Shown: piece after piece, positions 1 to 29,053 of the stretch | How positions within the stretch are numbered: position 1 is the first letter of the stretch | Layout: every line of letters begins with the position of its first letter | Translations under genes and position numbers: made by a program | Notes under the pieces: generated by a model | Told to the model about the DNA's origin: nothing | What the model saw: the letters and a program-made list of their open reading frames with translations, nothing else | Database searches by the model: none | DNA from: Pseudomonadota bacterium | GTDB lineage: Bacteria > Bdellovibrionota > Bdellovibrionia > Bdellovibrionales > Bdellovibrionaceae | Assembly (NCBI GenBank): GCA_041178425.1 | Contig: JBEGVH010000007.1 | Span: forward strand, 1-29,053 | Direction: 5' to 3' | Length of the DNA stretch: 29,053 nt

Positions 1-2
1 GG

Positions 3-1526
3 CCACGTTTAGTTTTATCATTGGCTGGTCTTTTGCTCCTCTTAAGTCTGATGCTATTACCATTTATGGGAAATAATTTTTTACCTCAATTTAATGAAGG
101 AACGGCCACTATAGGTGTAGGAAGTATGCCCGGAATTTCCTTACCAGCATCAGATGCCCTAGGATTTGAGATTGAGAAGGCTATCGCATCGGTACCCGAG
201 GTCAAGTCTACCGTTCGTCGAACTGGCCGAGCTGAAATGGACGAGCATGCCGAGGGAGTGCATTGGCACGAAATCGATGTAGACTTTAACGAAAAGGGGA
301 GATCTCGACCCTTAGTGTTGAATGAGATCAGAGACCGCATCGAAGAAGTGGGAAATGTTTACGTTAATATTGGGCAACCAATTGGGCATCGACTGGACCA
401 CTTACTTTCTGGAGTAAGGGCCCAACTAGCGATCAAGATTTTCGGAACTGACCTTGCGGAATTAAGGAGGCTCGGGGGAGAAATTTTTGATGCCATTGAG
501 CCAATTGAGGGAATCGTTGACCTTCAGACCGAGGCGCTCGTTTTAGCGCCACAGTTAAAAATATCGATTGATCGCGAAGCAAGCGCCGGATACGGAATTC
601 GATCGGGTAGCCTCGCAAAAGACCTCGAGATCGCTTTGAATGGCGAAACTGTGGCCCAAATTATCGAAGGTCAAAGAATGTATGATGTTTTCATGCGGCT
701 CGACGATCAGTCGCGCGCAAGTCCTGAAAATCTTGCCGATACGTTGGTAAAATTTATGCCCACAGGTCAGGGAGTAAAACTCTCTGATGTTGCGAATATC
801 TATCAAGGAACCGGAGTTAATCTTGTCAACCATGAAGGTATGCTGAGACGATTTGTTGTCTCCGCAAACATTCAGGGGCGAGACCTCGCAAGTGTTGTCG
901 AGGAGGTTCAACGTAAAGTCTCTCATATAAAATTAGGTGAGGGATATTTTATCAAATTTGGCGGCCAATTTGAGAGCCAGAGAGAGTCCTCGAGGAGAAT
1001 TCTTTGGTTGGGTGTGCTTTCCTTATTGGGTGTTTTTGCAGCTCTTTATTTTCATTTTGGATCAGGGCTTTTGAGTTTGCAGGTGATGATGAATGTTCCT
1101 CTTGCTCTCATCGGAAGTATTACGGCCATTTATTTAACAGAAAAAACATTGTCCGTTGCGACGTTAGTGGCGTTTGTTACGCTTTGTGGAATTGCTACGC
1201 GCAATGGAATTTTACTCATTAGTCACTATCTACATTTGATGAAGAGCGAAGGTGAAAAATTCGATGAGCAGATGGTAATTAGAGGATCGCTTGAGAGAAT
1301 CATACCAGTTTTGATGACGGCCTCCACAGCGGCATTAGCTTTGGTTCCCTTGTTGCTAGCCAGCGGAGAGCCAGGCAAAGAGATCCTTTATCCGGTGTCG
1401 GTCGTTGTTGTGGGTGGTCTTATTTCATCAACTCTTCTGGACTTAGTAGTGACGCCTACAGTGTTTTTAAAGTTTGCAAAGAGAGCAGTTATGAAGTCTC
1501 TCCAAAAACAAGAACTAGAAAAATAA
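3..1526 (+). CDS. CzcA/CusA-family heavy-metal RND efflux permease, C-terminal part (5' truncated by window)
   Basis: Frame is open from position 3. Motifs FLPQFNEG, RRTGRAEMDEHAEG, GIATRNGILLIS, ERIIPVLMT, GGLISSTLL and multiple C-terminal TM helices are typical of HME-RND permeases. Confidence 0.92.
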   Translation, partial: PRLVLSLAGLLLLLSLMLLPFMGNNFLPQFNEGTATIGVGSMPGISLPASDALGFEIEKAIASVPEVKSTVRRTGRAEMDEHAEGVHWHEIDVDFNEKGRSRPLVLNEIRDRIEEVGNVYVNIGQPIGHRLDHLLSGVRAQLAIKIFGTDLAELRRLGGEIFDAIEPIEGIVDLQTEALVLAPQLKISIDREASAGYGIRSGSLAKDLEIALNGETVAQIIEGQRMYDVFMRLDDQSRASPENLADTLVKFMPTGQGVKLSDVANIYQGTGVNLVNHEGMLRRFVVSANIQGRDLASVVEEVQRKVSHIKLGEGYFIKFGGQFESQRESSRRILWLGVLSLLGVFAALYFHFGSGLLSLQVMMNVPLALIGSITAIYLTEKTLSVATLVAFVTLCGIATRNGILLISHYLHLMKSEGEKFDEQMVIRGSLERIIPVLMTASTAALALVPLLLASGEPGKEILYPVSVVVVGGLISSTLLDLVVTPTVFLKFAKRAVMKSLQKQELEK

Positions 1527-1537
1527 GGAGTATAAAA

Positions 1538-1996
1538 ATGATAAAAGTGTATCGATTGATTCTTTCGGCTATTCTTTTAATGTTCTCGTTGAATTCTTTA
1601 GGACACGATGAAGGCCACGGACCCAAAATTACCGATACCGGACGCTTTGGTGGACTCCTTTCGGCCGTCGTCGCAAAGGCAGAGGCATCGAAAGGTAAAC
1701 ACGCTGCCCTTGTTCTCAAAGCAGAACTCGTTCGTACTGGGGATGGACTCGTTCGCCTTTATTTGTATGGGCCTAATATGGAGAGCCTTGATTTAAAAAC
1801 GTTTAATCAAATAGCAAAAGCTGTCGTTGCATCGAAGACTAAAGGAAAATGGGTCGACGTGCCTTTTGAGCTTACGCTCAAGGAGAAATCATTTGAAGGG
1901 CAGTTACCAAAGTTTGAGGGACGGCCGTTCAACATCGATATTTCTCTTAAAAAGAACGATAGGGAGTTGTTAACGGCCTTTGACAACCTTGATTAG
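1538..1996 (+). CDS. Secreted/periplasmic hypothetical protein with N-terminal HDEGHG motif (possible metal chaperone)
   Basis: AAGGAG RBS upstream, signal peptide, His motif right after the predicted cleavage site; lies between the RND permease and TolC. Confidence 0.75.
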   Translation: MIKVYRLILSAILLMFSLNSLGHDEGHGPKITDTGRFGGLLSAVVAKAEASKGKHAALVLKAELVRTGDGLVRLYLYGPNMESLDLKTFNQIAKAVVASKTKGKWVDVPFELTLKEKSFEGQLPKFEGRPFNIDISLKKNDRELLTAFDNLD

Positions 1997-2003
1997 GATT
2001 GCA

Positions 2004-3296
2004 ATGAAGACCACTTTATCGAATCAATTTATATTCACCGTATTTGTGTTGTTTGTCGGAATGAAAGTTTTCGGCAACGAAAACCAAGCACAAGACAAGG
2101 CGGTGATTCATAAAATTACCTATGAGATGCTTTCAACGACTGTAAAAGAGAAGAACGAAAGCATCGAGGCGATGCAGATACGATCGAGAGTTCAGAATGA
2201 ACAGAAAGGCTTTTTAGGACGTTCCTTTTTTCCAGAGGTGGGAATTGTTGCGGGGCAAGAGCAGTTAAAGTTGAGCGTTCAGTCGCATGAACCCCAAAAC
2301 TTTTGGCAAATCAATGCAAAAGTGAATATTTACAATGGGGGCCGAGACGCAATAGAAAACCAAATTCGTAAGGTCAATGCTTCTTTCGCCGATTTGTATT
2401 TAATTAAAACGATTCAGAGCTCGGTGAGAGAGGCCCGCTTATGTTTTTGGAAGATTGTGGGCATTGACGCTCTGATCGCGATACGAAAGGATGCGCTCCA
2501 AAGAAACATTCAAAACTCGGCATCAGCAAAACGACGAGCGGGAGTGGGGCTCACCACGAGTGCTGATGTTGTTATGTTCAATATGAATAGGATAGGAATT
2601 GAAAGAGAGTTGAGCTTTTTAGAAATGCAGAGGCAAATAACCTTTCTGCGGCTGGGATCGCTTATGGGGCTAGAATCAGATAGAGCCTTCGAAATCGATT
2701 CGCGATTTCCTGACTTGAACGATTCAATGAGTTCAATAAAAAAAATCGAGCCCGAAAAACGGTGGGCACAAACCATAGAGAAAATGAATTCTCAAATGGA
2801 ACAATTAGAATCGTTGCGTTTGAGTCAGTGGTGGTATCCTCAAATCGACGCCTACTCAAGTCTTGGGCTGCCATCACTCCAGCAAGAATATGATCGAGCA
2901 ATTACGAAAGAGAGCCAATGGGTGGCAGGAATCAGATTGAATTTTAGCTTTGGCAACACGCTCGAGGAAAGGCTTCAAGCCAAAAGTAAAAAAGACAACG
3001 CGCTGGCTACATCTAAAGCAGTATCTCAGGCTGTGAGGGAAATAGCGGCCTCCCAAAAAGGTGTACAGAAAGAGATCGAGCAAATTGCACCACTTATTCA
3101 GTTGGTGGATCAGGATATTCAAGTAGCACAAAAATTTTTGCAGCAAACTGAGTCTGAGTACAATCGAGGTGTAAAAAATGGTCCCGATCTTCTCAACGCG
3201 ACTCAAAAGTATTTTGAATTTAGAGATAGAAAAATCCAATACCAAGAAACTTATTTTGCAAAAAAAGCTGAATTTGAGAGTTTTGATTTCGAATAG
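2004..3296 (+). CDS. TolC-family outer membrane efflux protein
   Basis: Signal peptide, two OEP-like halves (FFPEVGI... / WYPQIDAY...; AKRRAGVGLTTSADV / YNRGVKNGPDLLNA), operonic with the RND permease. Start placed at ATG 2004, after the previous stop. Confidence 0.85.
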   Translation: MKTTLSNQFIFTVFVLFVGMKVFGNENQAQDKAVIHKITYEMLSTTVKEKNESIEAMQIRSRVQNEQKGFLGRSFFPEVGIVAGQEQLKLSVQSHEPQNFWQINAKVNIYNGGRDAIENQIRKVNASFADLYLIKTIQSSVREARLCFWKIVGIDALIAIRKDALQRNIQNSASAKRRAGVGLTTSADVVMFNMNRIGIERELSFLEMQRQITFLRLGSLMGLESDRAFEIDSRFPDLNDSMSSIKKIEPEKRWAQTIEKMNSQMEQLESLRLSQWWYPQIDAYSSLGLPSLQQEYDRAITKESQWVAGIRLNFSFGNTLEERLQAKSKKDNALATSKAVSQAVREIAASQKGVQKEIEQIAPLIQLVDQDIQVAQKFLQQTESEYNRGVKNGPDLLNATQKYFEFRDRKIQYQETYFAKKAEFESFDFE

Positions 3297-3440
3297 GCTT
3301 TCGAAGTCGATTCGTAGCTTCCTTATTAGGTCGAATCGTCTCAAAACAATTGAGGTTTTTTAACAGGACCTTCTTTAGGTGTGATCTGTCAAACACAAGT
3401 ATATTTGGAACCTGCAACCAATTTTTAAATGGGAGGTTCT

Positions 3441-4217
3441 ATGAACGTTATATATTTTAAAAACAAAATAGCATTTGGCCTGTTGATGTTTTTGCCCCTG
3501 GTGACCTGGGCTGGTGAGGCGACTCTTTCGGGGTATTCGGAAATGTATGTACCGGCCGAATTTGTAAGCGTCTCGGTTAGAGTGACTTCTGAGTGTTACG
3601 TATCGGCTCAGGGTGTGTCTGTGGCTAATGACGAAGTAGCTTCAAAAGTCTTGCAGGTTTTAAAGTCGTTAGCGGTCACCTCAGCAGGAGATGAAGTTAA
3701 AGCAACGGGCGGATTTGTGCAGCGGTATACGGGCTATAACCCTACAACTGGCAAAAACATATGCATAAACAACTTCCGAAAAATGAATCAAATAGTGTTT
3801 AAATCAAAAGACATCACAAACTTCCCAGGCCGATTTGCCGAAATTCAAGACAGACTTTATTCACTTGGCATGGAAACCGATCCCAACCATCTTGAAAAAC
3901 CAACGTCGTTTTTAGAGATAGGGGAACCTGGCGTTGGCATTAGCCTCGCCCAGCGACAAGAGTTTGAAAATCAGGCTCTCGTTCTAGCTCTTAATGATGC
4001 AAAAGAGAAATTCGAGAAAACGTTGAGTATTGCCGGAATCGACAAATACAAAATTATAAACTACACCGATGGTGGAATCATACCCCGTCGTATCGACGAT
4101 GACGCGAGAAGATCCGTGGCGGCCCCACCACCGGCCCCTGTCGAATTGGCAGATATTCTTATAAGTAAGTCGGTGACCGTTCGCTTCGAATACTCTGGTG
4201 GATCCTTGAATTTGTAA
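3441..4217 (+). CDS. SIMPL/DUF541-like periplasmic protein
   Basis: GGAGG RBS before ATG 3441, signal peptide, LSGYSEMYVPAE start motif, ALVLALNDAKEK helix, C-terminal SVTVRF strand. Confidence 0.65.
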   Translation: MNVIYFKNKIAFGLLMFLPLVTWAGEATLSGYSEMYVPAEFVSVSVRVTSECYVSAQGVSVANDEVASKVLQVLKSLAVTSAGDEVKATGGFVQRYTGYNPTTGKNICINNFRKMNQIVFKSKDITNFPGRFAEIQDRLYSLGMETDPNHLEKPTSFLEIGEPGVGISLAQRQEFENQALVLALNDAKEKFEKTLSIAGIDKYKIINYTDGGIIPRRIDDDARRSVAAPPPAPVELADILISKSVTVRFEYSGGSLNL

Positions 4218-4261
4218 CTCAGAATTTGCCAATGGGGATAAATTCACTTAACCTCAAGGGA

Positions 4262-4819
4262 ATGCTTCAACCACGTTTTACTTATCTTAACTCCAGCGAC
4301 CTCACGGATGTGAAGACCTTTACCGATCAATGGATTGGTAAAGGTTATTTTAGTTTAGAAGAGCTCAAAGATATTTTGTCTAAATCGATCAAATCAAATT
4401 TAACGGCGTCACTGATTGCTCGGATTGGGGTTCAAGTCGTCGGTGTACGGCTGAGTCTGGCTCCTAACTCGTGGATTGAGCCCGGCTTGAGGATCGCTAC
4501 CGAAAAATGGGGAGTGCCAATTGAAAAAGTTGGATACTTTAAAAGTCTCTTTGTTGCTGAAGAATTTCGTGGGAGAGGCTTGGGTCGTCGACTTTCGCAA
4601 CTATCAAAAGAAATCCTAGTCCAGCAAGGATCGTCTGCGATAGTTACACATTCTTGGTTAGAGTCTCCCGGTAACAGCTCTCAGGAGCACCTTCTGCGGC
4701 AAGGATTTGTTGAAGTGGCCAGGTATGAAAAATTTTGGGAGACTATTGATTATCAATGTTCTCGTTGTTCCCCAAGACGCTGCTTATGCACAGCGGTTGA
4801 GATGATACTAAAACTATAG
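4262..4819 (+). CDS. GNAT-family N-acetyltransferase with C-terminal Cys cluster
   Basis: Acetyl-CoA motif A (LFVAEEFRGRGLGRRL), motif B (LLRQGF), and CSRCSPRRCLC near the C-terminus. Start uncertain (4226/4232/4262). Confidence 0.85.
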   Translation: MLQPRFTYLNSSDLTDVKTFTDQWIGKGYFSLEELKDILSKSIKSNLTASLIARIGVQVVGVRLSLAPNSWIEPGLRIATEKWGVPIEKVGYFKSLFVAEEFRGRGLGRRLSQLSKEILVQQGSSAIVTHSWLESPGNSSQEHLLRQGFVEVARYEKFWETIDYQCSRCSPRRCLCTAVEMILKL

Positions 4820-4841
4820 TTTTGATTGGGTGTGAGGATCT

Positions 4842-6038
4842 ATGAGTGTTTCCTATTGGATGGACCGAAATCGAAATAATATTAGACTGGCGGACGTTGT
4901 TATCGTTGGGGGCGGAATTGCAGGTTTATCAACCGCCTATTGGCTCCATCGAGAAGATCCTTCACTTAAACTAATCTTGGTAGAAAAGAACCAAATCGGA
5001 GATGGTGCTACCGGTAGAAATGCTGGATTTATTACTTGTGGTTCCGTTGAGCATTTTAATCGTCTTGTTGGAAAGCATGGCATTGATGAGGCCACGCAGA
5101 TGTGGAAGTTCAGTGAGGAGAATTTACGTCTTCTTAAGGGCCATATTGTACAGGGAAAATGTTCTAACATAGGCTTTCAGCAAAAAGGCAGCTTCTCTCT
5201 CGCATCCACTGAAAATGAGTTTTCGGAGTTGCAAAAATCAGCCGATTTGATGAGTCGGTCTGGAATTCATGTTGATGTTTTAAATTCAGACGCTGTTGAA
5301 GAAAGATTGGGTGTAGTGAATTTTGTGGGAGGCATCAAATATATAGATGATGCTTCCGTTCATCCACTCCTTCTGTTGGATTCGATCAGGGCTCGTGTTT
5401 TAGATAATTCAAAGGGTAGTTTTGAAATTCTGGAAAATGCGGAAGTCTTTGCCATTGATCAGATGGCCGCATCGGGAAATAAAGTGGTAAGAACAAGAGC
5501 TGGTAGCATTGAAGCCCCAATGGTCGTGTTGGCCACAAACGGATATTCTCCCCTCATCAATAAATTTTTTGAGGATAAGATTTTCCCGACGCGAGGGCAA
5601 ATTTTGGCGACAGAGGCTGTTCCTCTATTTATGGAGGGCCCATGTTACGCGAATTTTGTGTTAGACTACTTTCGACAACTACCAACAGGTGAGTTGCTGA
5701 TAGGTGGTTTTAGGCAGTTACAAAAAGATACTGAGTTAGGTTATTCGGATCAAATTTCAAATGTAATTCAGTCTGCGCTTGACCGATTTGTTCAAGACCA
5801 TATTCCATCATTAAGAGGTGCCAAGGTAACCCATCGATGGACGGGTATTATGGGATTTAGTGTGGATGGTCAGCCGTTGATTGGAAGCCTTCCTGATGAT
5901 CCGCAGGTGTTCTTTGTTGGTGGGTTTACGGCTCATGGCTTAGGATTGGGCTTTCACAGTGCAAAAGCTCTCGTGGATATGATGTATGGAAGACCTATTC
6001 CCACTTTCTTATCGGCTCGACGCTTTTATTCAAAGTAA
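4842..6038 (+). CDS. FAD-dependent oxidoreductase (DAO/DadA/PuuB-like)
   Basis: SYW N-terminus, GGGIAG dinucleotide motif, GATGRNAG, LATNGY, WTGIMGFSVDGQPLIG, GFTAHGLG. Confidence 0.9.
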   Translation: MSVSYWMDRNRNNIRLADVVIVGGGIAGLSTAYWLHREDPSLKLILVEKNQIGDGATGRNAGFITCGSVEHFNRLVGKHGIDEATQMWKFSEENLRLLKGHIVQGKCSNIGFQQKGSFSLASTENEFSELQKSADLMSRSGIHVDVLNSDAVEERLGVVNFVGGIKYIDDASVHPLLLLDSIRARVLDNSKGSFEILENAEVFAIDQMAASGNKVVRTRAGSIEAPMVVLATNGYSPLINKFFEDKIFPTRGQILATEAVPLFMEGPCYANFVLDYFRQLPTGELLIGGFRQLQKDTELGYSDQISNVIQSALDRFVQDHIPSLRGAKVTHRWTGIMGFSVDGQPLIGSLPDDPQVFFVGGFTAHGLGLGFHSAKALVDMMYGRPIPTFLSARRFYSK

Positions 6039-6322
6039 TTTCTAATTTGGCAAATACTGAAGTCAAGAGTCTGTCTCAACCTGAGATTGTCCAGAGGATG
6101 ATCCGGCATGATCTGATTCAATGCTATGGTTAACTGAAGTTAACCAGGTGATGAATATTCAGATTCATTTATCTTCGCGTGCAATCCTACAATTGAACGA
6201 AAAAAAATAAAAATTATGAGAAAAACTGTCCCTCATTTAGGATTACTTGAGTGACTGCTTTAGCTTCGACAGAGGAATGAAAGCACAAAAACGTTTAAAC
6301 AGCATCTAAGAAAGGATGTGTC

Positions 6323-6676
6323 GTGAGAAGAATTATTTATGTCAGTTTAGTCTCGGCGCTCACTGGGACTATGTCATTTGCACAGGAGGAAGGGTGTGCC
6401 AAATTAAAGAGTGCGAGTGAAGAAATCGATTCTGCTGCATCGGCGCTTCGACAGGCAGAATACAATAAGTCGAACCAAAAAAAGCAGTTTGAAAAAACAT
6501 GTGGAGAGGGCGTTGTTGCGCAAAAGCGAGACTCCAAAGCTTGCGCCGAAAAAACAAAAAACGTTGAATCGGCGAAAGGAAGTTGGAATCAAGCTAATTT
6601 GGCCTATCAAAGAGCTCAAGCTAATTATACTTCGATAAAGATGTCGATCGTTAAAGCCAAGGTGGCTTGTAAGTAG
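6323..6676 (+). CDS. Small secreted helical protein with 4 Cys
   Basis: AAGGA RBS before GTG, signal peptide ending SFA, Lys/Ala-rich coiled-coil-like body. Confidence 0.75.
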   Translation: MRRIIYVSLVSALTGTMSFAQEEGCAKLKSASEEIDSAASALRQAEYNKSNQKKQFEKTCGEGVVAQKRDSKACAEKTKNVESAKGSWNQANLAYQRAQANYTSIKMSIVKAKVACK

Positions 6677-6680
6677 GGGG

Positions 6681-7466
6681 TCACTTTATCGTTTTCTCTT
6701 CTTGAGCGATAAAAAAATACCAGCCGAGTGGTATAGATTTTTCATACACCGAGGTGAGCTTTTTACCATTGAGATCATAATTGAAGGTGCCTTTATCGTT
6801 TTTAAAGGTTTGTTTGAAATCTTTTTGTAGAGCCTCGTCGCCAACATCCTTGACGTGTTTGAACATACGATCGACATAGCGATGAATAGAGATCTTTGCA
6901 TCATCGTTCATTGCATAGAAGTAAGTGTTTTTGGGGAGCTTCATGTGATCCTCAACCAATTGAGAGAGCAATCTTGCCCGAACTGAAACACCAATGGCCG
7001 CAACCACTTTGCCGTTACTTCTCACGGGCGCGGCAACGACAATGGAGCGATGGCCAGTGGATTTACTGATGACTAAATTACCCTCAATGATGTTTCCCTC
7101 AAAAAGGGCCGCAAAATAATCACGGTCTTGAAGGTTTTGAGCTGCGATCCCTCCTGTTTCTGTCGAGTAGTATTTACCGTCGGGAAGTACATACCAAACG
7201 GCCGCATCTGTTCTGAGATCCTTTCCGTATTGTTCGAGAAGGGGCTTTATGGTTTGCCAACTTGCAGATTTTGCTTCTGAGGTGAGTGTCAGTGTTTTTA
7301 CGGTACGAAGGACTCCAGCCAAATATTCTTCAACAAGGCCCATATACGTACTCACACTAATTTGGGGTTCGAGGGTGATTGGTGGAGTCTCTTTAGTGAC
7401 TCCGAAAGAGGGAGTTGGTGCTGTGATGAGGGTTATATATAATAATCGCTGCAAAATAGATTTCAT
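6681..7466 (-). CDS. Secreted stand-alone dCache-like sensor domain protein
   Basis: GAGGAGG RBS before ATG 7466; Cache motifs NLQDRDYF, ISKSTG, VVAAPV, YFYAMNDDAKISIH and terminal GWYFFIA. Confidence 0.8.
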   Translation of the reverse strand: MKSILQRLLYITLITAPTPSFGVTKETPPITLEPQISVSTYMGLVEEYLAGVLRTVKTLTLTSEAKSASWQTIKPLLEQYGKDLRTDAAVWYVLPDGKYYSTETGGIAAQNLQDRDYFAALFEGNIIEGNLVISKSTGHRSIVVAAPVRSNGKVVAAIGVSVRARLLSQLVEDHMKLPKNTYFYAMNDDAKISIHRYVDRMFKHVKDVGDEALQKDFKQTFKNDKGTFNYDLNGKKLTSVYEKSIPLGWYFFIAQEEKTIK

Positions 7467-7624
7467 GAGAGACCTCCTCGTCAATTGACGTTGGGTCAAC
7501 CTATTGTGTTTAGAATCTGGTGTGCAGTGGAGTTATCGTAATCTGTTAAGGTTAGAGATATTAGTCGACTAATAATGAATTCGTAGGATATGAAATTTTA
7601 GAAGCTATTTTAAGAAAGGGTTTT

Positions 7625-7894
7625 ATGAAATTTATTTTTGTTCTTTTATTTTCTTCATTATTAGCCTCAAACATCAATGCAGAAAATTTTAATATGACAG
7701 ATAATTTGCGTGCGGTCTCCATTCAGGCTTGTTCTATGTGGATATCAGGTTCGCCTGGAAATGGATATGTTTGTGCAAATATTCCCTCAGCCAGCCTCGT
7801 TGCAGAAGCTCGATCCTTCGCCTTCGAGATTAGACGTCTCCAGGATGTGATCACTTCGCTCGAAAAACGAATCGAAGTTTTAGAGAAAAAATAA
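7625..7894 (+). CDS. Small secreted hypothetical protein with C-terminal coiled coil
   Basis: AAAGGG RBS, signal peptide, a Cys pair, heptad tail EIRRLQDVITSLEKRIEVLEKK. Confidence 0.7.
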   Translation: MKFIFVLLFSSLLASNINAENFNMTDNLRAVSIQACSMWISGSPGNGYVCANIPSASLVAEARSFAFEIRRLQDVITSLEKRIEVLEKK

Positions 7895-7942
7895 AAAAGT
7901 ATTTAGTGTTTTGATATGCTGGCTCTACCGGCTCTACCCGGT

Positions 7943-7999
7943 TAGTTGTGGAAGGCCCTAAAACAAAAAAACCACCTTGCGGTGGTTTAATTTGGATGG
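7943..7999. repeat. 57-bp direct repeat, copy 1 (tRNA-Gln 3' tip plus terminator; att-like)
   Basis: TAGTTGTGGAAGGCCCTAAAACAAAAAAACCACCTTGCGGTGGTTTAATTTGGATGG, identical to 9215-9271. Confidence 0.97.
7965..7988. terminator. Duplicated intrinsic terminator
   Basis: AAACCACC-TTGC-GGTGGTTT hairpin with an adjacent A/T tract. Confidence 0.75.
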
Positions 8000-8053
8000 A
8001 TTGAAATGGCTCGAAACGGTCCGAAATATCGACCATAGGCGTGCCTTCCTTAA

Positions 8054-8140
8054 GCCATTTATGCGCCATCTTTACTTTGGCGCATAAATGGCGCAAATAG
8101 TATGCGCCATCTTTACTTTGGCGCATAAATGGCGCATACT
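8054..8140. repeat. Tandem 36-bp duplication with palindromic TGGCGCA boxes (putative operator)
   Basis: TATGCGCCATCTTTACTTTGGCGCATAAATGGCGCA at 8060-8095 and 8101-8136; perfect 15-bp inverted repeat 8054-8068/8078-8092; 12-bp inverted repeat 8099-8110/8129-8140. Confidence 0.92.
8112..8140 (+). promoter_or_regulatory. Putative sigma70 promoter for a leaderless fic transcript
   Basis: TTTACT-N17-CATACT-N6-ATG(8147); no Shine-Dalgarno sequence before the ATG. Confidence 0.5.
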
Positions 8141-8146
8141 TTCAAT

Positions 8147-9187
8147 ATGCGGCAATACCCAAGATTAGACCAACACCAGATACCCTATAAATTTGAGTAC
8201 ACTGACAAGCTAGTCAGGCTTCTGATGCGAATTGCAGAAACCAAGCCCTATTTAGAAGAATACTTGGGGCAGCCTCTAGAGCTTCAACTTTTACGACAAG
8301 CAAAGATATTAGCGATCACCTATTCAAACCAAATTGAAGGCAATAAGCTTGAAGTCAGAGGCGTGACGCAAATACTGGAAAGCAAAAAAGGAAAAACTTC
8401 TGACAAAGACATTATCGAAGTCAGAAATTACAGTGATGCTTTAGACTATGTCGGAGTTTTGGCAGGGGAAAAAGAAAAAATAAAAATCGCAGATATGTGT
8501 GATATTCAAAAACTAATTACAAAAGACTTACTGGCTGATAAAAACCAATGGGGAAACGTCCGAACTGTAAAAGTTGAAATTGCAGATGCGAATACCGGAA
8601 AAAAGATTGACGATGTTCCTGAACCTCATTTTTTAAAAGAACTCCTCACTGAGCTTTGGGAATGGTTAGACGAAAACTCGGAGGTTAATCCATTTGTAAA
8701 AGCGTTTGCTTTTCATTATCTTGCTGTTGCTATACATCCTTTCGCGGATGGCAATGGACGCACAGTTCGCCTAATGCAACATTTGCTTCTTTTAAAAAAC
8801 GGTGAATCGATTGCCAAGTTTGTACCCAGCGAAACTGCAATTATGGCAACAAGGGACCGCTATTATTCTTCGATCAGGCGGTGTAAAAGTCTTAGTTCGC
8901 TGAATCCCATAGTTGAGTATCTAGCCGAATGTTTCGCGATTTCAGCGGAGCAGGTTATTGCCGATGGGAAAAAACTTGTTAAAAAAAGTATCGATCGAAA
9001 GCCCGAGGCTCGACGAGAAAAAATTGTTTCCTTCAGCAAACAGAAAAAAGAATTCACTCTGCAGGATATTTTGAATCTGCTGCCGGATGTACCTAGAAGA
9101 ACTGTGCAAAGAGATCTTGAGGCCCTTGTAAATGATAAGAAGATCAAAGCAAAAGGTGATAACAAAGCGCGGATTTATTTTAGATAA
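8147..9187 (+). CDS. Fic-family protein (class II, N-terminal inhibitory motif) with C-terminal winged HTH
   Basis: Canonical HPFADGNGRTVR; SNQIEG matches (S/T)xxxE(G/N); C-terminal LQDILNLLPDVPRRTVQRDLEALV...G...RIY is DeoR-like wHTH. Alternative start 8129. Confidence 0.93.
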   Translation: MRQYPRLDQHQIPYKFEYTDKLVRLLMRIAETKPYLEEYLGQPLELQLLRQAKILAITYSNQIEGNKLEVRGVTQILESKKGKTSDKDIIEVRNYSDALDYVGVLAGEKEKIKIADMCDIQKLITKDLLADKNQWGNVRTVKVEIADANTGKKIDDVPEPHFLKELLTELWEWLDENSEVNPFVKAFAFHYLAVAIHPFADGNGRTVRLMQHLLLLKNGESIAKFVPSETAIMATRDRYYSSIRRCKSLSSLNPIVEYLAECFAISAEQVIADGKKLVKKSIDRKPEARREKIVSFSKQKKEFTLQDILNLLPDVPRRTVQRDLEALVNDKKIKAKGDNKARIYFR

Positions 9188-9214
9188 GCGAGGCCCATCG
9201 AACGATTAGAACAG

Positions 9215-9271
9215 TAGTTGTGGAAGGCCCTAAAACAAAAAAACCACCTTGCGGTGGTTTAATTTGGATGG
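9215..9271. repeat. 57-bp direct repeat, copy 2
   Basis: Identical to 7943-7999; its last 7 bp are the tRNA 3' end (CCATCCA on minus). Confidence 0.97.
9237..9260 (-). terminator. Intrinsic terminator of tRNA-Gln (possibly bidirectional, also for fic)
   Basis: Minus strand AAACCACC-GCAA-GGTGGTTT-TTTT with a GNRA tetraloop, 4 nt after CCA. Confidence 0.85.
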
Positions 9272-9340
9272 GGTACCAGGACTCGAACCTGGGAATGTCA
9301 GAATCAAAATCTGATGCCTTACCAACTTGGCGATACCCCA
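9265..9340 (-). tRNA. tRNA-Gln (TTG)
   Basis: TGGGGTATCGCCAAGTTGGTAAGGCATCAGATTTTGATTCTGACATTCCCAGGTTCGAGTCCTGGTACCCCATCCA: 76 nt, anticodon arm TCAGA-TT-TTG-AT-TCTGA, TTCGA T-loop, U1-A72, encoded CCA. Confidence 0.98.
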
Positions 9341-9364
9341 ACAGCGATAGCTTTTAGACCCCTA

Positions 9365-9393
9365 AAACTAAGGATAACCACTAAAGAAGGCAA
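9365..9393 (-). promoter_or_regulatory. Putative sigma70 promoter of tRNA-Gln
   Basis: TTGCCT-N17-TAGTTT, 25 nt upstream of the tRNA, with an A/T-rich UP-like tract. Confidence 0.6.
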
Positions 9394-9483
9394 GAAAAAA
9401 ATTAAAGGGTGGAGAAAAAAATCTCCACAACCAAAAAATGCCGAAGCGGTTTGCAGTTTCTGGAAAAGAATCCTTACTTCGCT

Positions 9484-9801
9484 TTATTCCATGTCGTAGG
9501 CATCGACGTCGCGACTGCGACGAATGTTTGTGAGGCTCTCTCCCATGGCTTTGATTTCGTTTTCAAAGGCCTCAAAAATGAGATCCTCAATTTCTGCTCG
9601 AGTTTCTTGGTTGAGGGGGTGGGCGATATCCCTAAACTGGCCATCTTTGCGCTTCTTGCTAGGCATGGCTACAAATAAACCATTGGGGCCCTGAATGATC
9701 TTTAGGTCGCGGACAACGAAACAATTGTCGATAGTGATACTAACGTAGGCTTTAAGTCTCTCTTCGTTGACGGGGAATATCTTAACCTCGGTGATCTTCA
9801 T
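9484..9801 (-). CDS. spoVG: SpoVG family nucleic-acid-binding regulator
   Basis: MKITEVKI...LKAYVSITIDNCFVVRDLKIIQGPNGLFVAMPSKK...FRDIAHPLNQETR; AAGGAGA RBS before ATG 9801. Confidence 0.96.
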   Translation of the reverse strand: MKITEVKIFPVNEERLKAYVSITIDNCFVVRDLKIIQGPNGLFVAMPSKKRKDGQFRDIAHPLNQETRAEIEDLIFEAFENEIKAMGESLTNIRRSRDVDAYDME

Positions 9802-9996
9802 GGCGGTCTCCTTTGCTGAAATGCAATGCTCAGTCATCAATGCTGTTAATCAGGAAACGGACCGGTATTTATAACTATATGCGTTAAATTGATAAATTAA
9901 AAGGCTTTTTCTCAAAATAAGACAATCTTAACCGGTTGTTTAAATGTAGTGAAGGCAGCCGTTAAGATGCAGTTTGATGGTGTTGGGCCTCCTCAA

Positions 9997-11214
9997 CTAA
10001 AGGGGCTCTTCGAAAAATTCTAAGTCTTTTCCGTAGCTTTCGCTCAAACGGAAATATCCCCAAAGAGCCACTCCAAAGCTAAATAAACCAACCATTAAGG
10101 CGCTTTGCTGGAGACTCATACGGGCCATTCCCCAGTTCAGAAGGGTTGTTAGAATAACCACTGTTCCGCGCACAAAATTAGGAGTCGTTGTGGCGATGGT
10201 TGCTCGCAGATTAGTTCCGAATTGCTCTGCCGCAATAGTCACAAAAATAGCCCAATAGCCCGAAGCAAGACCGAGCATAAAACAGAGCGTATAGAATGCG
10301 GAAGGACTGCTCCAGTGATTAGCAAGGTAAATTCCCATGAGAAGAAAATTGAAGATGAGAAACAGGCCCACAACCTTTTTGCGAGATCGCATCCACTGAC
10401 TGAGAAGACCACTCAGAAGGTCGCCGAGCGAAAGGCCTGCATAATTAAACATAATTGCTTTACCAGCAGTAATAGGTTCCGTGAGGCTCCAGCTTTTGCT
10501 CATTTCGGGGGCGAAGGTGATGAGGATTCCTACAACGAACCATATGGGCACGCCGATCGCTACGCATGAAAGAAACCGAACAAGGCGCTCCTTGCTTTGA
10601 AAGAGGAGTTTTAAATTGCCGGCATTTTCGTTCTTTGAGTGCACAAACATAGGGGATTCTTTAACCGAGACACGAAGTAAAAGGAGTGAGAGACCCATCA
10701 GGCCCCCGATGATGTAAGACACCCGCCATGGCACAAGGCCGGCAACCAGTCCGGCCACGACGGCCCCTAGTATGCCGAAGCTCGCAACGATCGTTGTTCC
10801 TAATCCCCTTGTTTCTTTTGACAAAACTTCACTCACCAAAGTGATTGCGGCTCCTAACTCTCCAGCCAAACCCAAACCAGCAATAAATCGTAGTGCTACG
10901 TAAGATGGAATATCTTGAACAAATCCATTTAAGAGGTTGGCAATTGAGTACAAAAAGATCGAACCAAAGAGCACCGACAATCGGCCTTTTTTATCACCCC
11001 AAACACCCCATAAGATGCCGCCGATGAGAAGTCCAGCCATTTGGGCGTTGATCAAGAGCATGCCTTTTTCGAGGACTTCGGTATCGTTAAGTCCAAGATC
11101 TTTTAAACTGCTCACTCTAACAATGCTAAAGAGAAGGAGGTCATAGATGTCGACAAAATATCCAAGGGCACTGACGAGAACAGCACGATGAAAAATGGAA
11201 GCTCTGAGGCTCAT
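9997..11214 (-). CDS. MFS transporter
   Basis: LGYFVDIYDLLLF, motif A GVWGDKKGR, LRFIAGLGLAGE, AEQFGTNLRAT; about 12 TM helices; AGGAG RBS. Confidence 0.93.
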   Translation of the reverse strand: MSLRASIFHRAVLVSALGYFVDIYDLLLFSIVRVSSLKDLGLNDTEVLEKGMLLINAQMAGLLIGGILWGVWGDKKGRLSVLFGSIFLYSIANLLNGFVQDIPSYVALRFIAGLGLAGELGAAITLVSEVLSKETRGLGTTIVASFGILGAVVAGLVAGLVPWRVSYIIGGLMGLSLLLLRVSVKESPMFVHSKNENAGNLKLLFQSKERLVRFLSCVAIGVPIWFVVGILITFAPEMSKSWSLTEPITAGKAIMFNYAGLSLGDLLSGLLSQWMRSRKKVVGLFLIFNFLLMGIYLANHWSSPSAFYTLCFMLGLASGYWAIFVTIAAEQFGTNLRATIATTTPNFVRGTVVILTTLLNWGMARMSLQQSALMVGLFSFGVALWGYFRLSESYGKDLEFFEEPL

Positions 11215-11299
11215 AATAGTCTCCTATTTGTTCAGAGAAACTAGAAAGTCCGTGAGAATGCAAGCAACTGCTCATGAAAGTAAAGGTGCGTTGAATTTT

Positions 11300-13210
11300 C
11301 TACGCAGATTGGGAATCTTTTTTCGATTTGTCGGAGGCAGAAGGATCCTGGGGAGTATCATCAGGTAAGAGGCCGGCAGCCTCGCGAATTACTGTGATTT
11401 CTAATAAGTCTACTTCTTGGGAGTACTCAGAGGTAAAAGTCTCTTGCGTTTCGACTGGCGGATTAAAGGCAAGGTGGAGGGCCGACTCTTCAGTTCCCGA
11501 AACAACTTCTAAAACCTCTACAACAGCCGGAAGTTCGGGCTCAGGGGTGGTAGGGGCGGTTGAAGTTTGAGTGATGCCAACCACAGTCTCTTCGTTAAAT
11601 TCGGTATTAGTGGCAGCTTCGTTTATTTGTGGTGAGTCGACAGGCTCTTGCAGTTGGATTTGTTGTTCTTGTGGTACTTCGAAATCGAAGGCCAATTGAT
11701 CTTCGATGGAAACCTCAATGCCGATCACGGTCTCTTCAGCAAGTTCTACTTCAAAATCAGGATCAGTGTGTTGAACTGTTCGTTGAACATCTTCTAACGG
11801 GTCGCCCTCGAAGTGAGGCTGCAACGCCGCAATCGAAAACTCAAAATCATCTTGCACCTTATGGTCACTTTGAATGACCTCATTTGCTTGCTTCTGATCA
11901 TCGGTCGATGGCGCAGTCGTAGCAGGGAAGTCTGTTACGATGGGCTTTATCTCTTCAATCACAGAGGGTGTCGCGACGGAAACTTTTGCCTCTGGTATTA
12001 CTTCGGCAGCGAGAGGAGATGGCGGGGGTTGAGCGACCGCAGCGGATATTGCAGAACCGTTGACAAGAGGTTCTGGCGGCGGCGGAGGTGGTGGTGGAGT
12101 CACTTTAATCTTTTGCAGCTTGGGTGATGCTCGTAAAGTTCTAGATACATCGTCTGAGTTTAATCGAGGATTGGGAGGCGGTGGGGGGCTTTGAGGCGTG
12201 AAGACGAGGCGGGGTAGCACGCCTTCTTTTACGTCACCGTCTTCGCTAGAAGTTTTTTTATTCGAGGCCGAACTCAATTCATCGGTAGCCGCAGAGCTCG
12301 CCGCTTTTGAATTGGCCTGAGGGTCTTTGCTGATGAAATGCTCGCGAAGCTGATTACCAAGATCCGTCAGTTCTTGAAACTCATCACTCGATCGAACCTT
12401 GAAAAATCGGTAATTTCCTGAGAGGAGATCTTGTACATATTTTTCAAAGGCATAGACGGGCCCCGCGACTCGCAATGAAAGCAACTTGCCAATGAGATAA
12501 AGGCCTCCGAGAAAAATTCCATTAACCGCCCCAAGGCTAAGCGCAAAAGGGATCAAATAGCGTTCGGCCAAATCGTGGTTGTCTCCGGTGAGAGTCAATA
12601 GCGTAACGCGAAGGTAGGTATAAGAAAATATTCCCGCGATAACTCCCATGCCGAGGCCGACCGTCATTAAGATCAAAAAATATTTGATCTGAAAACGAAA
12701 GTTGACCCATTGGGTTTTTCTCACATTGGTTTCTGGCCAAAAAATCTCAGCATGTTTCACGAGGCTGTACATAATCATAATGTGCCCAACCCACTGAATC
12801 GCATCGGCCACATTAAAGATAGGTGTGAGTTGAGAGCCATAGCGAAAGCTGATGAAATCAACAACATGTCCCCACGCAATGCGATCGGCGACATTGCCGA
12901 TAATTCCACCAAGTAGCAAAGACATTCCAATTCTCAAAATCATCGCTCTGCTGGGGATCAAATACTGCAATATAAAATAAGTAAAAATGAGAAAAGCTCC
13001 GCCGGTGGAAAGTGTGACAACTCGGAGAACCGAGGGCAGTTGACTAAATAGGCCTAGTATTGCACCAGGGTTGTAGTGGAGCGAGAAAAGCATATAGCCA
13101 TAATCCTGGGTGCCAACAAGCTTGAGAGCTTCAAGCTTTGTCCAGCGATCTAAGCCCCAGGTTGCGCCAAGGGCAAAGAGAATCCAAAACCAATCCTTTT
13201 TGCTTAACAT
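11300..13210 (-). CDS. lspA: Lipoprotein signal peptidase II domain fused to 2TM-HAMP-like module and long Pro/Glu-rich disordered tail
   Basis: LDRWTK, YNPGA, GNVADR, VVDF and FNVAD motifs; then TM helices and RVAGPVYAFEKYVQDLLSG...RSSDEFQEL (HAMP-like); poly-Pro and acidic tail. GAGGAG RBS before ATG 13210. Confidence 0.85.
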   Translation of the reverse strand: MLSKKDWFWILFALGATWGLDRWTKLEALKLVGTQDYGYMLFSLHYNPGAILGLFSQLPSVLRVVTLSTGGAFLIFTYFILQYLIPSRAMILRIGMSLLLGGIIGNVADRIAWGHVVDFISFRYGSQLTPIFNVADAIQWVGHIMIMYSLVKHAEIFWPETNVRKTQWVNFRFQIKYFLILMTVGLGMGVIAGIFSYTYLRVTLLTLTGDNHDLAERYLIPFALSLGAVNGIFLGGLYLIGKLLSLRVAGPVYAFEKYVQDLLSGNYRFFKVRSSDEFQELTDLGNQLREHFISKDPQANSKAASSAATDELSSASNKKTSSEDGDVKEGVLPRLVFTPQSPPPPPNPRLNSDDVSRTLRASPKLQKIKVTPPPPPPPPEPLVNGSAISAAVAQPPPSPLAAEVIPEAKVSVATPSVIEEIKPIVTDFPATTAPSTDDQKQANEVIQSDHKVQDDFEFSIAALQPHFEGDPLEDVQRTVQHTDPDFEVELAEETVIGIEVSIEDQLAFDFEVPQEQQIQLQEPVDSPQINEAATNTEFNEETVVGITQTSTAPTTPEPELPAVVEVLEVVSGTEESALHLAFNPPVETQETFTSEYSQEVDLLEITVIREAAGLLPDDTPQDPSASDKSKKDSQSA

Positions 13211-13229
13211 CAAAATACTCCTCGACGTC

Positions 13230-13256
13230 CTATCGGCAATTTAGGAGAGGAGGTTA
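13230..13256 (-). promoter_or_regulatory. Putative sigma28 (FliA) promoter
   Basis: TAAC-N15-GCCGATAG versus consensus TAAA-N15-GCCGATAA, 20 nt upstream of the lspA-fusion start. Confidence 0.7.
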
Positions 13257-13438
13257 GGTTTTATGTTAGAATTTCAGTTTTAATTTAAATATTTAGACCT
13301 AGACGAATGACTTTGGTCAGGGTCTGGTTTAGGTTAATCAAAAGCGAGATCAGACCAAAGAAAAGCTTTTGTTAAGCTTTGGTGAAGTCGTCCGTTTGGC
13401 CGTGTCTTCTCATCGAAAAAGTGGCAATAATGGAATTA

Positions 13439-15586
13439 ATGACGACCAAGAAGTTAAAGAAAATATCAAAAAAGAAGTCGATGATGGACCCTCTTATGGA
13501 TCCCTCTCCCGATTTTGTGTTGCGTGACTTGAGCTGGCTCAACTTTAACAGGCGTGTTTTGCATGAAGCAAAAGATGATCGAACTCCTCTTTTAGAAAGG
13601 CTTCGCTTTCTTACCATTTTTTACTCCAATCTTGATGAGTTCTTCATGAAAAGAGTAGGCAACTTGAAGCGCCATGCGAGTCTCGGTTTGTCTATGAAAA
13701 ATCGTGAGGGTTTGACGTGGGAAAAAATGCACACGGATGTTCGTGAAAAAGTCGGGCATTTGGTTCGAGAGGCCCACGAAACGTTTGAAAAAGATATTCG
13801 CCGTCAGTTAAAAAATCACGGGATTGAGTTTTTAAAATGGGACGAGTTGAAGTCCGAAGAAAAGACTGAACTTCATGCTTATTTTCGTCGTCAAGTTTTT
13901 CCGGTTTTGACCCCCCTTTCTGTTGATTCAGGACACCCTTTTCCGTTTATCTCAAATCTTTCTACGTCTCTTGGTGTAGCTCTTACCTACCCTGATCGCG
14001 AGGGCAAATTATTCGCCAGAGTAAAGATTCCTAGAGTCTTACCACAGTGGATAAAAACGAGCGGCTCGGGATACCGATTCATAAGTCTCTTAGATTTAGT
14101 CAGAGCAAATGTTCAGGAGCTCTTTCCGGCGATGAATGTTTTGTCGGTTATGCCTTTTAGGGTCACGAGAGATGTCGATGTTGAACGAGACGAAGAAGAC
14201 GTCGAAGATTTACTTGAAATGATCGAAGAAGAAATCAAACAAAGACGGTTTGCATCGATTGTTCGTGTCGAATATCTAAGGCCCGGAGATCCATGGATCA
14301 TTAAATTTTTGGGCGAAGAACTTGAAATCAGCGAGGGAGACTTTTACGAAAATCCAATGCCACTCGATTATATGAACTTTCAATCGGTCGTGGATCTTAA
14401 CCTTTCACATCTCAAATACGATCCATGGGTTCCGCGGGTTCCTGCTGCTTTTCTTGATGAGGGGTCGATTTTCAATCTCCTGAGAAACAGTGATTACCTT
14501 ATTCATAATCCCTATGAGAGCTTTGGCGCGACCGTTGAACGTTTTATCAGTGATGCGGCCGTTGATCCTAAGGTTCTAGCTATTAAGATGACCTTGTATC
14601 GCACGGGCGACAACAGTCCCTTTGTGAAAGCCTTGGTGAGGGCGGCAGAAGCTGGTAAACAAGTCGTTTGTTTAGTAGAGTTGAAAGCGCGCTTTGATGA
14701 GGAAAGAAATATTTTCTGGGCGCAAGAGCTTGAAAAAGCCGGTGTGCATGTTGTTTATGGAATTGTTGGCCTAAAAACTCATTCAAAACTTGCCCTGGTG
14801 GTTCGCCAAGAACCTGACGGATTAAAGTGCTATTGCCACATTGGAACTGGGAACTATAATTCTTCGACGGCCCGTCTTTATACCGATTTAGGTTTCATGA
14901 CGACCAAGGAAGCCATTACTTCAGAAGTGATAGAGCTTTTCAATTACCTCACGGGGCGCTCTTTGCGAACGAGTTATCAGAAGCTTCTGGTTGCTCCCGT
15001 AAATATGTTTCAAAGATTTCAAGAAATGATTGAGAGGGAGAAAAGTATTGCGGCTAAGGGCGGTCCTTCCCATATCATCGCTAAGTGCAACAGCCTCGAA
15101 GAACGTCAGATTTCGCAGTCTCTCTATCGTGCTTCTCAGGCCAATGTTAAAATAGATCTCATTGTTCGCGGCTTTTGCTGTTTGCGTCCGCAAGTTCCGG
15201 GTTTGAGTGATAACATTCGAGTGATTAGTGTGATTGGAAGATTTTTGGAACACTCTCGTATTTATTATTTTCGAGCAGGAGCGGCCGATCCCATTGATGG
15301 TGAGTTTTATATTGGATCTGCAGATTGGATGCATCGAAACCTTCACGCGCGAGTAGAGGCGATTGTTCCGATTGAAGATCGTCCGTTGAAAGAAAAATGC
15401 TGGGATATTTTGCAAGTCATGTTGAATGATCAGCGTCAAGCATGGGATATGAAACCCACGGGTGAATTTGTACAGCGTACAGGCGGGAGTCAGGGAACAC
15501 ACGCTCAGTTGATGAATCAAACGAAGGCTAAATACGGGCATCATATTGAAGAACCTAAGATTGAAACGGACGAATCCAAGAACTAA
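13439..15586 (+). CDS. ppk1: Polyphosphate kinase 1
   Basis: RDLSWLNFNRRVL, SNLDEFFMKRV, HPFPFISNLS, ELKARFDEERN, LKTHSK, GRFLEHSRIY, GSADWMHRNL. Start uncertain (13379-13481). Confidence 0.97.
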   Translation: MTTKKLKKISKKKSMMDPLMDPSPDFVLRDLSWLNFNRRVLHEAKDDRTPLLERLRFLTIFYSNLDEFFMKRVGNLKRHASLGLSMKNREGLTWEKMHTDVREKVGHLVREAHETFEKDIRRQLKNHGIEFLKWDELKSEEKTELHAYFRRQVFPVLTPLSVDSGHPFPFISNLSTSLGVALTYPDREGKLFARVKIPRVLPQWIKTSGSGYRFISLLDLVRANVQELFPAMNVLSVMPFRVTRDVDVERDEEDVEDLLEMIEEEIKQRRFASIVRVEYLRPGDPWIIKFLGEELEISEGDFYENPMPLDYMNFQSVVDLNLSHLKYDPWVPRVPAAFLDEGSIFNLLRNSDYLIHNPYESFGATVERFISDAAVDPKVLAIKMTLYRTGDNSPFVKALVRAAEAGKQVVCLVELKARFDEERNIFWAQELEKAGVHVVYGIVGLKTHSKLALVVRQEPDGLKCYCHIGTGNYNSSTARLYTDLGFMTTKEAITSEVIELFNYLTGRSLRTSYQKLLVAPVNMFQRFQEMIEREKSIAAKGGPSHIIAKCNSLEERQISQSLYRASQANVKIDLIVRGFCCLRPQVPGLSDNIRVISVIGRFLEHSRIYYFRAGAADPIDGEFYIGSADWMHRNLHARVEAIVPIEDRPLKEKCWDILQVMLNDQRQAWDMKPTGEFVQRTGGSQGTHAQLMNQTKAKYGHHIEEPKIETDESKN

Positions 15587-15698
15587 CGTTTTTCACAAGG
15601 CCCGTCTAAAAGTTTGACACTTCATTTTTTATTCAAAGTTTAGAGGCTCCATCAAACCAAACCAATGCGGCAATCTTGCAAAGTAATCAGCTTTTAGT

Positions 15699-15715
15699 TT
15701 GGCATAGGGATTGAA
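15699..15715 (+). promoter_or_regulatory. Putative sigma54 -24/-12 promoter
   Basis: TTGGCATAGGGATTGAA: TGGCA(Y)-N5-TTG with GA instead of GC at -12, 34 nt before the ATG. Confidence 0.6.
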
Positions 15716-15748
15716 TGCTCTAATTTCATGTCACTCCGAGGAGGCCCT

Positions 15749-16432
15749 ATGAAAAAAATTAAATTAGTTTCGGTGTTGCTCCTCTGCGGACTCGTTGCGC
15801 TCAGTGGTTGCGATAGCAAGAAAACGGCCCGCTCGAATGCTGCGAGAGTTGCACGGGGTGGTACAAACTCTAATTATCTACAGGGTGGTTACAACCAGGG
15901 TGGAAACACGGGTCCCTATAATCAGGGTGGTACATATCAAGGGGGGCAGTACTCCGGAACCTCCACGAGTCAGTGGGCCTATATTCAATCAAACGATCCA
16001 AATAATTTTTATCAATCGGTTCAAGGGCTTATTTCAGCCTCAATGAATCCTCAAGAATTAGGGCATGTGAATTCTTCGGGAGATGTAGCGATTATTGGTT
16101 ATATCGATATGGATCAGGCAGGAAACGTTAATCGCAACAATACACGACTTCGAATTGAAATTTGGGATGAGTATGCACGATCTGGCTCGGCTTCAGAAAT
16201 TGCCCTCGCTTTTAATAGTCTGGCAAACTACTCCTATAATGGTAATCAAATAAGTCTTATTTTTCAGGATAACTACGGACAAGTTGTTGTGACTGGGCAG
16301 ATAAATCAAAATCTCTTTTCAGGCTCCGTTAGTTATCAAAATTCAGCTAGCTTTGATGGGGGTTCAAACCCTGCCGCTGGGGTTTTGGGCAACTTTCAAG
16401 TTTCTGCCTGCGGTTTCTTTAGATGCCAATAG
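15749..16432 (+). CDS. Lipoprotein of unknown function with G/Y/N/Q-rich repeats
   Basis: GAGGAGG RBS before ATG 15749, MKKIK n-region, lipobox LSGC, repeated Y(N)QGG units, C-terminal CGFFRC. Confidence 0.85.
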   Translation: MKKIKLVSVLLLCGLVALSGCDSKKTARSNAARVARGGTNSNYLQGGYNQGGNTGPYNQGGTYQGGQYSGTSTSQWAYIQSNDPNNFYQSVQGLISASMNPQELGHVNSSGDVAIIGYIDMDQAGNVNRNNTRLRIEIWDEYARSGSASEIALAFNSLANYSYNGNQISLIFQDNYGQVVVTGQINQNLFSGSVSYQNSASFDGGSNPAAGVLGNFQVSACGFFRCQ

Positions 16433-16529
16433 AGAAGAGGCATAAAGTCCCTCCGTTGGGCTTCGTTTTTTAATCTGATCCTCGATAAAAACCTTGCGTC
16501 TGAAGCTTTTTTGCGTTCCCATTGAGGCC

Positions 16530-17651
16530 ATGTTTCAATGGAATTTTGATTACGACGTTTCACTTTTGAAAACCATGGTGGGAGGAGACTCTTCCCTCGA
16601 TGCCCCACGCCTTTATGTGGAAAATCTCGAAGAAGCCTATGCCTTTCTTAAAAGCTATGGATTCGACATTCATGATCCCAAACAAGAAAAACGAACATGG
16701 TATTTTCACATGCGTGCACTTTCTTTTTTGAGAGAAAAAATTCTTGATAAAGACGAAGAAATTCCAGACATCATCGCCGATCCAAAACAGCTTAAAGACA
16801 TAAGAAATCTTTTGGTTTGGGCCTCTCAAAAAGAGTTTTCTCCCTTACGTCGTTGGTCGTGTGCCGTGCTACGAGTGGCCCACGTTTTTGTTCATGCCGA
16901 AAATGATCTTTTTAGTTACTATGCAGAAGAGGTTCAACGCCAGATTTTGGGGCCAATACAGGCTTGTGTGGTTCACGAGGGCGAGCGGGTTTTTCTAAAA
17001 CACCCTTTCTCTTCTGATGAAGTCACGCTCAAGGCCTTTGAGGTGAAGCCGTTTAAGACCTCGAGTAGTGAAGTTCTAAAAATGCTCGCTAAACCTGAAG
17101 TTGTAGCTCTCAAAGTTTTAGATAAGATTGGTGTGCGGTTTATTACTCGTAGCCTCTTTGATGCTTTTCAGGTCGCTCTTTTTTTGGCCGATCGACATCT
17201 CGTCAATTTTGCCCATGTGATTCCTGATCAGTCGTCGAATAATTTGTATCCATTGCCTATATTTCTATCCACCTTAAAAGAGCTTTGCGACCTTCGTGAT
17301 CAAGGAAACCCTGTCAACTTTGCAACCATGAATCAGTTGTTAAATGAGCGCTGGACAAGAAAAGAAAATCAAGAGGGATTAATTCGTAAAGAAAACTTGT
17401 TTTCTGACTCTGATTATCGATTTATCAAATTTATTTGTCGTAAACTCATCACGGTTAATAGAGAGGGCGCTGAACCCTTTAGCTTTTTTTATCCTTTTGA
17501 GGTGCAAATAGTTGATGAGGCTTCTTACTTACAGAACCAGTCGGGGCCGTCTAATCACGCGTTGTATAAAGAGAGGCAGCGTCAGGCAGCAAGGCAACGT
17601 TTGTTTCCAGACCTTGTCTTAGAACCAAAACAGACGGCTCATTTACCATGA
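16530..17651 (+). CDS. TIGR04552-like protein with RelA/SpoT-synthetase-like nucleotidyltransferase motifs
   Basis: KPFKTSSS..LKMLAK, DKIGVRFIT, YRFIKF, FFYPFEVQIVD, HALYKERQ; N-terminal GGDSSLD. Start placed at ATG 16530. Confidence 0.75.
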   Translation: MFQWNFDYDVSLLKTMVGGDSSLDAPRLYVENLEEAYAFLKSYGFDIHDPKQEKRTWYFHMRALSFLREKILDKDEEIPDIIADPKQLKDIRNLLVWASQKEFSPLRRWSCAVLRVAHVFVHAENDLFSYYAEEVQRQILGPIQACVVHEGERVFLKHPFSSDEVTLKAFEVKPFKTSSSEVLKMLAKPEVVALKVLDKIGVRFITRSLFDAFQVALFLADRHLVNFAHVIPDQSSNNLYPLPIFLSTLKELCDLRDQGNPVNFATMNQLLNERWTRKENQEGLIRKENLFSDSDYRFIKFICRKLITVNREGAEPFSFFYPFEVQIVDEASYLQNQSGPSNHALYKERQRQAARQRLFPDLVLEPKQTAHLP

Positions 17652-18370
17652 ATCCTATAGCTTTGATTCGAAGTGCTCTGGTTGCGTTGATATATCCTGT
17701 TGTGATTTTATTTTTTTCTATCATCATTGTTTTTCTAGGTGCAATTCCTGGCGGGCGTTCTATTCAAGATAAAGTTGTGGGCTGGTGGGCTCGATTCTCT
17801 TTATGGCTTTTTGGTGTTGATATTGAGGTTATCGGAGAAGAGAAAATTCCACTCCAAGGTTATATTGGTCTTTTTAATCACACTTCCAATTTTGACATTC
17901 TGGCCGTTCAATCTGTGATCAATCGGATTCGATTCGGGGCTAAAATTGAGTTGTTTCGAATTCCTGTTTTTGGCCAAGCGATGCGTGCAGCGAGAGCCTT
18001 GCCGATTGCAAGAGCTAGGCGGGAAGAGGTCATTAAAGTTTACGATGAGGCAAAGCTACGTTTGCGTGCGGGAGAGTGTTTTATCTTATCGCCTGAGGGA
18101 ACTCGGCAATCCGAAGAAAGGCTTGGAGCTTTTAAATCGGGTCCATTTCTCTTTGCCATCTCAGCTCAGGTACCCCTGCTGCCTATAGGGATTAAGGGAG
18201 CTAGTAAGATTCAGCCTAAAAAATCTTTGCTCCCTAATGTTCATCATTGGAAATCTAAGATCGAAATCAGAATTGGTGATCCAATCGAAACCATAGGCCT
18301 AACTTCTGAAGATAAGGCTGATCTTCAAGAGAAGGTACGTCTTGAATTTTTCAATCTCGGACTACAATAG
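17648..18370 (+). CDS. 1-acyl-sn-glycerol-3-phosphate (lysophospholipid) acyltransferase, PlsC family
   Basis: NHTSNFD catalytic motif, AKIELF, PEGTR, FKSG; ATGA overlap with the upstream gene. Confidence 0.92.
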   Translation: MNPIALIRSALVALIYPVVILFFSIIIVFLGAIPGGRSIQDKVVGWWARFSLWLFGVDIEVIGEEKIPLQGYIGLFNHTSNFDILAVQSVINRIRFGAKIELFRIPVFGQAMRAARALPIARARREEVIKVYDEAKLRLRAGECFILSPEGTRQSEERLGAFKSGPFLFAISAQVPLLPIGIKGASKIQPKKSLLPNVHHWKSKIEIRIGDPIETIGLTSEDKADLQEKVRLEFFNLGLQ

Positions 18371-18380
18371 GCGTTTTATT

Positions 18381-19187
18381 CTAGTCGATGAGAAGCTGTT
18401 GAAATCTTGAATACGCTAATCGAGTGCTGACTCCAGCAAACAAAAAAAGCGCTGCTATAGAAATAAATAAGCTGTGTTGAGTGTCAATGCCCAGGAGATA
18501 GCGCACAGCATGGACGCCATGAATGAGCGGAAAGTAGTGAATCGCTATCTGGATTGAATTAGGCATTTGAATGATTGGAAAGTAAGTGTCGCTGAAAAAA
18601 CTCAAGGGTAATAAAAACCCAGAGACGGCATAGTTGAAAAAGTCATAATTTTTGGCGAAGGTGGTAAAGAAAAGTCCAAAAGCGGCTCCAATAAAGGAAA
18701 CTAAAAACAACAAAATTATTGATGGAATAATCATCCAGGTTTCGTAGATATTCAAGAACCTTCCAACTAGCGCCACAGCAATACAGCTGATGGTGCCTTT
18801 AAAGGCGGCCCATAGGAGCTCGGCCCACAGAATTTCAACTGGTTCGATGGGTGTCATGAGGATGGTGCGGTACACTTTTTGGTGGGTCAATTTAGTGTAG
18901 TAGTTATAGGTGGCTTCAAAAAAGGGGACACTGAAAGAAGTAACAGTAAGTAGCGCTGGAAAGTAAAATTCAAGATAGGTTTTTCCGTTGATAGCTGAAA
19001 CATAGTTTCCTATGCCATAGCCGATAGCCAAAAGAGACAGAAAAGGTTCAAAAAAAATCCAAGTGAGGGTAACCCAGAACGTGTAGCGAAATTGCAGAAA
19101 ATTGCGCATCCAAACGGTTTTCACTCCATTGAGTCTTCGAGGAAGAGGAGTGGTCAGATTCCTGTGTAAAGCTCTGGTTATTTCCAT
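18381..19187 (-). CDS. ABC-2 type permease (NodJ-like)
   Basis: FEPFLSLLAIGYGIG, YLEFYFPAL, ILMTPI, FFSDTYFPI, PLIHGV; about 6 TM helices. Confidence 0.9.
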   Translation of the reverse strand: MEITRALHRNLTTPLPRRLNGVKTVWMRNFLQFRYTFWVTLTWIFFEPFLSLLAIGYGIGNYVSAINGKTYLEFYFPALLTVTSFSVPFFEATYNYYTKLTHQKVYRTILMTPIEPVEILWAELLWAAFKGTISCIAVALVGRFLNIYETWMIIPSIILLFLVSFIGAAFGLFFTTFAKNYDFFNYAVSGFLLPLSFFSDTYFPIIQMPNSIQIAIHYFPLIHGVHAVRYLLGIDTQHSLFISIAALFLFAGVSTRLAYSRFQQLLID

Positions 19188-19189
19188 TT

Positions 19190-20110
19190 TTAGTCCTTTA
19201 GAGCATGGCCCGCGAAGCGGAGAAAAACATCGTTGAGAGAAGCCGGTCTAATAACAATGTCCTGACTTGGGACAGTGCTTAGAAGTTTTTCGGGTCGATT
19301 TTGTTCATGTAGAAAAATCACAATTTTATTTTCGAGCGCTATAAAATCAGTATTTTCTTGTGTGAGTTTGCGAGAAAAATAGGGAATATCCTCATTCTTT
19401 AATCCTATTTCAAGAACCTGCAATCCCACATTTGCCTCAATCAATGCTTTGGGGGTTCCCATCGTTAAGATGGTTCCCTTATCCATGATCGCTATCCGGT
19501 CACAGAGTTGCTCTGCTTCTTCCATATAGTGAGTGGTGAGCACTATGGTTTTTCCTTCGAGTTTGAATCGTTTCAAGATATCCCAAATAAATAAACGAGC
19601 TTGAGGATCAAGGCCTGTGGTTGGTTCATCAAGAAAAAGAATGTCGGGATTATTAATAAGGCTTCTTGCGATTGTTAGACGCCGTTTCATGCCTCCACTG
19701 AGGTGTTCGACGGGGCTATGGGCTACGTCATCGAGTTTAACAAGGCGAAGAAGCGTTTGAGCTCGTTCTTTCGCCTCTTCAGGAGGGATGGCGTGGTAGC
19801 TGGAGTAAACGAGTAAGTTATCAAGCACAGAAAAATCAACATCTAGGCCATCTTCTTGGGGGACTACACCAATTTTTGCCTTAACTTCGCGTGATTGGCT
19901 TTTCATGTTGAGCCCAAGAACAAAAAGCTCTCCGTGGTGAATTCGGGTAAGGCCGTACATCATTCGCATTGTTGTGGATTTACCCGCGCCATTAGGTCCG
20001 AGCACGCCAAAGCATTCACCACGACTGACCTCAAAATTAATTCCATTGACGGCCATTTTGTCGCCAAACTTTTTAGTGAGCCCTTTTGCCTCTATTGAGA
20101 TATTTGCCAT
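19190..20110 (-). CDS. ABC transporter ATP-binding protein (NodI-like)
   Basis: Walker A GPNGAGKS, signature LSGGMKRR, Walker B FLDEPTTGLDPQAR, LTTHYMEEAEQLCDR. Confidence 0.95.
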   Translation of the reverse strand: MANISIEAKGLTKKFGDKMAVNGINFEVSRGECFGVLGPNGAGKSTTMRMMYGLTRIHHGELFVLGLNMKSQSREVKAKIGVVPQEDGLDVDFSVLDNLLVYSSYHAIPPEEAKERAQTLLRLVKLDDVAHSPVEHLSGGMKRRLTIARSLINNPDILFLDEPTTGLDPQARLFIWDILKRFKLEGKTIVLTTHYMEEAEQLCDRIAIMDKGTILTMGTPKALIEANVGLQVLEIGLKNEDIPYFSRKLTQENTDFIALENKIVIFLHEQNRPEKLLSTVPSQDIVIRPASLNDVFLRFAGHALKD

Positions 20111-20116
20111 CCGTGC

Positions 20117-21337
20117 CTATCTTTTTAAGCTGTTTCGAAGGTATTTGATCTGATTATTAATAGAGTTAAATTCAAACGTTAGTAGTTTATAACCAACATC
20201 TATTTGAACTTCGATGGTTGACGAGCCACTGGCTCGAATGTTGTGGAGTCGCAAATGCTTTGGCGCGTGATGAAGAACCTTGTGGCTTTGTTGGGCGATT
20301 TGATCCCAACGAAGGTAGCTTTGAAAAGTCGCACCATGATCAAGCGAAATCTGGTCGCCAACAACGAGGGTGCCCTTGGGGCCGATAGCGACGGGATGAT
20401 TCCCTTCGGCAAACTGATCGAGGAGCGACCATGTTTCTCCATCTTGCGATAAAAATATACCATCGGCAGAAATTAGAGAGAGCTTTTCGGCGTCTTTGTT
20501 AGTGACTAAGGGGGTTTGAGAAAATATTTTTCTACTCATCAGTTCATCATGGGTTAGTATAATTTTCGAAATTTTCATTTCTGGATCTGGGATTTGCCAC
20601 CAAATATTACCATGATTAGGTAATAAGCTTTGATGCCATTGGCGCAGTTCTTTTTTTATAATCGCAACCTTTGAAAAAGCCTTAAAATCAGGCGCGGGAA
20701 TAGTGCCCGGCTCTCTAGTTCGAGGCGAAGGCCGAATGAACGCCACGTTGGCATCAGGTTCCCAAGTCTTGATCTTTGAAACTGGAAGCTCTGTATTTTG
20801 GGTGGAAACAATGGTGGCGCCATTTCTAACTTTGACACTGTGCCACCTTCCAAGTTCGTCCTGAACTTTTTGAGCAGCATCGATGGCTAAAAGAATTTTA
20901 TCGGTGGGTGCACAGACTTTTCCTAAGGAGTCCCACCCGCAAGCCCAATCGGATCGAACAGTGGTCACGGTGAGGGTCGTTCCTACATCGATTTTGTCAG
21001 CGGGTATCCACCCCTTGTTAAAACGCAGAACTTGTACTTTTTCTTTGATGATCGCCGTTTGTTCCATGGGAGAATGCTGTACAAAGTCTCTCAGATAAAA
21101 AAGATTTTTCTCAGGCACCCATTCTCTCAAGTTATTGTTTTCAACCCAATACCACGTATCGATCCTAGAGCTGATTTCTTTTTGTTTTAAAAGATCGAGG
21201 GCGGCTTCGCCCGATTCGAATTGGCTCATCGGATTGCGATAAAAGCGGACTATAGGCTCAATAAGGCCAGGTTGTTTGATGAGGGCTTCAGCTTGATAAG
21301 CCAATACTAGGCTAATGAATAAGCAAATCCTTTGCAT
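20117..21337 (-). CDS. Secreted hypothetical protein with SH3-like Trp-rich segments and two Asp-box motifs
   Basis: Signal peptide ending AEA; WYWVE...WVP, GTTLTV...SDWACG; SQDGETW and SLDHGATF. Confidence 0.75.
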   Translation of the reverse strand: MQRICLFISLVLAYQAEALIKQPGLIEPIVRFYRNPMSQFESGEAALDLLKQKEISSRIDTWYWVENNNLREWVPEKNLFYLRDFVQHSPMEQTAIIKEKVQVLRFNKGWIPADKIDVGTTLTVTTVRSDWACGWDSLGKVCAPTDKILLAIDAAQKVQDELGRWHSVKVRNGATIVSTQNTELPVSKIKTWEPDANVAFIRPSPRTREPGTIPAPDFKAFSKVAIIKKELRQWHQSLLPNHGNIWWQIPDPEMKISKIILTHDELMSRKIFSQTPLVTNKDAEKLSLISADGIFLSQDGETWSLLDQFAEGNHPVAIGPKGTLVVGDQISLDHGATFQSYLRWDQIAQQSHKVLHHAPKHLRLHNIRASGSSTIEVQIDVGYKLLTFEFNSINNQIKYLRNSLKR

Positions 21338-21343
21338 TCTCCC

Positions 21344-21371
21344 ATTTTAAAGGGAATGTGGGCGAGTTCAA
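21344..21371 (-). promoter_or_regulatory. Putative sigma70 promoter giving a leaderless transcript
   Basis: TTGAAC-N16-TAAAAT-N6-ATG(21337). Confidence 0.5.
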
Positions 21372-21521
21372 GAAGCGTCTCGTTTACTAGGCCGGAGTCA
21401 GGTTTTGCACTACGTGATGGCTAAAAATTTGCTGGACTAACCTCAGATCGCCGTCCAAATTAGGTCATTGATCGAGTCGAGCTAAACGACAGATTTATCA
21501 CAAAAAAAGGAGCGCTTTTAT

Positions 21522-22388
21522 ATGGAAATTAAAAACGTTGGTATTTTAGGTGCTGGGCAAATGGGCAATGGAATTGCGCAAGTCGCAGCGGCTTCTGGCT
21601 TTTCCGTTATGATGCAAGATATTTCAGAGAGTGCCTTAGAAAAAGGAATGGCAACTATCGCCAATAGCCTGGATCGTTTGATTAAAAAAGGATCGATGAC
21701 AGACGCGCAAAAAACAGAAGTGCTATCCCGAATTAAAACAACAACAAATGTTCAAGATTTTAAGAGTTGCGACATTGTGATTGAAGCGGCAACAGAAAAT
21801 ATCGATTTGAAATTAAAAATTTTCAAGCAGATCGATGAAATTCTTCCGGCTCATGCTCTTTTGGTTTCAAATACCTCTTCCATTTCAATCACCAAAATGG
21901 CGGCGGCCACTCGTCGTCCAGAAAAAGTGGCTGGAATGCATTTTATGAATCCTGTTCCCTTGATGAAATTGGTTGAAGGAATTCGTGGGTTACAAACTTC
22001 AGACGAAACTTTTTCTGCAATTAAAACCATGTCAGAAAAAATGGGAAAAGTTTTTGTCGAGTCAGTCAAAGACATGCCTGGCTTTATTGTCAATCGTATC
22101 CTTATGCCAATGATCAACGAAGCTGTTTACACCCTTCATGAAGGGATCGCTGGGGTTGAATCAATCGACGAGGCGATGAAGCTTGGAACCAATCAGCCGA
22201 TGGGCCCTTTAACTCTCGCTGATTTCATTGGTCTCGATACTTGCTTAGCCATCATGAATGTGTTGCACGAAGGTTTGGGCGATTCCAAATACCGTCCTTG
22301 TCCGCTCTTGGTTAAATATGTTGAAGCCGGTTGGTTGGGTCGCAAATCTGGGCGTGGCTTTTACAATTACGCCGAAATGAAAAAATAA
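21522..22388 (+). CDS. hbd: 3-hydroxybutyryl-CoA dehydrogenase
   Basis: GAGQMGNG, IEAATEN, SNTSS, GMHFMNP, GFIVNR, NQPMGPLTLADFIGLD, GRKSGRGFY; AAGGAG RBS. Confidence 0.95.
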   Translation: MEIKNVGILGAGQMGNGIAQVAAASGFSVMMQDISESALEKGMATIANSLDRLIKKGSMTDAQKTEVLSRIKTTTNVQDFKSCDIVIEAATENIDLKLKIFKQIDEILPAHALLVSNTSSISITKMAAATRRPEKVAGMHFMNPVPLMKLVEGIRGLQTSDETFSAIKTMSEKMGKVFVESVKDMPGFIVNRILMPMINEAVYTLHEGIAGVESIDEAMKLGTNQPMGPLTLADFIGLDTCLAIMNVLHEGLGDSKYRPCPLLVKYVEAGWLGRKSGRGFYNYAEMKK

Positions 22389-22402
22389 AGGAATACTTGG
22401 AA

Positions 22403-23194
22403 ATGGAATTTAAAAACATTCTTTTAAAAAATGACGAGAGTGGTGTTTGGGTTCTTACGATGAATCGCCCTCAAGCGTTGAATGCTCTCAATCTTGAAAC
22501 CCTGGGCGAGCTCGAACAAGCCGTCCATTTTCTCATGGAAAAAAAACCGATCGAGGCGCGTGCTCTTGTGCTAATAGGATCTGGTGAAAAGGCGTTCGTT
22601 GCAGGGGCTGATATCAAAGAAATGGTTTCTCTTTCTCCTGAACAAGCGAAAACGTTTTCAGAAAAAGGCCAAAAAGTATTGCGACAAATCGAGATGCTTA
22701 GAATGCCTGTGATCGCGGCTGTGAATGGATTTGCATTAGGCGGTGGTCTGGAATTGGCATTGAGTTGTGATTTTGTTTACGCCTCCGAAAATTCAAAATT
22801 TGGTTTGCCCGAGGTGGGTCTCGGCTTAATGCCGGGTTTTGGTGGATGCGTTCGCTTGTCTCGAGTCGTTGGACTCAACAAGGCTCGTGAATTGTCGATG
22901 ACCGGAGAAATGATCGGTGCAAACGATGCCCTCCAGATAGGTCTTGTACAAAAAGTACTACCGTCGACGGATTTGCTGGCTCACGCCATGAAAGTGGCAG
23001 CCACAATCGTTAGCCGAGGGCCTCGTGCGGTGGCTTCGGTGAAAAGAGTTGTAGTCGATGGCTACGATCTTGCGGCCGATGCGGCCCTAGCCCTCGAGGC
23101 TGACAGTTTCGGTCAGCTTTTTAAATTTAACGATAGCCGCGAAGGCATGACTGCTTTCGTAGAAAAACGTAAGGCTCAATTTCAAGGAAACTAA
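22403..23194 (+). CDS. crt: Enoyl-CoA hydratase (crotonase)
   Basis: NRPQALNAL, AFVAGADIKE, NGFALGGGLE, FGLPE, EGMTAFVEKR; start ATG 22403 after the hbd stop. Confidence 0.92.
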   Translation: MEFKNILLKNDESGVWVLTMNRPQALNALNLETLGELEQAVHFLMEKKPIEARALVLIGSGEKAFVAGADIKEMVSLSPEQAKTFSEKGQKVLRQIEMLRMPVIAAVNGFALGGGLELALSCDFVYASENSKFGLPEVGLGLMPGFGGCVRLSRVVGLNKARELSMTGEMIGANDALQIGLVQKVLPSTDLLAHAMKVAATIVSRGPRAVASVKRVVVDGYDLAADAALALEADSFGQLFKFNDSREGMTAFVEKRKAQFQGN

Positions 23195-23195
23195 T

Positions 23196-26100
23196 ATGGC
23201 TTACAAACCTCGGAACCCAATTCGTATTGTTACTGCGGCCTCTCTGTTTGATGGCCATGATGCTTCCATCAATATGATTCGTCGCCTTTTGCAAGAGGCT
23301 GGAGCCGAGGTGATCCATTTGGGTCATAATCGATCGGTCCTCGATGTGGTGAAAGCTGCTTTGCAAGAAGGCGCTCAGGGAATCTGTATGAGTTCTTATC
23401 AAGGTGGTCACATGGAGTACTTTAAGTACATGCGTGATCTTTTGAATGAAGCTGGCGCTCACTATGTTCAGATTTATGGTGGAGGCGGTGGGGTCATCAT
23501 TCACGAAGAAAAATTTGAGCTTGAGAAGTATGGTATTGCTCAAATTTTTCATCCAGATGATGGACGTCGTTTAGGGCTCGAGGGAATGACCGACCTCATT
23601 ATGCAAGGTTGTGATTACTCGCTCACCGAAGCTTTCGAGACGGCCTCCAAAAAAAATTTAAAACTTAGTCCGATTGATGTGCGTGATCCAATCCCACACC
23701 GAGAGTTAGGCGTTTGTTTGGCTGCCATCGAGGAGAGAAAAGCTCCCAATAAACAAATTTTAGGTGGCTTTCAAAAGTCTTCCAAAAAGCCACTTGTTCT
23801 GGGCATTACCGGAACGGGTGGAGCGGGTAAATCGTCACTGATCGATGAATTAGTCCTTCGATTTTTAGAAGCCTATGATCATGCAAAAATTGGTGTGCTC
23901 TGTGTAGACCCTTCGAAGCGAAAAACCGGGGGCAGTCTTCTAGGGGATCGTATTCGTATGAACTCCCTCGGCAGGCAAAGAGTGTTTATGCGCTCAATTG
24001 CCTCGCGGGGTTCAGGCAAAGAAATTGCGGATAGCTTGCCCGAGATGTTGAAGTTTTGCCGCGATCTCGATTTTGATCTTTTGATTGCAGAGACGAGTGG
24101 AATTGGTCAGGGCAATGTCGCGATCACAGAAGTGAGTGATGTGAGTCTTTACGTGATGACGTCTGAGTTTGGGGCTCAAAGCCAGCTCGAAAAAATTGAT
24201 ATGATTGATTTTGCCGACCTGATAGCAATTAACAAAGCGGATCGTCGTGGTTCAAAAGATGCACTTCGTGATGTTAGTAAACAGTATCGCAGGTCACGAA
24301 AAATTTTCGATCAATCGGTCGATGTTCCAGTATTTTTAACCCAAGCTGCTCAGTTTTGTGATGGTGGAGTTGATCGTCTCTTTGTGGCCCTCAACAAGGC
24401 CTTGGGAGCCAAGGACGAATACTGGAAAGTGGATGATTCTTATTTGGCGACAAGAGAGGCGCGAGAAGAACAAACAATTATTCCGAGTGAGCGACAAAAT
24501 TACTTAGCTGAAATTGTCCACACTATTCGCCGATACAAAGAACGAACTGATGAATTAGCCGAAAAAGCAAGTCTTCTTGGCGCTCTCACCAAGGCCAATA
24601 AAGAATGTTTAAAGGATGAACTGAAAATCCCGGAGATTCAAAAAGCACTAACCAATGAATTCTCCTTAGAAGAGAAGGGTTTGTTAGAATCATGGGATTC
24701 ACTGCAGCTACGCTACGGTGGTGACGATTTAAAATTCGAAGTGCGGGGACAAGTTTTTGCACAACCTCTGGTTTCGAAGAGCTTGAGTGGAACTAGAATT
24801 CCTCGCGTTGTGTTGCCAAAACTCCGTGATTGGGGTGATCGCTTTCGTTACTTGAGAATGGAAAACGTTCCTGGCGAATTTCCCTATACAGCTGGAGTGT
24901 TTCCACTGAAGAGAACCGATGAAGAACCTAAGCGAATGTTCGCCGGAGAGGGTGGGCCCGAGCGCACGAATCGGCGATTTCACTATTTATGCCAAGGAGA
25001 AAAAGCTCATCGTTTGTCGACGGCTTTTGATAGCGTAACCCTCTATGGGCAAGATCCAGATACGCGTCCAGATATTTTTGGTAAGGTGGGTGAGAGCGGA
25101 GTTAGTATTTGTACCCTCGAAGATATGAAAAAGCTTTATTCTGGTTTCGATCTTTGCGCCCCGAGCACGAGCGTGAGTATGACCATCAATGGGCCCGCAC
25201 CCATGATATTGGCCTTTTTCTTCAATACGGCTATCGATCAACAAAAAGAGAAAAAAGAAAAAGCCCTAGGGCGAGTCCTTACTGCTGAGGAACTTCACCA
25301 ACTGCGCGATGAAACGGTTCAGCAGGTGCGCGGAACAGTTCAGGCAGATATTCTCAAAGAAGATCAGGGGCAAAATACCTGCATCTTTTCGATTCAATTT
25401 GCACTCAAAATGATGGGAGACATCCAAGAGTATTTTGTAGGTAAGAAAATCCGAAACTTCTATTCTGTGAGTATCTCGGGTTATCATATCGCCGAAGCTG
25501 GTGCGAATCCAATCTCTCAGTTAGCGTTTACTCTTTCGAATGGGTTTACCTTCGTTGAGTACTATCTTTCGCGGGGATTAAAAATTGATGATTTTGCTCC
25601 TAACTTGTCGTTCTTTTTTAGCAATGGGCTTGATCCCGAATACACGGTTTTAGGTCGCGTCGCTCGCCGCATCTGGGCCATTGTTATGCGCGATAAGTAC
25701 GGTGCAAATGATCGCTCGCAGAAGCTCAAGTATCACATTCAAACGAGTGGTCGATCGCTGCACGCTCAAGAGATTGATTTTAATGATATACGAACTACCT
25801 TGCAGGCGTTGATAGCTCTTTACGATAACTGTAACTCACTTCATACCAATGCCTACGATGAAGCTATTACGACTCCGACCGAGGAGTCTGTACGAAGAGC
25901 CATGGCCATTCAGATGATCATTAATCGTGAATTTGGAATGATGAAAAATGAAAACCCTGTTCAGGGGGCTTATTTTGTTGATGAGCTGACCGAGTTGGTT
26001 GAAGAGGCAGTCCTTAATGAATTTTTGCGAATCAATGAGCGCGGTGGAGTTCTTGGCGCTATGGAAACTCAATACCAACGTTCACGTATTCAAGAAGAGT

Positions 26101-26438
26101 CGCTTTACTATGAACATTTGAAGCACTCAGGTGAGTTGCCTATCATTGGAGTGAATACCTTTATCAATCCGAAAACATTAGACCCCAATTACATTCCACC
26201 AAAAATCGAGTTGGCGCGAGCGAGTTACGATGAAAAACAAGATCAGTTAAAATCGTGCCAAAATTTTCAGGGCGAGAACGCTGATTTATCGGTTTTTGCA
26301 TTGAAGCATTTGAAAGCTCAAGTTGTAGCCGGTGGTAATATTTTTGAAGCACTCATGGATGCGGCGCGGGTTTGTAGTTTGTATCAAATGACCCAAGCCC
26401 TCTACGAAGTTGGTGGCCAATATCGTAGGAATTTATAA
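23196..26438 (+). CDS. icmF: Fused isobutyryl-CoA mutase/GTPase IcmF (AdoCbl-dependent)
   Basis: N-terminal B12-binding DGHD, MeaB-like GTGGAGKSS / GDRIRMN / NKAD, mutase barrel with RMFAGEG (Phe rather than Tyr), QADILKEDQGQN. Confidence 0.95.
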   Translation: MAYKPRNPIRIVTAASLFDGHDASINMIRRLLQEAGAEVIHLGHNRSVLDVVKAALQEGAQGICMSSYQGGHMEYFKYMRDLLNEAGAHYVQIYGGGGGVIIHEEKFELEKYGIAQIFHPDDGRRLGLEGMTDLIMQGCDYSLTEAFETASKKNLKLSPIDVRDPIPHRELGVCLAAIEERKAPNKQILGGFQKSSKKPLVLGITGTGGAGKSSLIDELVLRFLEAYDHAKIGVLCVDPSKRKTGGSLLGDRIRMNSLGRQRVFMRSIASRGSGKEIADSLPEMLKFCRDLDFDLLIAETSGIGQGNVAITEVSDVSLYVMTSEFGAQSQLEKIDMIDFADLIAINKADRRGSKDALRDVSKQYRRSRKIFDQSVDVPVFLTQAAQFCDGGVDRLFVALNKALGAKDEYWKVDDSYLATREAREEQTIIPSERQNYLAEIVHTIRRYKERTDELAEKASLLGALTKANKECLKDELKIPEIQKALTNEFSLEEKGLLESWDSLQLRYGGDDLKFEVRGQVFAQPLVSKSLSGTRIPRVVLPKLRDWGDRFRYLRMENVPGEFPYTAGVFPLKRTDEEPKRMFAGEGGPERTNRRFHYLCQGEKAHRLSTAFDSVTLYGQDPDTRPDIFGKVGESGVSICTLEDMKKLYSGFDLCAPSTSVSMTINGPAPMILAFFFNTAIDQQKEKKEKALGRVLTAEELHQLRDETVQQVRGTVQADILKEDQGQNTCIFSIQFALKMMGDIQEYFVGKKIRNFYSVSISGYHIAEAGANPISQLAFTLSNGFTFVEYYLSRGLKIDDFAPNLSFFFSNGLDPEYTVLGRVARRIWAIVMRDKYGANDRSQKLKYHIQTSGRSLHAQEIDFNDIRTTLQALIALYDNCNSLHTNAYDEAITTPTEESVRRAMAIQMIINREFGMMKNENPVQGAYFVDELTELVEEAVLNEFLRINERGGVLGAMETQYQRSRIQEESLYYEHLKHSGELPIIGVNTFINPKTLDPNYIPPKIELARASYDEKQDQLKSCQNFQGENADLSVFALKHLKAQVVAGGNIFEALMDAARVCSLYQMTQALYEVGGQYRRNL

Positions 26439-27542
26439 GTGAAAAAGTGTCCTCATGCCGAAGAGTGTTCTGGATGTTCGCTTTGGGGAACAGAATATTC
26501 TCAGCAAATAGAGATTAAAACGGCAAGGCTCGCGAACCACGCTACAGAATTGGGATATGAGGGGCCCATTCACTGTCATGAATTGGGAGGCATTGGGATT
26601 CGCGACCGAGCTGATATGCAGTGGCGCCTCAATGAGGGATGGGGCTTTTTAAACAAAGACTTTAAAAAGCTCAAAGTCGTGGATCATTGCCCTCTCTTTT
26701 CGGAAGAACTACAGACTCTCTATCAATGGTGGTCGCGGTTTAAGCTCAATGCCGCAAAAGCCTCAGTTCGATTAAGAGTTAGTTCCGAAGGGCAATGGGG
26801 TGTTTGGCTCGACATGGCCAATATCGAAGTCAAAAGTCTTCTTCTAGAGGATGAACTACTCAGTCAATGGACCCATCGAGCTCACGTAGAAGTGGGGCAG
26901 CGTTTTAAAGTGCTCAAGAAAATCAACGATCACTGGAAACTCGTGGACCCAGAATTACGATCATGGTTTTCGACCTGTGATCTTCAAGGGCAATCGTTTT
27001 CGCTTTTTGGATCGATTGGTTCGTTTTCGCAGGCGGGCCACCGAATCAACCATCTTTTAGTGAAGTCTGTTTTGCAACAGATCAAGCAGAGGTCGCTCTC
27101 GAGTGTGGTCGAATTGGGAGCGGGCGCCGGAAATTTTACCCTCGCAATGGCAGCCGAAGGATTTAAAGTAAAGGCTCTTGAGCAAAGTAATAGGGCTTTG
27201 GAGGGATTGCAGCAATCAATAGAACTTTACCCCCACCTTGCTCATCAAATTGATTTTACAGTGGGTAATTTTCAAAAATTGAACTGGGGAGATTGGGCTA
27301 AAACGAAAAGCCTCTTGTTTCTCGATCCGCCGCGATCGGGAGTTGGAGAGAATCTCCTTCGGCAGATACCTCAAGGCGATTTTCCGTCTATCATGTATGT
27401 AGCCTGCGGACTCGAAGCCTGGTGTGTTGACGGTAAAAGTCTGCGGGAACTGGGTTATTCTCTAAAGGCACTCGATTGGGTTGATCAGTTTCCTAATACC
27501 CCTCTTTATGAGATCGTAAGTTTTTGGGAGAAGATACAATAA
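26439..27542 (+). CDS. RNA m5U methyltransferase (RlmC/RlmD/TrmA family), no TRAM domain
   Basis: CPHAEECSGC Fe-S motif, FSQ, ELGAGAG SAM motif, LDPPRSG, YVAC catalytic Cys, DQFPNT...E. Confidence 0.88.
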   Translation: MKKCPHAEECSGCSLWGTEYSQQIEIKTARLANHATELGYEGPIHCHELGGIGIRDRADMQWRLNEGWGFLNKDFKKLKVVDHCPLFSEELQTLYQWWSRFKLNAAKASVRLRVSSEGQWGVWLDMANIEVKSLLLEDELLSQWTHRAHVEVGQRFKVLKKINDHWKLVDPELRSWFSTCDLQGQSFSLFGSIGSFSQAGHRINHLLVKSVLQQIKQRSLSSVVELGAGAGNFTLAMAAEGFKVKALEQSNRALEGLQQSIELYPHLAHQIDFTVGNFQKLNWGDWAKTKSLLFLDPPRSGVGENLLRQIPQGDFPSIMYVACGLEAWCVDGKSLRELGYSLKALDWVDQFPNTPLYEIVSFWEKIQ

Positions 27543-27565
27543 CAAAATTTTTATAGATTTTACAG

Positions 27566-27591
27566 CACACTCCCCAAGCGAGGGGAGCGTG
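27566..27591. terminator. Hairpin between convergent genes
   Basis: Minus strand CACGCTCCCC-TCGCTT-GGGGAGTGTG, 10-bp stem with one G-U; no clear U tract. Confidence 0.5.
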
Positions 27592-27604
27592 AAAGGTCTG
27601 CGAT

Positions 27605-28273
27605 TCAAATGGCAGCAACATGTTGTTTTGCTGCGGCCAAATAAAAAGTATTTGGTGGTCGAGTGGCAATTTCAAAGCCAATCGTATCTAGCTTTTTTCT
27701 CATATTGCAGAGGTGCACTTCAACAGTGTTAGATGTAACATTCGTGTTTTTCCAAATCGAATGAAGAAGGTCTGCTTTTGGAACGCCCGTATCTCCTCGG
27801 GTAATCAGAAAATTCAAAATCTGAAACTCTCTGGGAGTGAGTTGAACCTCAGCGCCTTTGTAAGTGACTCGATTTGACATCCAATCAATCTCAAGCCCAA
27901 GGGCACCTTTGTTCATAGCAATATCTTGCAGTCTCTTTGTTTTTACCAACAGCTCGGGCACCTTGATTGGTTTGGTTAGATAATCAGAAACACCGAGGGC
28001 AAAGCACTCCTCGAGGGTATCGACAGTATCGGTGGCTGATAAAACAAGTATCTTGGCTAGTTTTGGGAGTTCTGGATGAGATCGTAAATAGCTTACGAAG
28101 CTCTCGCCGTTTAGATTAAGGTCGGCCAATAAGATATAGGGTTCTGATTGCGCCGATAAAACAGGGTCAATTTCAGCGAGGCTGGAATAGATGCCTAAGT
28201 CAAAACGAGAAGAGAGAGTTTCTTGGTAAATAAACTGCCAACTTTCATCATCCTCTAAAACAAAAACTTTCAT
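27605..28273 (-). CDS. OmpR/PhoB-family response regulator
   Basis: LEDD, ADL phosphoacceptor, LSA, DYLTKP; wHTH LTPREFQIL...NTVEVHLCNMRKKL. Confidence 0.93.
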   Translation of the reverse strand: MKVFVLEDDESWQFIYQETLSSRFDLGIYSSLAEIDPVLSAQSEPYILLADLNLNGESFVSYLRSHPELPKLAKILVLSATDTVDTLEECFALGVSDYLTKPIKVPELLVKTKRLQDIAMNKGALGLEIDWMSNRVTYKGAEVQLTPREFQILNFLITRGDTGVPKADLLHSIWKNTNVTSNTVEVHLCNMRKKLDTIGFEIATRPPNTFYLAAAKQHVAAI

Positions 28274-29052
28274 TGATTCGCTCCTTTATCTTCTTCCGTT
28301 CGAAGAAGGGGTAAATAAATTCTAATTGCGGCTTTTGTCGTACTGGTTGCAAATTCGGATAACAGTTCAATGGAGCCACCATAGTTGCTTAATTGTGTTT
28401 GAATGGCTCTGAAATTAATGGCTTCAAGAACATCATTTAAAGTCAAGTCTGTTGTGGTTGAGTTGGTAGCATCGGGAGTTCCCCTATTGGTAATTAAGAG
28501 GGTTAATTGATCACCAATAATACTATCTTTTTTTACCGACAACTGAAGGACAGGCGATGCTGTTTCTGTAGACTGACCGAGAATCAGCCGGTACAGGGTC
28601 TCGAGAAAATAAACCAATTCAAAGTGCGGAACTCTCACTGAAACTCCCTCGAGAGCAGAGTCAAAATCGATTGTAAGAAACTGTTGATCCATCTTGAATT
28701 GATTTAGAATCAAACGAGTTGCAGCTCGATGGCATAGGTCTAGCCTTCCGGTGGTTGTTGCATGTTCGGCGCGAACGACAGCACGAAAGGAATCGATAAT
28801 GCCAAAAGCCCTATCTAAATTATTTTTCATCTTTTCGAGGTACTGTGGTCGCTGCAGGAGAAGGCCCGGATTGGTCTCTAATTGTTCGAGGCAAAATTTA
28901 ACGACAGACAGCGGGTTGGTGAGATCGTGTAGAACTAAATCTGAGACTTCGCTGAGGGAGTGCTGACGAGCACGTTCTCGTTCTTGATGAAAATGATTTA
29001 ATAAGCTGGCTTCGCTTAAATGATTAAGATTTTCTAATAAGGACGTTTTATT
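28270..29052 (-). CDS. Histidine-kinase-like protein, C-terminal part (5' end outside window): HisKA H-box plus degenerate HATPase domain
   Basis: Frame stays open upstream of ATG 28830 to the window edge and encodes VSDLVLHDLTNPLSVVKF (His codon 28927-28929); ATGA overlap with the response regulator. Confidence 0.8.
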   Translation of the reverse strand, partial: NKTSLLENLNHLSEASLLNHFHQERERARQHSLSEVSDLVLHDLTNPLSVVKFCLEQLETNPGLLLQRPQYLEKMKNNLDRAFGIIDSFRAVVRAEHATTTGRLDLCHRAATRLILNQFKMDQQFLTIDFDSALEGVSVRVPHFELVYFLETLYRLILGQSTETASPVLQLSVKKDSIIGDQLTLLITNRGTPDATNSTTTDLTLNDVLEAINFRAIQTQLSNYGGSIELLSEFATSTTKAAIRIYLPLLRTEEDKGANQ

Positions 29053-29053
29053 C

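Follow-up and report, generated by a model that had tools for sequence, protein, structure and literature searches.

Signal peptidase II (LspA) is usually viewed as a single promiscuous enzyme that serves a single lipobox consensus. Its 14 conserved residues, and a signal-peptide site on a loop and helices 2-4, are set out in the accessible part of PMC6952399. Myxococcus xanthus (lspA1-4) and Streptomyces have more than one signal peptidase II per genome. Canonical LspA is a stand-alone protein of about 160 aa, whereas the family represented here by LspA2 has about 140 further conserved residues, giving a conserved core of 293 aa. The lspA2 gene lies in the window (the whole 29,053-nucleotide stretch of DNA that was analysed), which is contig C7 of the 3.06-Mb genome G000, a member of the order Bdellovibrionales according to the names of its homologues.

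The lspA2 gene, its peptidase domain and its family

Translation from an ATG at 13210-13208 yields a protein of 636 aa, and from a TTG at 13213 one of 637 aa; residues are numbered throughout with the TTG as residue 1. The gene and its peptidase domain comprise the following features:

11300..13213, minus strand: whole lspA2 gene, a single open frame that is intact in an independent contig
13218..13223, minus strand: probable ribosome-binding site GAGGAG, from sequence, 7 nt 5' of the LspA2 ATG
12749..13213, minus strand: residues 1-155, the signal peptidase II (peptidase A8) domain, made up of four TM helices and a short beta-cradle (PF01252; model against 6RYP and 5DIR)
12857..12859, minus strand: catalytic Asp119 (VVDF), kept in 146/146 close homologues and 86/96 distant ones
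12803..12805, minus strand: catalytic Asp137 (FNVAD), kept in 146/146 close homologues and 93/96 distant ones

The initial annotation described one uninterrupted 636-aa frame that opens with an intact LspA domain, both catalytic aspartates included, and both statements were upheld. No stop or frameshift was found in the frame, and a contig obtained in a different study (X2, record 9) covers the entire gene with 30 substitutions and no gaps; this ungapped independent contig, together with a family of homologues that have the same core, ruled out an assembly artefact or frameshift as the source of the fusion. Among the differences listed between LspA2 and the other-study sequences (40 of 65), core codons differ at 9 synonymous and 2 nonsynonymous sites, and tail codons at 6 synonymous and 3 nonsynonymous sites in X2 and at 3 and 6, respectively, in the X4 piece. 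A promoter and terminator scan around the gene gave signals no better than chance. The PF01252 match covers residues 18-152 with 80.3 bits against a gathering cut-off of 25, the GNVADR, VVDF and FNVAD motifs are all found, and LspA2 holds all 14 conserved residues (D22, K26, N48, G50, G103, N107, D110, R111, V117, D119, F133, N134, A136 and D137). An AlphaFold model of residues 1-300 (mean pLDDT 84.7) matches the fold of 6RYP (Z 18.0, rmsd 3.5, 156 aligned) and 5DIR (Z 17.2, rmsd 2.7, 148 aligned). Against TIGR00077, the canonical LspA equivalog, LspA2 scores 57 bits, under the curated cut-off of 73.95.

A homologue search with residues 1-300 returned 26 long and 571 short matches, with 146 homologues retrieved; the distant set consists of 96 full-length representatives. 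Residues 1-293 are a strongly conserved family that joins LspA to two TM helices and a HAMP-like segment. At E<=1e-25 the core was found in 63/63 genomes of the order and 92/251 in the phylum, and an earlier sample had it in 30/31 genomes, the sole miss being 87% complete; a metagenome scan for distant LspA2 loci found nothing. The C-terminal part of other family members is a redoxin, an S74 chaperone domain, or a Zn-finger together with a SAM methyltransferase. All 41 genomes of the order that were examined have a short canonical lspA as well. The initial annotation had raised the matter of a separate canonical gene, and in G000 one adjoins lgt (G000:C10:88491-89024), besides three fused copies. 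A dedicated second Lgt was considered and rejected: G000 has two lgt genes, but 88/91 genomes of family f21 have at least two regardless of the enzyme.

The usual locus of the family is divergent from genes for a DacB/S13 carboxypeptidase and an SLT transglycosylase, near an exonuclease gene and motAB. At the dacB locus of G000 lies a methyltransferase-tailed copy with its active-site residues replaced; G001 and G004 have an intact copy at this locus, and in G003 the dacB locus has none. The window clade occurs in 5/5 genomes of the genus. We infer that the window LspA2 is a relocated duplicate and likely the working copy, as it would now supply the activity because the ancestral dacB-locus copy has lost its catalytic residues. 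Its locus is laid out spoVG-MFS-lspA2 with ppk1 divergent; a functional tie to ppk1, the MFS gene or spoVG was rejected, the arrangement being synteny alone in 3/5 genomes of the genus. A GGDEF response regulator adjoins the gene at some ancestral loci only.

The added membrane module and the tail

Downstream of the peptidase domain the conserved core continues with three segments:

12695..12748, minus strand: cytoplasmic linker, residues 156-173 (W159, P160, R165, W169), from conservation, with low pLDDT at 163-170
12476..12694, minus strand: residues 174-246, two extra TM helices joined by a short periplasmic turn (models; coevolution)
12335..12475, minus strand: divergent HAMP-like helix-connector-helix, residues 247-293, with no output domain (models, profiles, coevolution)

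The initial annotation had placed two TM helices after the LspA domain and had seen no output domain, in agreement with the models and with the lack of any Pfam domain downstream; a kinase, MCP or cyclase was not found by Pfam in the LspA2 tail. The extra hydrophobic helices span roughly residues 174-199 and 220-242 and contain the coevolving pairs G186-L238 and L182-G242. The HAMP-like linker proposed at the same time stood in part. Pfam HAMP (PF00672) matched 0/145 fused family members at E<=0.1; in the module alignment it matched 1/21 sequences at E 6e-4, and a stand-alone protein (G000:C22) reached E 0.055. Aligned by hhalign with six HAMPs of G000, the module was in register with a score of 20.9 (probability 32%, E 5e-4), compared with a maximum of 12.3 in 60 column shuffles of the same comparison. 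In the model, the helix-connector-helix follows directly after the TM helix on the cytoplasmic side (pLDDT 91), and the coevolving pairs 253-281, 259-281 and 261-288 are in parallel-helix register (about 199 effective sequences). Foldseek returned the WalK HAMP 9a5d (rmsd 1.8 over 83 columns) and Af1503 2y0t (rmsd 2.6 over 46) at E values that were not significant, and a VIA-align structure search placed no HAMP in its top 50, a list occupied by generic helical hairpins. The ESM look-alikes of the module (score 0.95-0.96) are stand-alone proteins of 138-152 aa, and in one cluster 10% of them have HAMP. Several weaker lines (a tentative profile match, the model, coevolution and low-rmsd structural matches) speak for the linker, and the missing Pfam HAMP in 145/145 members speaks against it, which makes HAMP the least secure element of the initial description; HAMP identity is moderately supported, and residues 247-293 are best called HAMP-like rather than a proven HAMP.

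LspA2 may be regulated through this domain. The initial annotation saw a regulated or spatially tethered lipoprotein peptidase, or a sensor of lipoprotein processing; in this reading a general LspA, with no special substrates, would either be switched by the HAMP-like domain or report lipoprotein processing through it to a cytoplasmic partner. The cytoplasmic face of the family is indeed highly conserved (R165, Q175, G251-P252, R274, D277), the five stand-alone 2TM-HAMP-like proteins encoded by G000 could be partners, and Bd3246, the probable Bdellovibrio bacteriovorus orthologue, is listed as growth-phase induced with a value of 4.59 in the accessible part of PMC6561027. LspA2 itself has no output domain and no conserved signalling neighbour, however, and the moderate standing of the HAMP assignment weakens a role that depends on it. 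We consider a switched or sensing general LspA quite unlikely, as it leaves unexplained both the linkage to polar-lipobox genes and the change of lipobox inside a single protein family that are described below. Across 14 loci of stand-alone 2TM-HAMP-like genes, no neighbour genes were held in common.

The rest of the protein is a long tail with two smaller features within it:

11303..12334, minus strand: residues 294-637, a lineage-specific low-complexity tail predicted to be cytoplasmic and disordered (composition; homologue lengths)
11798..11845, minus strand: tail motif FEFSIAALQPHFEGDP (16 residues), common only to LspA2 and its nearest long-tailed relative P0003 (window comparison)
11303..11326, minus strand: Lys-rich end in Ser-Ala, a candidate protease degron (C-terminal comparison)

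The description of this tail as about 340 aa, Pro-rich and then acidic, agrees with its composition (21.7% Pro over 295-400; 21.9% Asp/Glu over 401-637; net charge -41), from which the tail would be disordered. Its proposed use as a localisation scaffold found no support among the homologues. Past residue 292, the 146 homologues have a median of 25 aa, with at least 100 aa in 8 and at least 300 aa in 5; in other genomes of the genus (G001, G004; P0028, P0030), the syntenic orthologues are 322 and about 345 aa in total; and long Pro-rich low-complexity tails are confined to one four-member subclade (support 100/99). The tail is therefore not conserved among orthologues, and these lengths, the subclade restriction and a Pfam search of the tail that gave no match rule out a conserved scaffold or a hidden domain. 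A SUF_assoc match in the tail, at 15 bits against a cut-off of 143, was noise. Only two tail features persist: the 16-residue motif, whose best 18-residue window against P0003 scores 51 compared with 23-42 for the best of each of 15 shuffles, and the SA/AS terminus, found in 18/24 close-clade members and in 15/1735 genome ORFs. The Ser-Ala end of LspA2 resembles a protease degron and, we presume, is possibly one. The tail is a recent, unconserved product of ordinary low-complexity drift that matters little, and in its long form it is probably a dispensable tether that needs only its SA end.

Polar lipoboxes and the predicted substrate class

When 39 fused copies were compared with 33 canonical LspAs of the same order, all catalytic motifs were kept and the differences were found to sit on the loop and helices 2-4. 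Canonical residues are replaced in the fused copies at seven positions (F to L53, L to S69, P to G72, A to I104, Y to V108, I to Q140 and V to W141), two of which form one feature:

12791..12796, minus strand: Gln140-Trp141 of helix 4, candidate specificity residues from the alignment (Ile-Val in the canonical LspA of the order)

Gln140 occurs in 38/39 and Trp141 in 39/39 fused copies, as opposed to Ile and Val in 33/33 canonical LspAs. In a comparison of related rows, whose counts overstate independence, W141 is kept in 24/30 copies with a polar-lipobox neighbour versus 5/25 without; Q140 is a poor separator (18/30 linked copies versus 10/25 unlinked) and is not fixed among linked copies.

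The loop differences also bear on the idea of a back-up LspA on which globomycin or myxovirescin would have no effect, as with the additional lspA genes that antibiotic producers carry. Both antibiotics are clamped by a loop aromatic, Trp57 in Staphylococcus aureus according to the accessible part of PMC6952399, which is Leu in 34/39 copies, and extra lspA copies in Myxococcus xanthus and Streptomyces (accessible part of PMC8689077) offer a precedent. A back-up of this kind is very improbable: it predicts neither the 63/63 presence nor the polar-lipobox linkage, the loci read showed no antibiotic cluster, and Bd3246 mutants lose fitness without antibiotic.

In G000, seven hydrophobic signals end in FQNC, against none for five permutations of F, Q and N, and among 243 candidate boxes only one triplet is more frequent than FQN. 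Some of the G000 FQNC proteins carry LamG domains, and linked neighbours in other genomes have collagen, DUF7151, DUF5648, NHL, DUF4331 or beta-helix domains; this domain content suggests that the FQNC and linked proteins are surface fibres. A paralogue of LspA2 on contig C26 of G000 sits between two YGTNC proteins of about 1300 aa; an FQNC neighbour is absent at the window copy and at the ancestral dacB locus. Across the 63 genomes of the order, the [FY]QNC DNA pattern averages 12.6 per genome versus 2.8 for the control, which it exceeds in 62, and in 188 other genomes it averages 2.55. This order-wide coincidence of enzyme and pattern is a single lineage-level event. The [FY]N[QH]C DNA pattern stayed close to control when counted genome-wide.

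Loci outside the order were read for a polar box, defined as [FYL][QNTH][NQH]-Cys as opposed to the usual L-A-G-Cys. At 12 of 27 such loci, the immediately adjacent gene has a signal ending in YQNC, FQNC, LQNC, YHNC, YTHC or YNQC; these loci span families f18, f21, f23, f24 and f29, and the mature parts of the encoded proteins fall into 9 groups without mutual BLAST similarity. Among the remaining loci, one has a polar-box gene two genes off and two have FQN-F or FQN-A. Eighteen held-out loci, read with 1.5-kb flanks of which some were ended by contig edges, contained 3 with FQNC and 1 with FQNA, versus 3 and 8 of 400 random 3-kb G000 windows; all 3 FQNC loci come from genus g62, from which loci had already been sampled, and no polar-lipobox neighbour was found at the 6 new loci of genus g147.

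Family f21 offers a contrast between genomes with and without the enzyme. Here the fused gene ends an operon of exported proteins with signals FNHC, FNQC, YNQC or YTHC, and the fused enzyme is present in 41/91 genomes (42 listed; G279 has an N-half match only and G164 is partial). An orthologue of the operon lipoprotein is found in 26 genomes, all within the 41 with the enzyme, and in 0/50 others; this count follows from 31 matches, 5 of which (long or weak) were set aside after inspection and before the boxes were read. In 23 of the 26 it lies within 10 kb of the enzyme on one contig, in two gene arrangements. The enzyme occurs without the operon lipoprotein in 15/41 genomes, and 10 of the 14 such loci read have no polar-Cys neighbour. 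All 19 operon proteins examined (12 of the 26 plus 7 of the second operon gene) have [FY][NT][HQN]C, whereas 8/8 set-aside or unlinked homologues of the same domain, 4 of them in enzyme-less genomes, have a canonical box with a small -1 residue; these eight may represent one paralogous subfamily.

The polar-lipobox linkage favours altered substrate specificity over sensing. On the strength of these sequence comparisons, LspA2 is likely a dedicated signal peptidase II for predicted surface lipoproteins that have an aromatic residue and two polar ones, most often F-Q-N, in front of the Cys, with L-A-G-Cys left to canonical LspA; new here is this candidate FQNC substrate class for a signal peptidase II variant. 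In such a pathway, Sec would export the FQNC proteins and Lgt would lipidate their Cys, canonical LspA would be an inefficient peptidase for them owing to the large amide at -1, and LspA2 would cleave between the polar -1 residue and the Cys. The TM5-TM6 and HAMP-like hairpin might dimerise LspA2 and may gate it from the cytoplasm, a speculative step, and the matured substrates would arrive at the surface, as their domain content suggests.

An alternative is that LspA2 recognises F-Q-N itself, as a lipid-independent peptidase or as a sorting or holding factor for exported fibres, with lipidation of the Cys incidental. Consistent with this, three linked neighbours end in FQN-F (L039) or FQN-A (L040, L156) without a Cys, two FQN-F proteins are encoded in G000, one adjoining a stand-alone 2TM-HAMP gene, and weak coevolving pairs between helix 3 and the extra TM pair (I105-A193, R111-T199, I112-T199) suggest that the latter may pack on the former. 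Such recognition is unlikely, as 15 adjacent neighbours have the Cys against the 3 without, the beta-cradle and every lipid-site motif are kept, both catalytic Asp are present in 30/30 copies linked to polar-lipobox genes, and non-Cys FQN signals in G000 (5, versus 0-5 for permutations) are in no clear excess.

If LspA2 is instead the dedicated lipoprotein peptidase, a broader picture can be drawn, which we put forward only tentatively: Bdellovibrionota might have a second, address-coded lipoprotein route, in which unrelated fibres and adhesins bear an FQNC tag that is read only by the TM-HAMP-fused peptidase, the HAMP-like domain would release the class on cue in the predatory cycle, and peptidase and tagged gene would move between lineages as a cassette.

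Predation fitness and comparison with known systems

Bd3246 (EP01_RS01465) of B. bacteriovorus was included in the Tn-seq study of Duncan et al. 2019 (PMC6561027), and the values given here come from the accessible part of that source. The gene adjoins a carboxypeptidase and a transglycosylase gene and is annotated as a lipoprotein signal peptidase plus 'signaling protein'. Bd3246 is a probable orthologue of the LspA2 family, judged by synteny and annotation; one family member from a dacB locus groups with B. bacteriovorus proteins that bear the name signal peptidase II. Mutant fitness was 0.19, 0.19, 0.013 and 0.20 in the full screen and 1.27, 0.26, 0.0095 and 0.018 in the mini screen, the value of 1.27 being that for planktonic V. 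cholerae, where Bd3246 has no defect, and the two genes on either side have fitness values of 0.9-3.2, with 0.9-1.9 for the flanking genes set against the full screen (PMC6561027). Attachment (1.50+/-0.64) and rounding (0.85+/-0.19) are normal, and the mutants are able to grow without prey (PMC6561027). By this published Tn-seq, Bd3246 matters for predation in most conditions, and canonical LspA does not seem to cover for it, because the fitness of its mutants is low and that of the flanking genes is normal. Neither lspA is among the 201 essential genes, and the fitness values of canonical lspA and lgt have very large standard deviations (PMC6561027). The accessible main text of PMC6561027 makes no mention of lspA, signal peptidase or lipoprotein. 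A connection between FQNC and the MIDAS adhesin Bd0875 was also sought; each VWA protein that turned up either had a canonical box or lacked a box, and none was tied to Bd0875. Lipobox sequences are not given in the accessible parts of PMC11003981, PMC10127604 and PMC10769870.

If the proposed specificity is correct, a second signal peptidase II that serves a lipobox of its own would constitute a new sorting level in lipoprotein biogenesis, would reveal a class of predator surface proteins that has been overlooked by standard lipobox rules, and would explain Bd3246, a predation-fitness gene so far uncharacterised, in an organism that is amenable to genetics. Chemistry alone does not demand a dedicated enzyme, because spirochaete LspA accepts Asn at -1. 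The spirochaete lipobox, like that of Synechocystis Ycf48, which is said to be atypical, also has non-consensus residues before the lipidated Cys. Searches of the open-access literature found no dedicated signal peptidase II for atypical lipoboxes, and no description of the fused family or of FQNC lipoboxes was found in that same literature.

The window LspA2 is a relocated duplicate with a long tail, whereas Bd3246 lies at the carboxypeptidase/transglycosylase locus. With HAMP domains (Af1503, WalK) the module has in common a TM helix, an amphipathic helix with a Pro start, a connector and a DE-capped helix, and with the stand-alone 2TM-HAMP-like proteins of Omnitrophota, Spirochaetota and Elusimicrobiota the TM-helix-connector-helix layout; unlike HAMP proteins, LspA2 lacks a Pfam HAMP match and any kinase, MCP or cyclase output, and has its peptidase on the N-terminal side. 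The additional enzymes of Myxococcus and Streptomyces are housekeeping copies or belong to an antibiotic cluster, with no fused TM-HAMP or separate substrates described in the accessible part of PMC8689077. Compared with canonical LspA (5DIR, 6RYO/6RYP), LspA2 is alike in fold, with four TM helices, a beta-cradle and the 14 residues including the Asp dyad, and differs in its shorter beta-cradle, in the fixed changes at 53, 104, 108, 140 and 141, and in its predicted substrate box, [FY][QNT][NQH]C as opposed to [LVI][ASTVI][GAS]C.

Fused paralogues and variants of the fused gene

Two relatives of the window gene, which joins LspA to a 2TM-HAMP-like module, lie elsewhere in the same genome (G000):

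C10:45142-47025 (loci L051, L057), fused paralogue with a methyltransferase tail, located at the family's usual and ancestral place, the dacB locus
within C26:78115-89833 (locus L130), duplicate copy of the window gene that evolves fast and ends in an S74 chaperone domain

The tail of the former comprises a Zn-finger-like region and a SAM-methyltransferase, and its active-site residues are replaced in G000 while intact in the congeneric genomes G001 and G004. The latter is flanked on both sides by proteins of about 1300 aa, paralogous to each other, with YGTNC signals. In one clade of the fused family (L041:7421-8878; P0165, P0179, P0195, P0205 and others), the proteins end in an AhpC/TSA redoxin domain that contains a CxxC motif and is possibly a redox input to the HAMP-like module. 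As sequenced, the fused gene reads as two ORFs in G214 (L044:7835-8720, split inside the peptidase domain) and in G225 (L118:7720-8676, split by a TGA), which may be a real split or a sequence error.

Signals, operons and associated genes

Signal peptides ending in FQN-F or FQN-A, without Cys, were found in five proteins, three of them encoded close to the fused gene:

L039:9043-10467
L040:9914-11623
L156:2282-3073
G000:C21:62585-63910
G000:C14:20524-22173

At two loci (L036:8996-13673 and L037:8733-13869), the gene for the fused peptidase follows a four-gene operon for which Pfam gave no good match. Two of the four products have a polar lipobox, and one of this pair also has CxxCH motifs; the other two are a Tat-signal protein and a CxxCH protein. 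Five stand-alone 2TM-HAMP-like proteins, all lacking an output domain, and two lgt genes are encoded in G000:

C9:49848-50312, 2TM-HAMP-like
C22:58656-59123, 2TM-HAMP-like
C10:126207-126686, 2TM-HAMP-like
C21:63918-64397, 2TM-HAMP-like, convergent with the gene for an FQN-F exported protein
C16:110879-111571, 2TM-HAMP-like
C9:100156-101121, lgt
C10:87741-88466, lgt

At least two lgt genes are likewise present in 88 of the 91 genomes of f21, a family outside the order.

Setting of the window gene

Other genes noted in the window are:

21-3296 (+), contig start: AcrB-type pump (C-terminal half), 152-aa unknown, outer-membrane efflux protein
8129-9187 (+), Fic-domain protein, winged-helix-like region at the C-terminus
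9484-11214 (-), spoVG and MFS transporter, downstream of the peptidase gene
13379-15586 (+), polyphosphate kinase 1, divergent from the peptidase gene
21522-26438 (+), 3-hydroxyacyl-CoA dehydrogenase, enoyl-CoA hydratase, fused B12-binding/MeaB/mutase protein

Identity to G001 and G004 is 81-86% for the spoVG, MFS and polyphosphate kinase 1 neighbours and about 70% for the peptidase core. The fused B12-binding/MeaB/mutase protein we take to be IcmF-like.
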